From the NCBI GenBank assembly GCA_002269645.1, contig NIVC01001795.1, forward strand, positions 104,559 to 168,558: a stretch of 64,000 nt of DNA, read 5' to 3'. The translations under genes and the position numbers were made by a program. This DNA is from Macrostomum lignano (lineage: Eukaryota). The first letter of the stretch is position 1. Every line of letters begins with the position of its first letter. The notes under the pieces were generated by a model. That model had not been told where the DNA came from. It did not search any database and was given only the letters and a program-made list of their open reading frames with translations. Shown here piece by piece: positions 1 through 64,000 of the stretch.

Positions 1-1913
1 AGCTCCTTTGGAAGCGAAAACCAAAGCTGCAGCTCCTCCCATCCCCAGCACCCTGACAGCCAAGGGACTTTTCCCCCAAAGCTCCTTCTCGCCATCTTCG
101 CTTCCCATCCCATCTCGATCCCGCGCTCCGCTTCCTCAAAAATCCCTCCAAGAATTTGCCCATGGCTCCATTTTTTACACACAGCGTGTGGCGAAGTGAT
201 TACAGCGGCAGGCAAAGCTAATTAATAGAGATCTCAGCAGATCCCCGGCACCCTGATCCCCGACCTCGGCCTCTGCTTCTCCGGCCGTGACTTTTCGCTC
301 CGCTCGGGGGCTCCAGCGACGACTTGATAAAATTGATGAGGCGTCCCCAGGGTCCCACAGCTGCCTGATCGACTTTCGAGGAGCTCGAACTTGGGACCCT
401 AGAGTGTACTTTTAGTGACACCAAGGAACACCGCCAGAAATCCGAAATTTGAAACCAAACTTCTTTTCTATTTTCAGACTGGTTTTTTTATAATTAGAGA
501 CAATTCGTTTATTCGGGTTCATCTTTCTCTAAATTTGGGACAGCTCTTCAAGCCCAGGACAGGCGGGGGCCCCATGGCAACCAAAGCCAATTACCGTCTG
601 TAGCAACATTTGATTCCCGTCAAAGATTTTTTGGGAGATTTTAGTTTTCTAACTGGGGCAACTGGGATCGCCGATGATCCCAGGAAAAACTGAGCGGGTG
701 GGGGAAGTTGAGAGCGGAAAGTTTGAAACTAAAATAATCTTTTGCTACAAGAGAAGAGAACCTTGTCCAACACACTTCTGCTCTCTGCACTGCTTTGCTA
801 TTTTCTGTCGTGCTTAAAGAAAATTTCAATGCAATCGAAGAAGCAAGAAGGAGCAAGCAAAGCGGGGAACGCTGCTTTTCCATCACGGGATCCAAACCGG
901 GGCCTGAAGAGGCAAAGCACTTCAATTGGTTAACCAGCAATTCCTGGATTGTCGGGCGGCTCCATCATCCAGTCTCCTCAGCGGCCCTCCTCAGGGAATG
1001 AGAGCGGGTTTTGTTCGAGCACTGGCATATCGATTCCTTCCGAATTTCCTGCACTTTACCGGCGTTGGGACTGGCGCGCTCGAGACGGGAGGAGCCGCTT
1101 GAAAATTTAACACCGAGGGTCATCTGGTTTGCAGCATCCCCCGTCTCGACTGCCTGTCTCTCTTCTAGGAGGAAAATTAACGGCTTCTTCTGCCTGTGCA
1201 ATCGCAGAGCAGCCCCGCCCCCCCCCCCCGCCTCATCTGTGAATTTTAATTCCCAATTCCAACCAATGCCCGACGAAAGCCAGCGAGCTCCCACCGAGGC
1301 TGCGCTGGGGCCGGAAATGCGAATGATTGTGGCAAAATAAATCTGTACAACTCAGATCTGATTTGGGAATTGGGAAGCGCCGAGAACACAGGCCGCTGTG
1401 CTCTGGTGCAGCTTCTCTGAAACTCTGCTCATACTCCCTCATCACTCCAACCTTCGTATTTCTCATGGACTGAAAGAACCTGGCAAGCAAGGCTTCTGCT
1501 CAATCAATTTCTGAATCTGTGAAAAACACACCGATTTGAGTTCAGTCTGGCATTTTTCTGGGTTATTAATTCTGTGCTCTGTGCTGTACACATTTTTTTA
1601 ATAATAATAATATAGTCTTAGTTCATGCAGAGTCTTTGTTTCAGAACCGAGACGAGGTGGGGGACCCCCGCGGTCGTTGCCACAGGGGGTTGTGGAAGTC
1701 CCTGTGTGGCCTCTTGAGTAAAAAATGTTGGGGGTTCGAAGCAAAACAGCGCCATACGCGCCACTGCAGCTCAACTGAGTTCATTCAAAAACAACCCCAC
1801 GAGTTCTCAGGAGCTCCCAGCGTGCGGCGGTTGTAAAACACACGAGCTCAAGTTCAATGGGCAAATGAGCTCATGCTCTATATAAATGCTATGCATGTTG
1901 GTTGTCCTTCGTT

Positions 1914-2334
<421 letters not shown>

Positions 2335-2980
2335 TATTGGTCACGTTTCTCTCGAATTCGTCACTCCAAATGCCATTCACCGGAGCCCCTCGAAGCCGGA
2401 CCAATCTGTCTGGAGTTATTGTAATGCTAATTTATATTTTCCTTGACTCTCCAAGGTCCCCCAGGCCCCCAGCCCCGCTCTATCAGTTGCCCCCGCTCGG
2501 AAGTCATGAGATAAAAGCAATGGGATTCCCTAAAGAGGATCAAAGTTGACTTCCCCAGCCCCACCAGACAGATAAAGAAATTCTTCCTCAACCGCAGCTA
2601 ACAGCAGATTCGAGCCGCCAGTGATAAATTTGAGTCTTTGTACCAACCAAGACGGCAGGCAGACAGAGCCCTGGCGTTATTTATCACCCCACACCACCTG
2701 GCCTCCAGTCTGATCCCAAATCCCCTTCTGAAAATTGGCAGCCGGAATTATTTGTTGCATAACTCCGCAGAACACAGATAAATTGACAGTCGAAAGGTTG
2801 AAATAAATCTGCGCTGCTTTTTGTCTGCCTTTTTCAGATTGGGAAGAATCCCTCCTACCTGAGCCAATTGGCAGCGAGACAGGTGCGGCTGATAGGGCGA
2901 TTCAACATGTGATTGACGCGGGCAACTGGGGAGATTATGGGTTGGGAGGCTCAATCATAAGCAAATGGTATCAGAAGGTA

Positions 2981-3205
2981 AAAATGGCACTAGAATTCCC
3001 AAAAATGGCACTAGAATTCCCCAAAATGGCACTTGAATTCCCCAAAATGGCATTGAACTCCCCAAAATGGCACTTGAAATCCCCAAAATGGCATTGAACT
3101 CCCCAAAATGGCACTTGAAATCCCCTAAATGGCACTTGAAATCCCCTAAATGGCACTTGAAATACCAAACAAAATTGAAAATTGAAATTCCAAAATGGCA
3201 CTTGC
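2981..3205. repeat. 20-21-bp minisatellite AAAATGGCACTTGAA(A/T)TCCCC
   Basis: About 9 units. Confidence 0.92.
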
Positions 3206-3676
3206 TCTTTAAAACCCCAACAAGAGGCCCTTAAAGCTCTCGAACTCAAAATTACTCGAATAGAAAACTAAAAAACTTCAACAAATCAATTTTAACAAAC
3301 TGCTTGACTCACCTTGAAATCAGAAATTCCTTCGAAAACAAAATATTTGAAGCAAATTTCAACTCGATCTCAAACTCGACTCATCGCTCTCAAGCCTCGG
3401 ATCGGTGGGCAGTTTTTGATGGCGACAGACTGATGACGAACGGCTGCCAGTCTCCGGGCGGGAATCTGGTTGGGCGAGTCAAAGTTGGGAATTGCGGGAT
3501 TTTGTCGCAAATTGGTAACTGGTCAATTTCTGTTGCTCGGCATTGTTCGATCTTGGAAGCGTCTTCTTGCTACACGAAGACCGCACAGACCAGAGCTCTT
3601 CTGCTTTTGCAGCGGCAAGAAATTCCCTCGCAAAGAAATGAAAGCCTCTCTAAACACAGGGGGTGAAGCAGCCGAG

Positions 3677-3719
3677 CTCCCATTGGCTGGCCGCGGCTGG
3701 CGCTGACAGCCAATGGGAG
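3677..3719. promoter_or_regulatory. Inverted pair of CCAAT (NF-Y-type) boxes
   Basis: Perfect 13-bp arms CTCCCATTGGCTG / CAGCCAATGGGAG with a 17-nt GC-rich spacer. Confidence 0.4.
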
Positions 3720-3780
3720 ACTCGATGGCTTCAGAGGCAGCTCGAGTGAGGCCTGGGCCAGCGCCAGGCAGGGACCTGAG

Positions 3781-4270
3781 AGCTCCCCTCATCTCACCCT
3801 CTTCTCTGCCTCCCTACATCTCACCCTCTTCTCTGCCTCCCTTCATCTACCTCTCTATCCTCTGTCTCCCTTCATCTTCCCCCTCAACCTACTGTCTCCT
3901 TTCATCTCCGTCTATTCCTACTGTCTCCCTTCATCTCCGTCTATTCCTACTGTCTCCCTTCATCTCCCCCTCAACGTAATATCTCCCTGCATCTCCCTCT
4001 CTACCTACTGTCTCCTTTCATCTCCTTCTCTACCTACTGACTCCCTTCACCTTCATCTTACCCAGTCTCTCCCTACATCTTCCTTTCTACCCTCTGTCTC
4101 CCTACATCTCCCTCTCTACCCTCCGTCTCCCTTCATCTTCCTCTCTACCCTCTGTCTCCCTGCATCTCCCCCTCAACCTACTGTCTCCTTTCATCTCCAT
4201 CTTACCCACTCCCTCCCTACATCTCCCTCTCTACCCTCTGTCTCCCTACATCTCACCCTTCTACCCCAGC
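3781..4270. repeat. Pyrimidine-rich degenerate array (about 29 bp)
   Basis: CATCTCCCTCTCTACCCTCTGTCTCCCT variants. Confidence 0.85.
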
Positions 4271-4914
4271 TTCCCTCTTTTGCAGCGCCGCGCCCATCTA
4301 ATTCCCACCTGAAAATGGGGATAATCATACAGCTAATGCTGGGGATTCTGAGCAGCCCATCCGTGGCAGGCAGACATGGCACTGACAGAAATCGCTCTCA
4401 TTTCGTTGATAAAAGCTTCTTCACAAAAGCCAAACCCATCTGGGAGTGAATGGCAATCGTTTGGGGGCAAAGAGCAGGGCCCGCATATTTCTCCTCACAG
4501 CAAGGCACAATGGAGAGGAGATCCCGTCCTACTTAGCCTTGGGAGCCGTTATTGTCGACAGCTTATGGGAGCAGAGATCTCAGGCGGGGATCGGTTCGCT
4601 GTGTTTGTGCTCACCGGGAGCTCTGATTTTGTTATTAAGCAAAAAATCGTGCATCGTCTGCTCCCTTTGTCTGGGCTCCGGCATTTCGCCTCGCAATCGG
4701 AGATTAAAAAATGACTATCTGGGTGAGAAATTAGTCGGCATTTTGGAGTATTTTTTCAGAGAAACAGGGGGAGTTAAAGGGATCCGAGAGCAATCAGGGA
4801 ATTAAGTGCCTGCGATGCAATTGAATGATTGCAAATTCTTGTTGAGGATTGCTTGTTGAGGATGGAGAGGTCGAGCTGAGATGGGATCTGAATTTTGGGG
4901 ATTTTATATTCTCA

Positions 4915-5140
4915 GAGGGGAGAGAGGGGAATGAGAGAAGAGAGAGGAGAAGGGAGAAGAGAGAGAGGAGATGAGTGGTGAGAGAAGGGAGAGAGGAGAA
5001 GGGAGAAGAGAGGGGAGATGAATGGTGAGAGAAGAGAGAGAGGAGAAGGGAGAGAGGAGATGAGGGGTAAGAGAAAGGAGAGAGGAGAAAAGAGAGGGGA
5101 TATGACAGATGGGAGATGATGGGCAAACAGGAGGAGGGGG
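4915..5140. repeat. GA-rich low-complexity tract
   Basis: GAGAGGAGAAGG variants. Confidence 0.8.
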
Positions 5141-7679
5141 TAGCGAGTGAGTCTGCAACAGTTGATGCCACTGATAGCAGAAGAGTTTTTCGCACAGCGC
5201 GTCCTCCAGGCCAGGGCCGGACCGAAAGTGCCCTCAGTGTGTGCAGAAAAAATTTCTGTTTCATTGGAGCTCAGCCAGATCTGCTGAGCCGAAATTGAAT
5301 TTCTATGCCAGCTTTAGTTATCTGCGCAGCTAGAAAAGGCAGATAGGGGGGCAAGGTAGCAAAGCAGGTACAGGTAAAGGTACCAGGCTTAATCCTTTGT
5401 CCCTGCCTCGAAAGCGGAACGGAAGAGAGAGCTTCCACCTGCGCAATATATTCGTGCAAATCTCCGGGGCAATGATTTGATATTTAGGCTCGGGTTTGGA
5501 TACAATCTCGGGCGGGTAAATCGCTGACTGAGCCTTCAAGAATTCGCTGGTATGTTGCGGTTAAGAAGGCTCCGATCGGAGTGGCCGGCCCGCACTCTGC
5601 AGAGATTTACGCAGCGCTGCACGGAACCCCCCCCCCCGGCAGTTATTTAAGGTGAATTCGCGGCTGCAAGATGCATTTTACCGAGCGCTTGGTTGACATG
5701 GAAAGCACACAACAAGAGTGACTGTCAGGGAAGGGACAGCACTATTTGCGAAGGACGCGTGCTGCTGACCATTAAGATGGAAGAAAAGCGCCGTGCAAAG
5801 TTTGCGTCAGTTCTGGCTGCTTTTTTGACATCAAGGAAGTTGGAAAAAACCAGCCCTTGGCCAAAGTACCGCAGAAGCGCCTGCCCGCCAATTCTCTATT
5901 ATATGTAGGCCTGCAAACTTTCTGAAGTTTATCTCTTATGGCTCCGCTGTTGACGGAACCGCTCGCCTCTAGGGGCAGCAACGTGCCGAAGAAAGGTCGC
6001 TAAAGACGGACGCCCCCCCCCATTTCGCATTTTATAGAGAAGTCGCCGCCAATAAACCGATTTGCACAGCCAGAGCGAAGCCAGAAGCATAAATATTGAC
6101 CGTGGTCGGCTCAATTCGCTGAATTCTGCCAGCTTCACCCAACCCGAAAGCTGATGAGAACCGCCCATCGTGTTGTTAATGGACAGTTTATGGAGAGTTG
6201 AGTGGCACAAGAGGATTAAAATAAGCAGACAGACAGTCAAAGAGAAGCTAAGAATTTGTAAGGGAGCTGCGGTAAGCTGAACCCGAGGTCGCACACTAAA
6301 GGATATGCATTCAAACTCAAACATCAAACACACATCTGCCGTGATCACAATAACTGCAGATCACGCTTCGTTGGTCCATCATGAAAGCAATCGCCAGGTA
6401 ACGTCGAATACGGCTACCTGTAGCCGGGGCAGCTGCCCGAAGATTGACAGAGGACCGCTGGTCCAAGGCAGGGGTCAGGCCAGCCGTCCTCCCCCAGCGG
6501 GAGGTTCAAAGCGTTGCTAATGAGGACTTGGACGTCTGGAAAGAGGTGCAGATGATGGAAGCTGGAGTGATGCCATCGCCAATAATGGCGGGATAGACGG
6601 TTCCGCTTTGCTCCCCGCAAATTCGGATGGAAGCGCACCGCCTCCTCACGGAAGTGGCGGTTGAATCAGTGATGACTGAAATCGTGAGACCACCTGTGGG
6701 GTGGGGGCGGTGATTCTGCTCCTTTTCAATTTTTTGTTGCCTTCATAAAACTCTGGGCTCAGATTTTGGTGTCTCCCTGGTTTCAGTTGCCAAGCAGGTC
6801 ACGGGTTTCAATATTCCGCTCCCCCCAGTCTGTTATCTCGTTACTTTTTTGTTACAAACCCAGTGCAGCATCGACAGATATTTGAAACCGCGAGAGTTCT
6901 GCGCACAAAGACGAGCTGTCACTCCGGTGTCCATCGATCCGCCTTGTGGGTCGCCTTGTTTCTTCATTTGCGCGCCACCTTTTTTGCTTCTGGTCTTTCT
7001 GGTCCTCATCCATCATGACCGACCCCCGTGCAGCAGCCACTGATTGATGAAGCGAACTGGGGCTGTTGCAGTTTCTTATTTTCACACCTGGACAGCTCAG
7101 ACTCTTGAATGACTATTTTATTGGGGAATTTTTTCCCTGACAATCACAGGAAATCCGCTGTCCAGCCTCCCATTCAACATCCTCATTAAGCGGCCGGTCA
7201 TGTTTATGGCTGCTAATTCCCCCAGACATTTTATGACGGGCACGGTTTACAGTTAAATGGCTACTTTTTTGCGGGGTCACCCCGTGCATGCAGATTCGCT
7301 CGTAAAATCATTTAATTGATGTCGAGCAGCCGGGGTGGCGAGTTGGTCACCAGATTCTGCATTTTCTGGCCGGGCTGAAATCCGGACACAGCGCTGAGAG
7401 GGCAGACTAAACAATGGGAGGGCAACCCGGGGACAACGCCCAGAATAAAGGAACACAAAACAGAAATTTTTGACGGCAAATTTTTTGTTTAAAATTACAT
7501 CAATTTTGTTTTAATCTACAAACAGACAAGCGGACTGGGTGTGTCCGCATTTCCGCTTTTCCAATTCACTGAGTTTGAAAACCTGCATTTCATAATTAAG
7601 CCGTTTCAATCATTCATGACTCGGATATCCATTTTCAAATGATTTGCCATCTCTTTGAGAGCAAACTCGCGCACCTCCT

Positions 7680-8302
<623 letters not shown>

Positions 8303-8981
8303 CTTATCAATTACACCGAGCATTTCCGAGTCTCTGTCACACCAAGTTAGCATCCCGCCCTACTCGATATAATATTCGCACTGCAGCTGCCATCTGTCCC
8401 CTCTCCAGCGCTGACCCCCTGTCGCCCTCCATTCGCCCATCCAAAGCCGGGCATAATTGGCCCTCGCCGAGTAGCCCACAAGTGGCTTCGCGACGATGTT
8501 AGGCGAGGAGGCGTCACAGCGCGGGGCTTCCGAGCGCATCAGAGCGGAAGCTGATGGCCGGGACGAGTCCGCCGCCGCCGCCTCGGGGCTCCGGGCGGCT
8601 CATCTTGTGCGCCACTTTGAGCGAAACGATGAACTCAGCTCTGCTCAACCCAGCCTCCCGCACTCGGCGTCATCATCAACTCTGCTAGCGACGCCCCGCG
8701 GTGAGCGCTAGCCGGCGCACCATCTGGTGTCGGGCGGTTTGCGCAACCGCTGAGGGAATCCGGGGCGGGTGCGGGGTGTCGCTAATCCCCCCGACAGCCG
8801 TGATGAGAGCTGGGAGATCGCGTTGAGTCAAGTGTCTGATGTTTTTGTCTGGGCTTTTATTGTTGAGCTTTGAATGAAAGGCGAGCGGCAACCATTGTGG
8901 TCTGCTGCACGCATGGCTGGCCAAGTATATTGGGGGACTCAGACTGTCAGCTCACAGCGTCCTCTGCCGGGGCTGCGACCA

Positions 8982-9429
8982 TCTCAGTGTCTGTCTCAGT
9001 GTCTGTCTCAGTGCCTGTCTCAGTTTCTGTCTCAGTATCTGTCTCAGTGTCTGTCTCAGTGTCTGTCTCAGTTTCTGTCTCAGTATCTGTCTCAGTGTCT
9101 GTCTCAGTGTCTGTCTCAGTGTCTGTCTCAGTGTCTGTCTCAGTGTCTGTCTCAGTGTCTGTCTCAGTGTCTGTCTCAGTTTCTGTCTCAGTATCTGTCT
9201 CAGTGTCTGTCTCAGTGTCTGTCTCAGTGTCTGTCTCAGTGTGTGTCTCAGTGCCTGTCTCAGTGTCTGTCTCAGTATCTGTCTCAGTGCCTGTCTCAGT
9301 GTCTGTCTCAGTGTCTGTCTCAGTGTCTGTCTCAGTGTCTGTCTCAGTGTCTGTCTCAGTGTCTGTCTCAGTGTCTGTCTCAGTGTCTGTCTCAGTGTCT
9401 GTCTCAGTGTCTGTCTCAGTGTCTGTCTT
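8982..9429. repeat. 12-bp minisatellite TCTCAGTGTCTG
   Basis: About 37 units. Confidence 0.97.
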
Positions 9430-10109
9430 AGCTAAAATAGTGTCGCTCCATCAGCAACAGGCGTTCACCTCATTGGGGATAAAATCCTCACCGAGTCGAG
9501 CCCAATCCAGGTCATGTGCGCCCCCCCCCCCAACTTTTCCGTCATGTCAATTTCGCAGCGCGGCAATCAGAGAGCGGCAGGCAGGTAAAATTCGTGCTCA
9601 TTAAACCAATCTCCCTGATACACACGAATACAAGTTTTGAAATCTCTGGGATAAAAGATTCGGGAGGGGATTTTAATCCTCAAGCCAATGTCAGGGGAAA
9701 ACCGGCAGCGTTTCACTTTCAATCCGAGCCGATGGGATCTTAAGAGGGGATTTGCGGCCGCAAACAAGGCAGCCCCAACCCCCTCCCGTTTCAGCTCCGA
9801 TGTCATCTGCGAAGGCAACTCTCTCGAGCGACGAGCGAAGATTGAAATGATTCCGTCTGGTTTCCATGGCAACAAAAAGGGGATGGAAAAATGGATGGGA
9901 TGATGGGTGAGGCTGCTCAGAATTCAATGCATGCAGCTCTCGGGCTGCATTTGCTTTAAGCAAGAGTGAATTTAGAAAGTCTGGATATGCAGAAAATTAA
10001 TCAAAATATTTGCTGTACTTTGAATGCAGATCTATAGGCACAATATATCTATAATCACCAAATCTATAGGCACCCAGCTTTTAGTCGATGGATTGCAAGG
10101 TAGATATTC

Positions 10110-10545
10110 GTAGGCACTAGATCTATCGACACAATCGATCCATCGGTACTAGATCTATAGACACTATAGATCAATCGGTACTAAATCTATAAACACACCG
10201 GATCTATCGGTACTAGATCTATAGACACACCGGATCTATCGGTACTAGATCTATAGACACACCGGATCTATCAGTATTAGATCTATAGACAAAGAGGATC
10301 TATCGGTATTAGATCTATAGACACACCGGACCTATCGGTATTAGATCTATAGACACACCGGATCTATCGGTATTAGATCTATAGACACACTGGATCTATC
10401 GGTACCAGATCTATAGACACACCGGATCTATCAGTATTAGATCTATAGACAAAGAGGATCTATCGGTATTAGATCTATAGACACACTCAATCTATCAGTA
10501 TTAGATCTATAGGACCTATCGATACAATATCTATAGCATCAGATC
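10110..10545. repeat. 32-bp minisatellite AGATCTATAGACACACCGGATCTATCGGTA(C/T)T
   Basis: Period 32 (10201 to 10233); degenerate edges. Confidence 0.93.
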
Positions 10546-11334
10546 TATTGAAAGTTGATCCAAAAGTTCATCAGAAATCTCACGCACTGCAGCCTACGGA
10601 AGCCCCATCACACATCGCATCAGAGCAGAGCCGCAAGGGTGCCATTGCTAACAATTAATCGGTTATTGATGAGCTACCGTCCAATGTGGGGAGTCCAGAC
10701 GAGGCCCAGAGGCTCCCCAGTTGGCTGTTGCTTTAAGCTGCCATCCCCGGTGCAAATATTGATCAGGCAGGGTGCACTCTGCCGCAGCCGCGCACTACCA
10801 CCACTCCGGCACTCCTGGCTGAGTCTCACAGGGCGGCTGCGGTCTCAGAAGTGAGAGCGAGTCTCCCGGAGGGAAAGCCCTTTAAGAAATCCTCTTCTCA
10901 CCTCCCGTGTGTTGTTTCCGTGTCTACCTTAGCATGTCTTGCGGCAGAAGGATAAGAGAGGCGAGCTGCCGCTCTGCAAACGCGCCTCGTGTCAAACATG
11001 CAAATATTGATCCTAGGAGCAGAAACACACAGTGCCAGCACTGAATCAACACCCTGAGGCTCAAGTGCTTCGAGAGGAGCGAATGGCTGTTGAGCTGCCT
11101 TTGGGAAAGACTCACTCCGCCCACTGCTCTCTGTTCTCTTCTTCTGCCATTGTTCATTTCGATTTCATTGCCGGAGAATGTGGCGCCGCCCCCTCACTAG
11201 TTTAACTGCTTTGTCGAAATTAGTTTCAATAAGTGACTGTTTTGTCCCTTGAAAATTTCCTACTGAAATGACGGAAACAGTAAAAAAAATTATTTAAATT
11301 AAAACAGAAGAAGAAAGAGGGTTGGATAGGCTTT

Positions 11335-11965
11335 GTGGAGAGGAGAGGAGAAAGGAGAGACAAGAGGGGAGAGAGGAGAGAGGAGAGAGGAGAGGGGAGA
11401 GGGGAGAGAGGAGAGGGGAGAGAGGAGAGGGGAGAGACAAGAGAGGAGAGGGGAGAGAGGAGAGGGGAAAGGGGAGGGAGGAGATGGGAGAGACAAGAGA
11501 GGAGAGGGGAGAGAGGAGAGAGGAGCGGAGAGAGAGGAGAGAGGAGAGAGGAGAGGGGAGAGAGGAGAGAGGAGAGAGGAGAGGGGAGAGAGAAGAGAGG
11601 AGCGGAGAGAGAGGAGAGAGGAGAGAGGAGAGGGGAGAGAGGAGAGAGGAGAGGGAGAGAGGAGAGAGGAGAGAGGAGAGGGGAGAGAGAAGAGAGGAGC
11701 GGAGAGAGAGGAGAGAGGAGAGAGGAGAGGGGAGAGAGGAGAGAGGAGAGGGGAGAGGAGGGAGGAGAGAGGAGATGGGAGAGAGGAGAGAGGAGGGAGG
11801 AGAGAGGAGATGGGAGAGAGGAGAGAGGAGGGAGGAGAGAGGAGAGAGGAGAGAGGAGAGGGGAGAGAGGAGAGAGGAGAAAGGAGAGAGGAGAGGAGAG
11901 AAGAGATGGTAGAGAGGAAGAGGCAGAGTTAGAGGGAGAGGCGGCAGAGGAGAGGAGAGGAGCGG
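11335..11965. repeat. (GAGAG)n purine array
   Basis: Direct inspection. Confidence 0.95.
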
Positions 11966-12368
11966 GGAGCACAGACTGAAGAATTAGGACACAGAGACAG
12001 CCCGGAACCAGGTCAACTCCGCACGGTCGGGTGGCAACCGAGATCAGCTCGAATTTTCAAGTCCATACGGGGGGCCACCGGAAGCAGCGCAGCCGCCGCA
12101 CGAACTTTCAGCTGAAACTGCAGCACCTGCAGGACCTGCCGGCTCGATTCTTCGAGCAGAAAAAATGAAAGACGACATTTTTTCGAGACGCACTGAACTC
12201 CGCTTTTCCGCTCCGATGAATTTATAAGAGTTGCAGCCATTCTGTACAGAGATCTGCTGGCTAAACTCCTTCAAGTAAGCAGTGGCTGAGACTTACGGGG
12301 CTTTGCTGTGAGAGTGCTTCCAGAATTTTGTCTGTAAACTGGTAAAAATTGCACCATCAGACAGTGTG

Positions 12369-12570
12369 GGAATCGGACAGAGTGGAAGGGGAATCAGACA
12401 AAAGGGAAGGGGAATCAGACTGAATGGAAGGGGAATCAGAGAGGGTGGAAGGGGAATCAGACTGAATGGAAGGGGAATCAGACAGAGTGGAGGGGAATCA
12501 GACAGAGTGGAAGGGGAATCAGACAGAGGGGAAGGGGAATCAGACAGAGTGGAAAGGGAATCAGACAGAA
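12369..12570. repeat. 21-bp minisatellite GGAATCAGACAGAGTGGAAGG
   Basis: About 9 units. Confidence 0.92.
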
Positions 12571-13111
12571 AAGAAGATCAATTAAAATTCAAGAGCCAAC
12601 CGGGATGTGGGAGACCCGGCCGTCCCCAACCTGCAAGCCCTGCAAGCCGCGGCCACAGCAGGCAGGTAAGTCGGTAATGACCCCGTGGCTGCGTCCGATG
12701 AGCAGATAAAAAGCTGAGCATCCGTGACCAGGCTCAGAGCCTCTTACCCCGCAGCGCTAATTCGGCGGCAGGCAAGAGAGGGGAAGATAAAAGCTGAGAA
12801 AATCCCCAATTCAAAAGGGCCCGCCATGGGGGAGTTGCTCCTCCACTTTCCCTGCGCCAGTCAGTCCTTACCGATTTTTCCCCACAAGGGCGGCAGTGAT
12901 GATGTAATCTGATTATTTATTGATCGCGCGGACACGGAGACTGAGGAGACGGCTGGGGGCGGAGGCGGATCCGTGCCGGCCATAATTCCCTAAGCATTTT
13001 TACCCCCAGGCCCGGCCGGAATCGCTTTGATTTTTCCCTCTCGCTTTCTTTCAATCTTCATCCGTTTTTTCACCAGTCGAGAGTTTTTCCTCCTGTATTG
13101 CGTAACCCGCA

Positions 13112-13375
13112 TGGGCTGGCGATTAACAATGTTAGTTTCGATACATGTCGGGTGGGCTAGGGATTAACAATATTAGTTTCGATACATATCGGGTGGGCTG
13201 GGGATTAAAAATGTTAGTTTCAATACATGTCGGGTGGGCTGGGGATTAACAATGTTAGTTTCGATACATTTCGGGTGGGCTGGGGATTAACAAAGTTAAT
13301 TTCGATACATTGTTAATGTATCGAAATGTATCGAGGTGGGCTAGGGATTAACAATGCTAGTTTGATACATGTCGG
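13112..13375. repeat. 41-bp minisatellite GGGTGGGCTGGGGATTAACAATGTTAGTTTCGATACATGTC
   Basis: Period 41 (13150 to 13191); about 6 units. Confidence 0.92.
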
Positions 13376-16300
13376 GGGGACTGGAGATTCGTTTTGCAGG
13401 ACTCGAAGCTTCCACGACCCCTGGGTTCGATTTCTGGCTATCGAATGGCTACTTTCATTTCAGCCGGTGATTTGTCGTGCAATTTACAACCCACGAGGAC
13501 CAACCCCAGTGTAAATGCCTGACGATGAGAAAGTCAGGGCCGCTGTTACACCCTATGTGAGCACCCGTAAGACCTCAGGAACAAAAAATCCAATTTTTTA
13601 TTTCCTGAAATGTCTGGAATGCCCTGATTGACCCATAAGTTTGCTCAGTGTGGAGTCGATAGTCTTCAGTGCCGCTGCTTTCATTTAATTAACCTTGAAG
13701 AGCTGCCCGATTTAACTTGCCGCTCTCGACAGACAGAGCTCAAACAATAGTAAGTTTCTTGTTTCACTCTTCTGAGCAACTCCTTTCTCCACTTTCTCAA
13801 CCGCGAAGGCGTTGGAGCGCAGGTTGGTGCGGCAGCGCCTTGATTGCGCAACCACTCGACACAAGTTGGTCCAAACCTGAAGGCTCTCACAGCATTTCAT
13901 TTCTTTGTTAATATTTTTATTTTTCCGTCTTTTTCATTAAAACTTTGTTGCCGGAAAATCGGGATCGAGAAGACCTCTAAGAGTTGAATAAAGCTCGGCT
14001 AAGATTTCCGACAGCCGCAACTGAAGTGTGCTGAGAGTTGCGAAAAAAAGTGAAAAAGAAAGTGAAGTCTGCCGAAAATTTCTAGCTGTCAAAAACTCTC
14101 GGCACAAATTGTTTTTCTTTTGCGCTAAAAACAACGCAGGACGGACCGGACCGATTGACCAGGGCGGGAATTACGCGTACCCCGAGCACGGAGCTGCGTT
14201 GCGCAATCGGCACCACCTCGGGGGGACTGCCGGCCCCTCTGGGATTTCGCAAGACAGACAAGAATCCGATTTGCAATTGTCCTCCCCAATGAGAGAAAAA
14301 TTTGCAGCACAAGCAATAAGGGGGGAGAGAGCGGGAGCAGCTGACAGAAACGACCCGACCCTCTGGGCTCCGGTCTGTATCCAGAACAACTGCGCTCTGC
14401 CAATACACACCCGCCATTGCCCTTGGGCTCTTACGTAACACCTACTCTCCCCTGCCTTCCCCTCCGCGGCAGCAGCAGCCGGGCCACCCCTCTTTCTGGT
14501 CTCTTATCTGGGCCCAGTCCGCATTATTTTGGTAGCTGGCAACCTTTTTGTTCCCCTGACAAGCAGCCTCGCCCAGGACGCGACCTCCCTTCCTGGAAGG
14601 TCGAACTGGGGCTGAGGAGGGAGGGGTAGGCTCAGACAGATTCCTTTCAGGCCAAGGTAAAACACAGCGTGAGCACCGCCGCCAAGCCCTTTTAGAAAGC
14701 AAATGCAGTGCGGGATTGTAGCTGTCTGGCCTCAACATGTCAAGTCCTGCTCTACCGATTCTCCACGATGCACAGACAGGGAAGGATGGAGGGTTGAACC
14801 TCCCCCCCGTGACCCCACCGACTGCCAACTCGCGTACGCCACGCCACGTCAGGGAAACCCGGCCAAGCAGCGACAATGGACTGACATGATTGATTGCGTC
14901 AGATTGCTGGACCAAAAATGCCAACTTGACACGGAGGGCATCCTTGGCGGGGGGGGTGTTTAATGCACCCGAAGAAGTTCCTGTTGGCTCCTGTCTTCCC
15001 TTGAACTGGTGCACGGACTAAGGAGACCAAATTAAGAAGTAGCAAAGAAAAGTTTTATAAAGTATGACACTAATCTGCCCCCCCGTCTCTCTTCTGCTCC
15101 TAGAAGCAACAGTTTTCTTTTAGTGTTTTGGCAACAGCTGACAGCGCACTGCACCGCGCGCGCGGGGACTTCGGTGGGCGGAGCGTCTGCCGCTTGTCCG
15201 GGGGAGAAGCAGCGGCAGAGCAGCAGAAAGTCAGCAGGCGGCTCACAGGCTAAGAAAGTCAAACCAGGGTTATCGATTGTCAGACTGGCTGCATGAAATT
15301 TGCAGTAGTGCACCGGACCTCCAGACCGCAGGGCGGTAAGGGCCTCGGACTACTGCAGAACTGCCTCCACAGATCCTCGTGGACGTTGAACCTGGCTGGG
15401 AGCCGAGGTAGACAAACTGATGAAGTTCCTCCTCCTCCGGCTCCGTCAGTCTGTCGATTTGTCGACGTAGCCCGCTGAGCAACCACTCCGTCACAGCAGC
15501 AGCCCCCATCTTTCCTATTATTTCCTATCGAGAGCCCTCAGGTGCTGGTGCACTTTCAAAAATTGAAAGGCAACCTGCTGTCACACAATCTTCTTTGCTG
15601 TAAAGCTGCTGAAATTTCTTCCGCAGTGAATGGCTGTTGGGAGCCCACAGGTCCGCCCCTGGGTGGTCATGCTTGAAAGCACCTCGCCTGATCAAGTGAG
15701 AGAGAGAGAGGCTGACAGGGGAGACAGAGAGTGAGATGGGCCACCAACGTTTTAAGCCTCTGAGCTCACCTGAGCTGGCTGGAAACTGAATTTCTTAGAA
15801 AATTTCAACCCAGTTCCTCAGCCCCCCCCCCCATTGTTCAGGGTCCAGCCCGGCTGCTGCAGGATGCTGGAGTTCTCGCATGAGAAGTCAGCGCGAGGCG
15901 TCACCCTCCCCCGAGCCCTTACTCAGCTGCGACTCAACCGACTATTTTTTTTTCGCTTGCCAGGCGAAGACAACTGCGAATGCGTTTTGAGGACAACTGT
16001 TGAGGAAATGCTGGGCCTATTGTTGCAAAAGCAGAAAAAGCAGGAGAGGCTTTCAAGCTCGCGAGCTGCTTTTATCCGAAGCTAAAAGAAGACCCCCACA
16101 CGCTGCAGCCTCTTGCATAGCAACAAACTCTGAAGCAGCCTCAAGGCGGAGTCTCCAGTAACCCGAAGACCCATTGTGTGAAACCCCGCAACAGTAGAAA
16201 TCGCAGTCTCACCTTGCAGCTTGCACACGTCTGCTGCTTTTAGCAGAGCAGCATCCGCTACAGAAGAAAGACAGCAGATTTTGCTGAGCGGCTGTCGGCA

Positions 16301-16769
16301 CTCAGTGTACAGTCAGAGTCCCTTGTCAGCTGTAGCGGAGGTCACCGAATAACTCGACAGTAGGCAGGGGTGTTGGCGACCTCGAGCAGCCCCCAGACTG
16401 CAGTAATAAGCACACGAGAGTCAACTTGAAAGGCCGCTGACCGCTCGCGGACCAATGAGAGGGTGAGGAAGGGGGCGTAGCTGCAGGACTGGCCGGGCCA
16501 CTCAGAGTTTGAGCTCAATAAACCCCCGGCCACATCTGTAATTCGCGGGGCATAGCAGTGACTCACAGTGCTTTTTTGTTTCAGAAGTGGCGATTTCTTG
16601 AGTTTGTTTGACGCAAACTCGTTGTACTCCAGTTGGGCTGGGCTGGCCTTTCAAATAGCAGCAGGCAGGCATTAATTAGGTGCTGAGTAACCAGTTTATA
16701 ATGGCGCTTTTAGATGACAGATGCTCGGTTCTGAGCTGGATCCGATTAGATACAAATGCCTTGACCTAT

Positions 16770-17095
16770 CTACCTCTCCGTATCTACATCTCCATATCTA
16801 CCTCTCCATTATAGCTACCTCTCCGTATCTACCTCTCCATATCTACCTCTCCATATCTACCTCTCCATATCTACCTCTCATTAGCTACCTCTCATTAGCT
16901 ACCTCTCATTAGCTACCTCTCATTAGCTACCTCCCATAAGCTACCTCACATTAGCTACCTCTCCCTATCTACCTCTCATTATCTACCTCTCACTATGAAC
17001 ATATCCCTATCGTCTTCTCTTCTTCTCTACGTATCTACCTTCCTATTCTACATCTCCTATCTACTTCTTCTTATCTACCTCTTCCTTTATACCTT
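16770..17095. repeat. 14-bp minisatellite CTACCTCTCCATAT / CTACCTCTCATTAG
   Basis: Direct inspection; degenerates rightward. Confidence 0.88.
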
Positions 17096-17559
17096 TCTTC
17101 TCACCTATCCCCGCCATGCCCAGGGCACTGCATCTCATCTGGTATCTAGCGCAAGCTCAACTTCGCAGCATTAAACAGCAAAAAAACAAAAAACTGCATT
17201 AAAATTCGTCTTGAATAGCCAAGGTGGCTCTTGTCAGGACCGAGAAAAAACGGTGAGAACCGCCGCCTTTTGGGCTTTAAACTGCCGACTTTAATGAGTA
17301 GGTATGCTCAACTTGAGCATTCAAACCGCTAACTGTGTCTGGCAGTTTAGTCTTACGCGTTCTGTCATTTGAGCTGCCATTGTGCCGCCTCTGTCAACCT
17401 GAGATCGGACACTTATCAACGGGTCTTGAAAGCTTGTGTTTTTTGTAATAATAGACTGAACAATAGTCAGGCTGTTTAGCAGCAATAATACAAGATTTAG
17501 CTTGTGACATGTTGATAAAAGTTCACGGGCAGAAATAATTGATTAAAATTTAAGAAAAA

Positions 17560-18440
17560 AAGAGAAAGGAGGAGGAGAAGAAGGAGGAAGAGAAGGAGGA
17601 GGAAGAGAAGGAGGAGGAAGAGAAGGAGGAAGAGAAGGAGGAAGAGAAGGAGGAGGAAGAGAAGGAGGAAGAGAAGGAGGAAGAGAAGGAGGAGGAAGAG
17701 AAGGAGGAAGAGAAGGAGGAAGAGAAGGAGGAAGAGAAGGAGGAAGAGAAGGGGAGGAAGAGAAGGAGGAAGAGAAGGAGGAAGAGAAGGAGGAAGAGAA
17801 GGAGGAAGAGAAGGAGGAGGAAGAGAAGGAGGAAGAGAAGGAGGAGGAAGAGAAGGAGGAAGAGAAGGAGGAGGAAGAGAAGGAGGAGGAAGAGAAGGAG
17901 GAGGAAGAGAAGGAGAGAGAAGGAGGAGGAAGAGAAGGAGGAAGAGAAGGAGGAAGAGAAGGAGGAAGAGAAGGAGGAAGAGAAGGAGGAGGAAGAGAAG
18001 GAGGAGGAAGAGAAGGAGGAGGAAGAGAAGGAGGAAGAGAAGGAGGAAGAGAAGGAGGAAGAGAAGGAGGAGGAAGAGAAGGAGGAGGAAGAGAAGGAGG
18101 AGGAAGAGAAGGAGGAAGAGAAGGAGGAAGAGAAGGAGGAAGAGAAGGAGGAAGAGAAGGAGGAAGAGAAGGAGGAGGAAGAGAAGGAGGAGGGGAGAGA
18201 AGGAGGAGGAAGAGAAGGAGGAGGAAGAGAAGGAGGAGGAAGAGAAGGAGGAGGAAGAGAAGGAGGAGGAAGAGAAGGAGGAGGGGAGAGAAGGAGGAGG
18301 AAGAGAAGGAGGAGGAAGAGAAGGAGGGGGAGAGGAGAGAAGAATAGGAGGAGGGAGAAGAAGGGGAGAGGAGAGAAGAGAGGGAGGGGAAGAAGGAGGG
18401 GGGAGGGGAGAGAAGAGGGGGAGGGTAGAGGCAGAGAGAT
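17560..18440. repeat. 12/15-bp purine array GAGGAAGAGAAG(GAG)
   Basis: Direct inspection. Confidence 0.97.
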
Positions 18441-19187
18441 GGCAGAGGTGAGTGGGGGAGAGCTACAGAGTGATTGCCAGCAGATCATTCATCCAGTCTG
18501 CTTTCGCATCAGAAACGGCCTGAGCAGGCAGTTTCCAGCGAATCGCAGGGAGCCGCCGCTGATGTCAGGTGGGGCACAGCAGATCTGGGACGCGGCTGCA
18601 GTCAGACTCACAGAGTCAGTCACGAGTCCCACAGGACAGTGTGTAGGGGGGATTTCGATCCCAGACTTCCAGCCTCCACTCCAGCTCGCCTCAAACACCG
18701 TTGATTCGAGTGGGAAGTGGACGGGCAAGGATTTCCCCGCTGCAGGGGGGGGGCGATGGAGCCGCGGTCGCATAGCCGACTTATTCTGCATTTTCTCGCA
18801 CCGGTAGCGGGGCGGGGGGAGCAGCCAGCAGAAATATGATTGCGTAATCACTGGGTTCAGTAAAGACTCGAAAGTTTCCAAAGCAACGTTTGCTTACATC
18901 GGATATTCGGGTTAACAGTTTTCGCCAATGCCTGCGAGTTTAAATCCTCATCTGAGGCTTTCAATTCCCATGTTGATATTCGATTTGTAAGGGGGGAGGG
19001 TTCGGTGCTGCAGCATGCATTGAGCTCAGGACTCAGAGCTCAAACCTGATCGAATCCTCGAATGGGAGGCCGGGGGTTTTATTTCGAGTGGAGAAAATTT
19101 CTGTAAGGATTAGCGCTTGACATTGTGACAGGCCCTAGGGGGTCAGTTCACTGATAGGGGTCACTTTGTTGATGGGTCATGCTGTGG

Positions 19188-19690
19188 TCACATGCTCATT
19201 TTGGTCATATGGTCATTTTGGTCATATGGTCATTTTGGTCATATGGTCATTTTGGTCATATGGTCATTTTGGTCATATGGTCATTTTGGTCATATGGTCA
19301 TTTTGGTCATATGGTCATTTTGGTCATTCAGTCATTTTGGTCATATGGTCATTTTGGTCATATGGTCATTTTGGTCATTCAGTCATTTTGGTCATATGGT
19401 CATTTTGGTCATATGGTCATTTTGGTCATTCAGTCATTTTGGTCATATGGTCATTTTGGTCATATGGTCATTTTGGTCATTCAGTCATTTTGGTCATATG
19501 GTCATTTTGGTCATATGGTCATTTTGGTCATTCAGTCATTTTGGTCATTCAGTCATTTTGGTCATATGGTCATTTTGGTCATATGGTCATTTTGGTCATA
19601 TGGTCATTTTGGTCATATGGTCATTTTGGTCATCTGGTCATTTTGGTCATTCAGTCATTTTGGTCATATGGTCATTTTGGTCATACAGTC
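19188..19690. repeat. 17-bp minisatellite GGTCATTTTGGTCATAT
   Basis: Period 17 with TCA-GTCAT variants. Confidence 0.96.
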
Positions 19691-20269
19691 GTTTGTTTAT
19701 ATGGTCATGCTGGTCATGATCATCTTGTTCATAGGGTCATCATAGTCATATAATAATATTGGTTAAATAATCGGCTTAGTCATAGGGTCATAGAGGCCAC
19801 AGGTCTCCAACCTACTGAAGAAGTGAGTTCAGCTATTCAGTACGCAACCCATAGCGAGTGCTGACAATCAGAGCATGAGCTGCTACTCAGCAGCCAGCAT
19901 TAACAAACAAAAGCCATGCCAGAGGGGTTTCTGAACTCGCTAATGGGCCGAAATCCGACGCCAAACTCGGCCGGGATTTTATTGAAAGGTTTCGTTTGAA
20001 GGCCACCCGCCACCTGAAACCTTAAGAGAGAGCACCAGCTGCTGCAGCCTGGCACAGAGAATCTCAACTGAAAGGTTAGTCAATTGACAGCTGAGATGTC
20101 GAAAGTTCGGACGTAAAATTGGATGACAGAAAATTAGAAAGTTCGAGGTAGATACAGAATTAATTAGATAAGAATACAAAAGTAGACAAAATGGTAGACA
20201 CGTGTAGATAAATTGTAGGCATAAAGGTAGATGCATAGGTAGATATTGGTAAATTGTAGATGTAAATAC

Positions 20270-20965
20270 CGAAGTAGAAACAGAGGTAGATACACAGGTA
20301 GACACAGAGTAAGACAGAGGTAAACCCAGAAGTTGACACAGAGGTAGACACAGAGGTAGACTCAGAAGTAGACACAGGAGACACAGAGGTAGACACAGGA
20401 GACACAGAGGTAGACACAGGAGACACAGAGGTAGACACAGGAGACACAGAGGTAGACACAGGAGACACAGAGGTAGACACAGGAGACACAGAGGTAGACA
20501 CAGGAGACACAGAGGTAGACACAGGAGACACAGAGGTAGACACAGGAGACACAGAGGTAGACACAGGAGACACAGAGGTAGACACAGGAGACACAGAGGT
20601 AGACACAGGAGACACAGAGGTAGACACAGGAGACACAGAGGTAGACACAGGAGACACAGAGGTAGACACAGGAGACACAGAGGTAGACACTGGGTAGACA
20701 CAGGAGACACAGAGGTAGACACAGAGGTAGACACAGAGGTAGACACAGGGGTAGACACAGGGGTAGACACTGGGGTAGACACTGGGGTAGACACAGAGGT
20801 AGACACAGGGGTAGACATAGGAGACACAGAGGTAGACACAGGGGTAGACACAGGGGTAGACATAAGAGACACAGGGGTAGACACTGGGGTAGACACAGGG
20901 GTAGACACAGGGGTAGACACAGGGGTAGACATAGGAGACACAGAGGTAGACTCAGAGGTAGACTC
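20270..20965. repeat. 21-bp (GTAGACACAGGAGACACAGAG) and 12-bp compound minisatellite
   Basis: Homogeneous 21-bp core at about 20366-20715. Confidence 0.95.
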
Positions 20966-21592
20966 AGAGACTGAGCTAAAAATCCAGCCTCAAGATTTCA
21001 ATCCTCCGCTCCTGATAAATCCAAATGAAGTCGACAACAACAGCAAAAGCTTGGTAAACTGAGATTTCTAAATCAAGCCAAGAATGCGATCGGCAGAGAT
21101 GAAGGACAGGAGAGGCTGGGAGGGCAGCCGCAGATGTCGGAAGAGCCACTCAGACAGGCTGAGCACACCACAGCTCAGCTGGACAGGAGAAGAGAATGAA
21201 AGGTCGCCGACTAAAAGAAGCAGGAAGGAAGAGGCCAGGGATTGAGGAGCCGATGGGGTCGCTGGCCTTAATTACTAAGGGGTGGTTACGCAATCGAGAT
21301 CAGAACTCCAGTTCGTAGTGCGCTGACCCCGCCTAAACATACAGATACGTTAAGCGTGCAGCGGGTTGAAGGATAAAATACTCACTTTAAAATTGGAGTT
21401 TGTATCGAAAATGGGGCTGTTGAGGGTTGAAGGGTCTCCGCGGGCCCATTAAACTCACCTGCACCGGCTGAGTTGGAATGGCAAATAAAATTCGTCTGAA
21501 GTATCAGTTTGAGTAAGATAATGAATGATGGGGCTCTTGGAAACTGGATAATTGCTGAGAAAGTGAAGTCGGATGGAGGGCACGAGTCAGAT

Positions 21593-22165
21593 AGAGAGAG
21601 GAGTAAGCGGTGAGAGAGTAAGCGGTGAGAGAGTAAGCGGTGAGAGAGTAAGCGGTGAGAGAGTAAGCGGTGAGAGAGTAAGCGGTGAGAGAGTAAGCGG
21701 TGAGAGAGTAAGCGGTGAGAGAGTAAGCGGTGAGAGAGTAAGCGTTGAGATGGTAAGCGGTGAGAAAGTAAGCAATGAGAGAGTAAGCGGTGAGAGAGTA
21801 AGCGGTGAGAGAGTAAGCGGTGAGAGAGTAAGCGGTGAGAGAGTAAGCGGTGAGAGAGTAAGCGGTGAGAGAGTAAGCGGTGAGAGAGTAAGCGGTGAGA
21901 GAGTAAGCGGTGAGAGAGTAAGCGGTGAGAGAGTAAGCGGTGAGAGAGTAAGCGGTGAGAGAGTAAGCGGTGAGAGAGTAAGCGGTGAGAGAGTAAGCGG
22001 TGAGAGAGTAAGCGGTGAGAGAGTAAGCGTTGAGAGAGTAAGCGTTGAGATGGTAAGCGGTGAGAAAGTAAGCAATGAGAGAGTAAGCGGTGAGAGAGTA
22101 AGCGGTGAGAGAGTAAATGGTGAGAGAGTAAGCGGTGAGAGAGTAAGCGGTGAGAGAATAAGCGA
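21593..22165. repeat. 15-bp minisatellite GAGAGAGTAAGCGGT
   Basis: About 38 units; variant block recurs 300 bp apart. Confidence 0.97.
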
Positions 22166-22742
22166 TCTCTGACAATTGATTCTGACGCCATCTCTGATAA
22201 TATTGAGTCTGGCGCCATCTCTGATAATATTGAGTCTGACGCCATCTCTGATAATATTGAGTCTGGCGCCATCTCTGATAATATTGAGTCTGGCGCCATC
22301 TCTGATAATATTGAGTCTGGCGCCATCTCTGACAATTGAGTCTGACGCCATCTCTGATAATATTGAGTCTGGCGCCATCTCTGATAATATTGAGTCTGGC
22401 GCCATCTCTGATAATATTGAGTCTGGCGCCATCTCTGACAATTGAGTCTGACGCCATCTCTGATAATATTGAGTCTGGCGCCATCTCTGATAATATTGAG
22501 TCTGGCGCTATCTCTGATAGTTGAGTGTGGCGCCATCTCTGATAATATTGAGTCTGGCGCCATCTCTGATAGTTGAGTGTGGCGCCATCTCTGATAATCT
22601 CTGATCTGGCGCCATCTCTCCAAATTGAGTCTGGCGCCATCTCTGATAATTGAGTCTGGCGTCATCTCTCCAAATTGAGTCTGGCGCCATCTCTGCTAAT
22701 TGAGTCTGGCGCCATCTCTGATAATCTCTGATCTGGCGCCAT
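22166..22742. repeat. 27-bp minisatellite CTGATAATATTGAGTCTGGCGCCATCT
   Basis: Abuts the 15-bp array directly. Confidence 0.95.
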
Positions 22743-23657
22743 CCCATGGTTTGCACCATGGGATGAAAATTAGCGCACCAGCCGAGGCCCCAGAGCTCCA
22801 CCATACACCGGAGCAATTGGACTCAAGTGAAAGTGAGTGAATTAGCCAAATTGGCACACATTTCACCTCACTCACTCTGGCCCAGCTCGTCAATTGTTTT
22901 CGAGACCGTCAGTCAGGAAACTTCACTCTCATCGGCTCCCAGAGATGGAACCGCGGCGATCGCTTGCTGCGGCCGATTTCCAGTCAGGACAGACAGACTG
23001 CGGGACCGTCCATTTTTCCTGCCATTGTATTCCGCTAAGTTCTGTCTCCCAGCCTCCCCAGCTCAGATGAGGCTGCTGCTAAGGGGGGGGGGCTTAGTTT
23101 CAATGAGATTCCGGGAAGGGAGAGAGCATTGGCGAGGACACGGAGGGCCGGCCGGCCAACGAGATAATTAATCCGATCAGGAAGTCCCAGCCGGAGAGGC
23201 CTCAGCTGTCAGCTGACCGATGGTGCGCTTGCGTGATGGCACCGCCGCTGCTGCCACCGCCCACTCAACTTAACTGGCAGCTCTCGGAGGGCCGGAGGAT
23301 TGTCTCTGCAGGAGTAGCCCCGGTTTCCAATCCAAATTCTATATAGATAACCGTACTTAGTAGTCCACGATGATACTATCTATAGGCATTATATTTTAGC
23401 TTCCGTGAGCTGAGAGCTGTGTTGGGACATTTTCATAGAGCTGCATCAGATTTATTAAAATTGCTGTCAAACATTTGCCATGCTGCTGGCAGACGGGCGG
23501 TGACCTGATCTGCGGACCCGGGAGTTATCATCTGCGCCGGGTGCAGGGCTGTCAGTCAGCAAATATTTGAGCTGAGTAACTGCAAACTGCCTGACCTGCA
23601 CTTCCCTGCCTCATTGTCAGCCAACAAGTGACTGCAGTGAATGTCATTTTGAAATGC

Positions 23658-24100
23658 TAACTCACTCATGAATTTACTCAGGAACTCACTCATGAACTCA
23701 CTTATGAACTCACTCATGAACTCACTCATGAACTTACTCATGAGCTCACTCATGAACTCACTCATGAACTCACTTATGAACTCACTCATGAACTCACGCA
23801 TGAACTCACTCATGAACTCACTCATGAACTCACTCATGAACTCACTTATGAACTCACTCATGAACTCACGCATGAACTCACTCATGAACTCACTCATGAA
23901 CTCACTCATGAACTCACTCATGAACTCACGCATGAACTCACTCATGAACTCACTCATGAACTCACTCATGAACTCACTCATGAACTCACTCATGAACTCA
24001 CTCATGAACTCACTCATGAACTCACTCATGAACTCACTCATGATCTCACTCATGAACTCCCTCACGAAGTCACTCACTAACTCACTCATATAGTCATGAG
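23658..24100. repeat. 12-bp minisatellite ACTCACTCATGA
   Basis: About 35 units. Confidence 0.97.
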
Positions 24101-24924
24101 CTCATAAACTCACCCAATGAACTCAAAGCTAATAAGAAGCCCACAAAATGTCACTGAGCATCTCAAGCCAGGCTGCACCACCAGCTGCTCCCCACAAAGT
24201 TGACTTGCTGACTTCCTGGCTCGCCAATTTCAGCAGAGCTCATCTTTCAGCGCACAGGGCAGGCAGGCAGGCAGACAATTAGACTGGCTGACTGACTGAC
24301 TGGCTGGCTGAGTGCAGAAGCACGCAAAACAGGCCCCAATGAGCCCGAAGTCCTGAGCCTCGAACCCAGCTCGCAGTCGCCCAGTCGGCAACAAGATCTG
24401 CAAATTGAATTACGGAATCCGATGACACCCTGTTGATTGCCTGACAGCGAGATCCTGGCGCCAGTCTCCCCTCTCCATCCTCTGCGGCTCAGCAGCGGAG
24501 ACCCGCCCGGGTGCAAATTTTGCCGCCAGGCTGACGGCAGACAATGGGAGATCGTGGCGAGGTGTCCGCAAGATTTATGACTTCCTGCCTAGGAAAACTC
24601 ATTCACCTAGGGCGGAGGCTCTGAAATTTCAGGCCGGGTTATTTTTAATTCATCTGGCACTTGCCGTCATCTGCCGCTTCCAGACTCCGCAGAGCTGACC
24701 ATGGGTGCTTCATCATTTTCTCGACGATCAGAAAGAAAGCTGTCAGGCCCAGGCGGTGCCAGATGCACTTTTCAAGCGACATGGTCAGGCCTCGAGCCGG
24801 CGGTCTGATGCCTGCTCAATAAGCCCCGCTGGTGAAAACCGCCTCCTTCGTGATTGATTCTCTGAAGGTGAACGTGCAGCCTAGTAAGGCTTGAGAAAGT
24901 TCAGGCTGATAGCGCTCTGCTGCG

Positions 24925-25310
24925 CTCCTCTGGCTTGTCTCTCTCCCCTTCTATCTCCCTCCCCTCTCTTGTCTCCCCTCTCTTGTTTCCATCTCTCTTG
25001 TACCCTATCTCTCCCTCTCCCTCCCATCTCCCTCTCTCTATCCTACGCTCGTATCTCCCCCTCTCATATCTCCCTCTCCCTCTCCCTCCTATCTCCCTCT
25101 CCCTCTCCTACGTTCTTATCTCTCCTCTCTTATCTCCCTCTCCCTCACCCTCTCCTTTCCCCCTCGCCCTCTCCTGCGCTCGTATCTTCCCTCTCTTTCT
25201 CTTTTATTACCCACTCCCTCTCTTGTCTCTCCTACCCTCTCCTATCTCCTTTTCCCTCTCTCATCTCCCTCTCACAGCCCTCTCTCATCTTTCTCTCTCC
25301 CGCCAGTCTC
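24925..25310. repeat. CT-rich low-complexity tract
   Basis: Direct inspection. Confidence 0.8.
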
Positions 25311-25675
25311 CAGTCTCATCATCCCCACAAGCAGCTGCATCATCAAAAGTGCATCAAAAGCAGAAATAAGTTCACTGGCACAAACAACAGAGAACCGGCA
25401 TTGGGGGGCCAACGGGTCCAGAAAAAATCGGATAAACAGCGAGGCAAAGATGAATACGAGAAGCCGGTCGGGGATTCACGCGAATCGCCGCAATTGGGGC
25501 AGCGGGAAAGCCGACACGAGGCAGCCGGGCAAGTTTGTTTGCTTTATTGACAGCCTCGCGGGCCCTGGAAGACAGGCGCACTGCGAGCCTGCAGAAACAG
25601 CCTGGGGCGGAGGGCACTTTATTGGGGTATGCTTTTCTTGACACTTTTATTAGGCTTCCCCTGACACTTCCCCTG

Positions 25676-26990
25676 ACCATCTGACAGCCAGATTAGGATC
25701 CCTCTCTGACACATTAGACACCATCTGACAGCCAGATTAGGATCCCTCTCTGACACATTAGACACCATCTGACAGCCAGATTAGGATCCCTCTCTGACAC
25801 ATTAGACACCATCTGACAGCCATATTAGGATCCCTCTCTGGCACATTAGACACCATCTGACAGCCGTATTAGGATCCATCTCTGACACATTAGACACCAT
25901 CTGACAGCCATATTAGGATCCCTCTCTGACACATTAGACACCATCTGACAGCCAGATTAGGATCCCTCTCTGACACATTAGACACCATCTGACAGCCAGA
26001 TTAGGATCCCTCTCTGACACATTAGACACCATCTGACAGCCAGATTAGGATCCCTCTCTGACACATTAGACACCATCTGACAGCCGTATTAGGATCCCTC
26101 TCTGACACATTAGACACCATCTGACAGCCATATTAGGATCCCTCTCTGACACATTAGACACCATCTGACAGCCGTATTAGGATCCCTCTCTGACACATTA
26201 GACACCATCTGACAGCCAGATTAGGATCCCTCTCTGACACATTAGACACCATCTGACAGCCGTATTAGGATCCATCTCTGACACATTAGACACCATCTGA
26301 CAGCCAGATTAGGATCCCTCTCTGACACATTAGACACCATCTGACAGCCATATTAGGATCCCTCTCTGACACATTAGACACCATCTGACAGCCGTATTAG
26401 GATCCCTCTCTGACACATTAGGCACCATCTGACACACCTTGGGCACCATCTGACACACATTAGACACCATCTGACAGCCATATTAGGATCCTTCTCTGAC
26501 AAATTAGACACCATCTGACAGCCGTATTAGGATCTCTCTCTGACACATTACAAACCATCTGACAGCCATATTAGGATCCCTCTCTGACACATTAGACACC
26601 ATCTGACAGCCGTATTAGGATCCATCTCTGACACATTAGACACCATCTGACAGCCAGATTAGGATCCCTCTCTGACACATTAGACACCATCTGACAGCCA
26701 TATTAGGATCCCTCTCTGACACATTAGACACCATCTGACAGCCAGATTAGGATCCCTCTCTGACAAATTAGACACCATCTGACACACATTGGGCACCATC
26801 TGACACACATTAGACACCATCTGACAGCCGTATTAGGATCCTTCTCTGACACATTAGACACCATCTGACAGCCATATTAGGATCCCTCTCTGACACATTA
26901 GACGCCATTCGACAGCCATATTAGGCGTCGTCTGACACATTAGGCACCATCTGACACACATTGAGCACAATCTGGCACCATCTGGCACAG
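25676..26990. repeat. 44-bp minisatellite CATCTGACAGCCAGATTAGGATCCCTCTCTGACACATTAGACAC
   Basis: Period 44; about 29 units; no unique spacers. Confidence 0.97.
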
Positions 26991-27451
26991 TTTGACTCGC
27001 AGTTAAGCGCCACAGGCATCAAAGCTCAACATTTATTTCCGCGCCAGATCAGTCAGAGCGCCAACAGAGCTGTCAATTTCCACAGCTCATCGCATGGCTC
27101 TCTGCAAAGTTCACAAAAACACTGAACCCCTTCAAGCTTCCATATCGCCCAAGTGCTCGGGGGAGCTTCAAAATGGCCGATACAGTTCGCAAAGTCAATA
27201 GCAGTGCAGTGGGGGGGGGGCTGCCCTCTGGATATTCGTTGATTGACAAACTAAACGAGACCCTGGAGGGAGGGACAGAGACGCGAAGTGAGAGCGGGGG
27301 TGCGAACTGCAAGTAGCCCAGTGTTAATAATAGTGCGATAGGGCACAGCCACCAAGTGCACTGCAGCCCGCCTTCACTCCCCGCTCATTACGAGCTTTGG
27401 CCAGCTCTGGGTGAACTTTTCAAATGCGAACTCGAGCCATGGTCGATACCT

Positions 27452-28155
27452 GCTCTCACCCTCCTGTCTCCCTCTCCCTCACCCTCCTGTCTCAGCTCTC
27501 TTACCCTCCTTTCTCATCTCTCTCGCCCTGTTGTCTCCCCTCGCCCTCCTGTCTCCCCCTCTCCCTCTCCCTCCTGTCTCCCCTCACCCCCTGTCTCCCC
27601 CCATCACCCTCCTTTCTCACCTCTCTCGCCCTCTTGTCACCCCTCACCCTCCTGTCTCCCCCTCACCCCTTGTCTCCCCCTCACCCTCCTGTCCCCCCTC
27701 TCTCTCCCTCCTGTCACCCCCTCACCCCTGAATCCCCCCTCACCCCCTGTCTCCCCCTCTCCCTCTCCCTCCTGTCTCCCCCTCACTCCCTGTCTCCCCT
27801 CACCCCCTGTCTCCCCCTCACCCTCCTGTCTCCCCTCCCCCTCTCCCTCCTGTCTCCCCCTCACCCCCTGTCTCCCCCCTCACCCCTGTTTCCCCCTCTC
27901 CCTCTCCCTCCTGTCTCCCCCTCACTCCCTGTCTCCCCCTTCACCCTCCTGTCTCCCCCTCTCCCTCACCCTCCTGGCTCCCCTTCCTCACCTTCCCGTC
28001 TCCCCTTCTCTCCATCTCCTGTTTCTCTCTCTCTCCCTCTGTCTCCCTCTCTTTCTCCCTCTCTCAACCCCAGTCTCCCTCTCTCACCCTCCTGTCTCCT
28101 CTTCTCCTATCCTCCCGTGTTCCCTCTCTCACCCTACTTCTCCCTCCCTCTCTTT
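27452..28155. repeat. Pyrimidine-rich array (CCCTCCTGTCTCCCC variants)
   Basis: Direct inspection. Confidence 0.88.
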
Positions 28156-28384
28156 TCCTTGTGTTACTGCTCGCTCTCTCGAGCCCTTCTGCCCCCACTC
28201 CCACTTATCCCAACACAGAACAAAAAACTCATGCAGTCAAGAACGGAGCAGACCTGCAGCCTCAGAGCTCCTTCATCTTTTTTACATAGAGACTGCTCTC
28301 TCACCTTGTGTCGCTGATAAGGAGGAACCTGGGGCCTCAACGTCTAAATACTTGATATTGCGGTGTGTGCACCGGGTCTGCTAC

Positions 28385-28417
28385 TGTGTGTGTGTGTGAG
28401 TGTGTGTGTGTGTGTAC
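28385..28417. repeat. (TG)n microsatellite
   Basis: Short interrupted run. Confidence 0.8.
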
Positions 28418-28804
28418 ACAGCACACAGCAAACTTTAATATCGCTGGCTCGCGGCTCCTACCCGCCGCCACCAAGTGAGGAAGGAGAAGTGATAAGCCAC
28501 AGGGAGGTGATGGGGCGCCTTCTCCTCACCCTCAGCCACTGTCAACACCCCGGCTGGTCTCGAATATCCCCTCAGCACAGGAAACTCCACAGCTTCCCCA
28601 GATGCGCCGCTAAGAGAGGGGAGAATTTTCCCGGGGAGATTGCGGCTTGATAAAAAGCAGTTTATTACGATTCTTGCCTCCGTTCTTTTGGAGGTTTTTT
28701 CTGCAACAGCTGGCGATTGGAATCGGCCAGCCCAGGCGATCTGGATGCGGACTGTGCGCCTCCCAGACAAGCTTACGACTCCCAGTGTCCTGATTCTTTC
28801 TTTC

Positions 28805-29325
28805 AAATCCCAAAACTCTCCAACCCTAAACCCTTAAAATACTCAAATCGCAAATCCCCTAAACTCCCAAATCCCAAATCCCCAAACTCTCTAAACCCAT
28901 CCTAAAACTCTCAAAACCCCCTATCTCAAAACTCCCGAATTCCACATCCCAAATCCCCAAAACTCCTAAATCCCAAATCTCCGAAACTTCCAAGTCCCAA
29001 ATCCCAAAAACTCCTAAGTATCAAATCCCAAAAACTCCCAAGTCCCAAATCCCAATAACTTTCAAATCCCAAATCCCAAATCCCAAAAACTCCCAAATCC
29101 CAAATCTCCAAAACTCCCAAATCCCAAATCTCCGAAACTTCCAAGTCCCAAATCCCAAAAACTCCCAAGTATCAAATCCCAAAAACTCCCAAGTCCCAAA
29201 TCCCAATAACTTCCAAATCCCAAATCCCAGTTCCCAAAAACTCCCAAATCCCAAATCCCAAAAACTTCCAAATCCCAAATCCCAAATCCCCAAAACTTCC
29301 AAATCCCAAATCCCAAAATCTGTAA
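28805..29325. repeat. (TCCCAAA)-based array with about 151-bp higher-order unit
   Basis: AAGTATCAAATCCC at 29016 and 29167. Confidence 0.9.
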
Positions 29326-29842
29326 TCCTCAAAAACTGCGAAATCACAAAATTTTGCGATAAAATGTGTTAAAAACGAATGGGTTTCCACTCCAGAGTTT
29401 ACTGCTCAGATGTCCTTGAATAGCGAGTCCCCACCGCTATCGGAGGCGCCCGGGTCTTCCATCATCATTCTTGTGTCTAATTCTATAAATACACTCGTTT
29501 CATATGACTAATATTCAAGCGATAAGCGCCGATATGTTTCAAAGAAAATCTAAGCAACAAAACAAATTCCCAGAGGGCCGGCAGGGCGGACCGCTGGGCA
29601 TAAAATGGATCTGACCAGCTGTCATCGCGGCCTCTGCGGATGAGGCTGCAGTTTAGGATGCTGGACCTGGAAAAAGTTGTTAAGTTAATTTAGACAAAAG
29701 TCTCACCGAAAAAAGCATACAGGAAGGCAGAGCGCTATCGGCTCAGGACTTTGCGGTTCAATAAAACCGAGTTAAATTCATATTTCAATTAAATTTCGAA
29801 TTGGTTAAGATTAAGGTTGGTACAAATTAATTTTGCTGAATA

Positions 29843-30775
29843 TTCGGGTTCAGTGAAGATTCGGGTTCAGTGATGATTCGGGTTCAGTGATGAAGACTCG
29901 GGTTCAGTGAAGATTCGGGTTCAGTGAAGATTCTGGTTCAGTGAAGATTTGGGTTTAGTGAAGATTCGGGTTCAGTGATGAAGACTCGGGTTCAGTGAAG
30001 ATTCGGGTTCAGTGATGAAGATTCGGGTTCAGTGAAGATTCGGGTTCAGTGAAGATTCGGGTTTAGTGAAGATTCGGGTTCAGTGAAGATTCGGGTTCAG
30101 TGAAGATTCGAGTTCAGTGAAGATTCGGGTTCAGTGAAGATTCGGGTTCAGTGAAGATTCGGGTTCAGTGAAGATTCGAATTTAGTGAAGATTCGGGTTC
30201 AGTGAAGATTCGGGTTCAGTGAAGATTCTGGTTCAGTGAAGATTCGGGTTCAGTGAAGATTCGGGGTCAGTGAAGATTCGAATTTAGTGAAGATTCGGGT
30301 TCAGTGAAGATTCGGGTTCAGTGAAGATTCTGGTTCAGTGAAGATTCGGGTTCAGTGAAGATTCGGGGTCAGTGAAGATTCTGGTTCAGTGAAGATTTGG
30401 GTTTAGTGAAGATTCGGGGTCAGTGAAGATTCGGGTTTAGTGAAGATTCGGGTTCAGTGAAGATTCGGGTTCAGTGAAGATTCGGGTTCAGTGAAGATTC
30501 GGGTTCAGTGAAGATTCGAATTTAGTGAAGATTCGGGTTCAGTGAAGATTCGGGTTCAGTGAAGATTCGGGTTCAGTGAAGATTCGAATTTAGTGAAGAT
30601 TCGGGTTTAGTGAAGATTTGAGTTCAGTGAAGATTCGGGTTTAGTGAAGATTCGGGTTCAGTGAAGATTCGGGTTTAGTGAAGTTTCGGGCTCAGTGAAG
30701 ATTCGGGTTATGTGAAGTTTCGGGCTCAGTGAAGATTCAGGTTCAGTGAAGATTCGGGTTCAGTGAAGATTCGGG
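29843..30775. repeat. 17-bp minisatellite GATTCGGGTTCAGTGAA
   Basis: About 54 units. Confidence 0.97.
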
Positions 30776-31399
30776 TAAGACTCGTGCTAAAATCGACTCA
30801 TCAGAGAGTTGCAAAAGAGAATCTCTCACACAGAGAAGTCCCTCCTTCACCCAATTGACACGCAGATCAAGAAATTCGCCGGCTGGAGATTTTATCGACT
30901 GAGTCGCGGTCGGGCAGCCGAAGCCAAGGCTAACTCAATGACGGCTGGCCCCACAGACAGCCCGGCAACTTCTTTCGCCCTCGGCAACTGCGGCACAGAT
31001 TTTGAGGGGCTGGCCAAAGTCGGCAAAAAGACCGAATTCGCGGCACTCTGCCCCTCTGTCTCTGACCCCCCGGACCCAGTGTGAACTCAAACAATTAGGA
31101 GTCCAAGCCATGAGCCCTCGAGTGGAGAAAAGGTCCGCGCAGCTTCATCAGCGCGAGAGACTGTCCCGAAAGATCTCACACTTTGAGCTGGGGCTAAACT
31201 CGGCTCCCGGCTTCATCTCCAGTTGGTGAGGACAAGTTCTTCGATTTCGGGATTTGCCACCCCCGATCTCTCTTTCGGCCGAGCGCGGGGATTTCTGCTT
31301 TTGGAAGCACTGTGAAAATTTCTGATTGAGAGTTGAGAAATTCTTCTCCCTGACAATCAGCATTGCATTGTCTCAGCACCCCAATCTGCCCTGAGATGA

Positions 31400-32185
31400 G
31401 CGAATCTCTCATCTCACCCTAGTCTTTGTCTAATATCTCATCTCACCCTAGTCTTGATCTTATCTCTCATCTCAACCTCAGTTTTGATTCTCTAATCTCA
31501 CCCCCAGTCTTGATCTTATCTCTCATCTCACCTCCAATCTGGATCGTATCTCTCATCTCACACCCAGTCTGGATCTTATCTCTCATCTCACCCTCAGTCT
31601 GGATCGTATCTCTCATCTCACACCAGTCTGATTCTTATCTCTCATCTCACACCAAGTCTGGATATTATCTCTAATCTCACACCCAGTCTGGATCTTATCT
31701 CTAATCTCACACCCAGTCTGGATCTTATCTCTAATCTCACACCCAGTCTGGATCTTATCTCTAATCCTACACCCAGTCGGAATCTTATCTTTCTTCTCAC
31801 CCCAGTCTGAACCATCTCTCATCTCATCCCCAGTCTGGATCTTATCTTTATCTCACACCAGCCTGAATCTTATCTATTATCTCACCCCAGTCTTGATTAT
31901 CTCATCTCACCTCCAATCTGGATCTTATCTCTAATCTCACACCCAGTCTGGATCTTATCTCTAATCTCACACCAAGTCTGGATCTTATCTCTAATCTCAC
32001 ACCCAGTCGGAATCTTATCTTTCTTCTCACCCCCAGTCTGAACCATATCTCTCATCTCATCCCCAGTCTGGATCTTATCTTTATCTCACACCAGTCTTAA
32101 TATTATCTATTATCTCACCCCCAGTCTTGATTATCTCATCTCACCTCGAGTCTGGATCTTATCTCTCATCTCACCCTCGGCTTGG
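31400..32185. repeat. About 30-bp minisatellite ATCTCTCATCTCACACCCAGTCTGGATCTT
   Basis: Block duplication of about 230 bp within the array. Confidence 0.92.
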
Positions 32186-32689
32186 ATCATATATACCTTC
32201 AGTCTGCTTTTATACTATTCTGAACAGAATGTCAGAAGCCCCGCTCTCATGCCTCAGAAAGTGCCACCCCACAACTGTCCACATTCTCCATCACTCATTT
32301 TAACTCTATTAACCCGCTGCGTTCCTTGGAGTTCGAAAATGAAATTCTGCAGTGCTTTTTTTCAGCAGAAGTTTTGGTTGCAACAAAGTGAGGATATTGG
32401 TGACTGCAGAGTAAATTCTGCTGGGTTCGCACCGGGATGCCAACTGAGGTTGCAAACTGCCCCTCAACCCAGGCCGCGGGACACATTCCACGCTTTGCCG
32501 ATAGGCAGGAGAAATGCGATTATTTATTGCCAAGAATGTCGCGCGACACCCGGCTTAAGCGTCTTGGGGTTCTTGTTGCCAAGAGGGTCAGGATCGGCGG
32601 GGACGAAGTATACCGCCGATACAGCCGGCAGATATTACGCGAAAAGACAAACAGAAAAATTAGACTGATAAAAGAACTGATGGACATGG

Positions 32690-33220
<531 letters not shown>

Positions 33221-33614
33221 AAATGGCAGCTAAAATTTTCAATTCATTTCTCGCGCATTTTCCTATGCCGCACGCGGTGAGTCACGGGCCCGATGGGCAG
33301 CAAGACGCACGCCAGAGAGCGGATATGAGCGGCCATGCAAGCAGTGCGCAGTCAGCAAAATTAACTGCCGAGATTAGAAATAGGCAGCAGAAAAATGGCG
33401 GCATTCCTCAATAAAGACTCGAATATCCGAACCACATGGCGATGATTTATTCCTGTTAAATAATCGTCATGGATTTTACAAGCCGCACACCAGGCATGTA
33501 ATGTACGCTCAGCATCTCAGAGTCATGGCTAGGTGCATCTCTGGTAGTATTTTTGCATAAATGCAAATTGAAGTCCATCACCTTCGCAAAACCAGCTGCG
33601 GGGCGTCCTTAACG

Positions 33615-34015
33615 AGGCGCCATTTTAGTTGAGAGGGCGCCATTTCAATTGCTGGGGCGCAATTCCATTTAAGAGGGCGTCATTTTATTTGTGTCGCCGC
33701 CATTCCATTTGAGTTAGCGGTTTTTCATTTGAGGGGGGCGCCATTTTATTTGAGAGGGCGCCATCTCAGTTGAGGGGCGCCATTTCAGTTGAGGGGCGCC
33801 ATCTCAGTTGAGGGGCGCCATTTCAGTTGAGGGGGCGCCATTTCATTTGAGGGGGCGCCATTTCAGTTGAGGGGGCGCCATTTCAGTTGAGGGGGCGCCA
33901 TTTCATTTGAGGGGCGCCATCTCTGTTGAGGGGGCGCCATTTCAGTTGAGGGGGCGCCATTTCAGTTGAGGGGGAGCCAGTTAACTTTAGGGGGCGCCAT
34001 TTCATTTGAGGGGCG
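33615..34015. repeat. 21-22-bp minisatellite GCGCCATTTCAGTTGAGGGG(G)
   Basis: About 17 units. Confidence 0.93.
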
Positions 34016-34689
34016 GTTTCTGATTTTCAACTACATCCATAGGTAGTCTATCCCGCACACTTGTATCTGATGGCTACTCAGGAAACTGAATGCCAAAGCC
34101 AAGTATGATATTTCATATCTTCCAAAATCAGATCCCCGCAACTTGACATGCTAAATCTCCTTCCTGCCTCCTTAGCCCTCTTTCTTGAGCTGCTGGGCGA
34201 TGACGTCACAAGGGACGAGGAGGATGCGGGGCATTGCGCGGGACCATGTCGCGGCTAACCAAGCAGAAAACGGGCGCATCATTTATTCTTTCGCCTGACC
34301 GCTCGCATTTAGCTTAGCCAGGCCGAATTCAGCCAGAATGAAATCAGCTGACCGGGACTTCCACTCGCTAGGATAACAAAAGAGATCAGCGGCTGGGCGG
34401 TGTTTGAAGTGAACACTGACTCAACTGCATGTACAACGCCTGCGCCAGCTGCTGCTGCAGGACCAATGCAGAATGATCTACAATGTGCATGACTGCAGCT
34501 TCACTTGGCTGGATAACTACCCCAGTCTAGAGATCTAGTTATACTGCAGATGTCAAACATGTACAGGTTGTCAGTGCCAGAGCTATAGGATGATGACAGA
34601 AAGGGTGCCAAAAGGCACCGCAGGGGTTGCTGGCAAGGGGGTTCAGAAGGCCCTTTGAATTCAGGGGCGTGTGCAGGGGCTTCAGGAAG

Positions 34690-35162
34690 CGCTAGCAGGG
34701 TATTCAGGGAGTGCTAGCAGGGTATAAGGGAGTGCTTAGCAGGATATTCAGAGAGTACTAGCAGGGTATTCAGGGAGTGCTAGCAGGGTATTCAGAGAGT
34801 GCTAGCAGGGTATTCAGGGAGTGCTAGCAGGGTATTCAGGGAATGCTAGCAGGGTATTCAGGGAATGCTAGCAGGGTATTCAGGGAATGCTAGCAGGGTA
34901 TTCAGGGAATGCTAGCAGGGTATTCAGGGAATGCTAGCAGGGTATTCAGGGAATGCTAGCAGGGTATTCAGGGAGTGCTAGCAGGGTATTCAGGGAGTGC
35001 TAGCAGGGTATTCAGGGAATGCTAGCAGGGTATTCAGAGAGTGCTAGCAGGGTATTCAGAGAGTGCTAGCAGGGTATTCAGGGAGTGCTAGCAGGGTATT
35101 CAGGGAGTGCTAGCAGGGTATTCAGGGAGTGCTAGCAGGGTATTCAGGGAGTGCTAGCAGGG
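34690..35162. repeat. 22-bp minisatellite GCTAGCAGGGTATTCAGGGA(G/A)T
   Basis: About 21 units. Confidence 0.96.
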
Positions 35163-35716
35163 CTCAGGCAGCAACAGCACACAATCAGAGGGTCAAAATA
35201 ACAACAAGAAGGCAATGACATACGCAGGAACGGAGAACCACCAATATATGATCTTCAATAGGGAATTCTGGATGCGGGCAAAAAGTTTCTTTCTGCATCG
35301 CTGAGCTCAGTTTGGCACTCCTGGGGGGATTCCGAGGACAGTGCCAGGGGAGCCAGTGAAACACACAGAGCGGGCAGCAGATTGCAGAGGCGATTATCTC
35401 TACGGGCCCGCGTTGCCGGACCAATTGATCCCCACTCGGAGCCGGCCGGCAAAGAGGCCCCACGGGAAGCGAGCGACTCCGCCCGCATTTCATCCCGGAT
35501 TTCAGCCGCCACATCTGCATGCGCTGGTGCGTGAGCTCGCAATTTTTAACTGTTTTTTTCTACTATCGTTCTGTTGAATTAAATCGAGTGTCGCGTAGCC
35601 TACTTAAAGTAGGCTTACAAGCATTTGCACAGCTAGCATTTACAAACTTCGAGTATTCACTTATAAATAGTATTTTCAGAAAGAAAATGTATTGTTACAT
35701 ACGTACTCTCCAATAG

Positions 35717-35955
35717 CACCTGACAGGTAGCAGTCAGACTGTCTTGTCAGTCTGTCAGTCAGCTATCACCTGACAGGTTAGCAGTCAGACTGTCTTGTCA
35801 GTCTGTCACTCAGCTAACACCTGACAGGTTAGTAGTCAGAATGTCCAGTCAGTCAGCTATCACCTGACAGATTAGTAGTCAGAATGTCCTGTCAGTCAGC
35901 TATCACCTGACAGGTAGCAGTCAGAATGTCCTGTCAGTCAGCTATCACCTGACAT
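35717..35955. repeat. 40-50-bp minisatellite CACCTGACAGGT(T)AG(C/T)AGTCAGA...GTCAGCTAT
   Basis: About 5 units. Confidence 0.85.
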
Positions 35956-36688
35956 GGAAAAGCAATAAACACAGAAGCAGATTCAGCAAGATGTTCGTGT
36001 CAGTCAAGGCCAGTCCACTGCCTGTGAGTTCAAGCGCAACGCCAACACCAACGGCCATGTTTATAATTGGGCAGAAATGTACACAGTTATATTTTTACTA
36101 GAATTAATTTCAATTACTACTTCTTAGTCAGTAATAAGTGAGAGAAAATGTGACAGGCTACTAAAGTTGATCAATGTTTCACACAATATTCAATATAGCA
36201 GATCACACACGCCCCCCTATAAAACAGAGATTTAAATATTGAATAAATGTATGATAATTAATTCGGCAATTTAAAACTTGTGCAGCACAAACTCGAGTCT
36301 CAGGTTAAAGCAACAGATTGAAGCAGACGGAGAAGGAAGCGGTCGGAGAAGCTCCAGATTAGGAAAGGAAATTGACACGAACGGAAATATGTTAATCCAG
36401 GAAATTATTGTTTTGATTGTTGGCAAATCAGTTAGAAAAATCTATATCCCAAACTACCTGCTCTTACTTTTTCACCCTTTGCTCACTTTATCCAACATTC
36501 ATTTCTCAAGCGTGAGACATCAAGAAAAAATTAATTGGAAATTGGAAAAAAATTAAAACAAATTATTATAAAACCGCGAACACTACAGACAGCTCAACTG
36601 CAGAATCATGAATAAAAAATATTGATTATTACCAACAGCCCCGCGGCCGCCCGCCGAGCTTCAATGCAGTCAATATTAATTTGCATTA

Positions 36689-36694
36689 TTTATT
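36689..36694 (-). terminator. Candidate polyadenylation signal (AATAAA) for CK2 alpha
   Basis: AATAAA on the minus strand about 28 nt after the stop; the AT-rich region continues to about 36.0 kb, so distal sites are possible. Confidence 0.4.
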
Positions 36695-36721
36695 AACCAT
36701 GGTCGGATTGTGCCAGCCAAC

Positions 36722-36777
36722 TCAGTTTTGATAGATGGGACCCGAACTGCCGGAGGTGGCTGTGCCGTAGCCGACAG
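36722..36777 (-). CDS. csnk2a1: Casein kinase II alpha, terminal exon 6
   Basis: CTTCTCCCAACCCCCGCAG| acceptor; phase 1 gives AVGYGTATSGSSGPIYQN-TGA; AT-rich UTR follows. Confidence 0.75.
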
Positions 36778-36811
36778 CTGCGGGGGTTGGGAGAAGCGAT
36801 TCGACATTTTT

Positions 36812-37437
36812 CAGCTCTTGATCTAATCTCTTAGCAGCTCTTGATCTAATCTCCTAGCAGCTCTTGATCTAATCTCCTAGCAGCTCTTGATCTAATCTCC
36901 TAACAGCTCTTGATCTAATCTCTTAGCAGCTCTTGATCTAATCTCCTAACAGCTCTTGATCTAATCTCTTAGCAGCTCTTGATCTAATCTCCTAGCATCC
37001 AATCTAATCTCCTAGCAGCTCTTGATCTAATCTCCTAGCATCCAATATAATCTAGCAGCTCTTGATCTAATCTCCTAGCATCCAATATAATCTAGCAGCT
37101 CTTGATCTAATCTCCTAGCATCCAATATAATCTAGCAGCTCTTGATCTAATCTCCTAGCATCCAATATAATCTAGCAGCTCTTGATCTAATCTCCTAGCA
37201 TCTCATGATTTAATCTCCTAGCATCTCATGATTTAATCTCCTAGCAGCTCTTGATCTAATCTCCTAGCAGCTCATAATCTAATCTCTCAGCATCTCATGA
37301 TCTAATCTCCTAGCATCTCATGATTGAATCTCCTAGCATCTCATGATTTAATCTCCTAGCATCTCATGATCTAATCTCCTAGCATCTCATGATCTAATCT
37401 CCCAGCATCTCATGATCTAATCTCCTAGCATCTCATA
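36812..37437. repeat. 23-bp minisatellite CAGCTCTTGATCTAATCTCCTAG (CK2 intron 5)
   Basis: Unit drifts along the array. Confidence 0.95.
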
Positions 37438-37447
37438 ATCTACTCAC

Positions 37448-37561
37448 CGCCTGCGGAGCTGCCGCCGATGCCGGTGGCCCCAGCGGAACCGGCCGTGCCG
37501 TCAGGTGCGAGAGCGGAGGAGTTTGCTGGCGGCATGCCGCCCTGGTCCCGCACGATGGGAG
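37448..37561 (-). CDS. csnk2a1: Casein kinase II alpha, exon 5
   Basis: Pyrimidine-rich CCCCGCAG| acceptor; continues YF-TPIVRDQGGMPPANSS... in phase 1; donor G|GTGAGT. Confidence 0.85.
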
Positions 37562-37699
37562 CTGCGGGGCAGACAGGGGGACGGAGCTCCATTGACTCAG
37601 ATGCTGCTTCAGTCTCAAGTCTCAGATCCCACCCATAACTATATTTCTATATCTTTTATCTAGAACCTAGATCCCAGATATAGAGCAATAGATCCCTAC

Positions 37700-38685
37700 A
37701 CTACAGTCTCAGATCCCTACACTTCAGTCCATATCCCTATACTTCAGTCCCATATCCCACACTTTAGTCCATTTCCCACACTTCATTCCTATATCCCCAC
37801 ACTTCAGTCCCATATCCCACACTTCAGTCCCATATCCCACACTTCATTCCATATCCCTACACTTCAGTCCCATATCCCACACTTCAGTCCCATATCCCAC
37901 ACTTCAGTCCCATATCCCACACTTCATTCCATATCCCTACACTTCAGTCCCATATCCCACACTTCAGTCCATATCCCTACACTTCAGTCCCATATCCCAC
38001 ACTTCATTCCATATCCCTACACTTCAGTCCCATATCCCACACTTCAGTCCCATATCCCACACTTCATTCCTATATCCCCACACTTCAGTCCCATATCCCA
38101 CACTTCAGTCCCATATCCCACACTTCAGTCCATATCCCTACACTTCAGTCCCATACCCCACACTTCAGTCCCATATCCCACACTTCAGTCCATATCCCAC
38201 ACTTCAGTCCCATATCCCACACTTCAGTCCCATATCCCACACTTCAGTCCCATATCCCACACTTCATTCCATATCCCTACACTTCAGTCCCATACCCCAC
38301 ACTTCAGTCCCATATCCCACACTTCAGTCCATATCCCACACTTCAGTCCCATATCCCACACTTCAGTCCCATATCCCACACTTCATTCCTATATCCCCAC
38401 ACTTCAGTCCCATATCCCACACTTTAGTCCCAGATCCCACACTTCAGTCCCATATCCCACACTTCAGTCCCATATCCCACACTTCATTCCTATATCCCCA
38501 CACTTCAGTCCCATATCCCACACTTCAGTCTTAGATCCCCACACTTCAGTCCCATATCCCACACTTCATTCCTATATCCCCACACTTCAGTCCCATATCC
38601 CACACTTCAGTCTTAGATCCCCACACTTCAGTCCCATATCCCACACTTCATTCCTATATCCCCACACTTCATTCCCATATCCCAC
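37700..38685. repeat. 20-bp minisatellite CACACTTCAGTCCCATATCC (CK2 intron 4)
   Basis: Direct inspection. Confidence 0.96.
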
Positions 38686-38702
38686 ACGCCAGCCCAGCTC
38701 AC

Positions 38703-39054
38703 TGAAGTAGGGATGCTCCATGGCCTCCCTGGCGGTGAGGCGCTCCGCGTGATCGTAGCGCAGCAGCCGATCGAGAAAGTCGATGGCCTCGGCGCTGACG
38801 AGATGCTGATTGGCGGTATGGACGAAGCGCTCCCACCGCTTCCTGCTGTGCTTGGCCAGAATGTCGTTAAACCGCGCGTCCAATGCCATCTGGTACTTCC
38901 TGATGTAGGCGAACAGCTCGTCAGTGCCCAGCACCTTGGCGATGCGCACCAGCTGGTCGTAGTTGTCGTGGCCGTGGAAGAACGGCTCCTTCTTGAAGAT
39001 CATGGAGGCGAACATGCAGCCCAGGCTCCACATGTCCAAGGAGTAATCGTACAT
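38703..39054 (-). CDS. csnk2a1: Casein kinase II alpha, exon 4
   Basis: [13 protein letters not shown]...[22 protein letters not shown]...AMEHPYF; 352 bp ending in phase 1 at a GTGAG donor. Confidence 0.97.
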
Positions 39055-39077
39055 CTGGACGGTCGTGTGAAGCGAGG

Positions 39078-40595
39078 AAGCTGAGGCTACCTGAGCTGCC
39101 ATACCTGAAGCTACCTGAGCTGCCATACCTGAGCTGTCATACCTGAAGCTACCTGAGCTGCCATACCTGAAGCTACCGGAGCTGCCATACCTGAAGCTAC
39201 CTGAGCTGTCATACCTGAAGGCGTGAAGCTACCTGAGCTGCCATACCTGAGCTGTCATACCTGAAGCTACCTGAGCAGCCATACCTGAAGCTACCTGAGC
39301 AGCCATACCTGAAGCTACCTGAGCTGCCATACCTGAGCTGCCATACCTGAAGCTACCTGAGCTGCCATACCTGAAGCTACCTGAGCTGCCATACCTGAAG
39401 CTACCTGAGCAGCCATACCTGAAGCTACCTGAGCTGCCATACCTGAAGCTACCTGAGCAGCCATACCTGAAGCTACCTGAGCTGCCATACCTGAAGCTAC
39501 CTGAGCTGTCATACCTGAAGCTACCTGAGCTGCCATACCTGAAGCTACCTGAGCTGCCATACCTGAAGCTACCTGAGCTGTCATACCTGAAGCTACCTGA
39601 GCTGCCATACCTGAAGCTACCTGAGCTGCCATACCTGAAGCTACCTGAGCTGCCATACCTGAAGCTACCTGAGCTGTCATACCTGAAGCTACCTGAGCTG
39701 TCATACCTGAAGCTACCTGAGCTGCCATACCTGAAGCTACCTGAGCTGCCATACCTGAAGCTACCTGAGCTGCCATACCTGAAGCTACCTGAGCTGTCAT
39801 ACCTGAAGCTACCTGAGCTGCCATACCTGAAGCTACCTGAGCTGCCATACCTGAAGCTACCTGAGCTGCCATACCTGAAGCTACCTGAGCTGCCATACCT
39901 GAAGCTACCTGAGCTGTCATACCTGAAGCTACCTGAGCTGCCATACCTGAAGCTACCTGAGCTGCCATACCTGAAGCTACCTGAGCTGCCATACCTGAAG
40001 CTACCTGAGCTGCCATACCTGAAGCTACCTGAGCTGCCATACCTGAAGCTACCTGAGCTGCCATACCTGAAGCTACCTGAGCTGCCATACCTGAAGCTAC
40101 CTGAGCTGTCATACCTGAAGCTACCTGAGCTGCCATACCTGAAGCTACCTGAGCTGCCATACCTGAAGCTACCTGAGCTGCCATACCTGAAGCTACCTGA
40201 GCTGTCATACCTGAAGCTACCTGAGCTGCCATACCTGAAGCTACCTGAGCTGCCATACCTGAAGCTACCTGAGCTGCCATACCTGAAGCTACCTGAGCTG
40301 CCATACCTGAAGCTACCTGAGCTGCCATACCTGAAGCTACCTGAGCTGTCATACCTGAAGCTACCTGAGCTGCCATACCTGAAGCTACCTGAGCTGCCAT
40401 ACCTGAAGCTACCTGAGCTGTCATACCTGAAGCTACCTGAGCTGTCATACCTGAAGCTACCTGAGCTGCCATACCTGAAGCTACCTGAGCTGCCATACCT
40501 GAAGCTACCTGAGCTGCCATACCTGAAGCTACCTGAGCTGCCATACCTGAAGCTACCTGAGCTGCCATACCTGAAGCTACCTGAGCTGCCATACC
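39078..40595. repeat. 24-bp minisatellite CTGAAGCTACCTGAGCTG(C/T)CATAC (CK2 intron 3)
   Basis: About 62 units; source of the spurious 474-aa and 432-aa ORFs. Confidence 0.98.
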
Positions 40596-40655
40596 CGAGG
40601 TTATATTTCGCAATGATATTTAAAGTATCAAAGTAAGGCGATGTCAAAGGCAAAC

Positions 40656-40766
40656 CTGATAATCCAGCAGCAGTTCGGGCCCCTTGAAGTACCGGGATGC
40701 CACCCGCACATTGTACTCCTGGCCGGCGTGGTAGAACTCCGCAAGGCCCCAGTCAATGAGGCGGAG
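40656..40766 (-). CDS. csnk2a1: Casein kinase II alpha, exon 3
   Basis: [37 protein letters not shown] (CK2-specific DWG, 37 codons), phase 0/0; absent from the ORF track. Confidence 0.96.
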
Positions 40767-40783
40767 CTGCAAGAATTTAGGTA

Positions 40784-41360
40784 AAGTAAACTGGGGAATT
40801 CAGATCTCTGAGGTGAACTGGGGAATTCAGATCTCTGAGGTAAACGTAAACTGGGAATTCAGATCTCTGAGGTAAACTGGGGAACTTAGATCTCTGAAAT
40901 AAACTGGGGAATTCAGATCTCTGAGGTAAACGTAAACTGGGGAATTCAGATCTCTCAAATAAACTGGGGTACTCAGATCTCTGAGGTAAACTGGGGAATT
41001 CAGATCTCTCAAATAAACTGGGGTACTCAAATCTCTGAGGTAAACTGGGGAATTCAGATCTCTGAGGTAAACGTAAACTGGGAATTCAGATCTCTGAGGT
41101 AAACTGGGAAACTTAGATCTCTGAAATAAACTGGGGAATTCAGATCTCTGAGGTAAACGTAAACTGGGAATTCAGATCTCTCAAATAAACTGGGGTACTC
41201 AGATCTCTGAGGTAAACTGGGGAATTCAGATCTCTGAAATAAACTGGGGAATTCAGATCTCTGAGATAAACTGGGGAATTCAGATCTCTGAGATAAACTA
41301 GGGAATTTATATGCATCAGATAAACTGGGGAATTTAGATCTATCAGATAAACTGGGGAAT
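40784..41360. repeat. 27-bp minisatellite GTAAACTGGGGAATTCAGATCTCTGAG (CK2 intron 2)
   Basis: Direct inspection. Confidence 0.95.
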
Positions 41361-41691
41361 GTAGATAAAAAGATATTAAAAGAGCATTAAAAGATCTTGT
41401 GCTGTCAAACAGCTGCAAAAGTGAACGGCTCCAGAAAAATCAAAGAGCCTCCACAGATCGACTGCCTGCTACAAGTGAATCGTAGCTAATGTATGCCGAT
41501 ATGTATCGATAGCCACTGTCGCATTGTAATGCAGCGATAGAGGTTAAAAATAGTAAAGTAATTTATCGGCTAAAATTCCAGATCTTCATCATACCGACCG
41601 TTGGGTAAAAAGCGGGAGTAAGTATACCTTTATGTTAATAGGCTGATGCTTCGACATCTAATTAGTGCTCAGCTTGGTTTGGCTAACTAAC

Positions 41692-41997
41692 CTTCCTGTG
41701 CTCGTGGTCAATCATGACATTGTGCGGCTTCACATCCCGATGCATGATGCCCTTGCTGTGACAATAGTCCAATGCCTTCAGCAGTTCGAATAGGTAGAAT
41801 CGAATATCATAGTCCGTGAGAGTCTGGTACAGCTGCTTGAAGTCCGCGTTGTTCACGTGCTCGAAGATCAGGGCGGGCGTGCGCGACACCGGGTCCTTGA
41901 CGATGCCCTGGAGACCGATGATGTTGACGCCGCCTTTCAGATTCTCCAGAATCTTGATCTCCCGCTTGATCTTCTTCTTTTTTACCGGCTTGAGCAC
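41692..41997 (-). CDS. csnk2a1: Casein kinase II alpha, exon 2
   Basis: CAG| acceptor; [17 protein letters not shown] basic cluster and HRDVKPHN catalytic loop (102 codons); donor AAG|GTTAG. Confidence 0.97.
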
Positions 41998-42024
41998 CTG
42001 CCAATTTTGAAGACTTTTGTAGAT

Positions 42025-42530
42025 GAAATCTAAATGGGTCATGAGCTGACTGACACAAATCTAAATGGGTCATGAGCTATGACTGACACAAATCTAAATG
42101 GGTCATGAGCTATGACTGACACAAATCTAAATGGATCATGAGCTATGACTGACACAAATCTAAATGGGTCATGAGCTATGACTGACAGAAATCTAAATGG
42201 TTCATGAGCTATGACTGACACAAATCTAAATGGGTCATGAGTAATAACTGACAAATCTATATGGGTCATGAGCTATGACTGACACAAATCTAAATGGGTC
42301 ATGAGCTATGACTGACACAAATCTAAATAAGTCATGAGCTATGACTGACACAAATCTAAATGGGTCATGAGCTGACTGACACAAACCTAAATGGGTCATG
42401 AGCAATGACTGACAGAAATCTAATTGGGTCATGAGCTATGACTGACAGAAATCTAAATGGTTCATAAGTAATGACTGACAGAAATATATATGGGTCATGA
42501 GCTATGACTGACAGAAATCCATGAGTCATG
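42025..42530. repeat. 33-bp minisatellite ACAAATCTAAATGGGTCATGAGCTATGACTGAC (CK2 intron 1)
   Basis: About 15 units. Confidence 0.95.
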
Positions 42531-42625
42531 AGAAATAGAATCTAGAAGACTATGAAACGGACTCAAATTCTGCTGATAAATTTGACACGATGCTGGCAAC
42601 ATTAAAAGCATTTTAATGCGCTCAC

Positions 42626-42823
42626 CTTAATGACGATTTTCTCATTCGCGGCAACATTGATTCCCTCGAACACCTCCGAGTACTTGCCCCGGCCGAGCTT
42701 GCGCACAATCTGATAGTCATCCTGGTTGCCCCATTCAATCACAAGCACTTCGTAGTCCCAGTACTGCCGTTCCCGGACCTGATTGGCATCTGCATACACC
42801 CGAGACTTGCTAGGCAGGGGCAT
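42626..42823 (-). CDS. csnk2a1: Casein kinase II alpha, coding exon 1 of 6
   Basis: GCCGCC-ATG at 42823; [10 protein letters not shown]...YWDYE...[12 protein letters not shown]...KIVIK (66 codons); donor AAG|GTGAG, phase 0. Confidence 0.96.
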
Positions 42824-43231
42824 GGCGGCCAGAGTGCCATGCAAATTGATTATCATCATTTGGTTGAAGCAAGTTTGCATTAAAAATACAAGTAAAGCCA
42901 AAAGTTACAAAACAAATTATTTTGTGGTTTATTTGCTCATATATATTAAACTAAAAAATATCAACATTTATCTTAAGGATATACTAAAATTAATTATCAT
43001 GCTAGTATTGTCTAGCAAAGTCTGATTGATACATTTAGAGTTTATTTTAATTCTTCAAACTTCTACCAAAGTTTAAAAAATTACTAGACTAGGAAGAATT
43101 CCATCTGCCATTATTTTTGAAACCTGTATCTCTTGACAAAGAAAAGTAAAGATCATAATGTGTCACTAAAGTAAATGATAAAAAAATAATATTAAAAATA
43201 GGTATTATAATATACTTCATACTTTGGATAA

Positions 43232-43859
43232 TAGTGTTCCACCATAAGGAGGGTCTATGTACTGTAGCCATAGCTGTAAGCAAAACTATGGCTTATTCCA
43301 ATTCCATAATCCATAGCCATAGGGACCCCAATATTACCATATTCCCATAGTTCCCATAGCTATAGCCATAGTTTTAACAATAAGTCTAGAAAACAAAATA
43401 TTTTAAATCAAGAAGATAAACTGGTGCTTAAACGACTGCAAATTAATTTAGAAAATAAAAGAAACACTTGATTGCCTTTGTAAGATTACATTTAGTCTTT
43501 TTACAGAGCAAAAATACTTAATTGCTACTGAAAGTACTAATGCTGAACTTTTTCACATTAATAAAAATTAGAGTTTGCTAGTGTTTTATTGTACTTTATT
43601 AGGTATAATCTATAAGTTTCTAAGTTGAAAATACAGTTTAATAAAGTATCTTTGTTTTACTCTACCTGTTTCTAATTTTTTAATTAATAGCTATGGCTAT
43701 AAGAATCTATCGAAAGTGACAATAACTACCATATTTCCATACTTGCAGCCATAAGAGCAGCTAGCTACCAGAGGCGTATCCATAGCTGCTACAGGCACCT
43801 ATTTATAATATATGCCATACGATCCCATAGCTGTAGCTATGGCTAACAGCAGAACACTA
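43232..43859. mobile_element. Non-autonomous hAT-type element (628 bp)
   Basis: TIR TAGTGTTC...GAACACTA; perfect 8-bp TSD TTGGATAA at 43224-31 and 43860-67; subterminal GCCATAG(C) repeats at both ends. Confidence 0.82.
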
Positions 43860-45060
43860 TTGGATAATGTCACATACATAAAAGTTTCTAGCAGTAACTT
43901 GAATTTAAGACTGCCAATATTAAATGTTTAATTAAATATGATATTTTATTAATTGATAAATCTTAGAAACAAATTTATCTTCTTTACTTAAGCATTTAAG
44001 ATTTATGAAATAAAACTAAATTGTTGAAAACTTTCATAATCTTACTAGAGTGTCTAACTATGTTATTTGAAAAAAAAACAATATATTTCATTTTTCATGG
44101 TCTACTTGACTTATTTTGTTGACAACAAAATTAATACTATTTAAATTTCTAGAAATTAATAGGAAGCATTCATAATATGACAAGCTATTGAAACCTTTGG
44201 ATTTTGAACCCATTGAATTTGAATCCCTAGAACAATTTTTGCATGCATTTTTGAGACTTAGTTTCAGTTATTTTAATACGCTTAGTGCAGCAATTTTTTT
44301 ATATTTTTAAACTTTTACAAGCATTTTAAAAAAGCCTTTATTACATGTTATTTGCTTTAACTTGTCTTTAGCTATAAAAAGCAGGGATGTCAGAACTGGG
44401 GGGAGGGGGGGCACGAGGGGGGGGGGGGGCTGGAGCCCCCCACTTTTTGAAAGACCCTTAAAAGTGCCCTTTTAAAATTTCCAAGTGCCCCGGTAAATTT
44501 TCTAAGTGCCCTGTGTCCTAGGACCTTAGTTGCCCCCAATAAGCACAACCCAAGTAGGGCCAAACCCTCCAAATCCATTAAATTTAAACCATTCACTTTG
44601 ATTTGAATGTACAATGCTTAGTGTCTGCTACTCCTTATCCTTCCTTTATGTTTCTTGTTTATTGCTAAATCTTGACTGGACTGCACTAAGTTTTTCTTTT
44701 CCTGTCCTGCCCCTTCCCCACTCTAGAGATTCTGACCCTGCCCCCTACAGTGGACCGGCAAGGGCCCCACCCCCATGTAGATGTACATAGACAATATATT
44801 CATGAATCTTGCCAGTGGTCAATGGAGAGCGGGGAATGTGGGGAGTCCACTGAGGATGAAATAATAAGACAGTGGGTAAATAAGCAACATTACTGGGATC
44901 TGAGAAAGACAGACAGTGTAGTATGCTTTTAAATAAAAAATACTATATAAATCACTACACCTATATTGGGCTGGGCTTAAAAGCTTGGCTTCAGAGCCTT
45001 TAGCAAAAATTCAGAGCCATACAGACCTATCAGTTTCAGAAAAATACAATCTAAAATAAA

Positions 45061-47982
45061 ATGCCAATGGCTAAAAGGAGAAAGAAACAACATGAAGAGG
45101 ATATGAAACAGGCAGCCAAAAAGTCAAGGAAAATGACTAACTGGTAAATACATAATCTAAATGTAGGCTATGAAGATATGATACTGTGTTGATATTAAGC
45201 TATATGCTGCTTGTTAATTGCTGTTTTTTAGGCTTGTTTCTCCCATTGAAGCTAACTCGAATGCTCCATCTGGCATAGCTGCTGCTAACTAAAGCTGACT
45301 TGAGAGAGCTTACTGCCCCTGCCGCTGCTGCCAATGCTGACTATTGCCCCTGCCGCTGCCAATGCTGACTCTACTGCCTTTGCCTTTGCCAATGCTGACT
45401 CTACTGCCCTTGCCACTGCCAATGCTGACTCTACTGCCCCTGCTGCTGCCAATGCTGACTCTACTGCCCCTGCCTTTGCCAATACTGACTTTACTGCCCC
45501 TGCCGCTGCTGCCAATGCTGACTCTACTGCCCCTGCCACTGCCAATGCTAACTCTACTGTCCCTGCCGCTGCCAATGCTGACTCTACTGCCCCTGCCACT
45601 GCCAATGCTAACTCTATTGTCCCTGCCGCTGCCAATGCTGACTCTACTGCCCCTGCTGCTGCCAATGCTGACTCTACTGCCCCTGCCGCTGCCAATGCTG
45701 ACTCTACTGCCCCTGCCGCTGCTGCCAATGCTGACTCTAGAGAGCCTACTGTCCCTGCCACTGTTGCCAATGCCAATGTTGGTGAGACTGCTGTATCTGT
45801 AGCAAAAAATACCATTCTTAGCACTAGCACATCTAATCCATGCGAAATGTAAGATTGCGGATACTGCCAGATTACAATGCAAAATCGGCCTGATTCCATA
45901 TCTGGTTTCAAGCAAGGAGGGAGTGGGAGCAGCAATGCAGGTCGATCATGCCAACTACAATAGTTTGTGCAGTTTGACTGGCTTACATACTGCTCATCTC
46001 AAGGCACTCTTTTTTGTTTTTATTGTCGCTTTGTGGTAAACTCAGATTTGAAGCTATCAAGAAGTTGTGGAGAGAGTACATTCACCTTTTGCAGCTTTTG
46101 TGACTGGAAAAAAGCAATTGAAAAGCTAAAGAAACGTAATAACAGTCATTTTCACTAAGAAGCCTACGAGAAGGTGTACACTCGACTGAAATTACAATCT
46201 ACAATAGGAGCATAATTAGATGCTATTCATTCTCAATAGCTATTACAAAATCGGGAAAATCTGCAATGGGTTTTTAGCTCATTGCGATATCTTATGCGTC
46301 AAGGAATGGCAATAAGAAATAGTAAGGAGATTGAAGGCAATCTTAGACAGCTGTTTATTTTAAGGTCTGAAGCTGAAGATGTGCCTGAACTGCAATCTTG
46401 GCTAAAGGATTCCAAGTACTTAAGTGTTGACATGATTAGAGAGATAATGGAAATCATGGCATATCAGGTTCTCCAAAGTTTGTTACTTGACATTAGCGAG
46501 AAGTCAACAATATTCACATTGATTGCTAATGAATCACGTGACATAAGCTGCAAGGAACAAATGTCAGTGTGCATTTGGTAGGTTTCAAAGCCAGATTTAC
46601 AAGTGCACGAAGACTTCATTGGCATGCATGAACTATGCGGAACTGGAGCTGAAATTATTACTTCAACCTTAAAAGACATTCTAACATGTTGTAACTTGAA
46701 GCTTAGCAACCTAAGAGGTCAAGCATATGATGGTGCTGCAAGTATGAGTGGTAGACTGACAGGCACGGCAACATGCATTAAAGAAGAACAACCACTAGCA
46801 TTGAGTGTTCATTGTGCTAACCACTGTCTGCAGCTGACCCTTCAAAGGTGCACTCGAGAATCAAATGTCATCAGTACCGCGTTAAGTACTGTACAAGAGA
46901 CTGTTGTCTTCATCAAAGCCTCTCCAAAGCGCTTTGACCTATTTCATACCTTGAATGAGTCATTTTCTATTGAGGAAGAGCAGGGCTACAATATTCACAT
47001 GCTCTGCCCAATGCGATGGAATGTTTGTTGTAAGGCAATTTTGTCTGTATTGCACAGCTACAAGTACTTGCTTAACTGCTTGGCCAAAATTGCTAGTGAG
47101 TCATCTGGAGAGAATCAATCAAAGGCAGAAAATCTACAAAAATCCCTTATGAAGTTCTCTGTTTATTTTGGAATTTGCGTAGCGCGAGTGATTTTTACAT
47201 TATCAGAGCAGCTGGCTATTACCAGAGTAAACTGCCTCAAAGACACACTTTTGCGTGAGCGAAGCATGTTTTCAGAGTGGTTTCAGGAAGTAGTCGAGGG
47301 TGCAGAGGCAGTTGGCATTGAACAAAAGCTACTAAGAGAACGAAGGACTCCAATAGGACTCAAACATAAAGGCAATAAAATGCATCCGGTTCAGCATCAA
47401 TCTAACTCTGTAAAAGAATACTATAGGTAGCATTATTATACCACTATTGATGCTTTAGTTTGCGAACTAGACAGTAGATTTGACTAGGAAGCATATAATG
47501 TGCTTAAAGACATAGAGAAGCTTCTTATTCATGTGGCCAATGGAGCAGCACTAATTCTATTCCAGCATCACTGATGGCGTACCATCCTATGGATTGGGAT
47601 GCTGGCAATCTTCAAGCACAGCTATGCTTGCTGCATGGATTTGTGAAGCATTGTTCACCTAAAGTAAAGCTCATTCCAAGGTTGACAACTCTGCATGACA
47701 TATTTACAAAAGAACAGATTCACCAGCCACTTTCAAGATGTATTTGCAATGCTGCATATCTACTTGGTAGTGCCAATGATATATGTCACTGCAAAAAGGT
47801 CATTTTCAGCCCAAAAACAGATCAAGAATTACTTGCGAAGTTCTATGACTGCCAAAACATACAACAGCTTCATGTTACTTAATGTGCATAAGAATCGTAC
47901 TGACAATCTGAACCTCGCACAAGCTGTTTACAAGTTTGTAAGTCGCAACAGCTGTCGGCAAACTTTCTTTGGCAGAGTATGA
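45061..47982 (+). pseudogene. hAT transposase pseudogene (ZMYM1-like/DUF4371 plus hATC dimerisation domain)
   Basis: FDWLTY..LFCFYC, ANESRD (first catalytic Asp is Asn), RGQAYDGAASMSG, VHCANHCLQL, CPMRW, TAKRSFS; several in-frame stops and frameshifts. Confidence 0.9.
45310..45740. repeat. 30-bp minisatellite inside the hAT element (GCTGCCAATGCTGACTCTACTGCCCCTGCC)
   Basis: Reads TAPAAANADS repeats on the transposase strand. Confidence 0.93.
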
Positions 47983-50201
47983 AATTTGGAGCTTTTGACT
48001 ACTGACTTTTGATTTTTGTTTTCATAATTTGCTACTACTACTGGCTATCTACTCTTATATATTTTTGCATTACGAGTATTTGATATATAAACGTGACTTG
48101 CTTAATGGAGCAAATTGAAATTCAAATGTTTATTTCATATTCCTATAAACTTACATGTACTGTCAACATCAAATCAATGCAATACCTGCATCTTGCAACA
48201 CTTCAATAAACTATTGCTCTAATGATCAGTAATTTATTCACTCCCCTACATAATACATGTATAGTTCTATGAGTATCTAAGCACAGTATAATTAGTTGTA
48301 AATTTTTGTTTTTTTTTAAACTGCTGTTGCTGTCTGCTGATTGTGTAAACTAAATTGCACAACTAAATAGTAAATATATAGTTATTTTATGATTATTATT
48401 AGTTATATGTAATGGGTTGTACTTTGTTGTGAAATTAAATTACTTTTTAATGCATGAATGAACTTACATTAGTTGAAATTTTTGCCCTTTGATTTGCATT
48501 AAAGTAACTCAGATCTGCCCTTTTTTATTGAGCCCCCCACTTTGAAAGTAGTTCCGACACCCCTGATAAAAAGATGCAATATATTGCCAAATTTGCCTAG
48601 ATTGTCACCAAATTTGCTTTTGCCAGATTTGTCTATGATAAATTTCTGTTGCCGAATTTGCATGCATCCATTCCAAAACATTATACATTGATAATGTACT
48701 GGCTCACCCCCTCTATTAGCAGAGAATAAATAAATAAGAAAGGCTTAAATAACCAGAAAAAGTAGACAAATTTGCATGGTTGTAGTTTCTATCCTGATTG
48801 AGTTACAGAGTTAAGATTTTACACTTAGAAAATAAGTCAATAAATAATTTTGTCAAGTTTAAAGTTGATTGCTTCATATATATAGAGCAAACTTAAACCA
48901 GCTAAAAACTAGTTAATTTTGAAACCATTTTTAAATCTTGACAGATAACGGAAAGAGAGAGGCAGAGGTTGGGTTGAAGAGTTTGAACTTTGAAAGTGCA
49001 CAATGCCATTGGCATTCATTAAGGATCAACTTTAAGATTCAAAAGTTTATGCAATTGTACCAAAATAAGATTATTTATGTCAAATTTAAGTAGGATTGAT
49101 AAAAATGGAGCCACATTATGCCATGGAAGTTTTAGTTTAAAAAGATGAAGTATATGGAAAGGTTTCCATGCTTTTTAGTGCCCAGCATTTGTATTCAATC
49201 CAATACTAATTCAATCCAATACAATACAATCCAATATGGCAATAGGCCTATGATAAATAAATTTTAGAATAGTTTATTTAATAAAGCCACGAGTAGACAC
49301 AAAAAGTCGCTCTCCGAACGATCAAACAAAACAGGTGACCGCAGCTAAGGCATAGCATAAGGCATGATGCTTAAAAAAGGATGCCGGTGACGGTGACGGG
49401 CCCGCCCGATTGTGGAAGAAAATGATCGATGAAAGTTAAAACACGTCTTAAAATTAGTGCTAACTTTTTCACAGAATATACTTTTATATTTTTTTAAAAT
49501 TTCTAAGCAAATTAAAAGTCTTAAATAGTTTTAGCAATAAATATTTCTCTGAAAATTTTTATACATTAGGTTTTGCTTTTATTAACTGTTTGACACCGGT
49601 GATTTCCATTCCATGATGCATAGAAAGTGAAGAAGCCGAAAATTATGATATGCCATCCAGAAGCTACTATTGCTACTATTATAGCACTGTATACCTATAT
49701 TTAAAAAACATCTAGATTAGAACGAAATTCGTACTAATATTGATCATGGATTCCATTTAACTCAATTATGCTCTCAAGGACTACAAGCAGATCGAACTGC
49801 TAGAAACAACGGTACGTTTCTTGGAATTTTTGAAGGCGGGATTTGCCGAAAAATACAATAGGTAGATAGCACGTTGTCATTTTCTACACAAAAAGTTTTA
49901 CTGCTTTTGATAGAAGGGAGACCCAGTGTTCATCTCTTGATATGGTCCAAAGCCCAAAGGACCACATTCAGTATAGAAATTGAAGGAATAACCTTGGCTA
50001 CGCCCGTGATCGATCGTGCAGTGGCCGTTTGTCAAAGTGCACACAGTGAATACTACTATGTTGTGTAGTGTGAGCATCTTTTGCGTGTATTTTGTTAGTT
50101 AATTGACTGCATTAGTTTCTATATTGTTATTGAATTATTATTTTGCTTTAGTTTAGTCATGCGTTTTTGGTGTACTTTTCTTGTTGGTTAAAATCTAAAT
50201 T

Positions 50202-50967
50202 TGTAAACAGGTTAGAAGTCAGACGCCATTTGTGACTCAGCGGAGGGTTGAGTTTTTGTCTGCGAACCCCAGCTTTGCGCGGCCAGCCAATCAGAACCGG
50301 CCTGGACCCTGGCACGCGGCAAGTTTCAGTTCTACCCGGCGCCGCGGGCACAGTGCAAGTCGGCTTAGCGGGCGGCCGGCCAGACGACCACCACCCGGCT
50401 TGAGGGGGGTTTTGAGGGGTTGTGACTCTGACTATAAATGAAAGTGTGTTTGGCCCCTTCTTTCCCCGGTTCTTGGTTTTGTCCAGCTTCCCGGCCGGTG
50501 GCCTGTTTCCCTTTGATTCGCGCTTTGAGGCGTTCTGAATTTGTCACCCCGGTCCATAGTTTTGTTCCCCGCCCGACCGCTTCAGTCTTGTAGCGTAACG
50601 ATTCGGCATCCTTGTCTGACGTCGTCGCTATCAAGCGCGGTTTAGATAGAGACTGTCGGATCTGATCAAGTACGCGGCCTCGACTCCGAGGGCCTCAGTG
50701 TCACACTGAAGGGCAGTGCCGATAGAATTTAGTCGGTACTCCGTTGAACGGTCGATTCGGCAGGGCTCTCGCGTGAGAGTAGGTTCTGGTTTAGGCCAGG
50801 GGTTAGGAGTCTTCTCCGTGGTCGTGTTCGGTTCTTCCTCTTCTTCTCAGCTGAGATCCGCTTGTCAGTTGCGTAATCTAATTATTATTATTAACCGTTA
50901 TCGTCGTTTTGTCAACTCTAATTATCTGCGCCGCGAATTGCATTAAATTCTGTAACTTGAAGTATCA
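50202..50967 (+). mobile_element. Possible solo LTR
   Basis: TG...CA ends flanked by AATT; TATAAA near 50433; ATTAAA near the end; weak because AATT is common here. Confidence 0.22.
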
Positions 50968-51647
50968 AATTAAATCGTCTAGCCAATTATCAGTTTGTAT
51001 CACATAGGATTATCACTCTCTAAATCTTTCGGTTTGTGTTCCCTCGTGTTCTTTCTTTTCCTGTACTGTACCTGCGGCTATTGGAGAAAGACTGGTAGAA
51101 CTCGCCGACCGGCGATAGGCGATTAGGATTAATAGCTTTAAAATCTCTGACGCTCCAAGTAGGTTTGTCTAGGGCCTAATAATTGCTCACCGTGCATGCT
51201 ATTATCTAATTGCCTATTTATCACAGTTGTAAAAACTCGGCAAGCTCCCTCTTATCGCATTTTATGCGTGCAGTTTAATCGCCCCTAATTGCACCGTGCA
51301 TATGTAAATTCAAATTTAAAGCCGTTGTTGCGATTTCTTGTTGAGGTGCTTTCTTAACCTAAAAAAACATGAATATGTCAATATGACGCACAATGTAAGG
51401 AGTTAAATATTTGGGAATTTCTAAATTTTGTGTAAACTTCTCAGGACAAATCTTCGGCGGGGTAGAACTGCAGGAATTCCAAGTTAGCGCACGGGCGCGA
51501 TGGAAATTGGTATTTGCGTGGCTTTGAACAATCTGCTGCTCTACTAAACTGAGCAGTTCGCCCCCCCCCCCCGCGAAGCCAAACAATGGCCTTGAATAAA
51601 CACTCATTCGGTTTTCCAACAGAGCAGCACAGGGATCGCGTTGCTCC

Positions 51648-51695
51648 AGAGCCAATCACAGACTGCATGGCGCTGGCTTCCAAGATGACCGACCA
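51648..51695 (+). promoter_or_regulatory. Possible promoter motifs (CCAAT box and YY1-like CAAGATG)
   Basis: AGCCAATCA at about 51650 and CAAGATGAC at 51681, 2 kb upstream of the K2P gene; motif match only. Confidence 0.2.
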
Positions 51696-52193
51696 GCCGC
51701 AGCGGTATTTTTATATACAATTAATGAGCTCAAAAGAGCTCGAAGAAATAGCAGGAGAGGGCAACTGACTGTTATCTTGTCTATCGCATGCGGTCCACCT
51801 CTATACAGATTGGCTAAACATTATTTGCCAATTATAATTATATTTCGTAATGTCAACCAAGTCAACCCTGAAAAAGCTCTAAATGGCTGAGTTGCTAGGG
51901 CCAACAACTGCAAACTAAGGCAGAGAGCTCGCAGCAGATAAGCATTGGTCTCAGCGACAGAGCAAAGTGTGATTATATCGAGCTGTCAAAGCCCCGACTG
52001 AGGTCAGCTATACGTCATTATTCATCAGTGCTGTTCTCTAGGCAGAACCTTGGAATACTCGCTCAGTTGCGCAGCTTCTCCATCAATCAAAGGCAGCTCG
52101 TCAAGATTTCCATGTCAATTCTGCTTTTATAGAAGCTATCAAGGAATTAAAGGTAAGGACAAGATTGAGGGAATGAGTAGTGTACACCGCAGC

Positions 52194-53005
52194 CAGGCGC
52201 GTCGCCACCGGGGGGACAGGGGGGACATATCCCCCCCCCCCCAGTAAAAGCTCTGGGGGGGACATGCCAATGCTTTGCCCCCCCCCCCCACCCAACCTTG
52301 TTAGTCGCTGTAGTAATCAATACTTTTTCTTGAGGGAACCAAAATATAGCGCCTTCGGCATAAAAATGAGTGCTTGCGGCGCTAAAATGAGTGCCTGCGG
52401 CGCTAAAATGAGTGCCTGCGGCGCCAAAATGAGTGCCTGCGGCGCTAAAATGAGTACCATGCGGCGCCAAAATGAGTGCCTGCGGCGCTAAAATGAGTGC
52501 CTGCGGCGCCAAAATGAGTGCCTGCGGCGCTAAAATGAGTGCCTGCGGCGCTAAAATGAGTGCCTGCGGCGCCAAAATGAGTACCATGCGGCGCCAAAAT
52601 GAGTGCCTGCGGCGCTAAAATGAGTACCATGCGGCGCCAAAATGAGTGCCTGCGGCGCTAAAATGAGTGCCTGCGGCGCCAAAATGAGTGCCTGCGGCGC
52701 TAAAATGAGTGCCTGCGGCGCTAAAATGAGTGCCATGCGGCGCCAAAATGAGTGCCTGCGGCGCTAAAATGAGTGCCATGCGGCGCTAAATTGAGTGCCT
52801 GCGGCGCTAAAATGAGTGCCTGCGGCGCCAAAATGAGTGCCTGCGGCGCTAAAATGAGTGCCTGCGGCGCTAAAAGGAGTGCCTGCGGCGCTAAAATGAG
52901 TGCCTGCGGCGACAAAATGAGTGCCTGCGGCGCCAAGATGAGTGCCTGCGGCGCTAAAATGAGTGCCATGCGGCGCTAAAATGAGTGCCTGCGGCGCCAA
53001 AATGA
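52194..53005. mobile_element. Orphan hAT/MITE-like left end followed by a 21-bp array
   Basis: CAGGCGCGTCGCCACCGGGGGGACAGGGGGGACAT resembles G/C-run transposon termini; no matching right end or TSD found. Confidence 0.3.
52364..53005. repeat. 21-bp minisatellite AAAATGAGTGCCTGCGGCGC(T/C)
   Basis: About 30 units with ACCATG variants. Confidence 0.97.
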
Positions 53006-53683
53006 TCAGCAGCTGTTTCTGAATCATTAGGCTATTGAAAAATTTTCGCATGAAAAAGAATAGTTTGCCAATTTCAATTTCAAGTACGAATATTCGATCT
53101 GCTTTCATAAAAAATCTTTTATATTCTTCTGCTGAAAAAAAGAAAATTTTGTCACTGTGGTGATTTTTTAAATAACCCGGCCTTAAATTTTTTTTCTAAG
53201 AAAAAAATATGATCTTGCCACAACCGTGAATATTTGCCTGTTAAGGCTGCAAACAGACAGCTAAAAGTCCAGCGAAAATAATATTTGACAGAAAGCTGAA
53301 AATTGGCTCAATCATTCAGCCTCACTATCTCTTCCCTTATCATCTCATCACCCGCCCCGCTGCATGGTCTCCCCGGGCGACAGCGGGGCCGGCAACACGG
53401 TGTTGGGGAGGAATAGGAGGAGAGGAGGGGCAAGAAGACACCCGGCAAGGGGGAGCTTGCAGTCGGGAACAAACAATGGGATGTGAGGCTGCAACCCCAC
53501 ATCATGACTCTCCTCTCCTCACTTCCGTGCAGATCCCTGCCAGATCTGCCGGGCCACAGACTATAAGATAACCGCGGCAGCACAGGTGGAGGCTCAGACT
53601 GCCACTGCTCCAAGCTCCCCACCTGACGCTACAGAGCTGCGCTTACTCCTGCATTGCCTCCCCATCCCGGACAGCTGAAGACA

Positions 53684-53825
53684 ATGCACTGGAAAGTGCT
53701 GATCGCGCTGCTTGCAGTCATTGTGGCCTACCTGTTCCTAGGCGCTGTTGGGTTCCACTTCATTGAAGGGCCGACCGAGGAGACTCGACAAGCTGATTTG
53801 CAGGCGCTGACGGCCAAGTTTATGT
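53684..53825 (+). CDS. Two-pore-domain K+ channel (K2P, TREK/TALK-like), exon 1 (TM1)
   Basis: MHWKVLIALLAVIVAYLFLGAVGFHFIEGP resembles TREK M1; donor T|GTGAGT, phase 1; an AG 9 nt upstream of the ATG means an N-terminal extension or a trans-splice site is possible. Confidence 0.88.
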
Positions 53826-54072
53826 GTGAGTTTCTTAGAGATTTTAGTCTGTTGGAATTAAATTTTCTGCTGTTCTGACCCACATGACCGATCCATTCAC
53901 CCTGGGAGCAGCTTAGCGTCCGAGTCTCGTGCCATTGTGCCCGGGGTTCGATTTCGCGCATTCGAGTCGCATTAATTTTGGGGCCTGCCGTTCACACCCA
54001 TAAATATCATAAGTGATAAGTACCCAAGGCTTAGAGTTATGTACAAGTGTGACTATGAGAAGCCAAGGCTGC

Positions 54073-54195
54073 TGTGTGAGCATGTACACTAGGTGTGAGC
54101 ATGTACACTTTGTGTGAGCATGTACACTTTGTGTGAGCATGTACACTTTGTGTGAGCATGTACACCGTGTGTGAGCATGTACACCCTGTGTGAGC
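54073..54195. repeat. 19-bp minisatellite GTGTGAGCATGTACACTTT (K2P intron 1)
   Basis: About 6 units. Confidence 0.9.
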
Positions 54196-54278
54196 GTGAT
54201 CAGAGGTCACGGAATGCTCCGTTCCGATTATCCAAGACTATCGGAGGCATCCAATTGTGACCCGTAACTCCACTGCAG

Positions 54279-54782
54279 CTGAGCACTCCTGCGTCAATCC
54301 GAGCAACCTGACGGCTTTCTTCACCCAAGTCCTGGACGCCTACCAGGCCGGCTACCGCCTCGGCCCCAACGGCTCGGTGGTGGCCCCGGCGCCGAAGTGG
54401 GACTACCCCAGCGCCGTGTTCTTCTGCATGACCGTCATCACCACCATCGGCTACGGCAATCTGTCGCCGTCGACATCCGGCGGCCAGGCCTTCTGCTGCG
54501 TGTACGCGCTGATCGGCATCCCGCTGCTCGCCATCCTGCTCAGCGGCATCGCCGAGCGAGTCAAATCCGCGAAGGAGCGAATCCAGGCCTGCGAGTGCTG
54601 GAAAGACAAAGGCCGGGTGCCCGAAGTTGTCACCACGCTGCTGTACTTCGTCTTCGGCATCCTGCTGTTTATATTTGTTCCAGCCGCATCATTTACAGCC
54701 CTCGAGGGCTGGACGTTTAGCGAGGGGATGTACTACAGCTTCGTCACCTTGTCCACCATCGGCTTCGGAGACTACGTTGCGG
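54279..54782 (+). CDS. K2P channel exon 2 (cap, P1, TM2-3, P2)
   Basis: SEHSCVN cap cysteine; pore signatures TTIGYG and STIGFGDYVAG; 504 bp, phase 1/1. Confidence 0.96.
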
Positions 54783-54825
54783 GTGAGTGCCTCTGAGCGC
54801 CCGCGGGCGTCCGAAAAATGGCATC

Positions 54826-55118
54826 CTTGACCTTGACATCTCAGCAATCCCCCTTGAGCCTTGACATCTCAGCAATCCCCCTTGAGCCTTGACATCTCAG
54901 AAATCTCTTTGAGCCTTGACATCTCAGCAATCCCTTTGAGCCTTGACATCTCAGAAATCTCTTTGAGCCTTGACATCTCAGCAATCCCTTTGAGCCTTGA
55001 CATCTCAGCAATCCCTTTGAGCCTTGACATCTCAGCAATCCCTTTGAGCCTTGACATCTCAGCAATTACCCTTGAGCCTTGACATCTCAGCAATTACCCT
55101 TGAGCCTTGACATCTCAG
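54826..55118. repeat. 27-bp minisatellite GAGCCTTGACATCTCAGCAATCCCTTT (K2P intron 2)
   Basis: About 11 units. Confidence 0.94.
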
Positions 55119-55963
55119 ATACCAAAGCACAGTAGCGACATTGCAGAACACAATTTCTTCCTATGTATAAATGCACTTTTCAAATACCTATTCCTAAGAG
55201 TATCTATTGAATACAGTATATAGGAGGAGGCTTGTAAACTTAAAAAATTCCAATTCTCAACGCGCTTCCAATCCAATTGAGAGTTCTATAGAAGTCCTTG
55301 AATAAAACAAGCCCAAGACCACACCGAGAAACTCACCATTAGCCGTACCAAATTGCAGTGAAATACTGAGTCATCTGCTTGCCATCTGGCGTTTCTGCCT
55401 TAGTGGCCCCCTTAGTAGATTTCACGCTCACAGCGCACTGGTCTATGCTCTGTACACGCATTTCCCTCTTTTTGCTTCGGCAGTGAGAGGAACTCAAATC
55501 GCTTCCCCCAGCGATCAGGAGCAAAAAGCAAAAGTGCATTTAAAAATTGGCCATGCAGCAACCAATGCTCAAATTTTACACCAACGGATAGGCAGATTGA
55601 TACTTAGCCAAAGCCATAAAAACATTGACTTGGGCTAATTACCTATCAATTTGTTGTCGGCTGTACCGGAAATGTTGGCTGGCATTGTTATTTTACTGTA
55701 TTGTATTTTGAATACAATTTTGATCACCTTTTGTCACGTGTTTTGTGAGCAGACAGATGGCTCCTGAATGAGCAATGCCGGAGATTAAGTAGCAAAAAAG
55801 ATTTTTTAAATTCTATTGCTTGGGATTCCAGTGAGGTGTGCATGCCTCTAATTAAATTGATTAAAATTTGCATGGGTAGGGTGAAAATTAATTAAGGATG
55901 CAATTCAACTCCATAGTGACAGACATTTCTGACTTTCGGTGCTAAGTAAATTAATTAGACTCG

Positions 55964-56781
<818 letters not shown>

Positions 56782-56812
56782 TGATTGATACCAATCCTAC
56801 TCCCAACGACAG

Positions 56813-57090
56813 GCCAAAAGGTGGTCTCCGCAATCTACAAGTTCTGTCTGTCGATGTGGATCTACCTGGGCCTGGTGTTCATGTCCGGCGTCATCTCCAC
56901 AGTTCAGAGTCTGATTGAACGAGGCGCAAAAAAAGTCGACGCCAAGATCGACGCCTCGGACCTGCCGAGTGAGACGGGCGAAGAACCCGATGAAGCTGCC
57001 CATCCAGCATCCAAGCAAAATGTTGTCGAACAGCAGAAAAGTAACGACAACAAAGGAGACAATGGAATCGAGCTGGACGTCGTAACCTGA
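56813..57090 (+). CDS. K2P channel exon 3 (TM4, C-tail)
   Basis: GACAG| acceptor; GQKVVSAIYKFCLSMWIYLGLVFMSGVI...ELDVVT-TGA; total 307 aa. Confidence 0.88.
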
Positions 57091-57282
57091 GCCGTCCTAA
57101 GTTCGAGACCACGATCGGCTGCTATTGACAAATAGACAAAGTGCATTTGTGCTTGCACAATGTCATAAAACAACAAATATTTTTATTTACAAGGCCAAAA
57201 TTGTTGTGTTTTCTTTCTTCTGCCACAAACATCTGGATAGAGTAAGAGCGGTTCCTTGCCTGCTTGGGCTGTGATTTTTATA

Positions 57283-57288
57283 AATAAA
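57283..57288 (+). terminator. Candidate polyadenylation signal for the K2P gene
   Basis: AATAAA in AT-rich sequence about 190 nt after the stop. Confidence 0.5.
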
Positions 57289-57683
57289 TTCTCGTTATTT
57301 ATGATAAAAGACATTATATATGCGTCATGAAAAATTACAAACGGAATTGGACATTAGGCTGTACAACTTCAAATACTTAACAGCACAGTGGGGATCGAGC
57401 CGACAGTAATCCGCTTTGCCAGGCCAAAGCTGCATGAGCAAATAAAATCGATTAATTGTTCTACACGTTCGCACGCTCTGCCTGGTTGTACAGCGCCTGC
57501 CAGGGAGTCTCGTTCCCTCTACTAGGAGAGAAAAGTATTGCACAGAATTGAGGATTGAGCAGGCCATGCATGCAACACTGTCGGAACTCAGTCAGTTCTT
57601 GGGCACTTTGTTTTTTAGTATCTTAGTGCGAAATTTGTCTGAACAGGATTGTCGGACAGAACAGATCGCCAAATCGCTGCATC

Positions 57684-57900
57684 ATGCTGATCCTTCAGCT
57701 GCTGCTGGCCACGCTGCCGGCCGTTGCCCAATGCTTCGACCAGTACCCGAAGCGACTGGCCTTCGAGCTGCCAGACAATGAGGAGTTCTGCTTTTATCAG
57801 GCGTTCGATAAATCAGAGTCGCGCGACTCGTTTCTGCTGCGATTCCGCGTCGTACGCGGCGGCAACAACGATGTGGACTTTCTAGTCCGCTCGCCAACAG
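57684..57900 (+). CDS. p24/TMED family GOLD-domain protein (p24gamma, TMED3/7-like), exon 1
   Basis: Signal peptide MLILQLLLATLPAVA; FELPDNEEFCFYQ and FRVVRGGNNDVDF GOLD motifs; donor G|GTGAGA, phase 1. Confidence 0.93.
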
Positions 57901-57947
57901 GTGAGAACCTCTGAAGTCCGAAGTCCCTCATGTGTACTTGTGTGTAC

Positions 57948-58229
57948 TGCCCGTTGAAAACGAGGGTTAATATTCTGGGCGCTAATTAACTATTAGCCCG
58001 AAGGTTAGTTAACGTAATTTTAGGTGAATAAACGTTACTTGACGTTACTTGACTTTACGGAGGGTAAATATACGTTAATTTCCGAGTTTGTTAACCGAAA
58101 TAACCCACACAGTGTTTGGTTAATTAACGTGAATTCGCTTTTTCCAAAGTTAAACTGCGGTAAATTAACCAACCAAAAGTAACTTTTCGTTAATTTACAT
58201 TCAAGATTAACCCTCGTTTTCAACGGGCA
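57948..58229. mobile_element. MITE-like element, 282 bp
   Basis: Perfect 24-bp TIRs TGCCCGTTGAAAACGAGGGTTAAT (57948-71 and 58206-29); AT-rich interior with many GTTAA motifs; no clear TSD. Confidence 0.7.
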
Positions 58230-58669
58230 TGTTTATTGTCTGACAACGAAAGCGAACAACCGACGATGACTTTACGTTATTAACTGGATATACTTGAAGC
58301 ATCAAACACTCGCATTTGAAGCTGAAAATTCTAGTCTACCTGTACTAACTTTCTGGGGACAGGATAGCTCAACGAATGACGGCAGCAGCTCAGAAGACGA
58401 CTCTCGAGTCACAGACCACGGCTTTCGACTCCGCGATATTTATTTGGGGCCTCTTCACGAAAATTGGCTAAAGTGCGATTCATGCATCAACGAGGGCCAA
58501 CCCCAAGGCACAGAGGGTGTACACGTGTGAGCGTGTGTGCGAGTGCGTGTCGAGTACAGTATCTGCCCGATTGCATGTACTCAAGAGTCTGCGGAATGGG
58601 CGGAGTTGCCTTTCCGATGGCTGTAGGACGATGTAGGACCGAGTCCAGGGTGTCCACAACTTTCCTGTC

Positions 58670-59318
58670 TTTGACTTACTTGACTTAGCTGCAGGGCTGT
58701 CCCGGAGGGGACACAGCGGGAAGGCGCGGGCGCCCATTCCGCTAATCCCTGAACGGCCGACGCGTCGCTATGGACGGTGGTTATCCATAGTCGGCTCGAA
58801 GGCCATGATAAAAGGTTGGTGGGCTACCCTCAAAGGGCGCGGTACCCACCCGGCCGCTCCACCTGACCGGGCAGTAGGCCAATAGAACCCTCAAGGCTGG
58901 CCCGACACCAGGAGGGGGACCGCTTGCTACCGGACTACTCCCCGGCCTTCCAGCCCATCGGCACGGTCAACACCTTAGGCATTAGAGAGTACGTTGGGCA
59001 GTACCACGGCCTGCAGGTTGGCGAGCCAGACCCGCATACCCAAATTCGGCCGAAGCCACTGGATAGGGTCGCCAGCGCCGGAGCCCAGTCTGTCCAGCAG
59101 CCCTAGGGTCTGCCTTGAACACACGCGGGGACGAGTACCCTGGGTCGACTTGCGAGACAGCGTGGGGTCTGCGGCTGCCAGCGGCAAATAGAGGGTGCAG
59201 ACCTCCCACCAGCCTTGACCTGCCAAAGATAGGGGCAGGCGTGAAGCATCGCAGACCGTAGCCCATAGGCCCAGTCTGTCTCATACTTCACTGGCGTGCT
59301 GAATACACCTTCGCGTGC
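58670..59318 (-). mobile_element. Non-autonomous non-LTR retroposon (SINE/SIDE-like) with RTE-type tail and 5' HDV-like ribozyme
   Basis: 13-bp TSD CAACTTTCCTGTC at 58657-58669 and 59319-59331; minus-strand 3' tail TAAGTCAAGTAAGTCAAA; no RT ORF; dense hairpins. Confidence 0.85.
59038..59318 (-). ncRNA. HDV-like self-cleaving ribozyme (predicted)
   Basis: P1 GCACGCG (59318-12) / CGCGUGU (59127-21) with G1.U wobble; P3 GGG/CCC; L3 UACUCGU; P1.1 AC/GU; P2 5' strand ACCCA; J4/2 either CAGAC (C59092) or CGAA (C59048). Confidence 0.75.
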
Positions 59319-59385
59319 CAACTTTCCTGTCAATATTAATTGCATATTTCTACAATCAATAACGTTTGGCATTCGTAACTGACAG

Positions 59386-59825
59386 GCGAGAAGATCTACT
59401 CCAAGCTAAGGGCGCGCTCAGACGAACGGGCGTTCAAATTTATGGGCGGCGGCGCGTACGCCTTCTGCTTCGGCAACGAGTTCTCAACAGTGACACACAA
59501 GGTGGTGCAGTTCGCTCTGGACAGGAGCCGGGCGCCCTCCCTGGCCGAGGAGGCCGGGGTCACCCCGCCCACCGCGCTGACGCTGCTGCAATCGGAGCTG
59601 GAGGCCGTCCACCAGCAGCTCGTGCGGGCGGAGGCGGCCCAGACGATGCACCGGGCCCGGGAAGTCGAAGGCCGAGCATTGAGCGACGACCTCAACAGGC
59701 GGGTTGCGACATTCAGCGGCATCCTGGCGGTTGCTGTGCTGGCCTGCGGACTCGGCCAGGTGGCCGCGCTGAAGGCTCTGTTTGGGGGCGCGGTCCGACA
59801 AGCAAAAATCAGCCAGGTGGCTTAG
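59386..59825 (+). CDS. p24/TMED protein, exon 2
   Basis: TAACTGACAG| acceptor; GEKIY...YAFCFGNEFSTVTHKVVQF, coiled coil, TM segment and tail ending ISQVA-TAG; total 218 aa. Confidence 0.93.
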
Positions 59826-60037
59826 CTTCAATTGGAGTTTATTACACAAAGACTCAACACCTGTTTGCACTCGTGTTTTGGTGTCCTGATTATATTAGAC
59901 ATTACATTTTAGAATTTTGTTTGAATACTATGGTAATGTTATTGTGAATTTAAAGTAAATACTCAACACTGACCATATTCAGTATCATGTTTTGTGATAA
60001 AGAAAAATTTTCTTGTCTATCTTGCCGGAGTTCTAAA

Positions 60038-60220
60038 GGAAGGAAGGAAGGAAGGAAGGAAGGAAGGAAGGAAGGAAGGAAGGAAGGAAGGAAGGAAGGA
60101 AGGAAGGAAGGAAGGAAGGAAGGAAGGAAGGAAGGAAGGAAGGAAGGAAGGAAGGAAGGGGGAAGGAAGAAAGGAAGGAAGGAAGGAAGGAAGGAAGGGG
60201 GAAGGAAGGAAGGGGAAAGG
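60038..60220. repeat. (GGAA)n microsatellite
   Basis: Direct inspection. Confidence 0.97.
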
Positions 60221-62250
60221 ATCTCTCTGTTCCATCCGGTCATTCTCTAAGATTGAATAAGTTCAGGTTAAAAGTTTCAAAACAGAAATGTAACAATATT
60301 TTGTTCAGCTACAGCATGTCCATATTTGTACTTAAAGTAGCATATTAAGCCAGTGGGTTTTTATCACAGTAAATAAAAATAATCGATGGTTTTTTCGACG
60401 TGGATAAAAAAGCGAACCGACAGAATTTGAATAAAAATTTTAGTCGGATAAAAGAGTCAAAGTCTGCACAATTTCCCCATATTTCCCCATACTTCCCCAT
60501 ATTTTCCCATACTTCCCCATACTTACCCATATTTCCTCATATTTCCCCATAATTCCACATATTTTCCCATACTTCCCCATACTTACCCATATTTCCTCAT
60601 ATTTCCCCATATTTCCCCATACTTCCCCATACTTCCCCATATTTCCCCATACTTCCCCATACTTCCCCATACTTCCTCATATTTCCCCATATTTCCCCAT
60701 ACTTCCCCATATTTCCCCATACTTCCCCATCCTTCCCCATACTTCCTCATATTTCCCCATATTTCCCCATACTTCCCCATATTTTCCCATACTTCCCCAT
60801 ACTTACCCATATTTCCTCATATTTCCCCATAATTCCACATATTTTCCCATACTTCCCCATACTTACCCATATTTCCTCATATTTCCCCATATTTCCCATA
60901 TTTCCCCATACTTCCCCATATTTCCCCATACTTCCCCATACTTCCTCATATTTCCCCATATTTCCCATACTTCCCCATATTTTCCCATATCCCCCATCCT
61001 TCCCCATCCTTCCTCATATTTCCCCATATTTCCCCATACTTCCCCATATTTTCCCATACTTCCCCATACTTACCCATATTTCCTCATATTTCCCCATATT
61101 TCCCCATACTTCCCCATACTTCCCCATATTTCCCCATACTTCCCCATACTTCCCCATACTTCCCCATATTTTCCCATACTTCCCCATACTTCCCCATACT
61201 TCATCATATTTCCCCATATTTCCCCATACTTCCCCATACTTCCCCATACTTCCTCATATTTCCCCATACTTCCTCATATTTCCCCATATTTCCCCATACT
61301 TCCCCATATTTTCCCATACTTCCCCATACTTCATCATATTTCCCCATATTTCCCCATACTTCCCCATACTTCCCCATACTTCCCCATATTTCCCCATATT
61401 TCCCCATATTTCCCCGTACTTCCCCATACTTCCCCATACTTCATCATATTTCCCCATATTTCCCCATACTTCCCCATACTTCCCCATACTTCCTCATATT
61501 TCCCCATACTTCCCCATACTTCCCCATACTTCCTCATATTTCCCCATACTTCCCCATATTTCCCTATACTTCCCCATACTTCCCCATACTTCCTCATATT
61601 TTCCCATACTTCCCCATACTTACCCATATTTCCTCATATTTCCCCATAATTCCACATATTTTCCCATACTTCCCCATACTTCCCCATACTTCCCCATATT
61701 TCCCCATATTTCCCCATACTTCCCCATTTTTCTCCATATTTCCCCATATTTCCCCATATTTCTGCATATTTCCCCATATTTCTCCATATTTCCCCATATT
61801 TCTGCATATTTCCCCATATTTCCCCACATTTCCCCATATTTCTCAATATTTCCCCACATTTCCCCATATTTCTCCATATTTCCCCATATTTCTGCATATT
61901 TCCCCATATTTCCCCACATTTCCCCATATTTCTCAATATTTCCCCATATTTCCGCATATTTCTGCACATTTCTGCCTACTTTTCCATATTTCTCCATATC
62001 TCTCTGTTCCATCCGGTCATTCTCTAAGATTGAATAAGTTCAGGTTAAAAGTTTCAAAACAGAAATGTAACAATATTTTGTTCAGTACAGCATGTCCATA
62101 TTTGTACTTAAAGTAGCATATTAAGCCAGTGGGTTTTTTCACAGTAAATAAAAATAATCGATGGTTTTTTCGACGTGGATAAAAAGCGAACGACAGAATT
62201 TGGATAAATAAATTTTAGTCGGATAAAAGAGTCAAAGTCTGCAACAATTT
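60221..62250. repeat. Direct duplication of about 250 bp unique sequence (60221-60470 and 61998-62250), period 1777 bp
   Basis: ATCTCTCTGTTCCATCCGG...AAAGTCTGC present twice; the copies differ mainly by small indels. Confidence 0.95.
60470..61997. repeat. 10-bp satellite TTCCCCATA(C/T), clean register
   Basis: Direct inspection. Confidence 0.97.
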
Positions 62251-64000
62251 TCCCCATATTTCCCCATACTTCCCCATACTTACCCATATTTCCTCATATT
62301 TTCCCCATAATTCCACATATTTTCCCATACTTCCCTCATACTGACCCATATTTCCTCATATTTCCCCATACTTCCCATATTTCCTCATACTTCCCCATAT
62401 TTCCCCATACTTCCATACTTCCCCATACTTCCTCATATTTCTCCATATTTCCCCATATTTCCCCATATTTCCCATACTTCCTCATTTATTTCCCATACTT
62501 CCCCATCCCTTCCCATACTTCCTCATATTTCCTCCATATTCCCCATACTTTTCCCCATATTTCCTCATACTTCCCCATTACTTCCCATACTTCATCATAT
62601 TTCCCATATTTCCCCATACTCCCCATACTTCCCCATACTTCCTCATATTTCCCTCATACTTTCCTCATATTTCCCCATATTTCCCCATACTTCCCATTAT
62701 TTTCCCATATCTTCCCCATACTTTCATCATATTTCCCCATATTTCCCCATACTTCCCCATACTCTCTACTCCTCATATTTCCCATCAACTTCCCATACTT
62801 CCCCATTTTCCCATACTTTCCCATTATTTCCTCATACTTCCCCATATTTCCCATACTTCCCCATACTTCCCCATACTCCTTCATATTTCCCATATTTCCC
62901 CATACTTCCTCATATTTCCCCATACTTCCCCATACTTCCCCATACTTCCTCATACTTACATTTTTCCCATATTTCCCCATACTTTACCATATTTCCTCAT
63001 ATTTCCCCATACTTTCCCATATTTCCTCATACTTCCCCTATATTCCCCATACTTCCCCATATCTTTCCCATACTTCCTCATATTTCCCCATACTTCCCAT
63101 ACTTCCTCCATTATTTCCCCATATTTCCCATACTTCCCCATACTTTCCCATACTTCCCCATATTTCCCATACTTCCTCATACTTCCCCATACTTCCCCAA
63201 CTTCATCATATTTCCCCATACTTCCCCATACTTCCTCATACTTCCTCTATTTTCCCCATACTTCCCCATACTTCCCCATACTTCCTCATATTTCCCCATA
63301 TTTCCCATACTTCCTCATATTTTCCCCATACTTCCCCATACTTCCCCATACTCATCATATTTCCCCATATTTCCCATACTCCCCATACTACCATATTTCC
63401 CCATACTTCCCCATACTTCCCCATTACTTCATCATTATTTCCCTCATATTTCCCCATACTTCCCATACTTCCCCATACTTCCTCATATTTCCCCATACTT
63501 CCCCATACTTCCCATATTTCCCATTACTTCCCATATTTCCTCATACTTCCCCATATTTTCCATACTTCCCCATACTTCCCCATACTTCCTCATATTTCCC
63601 CATATTTTCCCATACTTCCTCATATTTCCCCATACTTCCCCATACTTCCCCATACTTCCTCATTATTTCCCATATTTCCCCATACTTACCCATATTTTCC
63701 CATACTTCCCCATACTTACCCATATTTCCTCATATTTCCCCATACTTCCCCATACTTCCCCATATTTCCCCATACTTTCCCATATTATTTCCTTCATACT
63801 TTCCCCATATTCCTCATATTTCCCCATATTCTCATACTTACCCATATTTTCCCATTACTTCCCCATATCTTACCCATTTCCTCATATTTCCCCAATACTT
63901 CTCCCTACTTCCCATATTTCCCTCATACTTTCCCATATTTCCTCTATACTTCCCCATATTTCCCATACTTCCTCCATACTTCCCCATATTCCTCATATTT
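62248..64000. repeat. 10-bp satellite TTCCCCATA(C/T), indel-rich copy
   Basis: Same unit, frequent 1-bp indels. Confidence 0.95.

What the first reader, a model, noticed from the sequence alone, without database searches (positions are those of the whole stretch)
58657..59331. 649-bp ORF-less retroposon with 13-bp TSD and RTE-like tail, a candidate ribozyme-headed SINE/SIDE family
Seen: perfect TSD CAACTTTCCTGTC, tail (TAAGTCAAG)2, no RT fragment, and no Pol III A/B boxes that I could recognise. The 3' end reads ...PLCPLRD, loosely like the ALCP-type ends I recall for RTE ORFs. Inference: an internally deleted or chimeric element keeping only the 5' ribozyme and the 3' RT-recognition end, analogous to R2 SIDEs but mobilised by an RTE-clade partner. 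It lies antisense in the TMED intron about 55 nt from the acceptor. In that orientation the host pre-mRNA would not self-cleave.
Basis: partly seen in the sequence, partly recalled or inferred. Interest (0 to 1): 0.75.

Follow-up and report, generated by a model that had tools for sequence, protein, structure and literature searches.

The report
Internally deleted flatworm LINE copy
A 649-bp insertion in an intron of a Macrostomum (flatworm) p24/TMED gene is a gutted copy of a jumping gene that kept only its head, which may fold into a self-cutting RNA, and its tail; this is a known kind of parasite-of-a-parasite, not a new one.

Summary
A 649-bp, ORF-less, GC-rich element (window 58670-59318, sense on the minus strand) is flanked by a perfect 13-bp target-site duplication. 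It ends in a short tandem tail and lies antisense in a p24/TMED intron, 54 nt from the acceptor.

It is not a truncated 3' UTR and not RTE-related. Nt 96-326 recur at 94-97% identity in Macrostomum lignano gene models, where they continue into ORF1, endonuclease, reverse transcriptase and RNase H of a multi-copy LINE. The last ~80 nt, tail included, match the 3' UTR directly after the ORF2 stop of a related RNase H-bearing LINE (metagenome contig L001), with a shared fold. So it is an internally deleted LINE derivative with SIDE/RIME/NARTc-like architecture.

An HDV-like double-pseudoknot fold can be drawn whose P1 starts exactly at element nt 1. It has a canonical P3/L3/P1.1 core and a 167-nt J1/2 insert. 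Chance rate is about 2.5e-4 per start position, but P2 is weak, the descriptor was tightened post hoc, and there is no Rfam hit, covariation or assay.

Only one insertion event is documented, so "family" is untested. Nt 327-567 remain unexplained. Verdict: new member of a known kind, of modest interest.

The parts
58657..58669 (.). Target-site duplication, copy next to the element's 3' end
   Evidence: Perfect 13-mer CAACTTTCCTGTC; only two copies in the window, 0.06 expected
59319..59331 (.). Target-site duplication, copy next to the element's 5' end; ends 54 nt before the TMED exon-2 acceptor
58670..59318 (-). The whole 649-bp element (element nt 1 = window 59318). ORF-less, 62.6% GC
58993..59318 (-). 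Element nt 1-326: the 5' end of the parent LINE (5' UTR plus the first ~15 codons of ORF1). Nt 96-326 are directly matched; nt 1-95 are assigned only by contiguity
   Evidence: tblastn of M. lignano gene models P0002/3/4 at 94-97% identity. In those models the same frame continues into ORF1-APE-RT-RNase H. All matches end at window 58993
59084..59318 (-). Candidate HDV-like self-cleaving ribozyme, element nt 1-235. An alternative 3' boundary is nt 281 (window 59038), using C271 GAA and a 5-bp P2 (ACCCA/UGGGU)
   Evidence: Own descriptor search. This is the only hit among 549 start positions in the element. Background is 1.4e-4 per start in the window and 2.5e-4 in dinucleotide shuffles. The fold costs only 3.3 kcal/mol over the MFE before counting P2 and P1.1
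59312..59318 (-). P1 5' strand GCACGCG (nt 1-7). The predicted cleavage site lies immediately 5' of nt 1, which is the TSD/element junction
59145..59311 (-). J1/2 insertion, nt 8-174 (167 nt). Folds on its own into four hairpins
   Evidence: P1-P1' separations of 23 to >700 nt are reported for R2 ribozymes (PMC3774820)
59119..59144 (-). Ribozyme core: P2 5' strand CCCA (nt 175-178), P3 GGG/CCC (179-181/189-191), L3 UACUCGU (182-188), P1 3' strand CGCGUGU (192-198, G1-U198 wobble), P1.1 GU (199-200) pairing with A183-C184
   Evidence: L3 has the first-position U and penultimate G described as conserved (PMC3774820). With that rule the chance rate is 4.3e-4 per start
59084..59113 (-). P4 hairpin (nt 206-222, bulged A210, loop CUAG), J4/2 with candidate catalytic C227 (C-A-G-A), and P2 3' strand UGGG (232-235)
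   Evidence: This is the weakest part: P2 is only 4 bp, and there are 4 nt between P4 and C227
58975..59037 (-). Remnant ORF1 start: ATG at nt 282, reading MRVWLANLQAVVLPNVLSNA*. It follows the parent LINE for the first 15 codons (one L-to-P difference at codon 14) and departs from it after nt 326
   Evidence: Parent copies read ...MRVWLANLQAVVLLNSEGPAG...
58752..58992 (-). Element nt 327-567: segment of unresolved origin. It is either the parent LINE's own long 3' region or captured sequence
   Evidence: No protein hit in any frame. No similarity to the ORF2 C-terminus of the relative P0005 or to any retrieved LINE fragment. No Rfam hit
58670..58751 (-). Element nt 568-649: LINE 3' UTR module. 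An outer stem CAGGG/CCCUG (nt 568-572/623-627) encloses two hairpins and is followed by the tail
   Evidence: 78% identity over 81 nt (E 3e-12) to L001 2431-2509, which starts 14 nt after the ORF2 stop of an RNase H-bearing LINE. Shared fold: 22 pairs, stems kept while loops differ, 2 pairs changed on both sides
58670..58687 (-). 3' tandem tail TAAGTCAAG-TAAGTCAAA
   Evidence: The relative L001 ends TAAGTCAAAG-TAAGTCAG-TAAGTCAA, three units
57684..57900 (+). Host p24/TMED exon 1 (ATG to donor G|GTGAG)
59386..59825 (+). Host p24/TMED exon 2 (acceptor ACAG| to stop)

Best explanation
The element is an internally deleted derivative of a multi-copy non-LTR retrotransposon (LINE) of Macrostomum lignano or a very close relative. 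The parent encodes an ORF1-like protein, an AP endonuclease, a reverse transcriptase and an RNase H.

Shown: the first 326 nt are the parent's 5' UTR plus the first ~15 codons of ORF1. The last ~80 nt are the family's structured 3' UTR with its TAAGTCA(A)G-type tandem tail. Everything coding in between is gone. The exact 13-bp duplication shows it entered the TMED intron by target-primed reverse transcription.

Inferred, about 55-60%: the 5' 235-281 nt fold into an HDV-like self-cleaving ribozyme with a large J1/2 insert. This would cut a read-through transcript exactly at element nt 1, which would explain why the insertion starts there. The 3' UTR stem-loops plus tail are what the parent's RT recognises ('stringent' LINE behaviour).

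Inferred, about 50%: the short RNA itself was copied in trans by the parent's proteins, as for R2 SIDEs, ingi/RIME and L1Tc/NARTc. The alternative is a full-length insertion deleted later in place.

Because the element is antisense to TMED, the host pre-mRNA carries only the complement of the ribozyme.
For: TSD and exact boundaries.

5' part equals the LINE 5' end: a six-frame query hit four M. lignano gene models at 94-97%. In three of them the matched frame runs on into ORF1, LILIQEPW (APE), YADD (RT), CYTDGS (RNase H) and a Cys/His tail. All matches stop at window 58993. Further fragments of the same LINE occur in at least seven other M. lignano gene models (P0006-P0013, identity to the query fragments 43-100%), so the LINE is multi-copy.

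3' part equals a LINE 3' UTR: L001 carries an intact ORF2 (open RT frame, Pfam RNase_H 5.6e-16), then its stop, then a ~100-nt UTR. That UTR aligns to element nt 568-647 at 78% and ends in the same tail. The fold is shared.

Ribozyme: P1 (7 bp, G-U at the cleavage site) starts at nt 1. P3, a 7-nt L3 with conserved U and G, P1', P1.1, P4, C-N-R-A and P2 are all in canonical order. Chance rates per start position are 1.4e-4 (window), 2.5e-4 (shuffles) and 4.3e-4 for the 5' half alone with the L3 rule. The energy is competitive with the MFE. Large J1/2 inserts and 5'-terminal HDV-like ribozymes are documented in R2, R4, Dong, Baggins and L1Tc (PMC3774820; PMC3383444).
Against: No full-length DNA copy of the parent could be retrieved, so three points are not directly shown. 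Element nt 1-95 are not shown to be LINE. Nt 327-567 are not shown to be LINE. The element's 3' UTR is not shown to belong to the same LINE as its 5' end.

Only one insertion event is documented. P0001 is the same locus in a homeolog or another assembly.

Ribozyme weaknesses: no Rfam HDV-type hit even at E<=10; P2 is 4 bp (5 bp in the alternative); the 3' half has two competing solutions; the strict descriptor was fixed after seeing the candidate; there is no covariation. A second P3/L3/P1'-like motif at nt 409-430 shows that such half-motifs do arise in this GC-rich sequence.
Confidence: 0.65

Rival explanations
1. A dead full-length LINE insertion that lost its interior by an ordinary genomic deletion after it inserted. 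On this reading the short form was never an RNA and never moved, so there is no non-autonomous family.
For: Only one insertion event is seen (window plus P0001). The junction peptide LQAVVLPN was found in no other gene model, whereas three models carry the undeleted 5' UTR-ORF1 continuation. A TSD is equally expected in this case.
Against: If a single deletion occurred, nt 327-649 should be the parent's last 323 nt. In the relative L001 those would include ~70 ORF2 codons, yet nt 327-567 show no coding similarity. This is weak, because UTR lengths differ between relatives. The retained parts are precisely the two modules needed for mobilisation.
Confidence: 0.35
2. The 5' region is only a structured LINE 5' UTR or internal promoter. 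The HDV-like drawing is a coincidence in a GC-rich sequence, and the element starts at nt 1 because that is the transcription start.
For: No Rfam hit. P2 is weak and J4/2 ambiguous. The first loose descriptor hit ~12% of start positions. A second half-motif lies elsewhere in the element. The descriptor was tightened post hoc.
Against: With canonical constraints, only nt 1 of 549 starts passes. The chance rate is 1.4-2.5e-4 per start, and the start position was fixed independently by the TSD. L3 carries the conserved U and G.
Confidence: 0.4
3. A chimeric element. The LINE 5' end and 3' UTR are joined through a foreign 240-nt segment (nt 327-567) picked up by RT template switching or recombination, comparable to R2/R1 hybrid SIDEs.
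For: Nt 327-567 match nothing retrieved: no LINE protein fragment, no ORF2 C-terminus, no Rfam family. Template jumps and hybrid SIDEs are documented for R2 (PMC3414825).
Against: The parent's own 3' region was never seen, so a long native 3' UTR explains the data just as well. GC content is uniform across the element.
Confidence: 0.2
4. One reading: a SINE/SIDE mobilised by an RTE-clade LINE.
For: A short tandem-repeat tail without poly(A) is also typical of RTE elements (general knowledge).
Against: The only LINEs sharing its 5' end and its 3' UTR and tail have an ORF1-like region plus APE-RT-RNase H and a C-terminal Cys/His motif. The 'RTE-like ORF end' lies in UTR.
Confidence: 0.03
5. Simply a 5'-truncated LINE 3' end, or a Pol III (tRNA/7SL/5S-headed) SINE.
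For: 5'-truncated copies are the commonest LINE insertions (general knowledge).
Against: The 5' half is the LINE's 5' UTR and ORF1 start. There is no tRNA, 7SL or 5S hit and there are no A/B boxes.
Confidence: 0.02

Closest known systems
R2 SIDEs (Short Internally Deleted Elements) of Drosophila (Eickbush & Eickbush 2012, PMC3414825)
   Same: A 5' end of the autonomous LINE with a (candidate) HDV-like ribozyme is joined to the LINE 3' UTR needed for TPRT. No ORF, a few hundred bp long, dependent on the parent's proteins.
   Different: The parent here is not R2. It has APE rather than a restriction-like endonuclease, plus ORF1 and RNase H. Insertion is in a gene intron with a 13-bp TSD, not in the 28S site. 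There is an unexplained 240-nt middle segment. Multiple independent copies are not shown.
ingi/RIME and L1Tc/NARTc of trypanosomatids (PMC3383444, PMC4035085)
   Same: RNase H-bearing LINEs whose short non-autonomous partners are internal-deletion derivatives sharing both ends. L1Tc and NARTc carry an HDV-like ribozyme at the very 5' end.
   Different: The trypanosomatid ribozyme is compact (first 77 nt) and doubles as the Pr77 promoter. Here the fold spans ~235 nt with a 167-nt J1/2 insert. The tails differ (poly(A) there, a 9-mer repeat here). No sequence similarity was tested. Clade membership of the flatworm LINE is undetermined.
HDV-like ribozymes with large J1/2 domains: R2 of silkmoths and honeybee, drz-Agam-2-1 (PMC3774820, PMC4908430)
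   Same: A 7-bp P1 is separated from P1' by hundreds of nt. The P3/L3/P1.1 core is conserved. Cleavage defines the element's 5' end.
   Different: Those are experimentally active and supported by covariation. This one is a single-sequence prediction with a 4-5 bp P2.
Perere-3 with twister-variant ribozymes in Schistosoma mansoni (PMC8501958)
   Same: A flatworm LINE with a 5'-terminal self-cleaving ribozyme next to non-site-specific TSDs.
   Different: A different ribozyme class (twister against HDV-like) and a different LINE family. No twister hit here.

Membership tests
SIDE-type non-autonomous LINE derivative | The 5' end is identical to the 5' end of an autonomous LINE | tested here: met
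   Nt 96-326 are 94-97% identical (translated) to the segment preceding ORF1 in P0002/3/4. Nt 1-95 are not covered by any retrieved sequence.
SIDE-type non-autonomous LINE derivative | The 3' end is the LINE 3' UTR used for TPRT | tested here: met
   Nt 568-647 are 78% identical to the UTR after the ORF2 stop in L001, with the same tail and the same fold. The match is to a relative, not to the M. lignano parent itself.
SIDE-type non-autonomous LINE derivative | No functional ORF; coding interior deleted | tested here: met
   Only a 20-codon ORF1 remnant is left.
SIDE-type non-autonomous LINE derivative | Propagated as the short form: several independent insertions share the internal junction | not testable with these tools
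   No eukaryotic genome search is available. The metagenome, viral and prokaryote scans were empty. The gene-model sample shows the junction only at this locus.
HDV-like self-cleaving ribozyme | Nested double pseudoknot P1-P2-P3-P1.1-P4, with P1' directly 3' of P3 | tested here: met
   All helices are present in order. P2 is only 4 bp (5 bp in the alternative).
HDV-like self-cleaving ribozyme | Conserved L3 nucleotides (U and G forming the reverse wobble) and a C at the start of J4/2 | tested here: inconclusive
   L3 is UACUCGU, with U182 and G187. There are two candidate catalytic Cs (C227, C271), and neither lies directly after a clean P4.
HDV-like self-cleaving ribozyme | Match to curated covariance models | tested here: not met
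   No Rfam hit at E<=10. These models do not encode the pseudoknots or a 167-nt insert, so this is weak negative evidence.
HDV-like self-cleaving ribozyme | Self-cleavage activity; covariation among copies | not testable with these tools
   Only one DNA copy of the 5' end is available. Amino-acid-level variants in four copies fall outside the core helices, but there are too few to be informative.
RTE-clade LINE as partner | Single ORF with APE+RT only, no RNase H, no substantial ORF1 | tested here: not met
   The parent and its relative have an ORF1-like region and RNase H (Pfam PF00075, 5.6e-16).
Pol III SINE | tRNA-, 7SL- or 5S-derived head with A/B boxes | tested here: not met

The most novel reading that the evidence does not exclude
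A currently mobile, ribozyme-headed non-autonomous retroposon family in Macrostomum, driven by an RNase H-bearing LINE (I/Ingi/LOA-type supergroup). Its HDV-like ribozyme has an unusually large J1/2 domain and sits immediately upstream of the ORF1 start. That would extend the SIDE principle beyond rDNA-specific R2/R1 and trypanosomatid ingi elements to a dispersed LINE of a regenerating, transgenesis-capable model flatworm.
Probability: 0.3. Interest if true: 0.45.

Novelty: new member of a known kind. Interest (0 to 1): 0.3.

Why it matters
If the fold is active and the short form is mobile, this gives a compact, testable example in a transgenesis-capable flatworm of the minimal RNA needed for LINE mobilisation: a ribozyme head plus a 3' UTR recognition module. 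It would also be another independent case of HDV-like ribozymes defining LINE 5' ends outside R2.

Practically, the element and its parent LINE are being read as exons in M. lignano gene models (P0001-P0004, P0006-P0013). That is an annotation problem worth flagging. Otherwise it is an ordinary intronic transposon remnant with no evident effect on the TMED gene.

Tried and rejected
- **Rfam.** The region at E<=10 and the whole window at gathering gave nothing relevant.
- **ARAGORN and A/B-box scans.** No Pol III head.
- **Other copies in the window.** None by blastn at word size 7 or by tblastn with LINE proteins.
- **Contigs for M. lignano gene models.** P0001-P0004 are not on record, so no DNA of the parent LINE or of the homeologous locus could be read.
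- **Spliced TMED protein look-up.** Tried in order to find an empty-site paralogue. The tool turned it away, and I did not try it another way.
- **Collection scans.** The metagenome scan with the conserved 3' motif gave 0 hits and did not even recover L001. Metagenome, viral and prokaryote-genome scans with the ORF2 alignment gave no confirmed relatives.
- **ORF1 query for relatives with 5' ends.** Only M. lignano gene models came back, without contigs.
- **ORF2 C-terminus of P0005 against element nt 327-567.** No similarity. A weak P0002 hit (E 0.008 against a 649-nt target) was judged to be chance.
- **First loose HDV descriptor.** Uninformative: about 12% of start positions hit.
- **Other strict-descriptor hits in the window.** For example minus 19920 and plus 35773, the latter inside a tandem repeat. 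They look like chance.
- **Published RNABob/RNArobo descriptor text.** Not obtainable: it is in figures only, and two key papers are not held.
- **LINE clade assignment** (I, Ingi/Vingi, LOA, R1 ...). Not possible without a named reference set.
Full report
**Observation.** The 13-mer CAACTTTCCTGTC occurs exactly twice in the window, at 58657-58669 and 59319-59331 (0.06 expected even allowing one mismatch). The bases outside the two copies differ, so the insert is exactly 58670-59318, 649 bp. It is 62.6% GC in a 47% GC window, and there is no second copy in the 64 kb. Read on the minus strand it ends ...CCCTGCAGC-TAAGTCAAG-TAAGTCAAA with no poly(A). All six frames are interrupted. ARAGORN finds no tRNA. 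Rfam finds nothing relevant at E<=10 in the region and nothing at gathering score in the window. Pol III A/B-box scans are at chance level. The only quibble is that the second tail unit ends in A rather than G.

**Host context.** Splicing 57684-57900 to 59386-59825 gives a 218-aa protein that matches emp24/GOLD end to end (PF01105, positions 2-181 of 182, E 2.6e-31). The insert lies antisense in the 1485-nt intron, 54 nt upstream of the acceptor. The branch-point and polypyrimidine region next to the acceptor is untouched.

**Organism and parent element.** I sent a six-frame translation of the element to the 5.8-billion-protein search. It returned four long chimeric gene models at 94-97% identity, and nothing else. 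One is labelled Macrostomum lignano.

In P0002, P0003 and P0004 the matched frame continues without interruption. The frame reads ...GQGWWEVCTLYLPLAAADPTLSRKSTQGTRPRVCSRQTLGLLDRLGSGAGDPIQWLRPNLGMRVWLANLQAVVL... It runs on into a basic, ORF1-like region, then LILIQEPW (AP endonuclease), YADD (reverse transcriptase), CYTDGS (RNase H) and a Cys/His motif. All three matches stop at window 58993, which is element nt 326. The first ATG of that frame is at nt 282 (MRVWLANLQAVVL...). So nt 1-281 are 5' UTR, and the break lies about 15 codons into ORF1. What remains is a 20-codon stub, MRVWLANLQAVVLPNVLSNA*. At least seven further M. lignano gene models (P0006-P0013) carry fragments of the same LINE, at 43-100% identity to the query fragments, so the parent is multi-copy.

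P0001 is different. It is an antisense gene model of this same region, with exons matching window 59722 down to 24663 at 89-100% for most exons (69-77% for two short ones). It includes the element together with its deletion junction (LQAVVLPN). It therefore represents the same insertion in a homeolog, haplotype or other assembly, not an independent insertion.

**The 3' end.** An ORF2 C-terminal query found one protein with a contig on record, P0005, on JGI metagenome contig L001. L001 carries an open RT frame running off the contig, then RNase H (Pfam 5.6e-16) and the Cys/His motif, then a stop at 2414-2416. About 100 nt of GC-rich UTR follow, ending ...CCCTGCAGC-TAAGTCAAAG-TAAGTCAG-TAAGTCAA, and then AT-rich flank.

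Element nt 568-647 align to L001 2431-2509 at 78% (E 3e-12). The two sequences share a fold: an outer stem CAGGG/CCCUG encloses a two-tiered hairpin whose stems are identical while its loop differs (CCCG against GCAA), plus a second hairpin whose sequence has changed. This is what is expected of the RT-recognition module of a 'stringent' LINE.

A partner with ORF1 and RNase H is not RTE-like.

**What the element is.** It is neither a 5'-truncated LINE 3' UTR nor a Pol III SINE. It is an internal-deletion derivative: LINE head (nt 1-326) plus LINE 3' module (nt 568-649), bounded by a TPRT-type duplication. This is the architecture of R2 SIDEs (PMC3414825) and of ingi/RIME and L1Tc/NARTc (PMC3383444).

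Two things remain open.

- **Nt 327-567 match nothing.** There is no protein in any frame, no similarity to the ORF2 C-terminus of P0005 or to any LINE fragment retrieved, and no Rfam family. The segment may be the parent's own long 3' region or captured sequence.
- **Only one insertion event is documented.** Whether the short form ever moved as such, or a full-length insertion was deleted in place, cannot be decided here.

**The ribozyme question.** Rfam gives no HDV-type, twister or hammerhead hit. A loose descriptor of my own was uninformative, but it pointed to one arrangement that I then examined:

- P1: nt 1-7 GCACGCG pairs with nt 192-198 CGCGUGU, with a G-U wobble at the cleavage site.
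- P3 and L3: directly 5' of P1' sits P3 GGG/CCC, closing a 7-nt L3, UACUCGU.
- P1.1: the two bases after P1' (GU) pair with A183-C184 of L3.
- P4: a hairpin follows at nt 206-222.
- J4/2: C227-A-G-A.
- P2: UGGG (232-235) pairs with CCCA (175-178), directly 5' of P3.

An alternative 3' half uses C271-G-A-A and a 5-bp P2 (ACCCA/UGGGU at 277-281). J1/2 is 167 nt and folds by itself into four hairpins.

Forcing P1 and P3, and leaving the pseudoknot bases free, costs only 3.3 kcal/mol relative to the MFE of nt 1-240, before P2 and P1.1 are credited.

With canonical constraints, nt 1 is the only one of 549 start positions in the element that passes. The constraints were a 7-bp P1, a 3-bp P3, L3 of 6-8 nt, a 2-bp P1.1, P4 of at least 4 bp, C-N-R-A, and P2 of at least 4 bp. 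The hit rate is 18 of 127,340 starts over both strands of the window, and 41 of 164,700 in dinucleotide shuffles of the element. The 5' half alone passes at 0.68% of shuffled starts. With the published L3 rule (first U and penultimate G form a reverse wobble; PMC3774820) that falls to 0.043%.

The literature supports the unusual spacing. P1 and P1' are 23 to more than 700 nt apart in R2 ribozymes, and J1/2 loops are 216-498 nt in silkmoths. Structured J1/2 domains activate large HDV-like ribozymes (PMC4908430).

The start position was fixed independently by the TSD, and that is the main reason I take the fold seriously.

Against it:

- I set the strict descriptor after seeing the candidate.
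- P2 is short, and the 3' half is ambiguous.
- A second P3/L3/P1'-like half-motif exists at nt 409-430.
- No second DNA copy of the 5' end was available for covariation. The few amino-acid-level variants among four copies fall outside the core helices or in the P4 bulge codon, but they are too few to count.

I put the ribozyme at roughly 55-60%.

**Mechanism proposed.** The insertion by TPRT and the origin of both ends are shown. The rest is inferred. The parent LINE is co-transcribed from upstream sequence. The 5' ribozyme cuts at nt 1 and defines the RNA 5' end. The ORF1 start lies 46 nt (or 0 nt in the alternative) past the ribozyme. The parent's RT binds the 3' stem-loops and tail and primes on a nicked target. 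A deletion-bearing RNA that keeps both modules is copied in trans. In the TMED intron the element is antisense, so the pre-mRNA contains only the complement. No descriptor hit exists on the + strand inside the element.

**Comparison and novelty.** Each ingredient is known:

- HDV-like ribozymes at LINE 5' ends: R2, R4, Dong, Baggins, L1Tc.
- Ribozyme-headed deletion derivatives: SIDEs, NARTc.
- Ribozyme-headed LINEs in flatworms: the R2 of planaria, and Perere-3 with twister variants.

What would be new is the host (Macrostomum), the parent type (a dispersed, RNase H-bearing LINE that is neither R2 nor RTE), and the 5' UTR layout. I rate it a new member of a known kind, with interest 0.3. The RTE attribution should be dropped, and the word 'family' withheld until a genome-wide copy count is done.

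**Limits.** No eukaryotic genome or repeat library could be searched. Four gene-model look-ups were not on record. All collection scans were empty. The LINE clade could not be named. I did not seed any model with the viral ribozyme sequence; only a sequence-free descriptor and published retrotransposon data were used.

Noticed in passing
window 24663-59722, minus strand (gene model P0001): A 1593-aa public gene model strings together the antisense of TMED exon 2, 78 codons of the retroposon's 5' UTR, several other pieces and genuine casein-kinase-II-alpha-like exons (about 42871-35362). It is a chimeric annotation in which the transposon is read as an exon. P0002-P0004 and P0006-P0013 likewise fuse LINE pieces to GPCR, UBC9, RIO kinase, histone and other genes.
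   Followed up: partly
window 56000-56790; 60036-60213; 60471-61999: There are very long simple repeats close to the TMED gene: (TAGA)~197, (AAGG)~45, and a 10-mer satellite ATTTCCCCAT of about 153 copies.
   Followed up: no
window 58889-58910, minus strand (element nt 409-430): This is a second P3/L3/P1'/P1.1-like half-motif (UGG-UGUCGGG-CCA-GCCUUGA-GG). Its P1' is complementary to UCAAGGC, which occurs at element nt 101-107 and 201-207. It is probably chance, with about 0.17 expected per element.
   Followed up: partly
window 59269-59280 and 59083-59094: There is an exact 12-nt direct repeat, GACAGACTGGGC in element sense, at nt 39-50 (inside J1/2) and nt 225-236 (covering the candidate J4/2 and P2 3' strand). 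It could offer an alternative pairing or reflect an old duplication.
   Followed up: no
L001 (JGI metagenome 3300038379, contig Ga0394873_0189874), 1-2733: An environmental metagenome contig carries an apparently intact ORF2 of a LINE about 54-59% identical to the M. lignano one, with the same 3' UTR and tail. It is inserted in AT-rich DNA (39% GC flank). So a related animal, possibly another flatworm, is present in that sample.
   Followed up: partly
window 46603-47430, plus strand: This ORF has a weak DUF4371 match (E 1e-3, below Pfam's cutoff). It is possibly a remnant of a hAT/ZBED-type transposase.
   Followed up: no
window 19831-19920, minus strand: This is a compact (90-nt) hit of my strict HDV-like descriptor that lacks the conserved L3 letters. 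About 18 such hits occur in the window, which I take as the chance level, so it is most likely noise.
   Followed up: partly

Follow-up and report, generated by a model that had tools for sequence, protein, structure and literature searches.

HDV-like ribozymes are an established 5'-end processing device in several non-LTR retrotransposon lineages, and their cleavage products carry 5'-OH and 2',3'-cyclic phosphate ends. The locus described here raises the question of whether a short retroposon of Macrostomum lignano starts with such a ribozyme, and whether the cleavage site of that ribozyme is the exact point at which the inserted DNA begins. A sequence-only reading had proposed both. We examined the proposal in a stretch of 64,000 nucleotides that contains the element (the window); the features are collected in Table 1. 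Every coordinate and sequence given for the ribozyme in the sequence-only reading is correct on the minus strand, base for base. Element numbering runs along the minus strand, with nt 1 at 59318.

The insert and its boundaries

A p24/TMED gene hosts the retroposon, which sits in its intron in antisense orientation, 55 nt away from the acceptor. In Pfam, the product of the host gene matches positions 2-181 of the 182 in the EMP24_GP25L profile (E = 2.6e-31). The 649-bp insert is bracketed by a perfect target-site duplication (TSD) of 13 bp, and this places the 5' junction independently of any RNA fold, where the sequence-only reading had put it. As the TSD abuts 59318, the inserted sequence starts with G1 of P1. 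The two copies of GACAGGAAAGTTG form the sole direct repeat of at least 13 nt in 57000-60000. The upstream copy ends at G1, where the AT-rich intron turns sharply into the GC-rich element, and the downstream copy begins at the very position at which the homology to a LINE 3' end, tail included, breaks off. The window contains no further copies of the element; it is extremely repeat-rich. A SINE derived from tRNA, 5S or 7SL was considered and rejected: ARAGORN finds no tRNA-like head in 58500-59450, and Rfam gives no match either.

Both ends of the insert point to a LINE. The 5' part is 94-97% identical at the translated level to the M. lignano models P0002, P0003 and P0004 (tblastn), in which the matching region is upstream of, and continuous with, a LINE ORF. 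The M. lignano models continue into an N-terminal domain, an endonuclease, a reverse transcriptase (RT) and RNase H; the partner domains are RVT_1 and RNase_H, and P0010 is named as an endo/exonuclease/phosphatase protein. At the other end, the last 81 nt are matched at 78% identity by the 3' end of L002, a related contig with RT and RNase H whose final bases read ...CTAAGTCAAAGTAAGTCAGTAAGTCAA. The tail is of a TAAGTCA-repeat type, and this relative ends TAAGTCAAAGTAAGTCAGTAAGTCAA. Six-frame translation of the insert reveals no RT. Judged by these homologies, the insert is a non-autonomous internal-deletion derivative that retains the LINE 5' region and the 3' UTR with its tail and has lost the RT ORF. 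Five independent gene models agree at 100% identity in the N-terminal domain of the LINE, so the family looks young. A search with the translated ORF recovered M. lignano UniRef models and no contigs, and the window's own ORF is absent from the records searched. Many M. lignano UniProt gene models read through the element, ribozyme included, and give chimeric 'proteins' (P0001-P0010); their annotation would be easier to clean once the element is recognised.

Table 1. Positions of the retroposon, its candidate ribozyme and the host gene in the window
Feature	Position	Strand	Remarks
P1 5' strand	59318-59312 (nt 1-7)	-	GCACGCG; proposed cleavage site 59319/59318
J1/2 insertion	59311-59146 (nt 8-173)	-	166 nt; predicted folds
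P2 5' strand	59145-59141	-	ACCCA; from sequence and descriptor
P3/L3	59140-59128	-	GGG 59140-59138, CCC 59130-59128, L3 UACUCGU 59137-59131
P1 3' strand	59127-59121	-	CGCGUGU; U59121 is the wobble partner of G1
P1.1 3' strand	59120-59119	-	GU; pairs with L3 positions 2-3 (AC)
P4 hairpin, compact closure	59118-59093 (nt 201-226)	-	UC..GGCAG(A)CC-CUAG-GGCUGCU.GA, constrained fold
Closure A (compact)	59092-59084	-	J4/2 CAGAC, candidate catalytic C59092 (nt 227), P2' UGGG (4 bp)
Closure B (extended)	59048-59038	-	J4/2 CGAAUU, candidate catalytic C59048 (nt 271), P2' UGGGU (5 bp)
AUG	59037-59035	-	abuts P2' of closure B; first in-frame Met of the LINE ORF (MRVWLANLQAVV...) in M. lignano models
TSD, upstream copy	59331-59319	-	GACAGGAAAGTTG, 13 bp; ends directly before G1
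Inserted retroposon	59318-58670	-	649 bp; TSD and LINE homology at both ends
LINE 3' UTR terminus	58751-58670	-	tail TAAGTCAAGTAAGTCAAA (58687-58670)
TSD, downstream copy	58669-58657	-	GACAGGAAAGTTG, 13 bp, 100% identical
p24/TMED (GOLD domain) gene	57684-59825	+	exon 1 57684-57900, intron 57901-59385 (GT..AG), exon 2 59386-59825

Anatomy of the candidate ribozyme

The strands follow one another in the order P1-J1/2-P2-P3-L3-P3'-P1'-P1.1-P4-J4/2-P2', which is complete and gives the layout of a nested double pseudoknot. P1 contains 7 bp, including the wobble pair G1.U198; a P1 that is initiated by G and a P1' that ends in T are shared with the published HDV-like set. P3 closes a 7-nt L3, as had been claimed, which has the form U-NN-NCGN, and the L3 tail UCGU is common in the published set. 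P1.1 is made by A183-U200 and C184-G199, and both of its sides are changed with respect to the common CC/GG. This helix covaries in published HDV-like ribozymes (CC/GG, TC/GA, GC/GC). The published layout can be written as P3-T-NN-NCGN-P3'-(P1'..T)-NN-..-C-N-R-A(N)-P2', and L3, P1.1 and J4/2 of the element fit it.

The insertion between P1 and P2 is predicted to fold into a row of four hairpins. The first, at the 5' side, is small (nt 10-26); the other three had been named before and are present in both the constrained and the unconstrained folds. The predicted fold of J1/2 has no obvious closing helix (P1.2) that would pinch P1 and P2. An exact 12-nt duplicate of the J4/2-P2' block sits inside J1/2 (59269-59280 vs 59083-59094).

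Downstream of P1.1 the structure can be closed in two ways, and both registers noted in the sequence-only reading, at C59092 (CAGAC with UGGG) and at C59048 (CGAAUU with UGGGU), are present in the sequence. Neither is of the standard form: P2 is limited to 4 bp in closure A, whereas closure B has a 6-nt J4/2 and lacks a P4 helix abutting P1.1.

Significance of the match and conservation in other copies

The sequence-only reading had suggested a search with an HDV descriptor. Ours, patterned on descriptors in the literature, was composed of P2, a 3-bp P3, an L3 of the form U-N-C-N-C-G-N, P3', a 7-nt P1' and a 2-bp P1.1, with a 7-bp P1 that starts with G no more than 250 nt upstream, and C-N-R-A before P2'. 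The candidate site is its sole match on both strands of the window (128 kb), where 0-0.02 matches are expected under a first-order Markov model; the descriptor was partly fitted after the candidate was known, by allowing a gap of 0-2 nt in J4/2. When the first 7 nt are held fixed, as the TSD demands, the core with P1 arises in 5 of 200,000 simulated elements, and the core with P1 and P1.1 in 1 of 200,000. A closure with a 5-bp P2 appears by chance in 2.5% of simulations, and any closure with a P2 of at least 4 bp in 11%. Relaxed descriptors also match by chance at other sites of the window and in contigs that are unrelated.

Rfam covariance models detect no HDV-type or other ribozyme, either in the whole window at the gathering score or in 58500-59900 at E <= 10. 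We regard this as weak evidence, since the models can neither span a 166-nt insertion inside P1 nor represent the pseudoknot. Thermodynamics is uninformative here. The folding z-score of the ribozyme region is unremarkable (-1.0, by a method that cannot model the pseudoknot), and the ribozyme fold, in its nested part, is 2.5-11 kcal/mol less favourable than the unconstrained minimum free energy structure.

Other copies were compared as protein translations (P0001-P0004), and changes in the DNA were inferred from these. On this basis, the core is unchanged in the other copies apart from the free position 4 of L3; in P0001, a change at this unconstrained position would be the only one between P2 and P1.1. 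The C-run in J1/2 appears to differ in length between copies (P0001 and P0002). For the changes G218A and G225A, all positions that could compensate fall on silent codon positions, so the protein-level comparison cannot choose between the closures. Among more distant LINEs (L001 and L003-L005, 27-43% identity), neither the relaxed descriptor nor Rfam reveals a credible HDV-like motif where a LINE begins; the matches in these contigs are of the chance type, and none is at a LINE 5' end. An exact 24-mer of the core has no match in metagenome contigs, and a 17-mer core pattern has none in viral contigs. A 17-mer of the 3' end was found in four viral contigs, which were rejected as chance matches without LINE similarity. 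A search with the leader translation and the N-terminal domain returned 148 pattern stretches, none of which was confirmed as a related locus.

From its sequence, the element's 5' end is very probably a genuine HDV-like 5'-processing ribozyme. We consider it unlikely that the resemblance is due to chance, in a real retroposon whose leader mimics the HDV fold without self-cleavage and has another role, for instance as an internal promoter, in binding proteins or in the control of translation. The missing Rfam match and the ordinary folding energy agree with such a leader, as do the chance matches of the relaxed descriptors and the J4/2 gap that was allowed post hoc. They are opposed by the part of the descriptor that was set a priori (P3, L3, P1', P1, P1.1), which together with a 5' end fixed by the TSD is found in only about 1-5 of 200,000 simulations, by the alteration of P1.1 on both sides, and by the retention of the core in other copies. 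It is less probable still that the 13-bp repeat is a coincidence, such that 59318 is not the true terminus, the GC-rich block is a longer repeat or one bounded otherwise, and the ribozyme is not at the 5' junction. A Markov model does predict about 3.6 pairs of identical 13-mers at a spacing of 200-3000 bp per 64 kb, in a window rich in repeats; against this, no second such pair exists in 57000-60000, one copy begins where the LINE homology ends and the other ends at the switch in composition and at G1. There is also no tRNA-like head that would point to another kind of SINE.

The choice between the closures is closer, and the compact closure A with C59092 is slightly favoured over the extended closure B with C59048. 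If closure B were the active one, C59048 would be catalytic, ACCCA/UGGGU would form P2, nt 201-270 would form a branched P4, and the ribozyme would fill the 281-nt leader up to the AUG. This is a possibility to be taken seriously, if the less probable of the two: closure B is the sole closure caught by the stricter descriptor (5-bp P2, C-N-R-A), its type is rarer by chance than that of any closure with at least 4 bp, CGAA occurs as J4/2 in published ribozymes, the P2 of R2 ribozymes mostly counts 5 bp or more, and the AUG of the ORF follows it directly. Its J4/2 of 6 nt (CGAAUU) is longer than the 4-5 nt of the published examples compared, however, and in its predicted P4 no helix links the nucleotides next to P1.1 with those next to C59048, which leaves a J1.1/4 of about 10 nt as compared to 0-2 nt in R2. 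In addition, a GGC-UUCG-GCC hairpin can tie up C59048, and the compact closure would be completed first during transcription. Published variants of J4/2 include CAGA, CAGAT and CTAAC, with which CAGAC of closure A may be compared. A rather unlikely reading, if marginally less so than a chance resemblance, would use both closures. The two would be nested on one P1/P3/L3/P1.1 core, ending at 59084 and 59038, as alternative or successive catalytic states of the entire leader of an active LINE. They would link the processing of the 5' end to a translation of the ORF that does not depend on a cap, with the 12-nt duplicate in J1/2 and closure A as part of the switch.

Proposed mechanism and known systems

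Taken together, the locus is likely to hold a LINE derivative that was inserted by target-primed reverse transcription (TPRT) and is headed by an HDV-like ribozyme of about 235-281 nt, for which we infer self-processing. The element would have originated by internal deletion of a young LINE with an N-terminal domain, an AP-type endonuclease, RT and RNase H. A master copy would be transcribed within a longer transcript, possibly by read-through, and the ribozyme would cut 5' of G1, such that the released RNA starts exactly at the start of the element. The LINE protein, acting in trans, would recognise the 3' UTR and the TAAGTCA-repeat tail and nick the target, here in the p24/TMED intron, and reverse transcription would run to the end of the template. 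In this proposal, new copies begin at G1 and carry TSDs because reverse transcription reaches the end of a cleaved template. By analogy with known systems, such an element would require no promoter of its own. The copy at the TMED locus is probably an inert insertion, and the ribozyme probably matters for the master copies of the family.

The mechanism is already known, and the element adds to it a case from a new lineage. The suggestion that earlier descriptions of the family in this lineage are lacking is borne out for Macrostomum by the literature searched; for another flatworm, the planarian Schmidtea mediterranea, an HDV-like R2 ribozyme structure had already been generated (PMC3774820). 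That structure and the twister-bearing Perere-3 of schistosomes are the only flatworm precedents in the literature searched. The retrotransposon lineages with HDV-like 5' processing would now include a Macrostomum family of endonuclease/RT/RNase H LINEs together with its deletion derivatives. As a transgenesis method for M. lignano has been published (PMC5730564), a young family of this kind could become a workable in vivo system for studying the links between ribozyme processing, 5'-OH RNAs that lack a cap, and the translation of LINE ORFs.

The mammalian CPEB3 ribozyme is also HDV-like and intronic; it has GU after the P1 3' strand and an L3 of the form U-N-C-A-C-G-U. CPEB3 is conserved, single-copy and located on the sense strand of its host intron, whereas the intronic site of the Macrostomum element is incidental to transposon insertion and the ribozyme is on the antisense strand. 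Other parallels are found in retrotransposons. R2 elements of Drosophila, silkmoths and many other animals carry HDV-like double pseudoknots at the 5' end, with cleavage at the exact 5' junction in several lineages, as is proposed here (PMC3774820). Long J1/2 regions are tolerated, with 216-498 nt in active silkmoth ribozymes as compared to 166 nt in the Macrostomum element, and P4 and J1/4 are variable (PMC3774820). The Drosophila R2 core CCUCCUCGUGG (CC UCCUCGU GG) has an L3 that differs from UACUCGU at position 2 only, and the P1.1 partner of that position is changed to match. R2 differs in having a restriction-like endonuclease, site-specific insertion in 28S rDNA and co-transcription by Pol I; the family described here is an AP-endonuclease/RT/RNase H LINE with dispersed sites and a 13-bp TSD. 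The R2 SIDEs are likewise non-autonomous internal-deletion elements that keep the 5' ribozyme and the 3' end for TPRT, although they belong to another LINE clade and insert in rDNA, in contrast to the dispersed, here intronic, element (PMC3414825).

In drz-Agam-2 type ribozymes, a large structured insertion is also located between P1 and P2 (PMC4908430). A P1.2 helix closes the insertion in Agam-2-1 and pinches P1 and P2, unlike the four hairpins predicted here, and such pinching speeds large HDV-like ribozymes (PMC4908430). Most HDV-like members, Agam-2-1 included, show Mg2+-dependent self-scission at a specific site, which is lost when the catalytic C is changed to U. L1Tc of Trypanosoma cruzi (ingi clade) resembles the Macrostomum family in being an AP-endonuclease/RT/RNase H LINE with an HDV-like ribozyme, L1TcRz, at nt +1, and in having a truncated non-autonomous partner, NARTc, with a common 5' end (PMC3185411, PMC3383444, PMC4035085). 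L1TcRz is a compact 77-nt kinetoplastid ribozyme that doubles as the internal promoter Pr77 (PMC3185411, PMC3383444, PMC4035085), whereas the candidate described here is from an animal and spans 235-281 nt, with its long J1/2. Perere-3 of Schistosoma mansoni (RTE clade), although of another LINE clade and equipped with a twister variant rather than an HDV-like ribozyme, is a flatworm non-LTR element with a self-cleaving ribozyme at its 5' end and a TSD adjoining the cleavage site, an arrangement that was taken as evidence of cleavage in vivo (PMC8501958).

Anatomy and boundaries of the insert

The candidate HDV-like ribozyme lies at the 5' end of a minus-strand retroposon, numbered here from G59318 (nt 1). 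On re-reading the sequence, the segments proposed by the sequence-only reading proved exact to the single base. Two downstream cytosines, C227 and C271, are candidates for opening J4/2 (closures A and B, respectively). The three J1/2 hairpins described earlier were all recovered in the predicted folds, together with a small 5' hairpin; no P1.2-type closing helix appears in the predicted fold of J1/2. R2 ribozymes that carry J1/2 loops of 216–498 nt are nonetheless active.

As the fold carries no information on where the element starts, independent boundaries were sought. The insert is flanked by a 13-mer target-site duplication (TSD), GACAGGAAAGTTG, found independently of the fold and the sole direct repeat of at least 13 nt in 57000–60000; the proposed cleavage site thus falls at the real 5' junction of a retroposon, as had been claimed. 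The bracketed 649 bp (59318–58670) is GC-rich within an AT-rich intron and has the 3' terminus TAAGTCAAGTAAGTCAAA.

Features of the candidate ribozyme, the insert and the host gene (nt, element numbering; otherwise window coordinates)
Feature	Position	Strand	Basis or remark
P1 5' strand, GCACGCG	nt 1–7	minus	sequence
J1/2	nt 8–173, 166 nt	minus	sequence
P2 5' strand, ACCCA	nt 174–178	minus	sequence
P3 and L3, GGG/UACUCGU/CCC	nt 179–191	minus	sequence
P1 3' strand, CGCGUGU	nt 192–198	minus	7 bp with P1 5' strand, G1.U198 wobble
P1.1 partner, GU	nt 199–200	minus	G199-C184, U200-A183
C227, CAGAC then UGGG	59092	minus	candidate J4/2 and P2'
C271, CGAAUU then UGGGU	59048	minus	candidate J4/2 and P2'
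TSD, upstream copy	ends 59319, directly before G1	minus	direct repeat
TSD, downstream copy	58669–58657	minus	direct repeat
p24/TMED (GOLD-domain) gene	57684–59825	plus	complete, two exons; Pfam EMP24_GP25L
p24/TMED exon 1	57684–57900	plus	
p24/TMED single intron	57901–59385	plus	GT..AG ends
p24/TMED exon 2	59386–59825	plus	

Rarity of the motif and closure of the fold

In the supplementary tables of PMC10879173, thousands of HDV-like (theta) ribozymes are divided in the order P1, J, P2, P3, T, NN, NCGN, P3', P1' ending in T, NN, L4, J4/2 and P2'. UCGU is a common L3 tail there, P1.1 covaries (CC/GG, TC/GA, GC/GC), and J4/2 takes the forms CTAA, CTAAC, CGAA, CGAAT, CAGA, CAGAT and others. The candidate fits this layout with its U-AC-UCGU, with GU as the P1.1 partner and with either CAGA(C) or CGAA.

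A descriptor of this layout required a P2 of 5 nt, a P3 of three Watson-Crick pairs, U-N-C-N-C-G-N as L3, a P1' of 7 nt and then a 2-bp P1.1, a fully paired P1 of 7 bp that starts with G no more than 250 nt upstream, and a 5-bp P2' with C-N-R-A 0–2 nt before it. Across both strands of the 64-kb window it has a single match, the ribozyme candidate. Chance expectations per 128 kb from first-order Markov simulations with window composition are 0.25 for the core plus P1, 0.02 with P1.1 added and 0.00 for the full descriptor (1.1, 0.09 and 0.02 with element composition). With the first 7 nt fixed by the TSD, the core plus P1 arose in 5 of 200,000 simulated elements, and P1.1 as well in 1. Rfam models gave no match to the candidate, as expected from the 166-nt insertion inside P1, and the folding energy of the ribozyme region is unremarkable.

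Other family copies were compared as protein translations, from which nucleotide changes were inferred. The copy in the protein model P0001 implies U185C at position 4 of L3, a free position, growth of the J1/2 C-run from 4 to about 9 nt, and G218A, G225A and G268U; that in P0002 points to a C-run of about 8 nt and to a single change at nt 210 or 211. Neither translation implies any further change within the P2-to-P1.1 block. The candidate partners of G218 and G225 occupy silent codon positions in either P4 model, so the translations are uninformative on compensation.

In closure A, the predicted P4 (nt 201–226) begins right after P1.1 and stops right before C59092. J4/2 is then 5 nt, comparable to the published CAGA, CAGAT and CTAAC (PMC10879173), and P2 is limited to 4 bp. 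Closure B has a 5-bp P2 and a J4/2 of 6 nt in total that opens with the classic CGAA; its 70-nt P4 domain is predicted to fold with no helix abutting P1.1, and a GGC-UUCG-GCC hairpin can bury C59048. Simulated random 3' sequences gave a closure with P2 of at least 4 bp in 11% of cases and with a 5-bp P2 in 2.5%, so neither closure is compelling alone. Geometry and co-transcriptional folding order slightly favour closure A. An AUG (59035–59037, minus) directly follows P2' of closure B, which ends one base before it, and, in P0002 and P0003, gives the long LINE ORF its first in-frame Met (MRVWLANLQAVV...); were closure B true, the ribozyme would therefore be the entire 5' leader of that ORF.

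The sequence GACAGACUGGGC (12 nt) occurs twice, as an exact direct repeat, at 59269–59280 and 59083–59094 on the minus strand (element nt 39–50 and 225–236), with copy 1 in the second J1/2 hairpin and copy 2 spanning the end of P4, J4/2 and P2' of closure A. Chance alone would give about 0.002 repeats of this kind in 281 nt. The repeat could reflect a partial duplication, offer P2 a decoy partner or serve as a binding motif.

LINE parentage and host intron

The element lacks an RT ORF, no tRNA-like head was found in it, and the window holds no second copy. Querying protein databases with the spurious ORF spanning the ribozyme led to Macrostomum lignano gene models. The translations of P0002 and P0003 cross the ribozyme region (94–97% identity to window 59218–58993) and run stop-free through an N-terminal domain, the start of an endonuclease (..LILIQEPW..), RT (Pfam RVT_1) and RNase H to a zinc-finger-like motif at the C-terminus. 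P0010 is named in the database as an endo/exonuclease/phosphatase protein. The N-terminal domain is 100% identical among five independent models, and the LINE family therefore looks young. Element nt 348–471 are also part of the LINE 5' region (P0004 match). Given how nearly identical these M. lignano sequences are, the source is taken to be M. lignano or a very close relative. Over its last 81 nt the element shares 78% identity with the 3' end of L002, a metagenome contig that terminates in ...CCCTGCAGCTAAGTCAAAGTAAGTCAGTAAGTCAA; the ORF of this contig shares 59% identity with the M. lignano RT/RNase H. The 5' and 3' matches, with no RT ORF, indicate that the 649-bp insert is an internal-deletion derivative, the LINE 5' region joined to the 3' UTR and tail.

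L002 (environmental; JGI metagenome 3300038379, contig Ga0394873_0189874) holds a GC-rich RT/RNase H LINE with the same 3' end and tail; given its likeness to the family in M. lignano, the sample seems to contain DNA from a related flatworm. Nothing credible was found when the ribozyme motif was sought in distant LINE relatives. One such relative forms head-to-tail tandem copies in an ENA ERZ25073694 contig (L003, 1–12223), with an ORF1 of about 390 aa and an ORF2 of 1181 aa (endonuclease/RT/RNase H); the ribozyme motif was not seen between these copies. Many M. lignano gene models (P0001–P0010, UniRef) are chimeras reading through the LINE, including the ribozyme leader, with unrelated fusion partners (UBC9, a GPCR, a fibrinogen-domain protein, ESCO acetyltransferase), an annotation artefact worth flagging.

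The 218-aa product of the spliced p24/TMED gene matches Pfam EMP24_GP25L over its full length (E = 2.6e-31), and the element lies antisense within the sole intron. As an intronic copy it is probably inert, and the ribozyme is relevant to transcribed master copies. Just beyond the downstream TSD, 58591–58656 (plus) contains GCGGAATGGGCGGAGTTGCCTTTCCGATG, similar to the LINE 3'-UTR motif (TTAGCGGAATGGGCG...) in reversed orientation, then TGTAGGAC twice; this could represent the 3' terminus of an older, related retroposon on the plus strand. The same intron contains a MITE-like unit (57948–58229), in which terminal inverted repeats of 27 nt (TGCCCGTTGAAAACGAGGGTTAATATT) with 96% complementarity enclose 228 AT-rich nt with internal TTAA-rich repeats. 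Tandem-repeat density is extreme across the window (for example, 55964–56790, 60471–64000, 52363–53005, 7610–8353 and 39229–40653). Near the element are (TAGA)n over 0.8 kb, a 21-bp repeat in 30 copies and a 10-bp ATTTCCCCAT array that takes up the last 3.5 kb of the window; many further arrays elsewhere in it are visible as long spurious ORFs. A 275-aa ORF (46603–47430, plus) resembles a hAT/ZMYM1-like transposase fragment (Pfam DUF4371 weak and sub-threshold, E = 1e-3).

Proposed mechanism and known systems

By analogy with R2, L1Tc and Perere-3, the source copy would be transcribed within a longer RNA and the ribozyme would cut 5' of G1. Supplied in trans to the deleted derivative, the LINE protein would recognise the 3' UTR and tail, and target-primed reverse transcription would proceed to the processed 5' end, so that the insert would begin at G1 between the 13-bp duplications. 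The scheme builds on the observed anatomy, statistical rarity, boundaries and kinship to an endonuclease/RT/RNase H LINE. The element may, as the sequence-only reading suggested, do without its own promoter; in L1Tc the ribozyme is found alongside an internal promoter (PMC3383444).

Several non-LTR retrotransposons, R2 and L1Tc/NARTc among them, are firmly known to carry HDV-like ribozymes at the 5' end. The suggestion that the family is undescribed in this lineage holds in part: the literature searched contained no link between Macrostomum and ribozymes, but an HDV-like R2 structure had been generated for the planarian Schmidtea mediterranea, and HDV-like and Platyhelminthes were combined there in R2 work only. 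The candidate extends a known kind of ribozyme to another type of LINE and to a further flatworm lineage. It is a solid result, of use for a model organism amenable to transgenesis, and unlikely to surprise a specialist.

Compared with the Drosophila R2 core, CCUCCUCGUGG (PMC5035012), the candidate L3 deviates at position 2 alone, and its P1.1 partner is altered to match. In schistosome Perere-3, which has a twister variant, a TSD abutting the cleavage site was taken as evidence that the cleaved RNA is the retrotransposition template (PMC8501958); the TSD likewise directly abuts the proposed site in the Macrostomum element. The architecture of LINE 5' region plus 3' UTR and tail is that of the R2 SIDEs (PMC3414825), and NARTc stands in the same deletion relationship to L1Tc.
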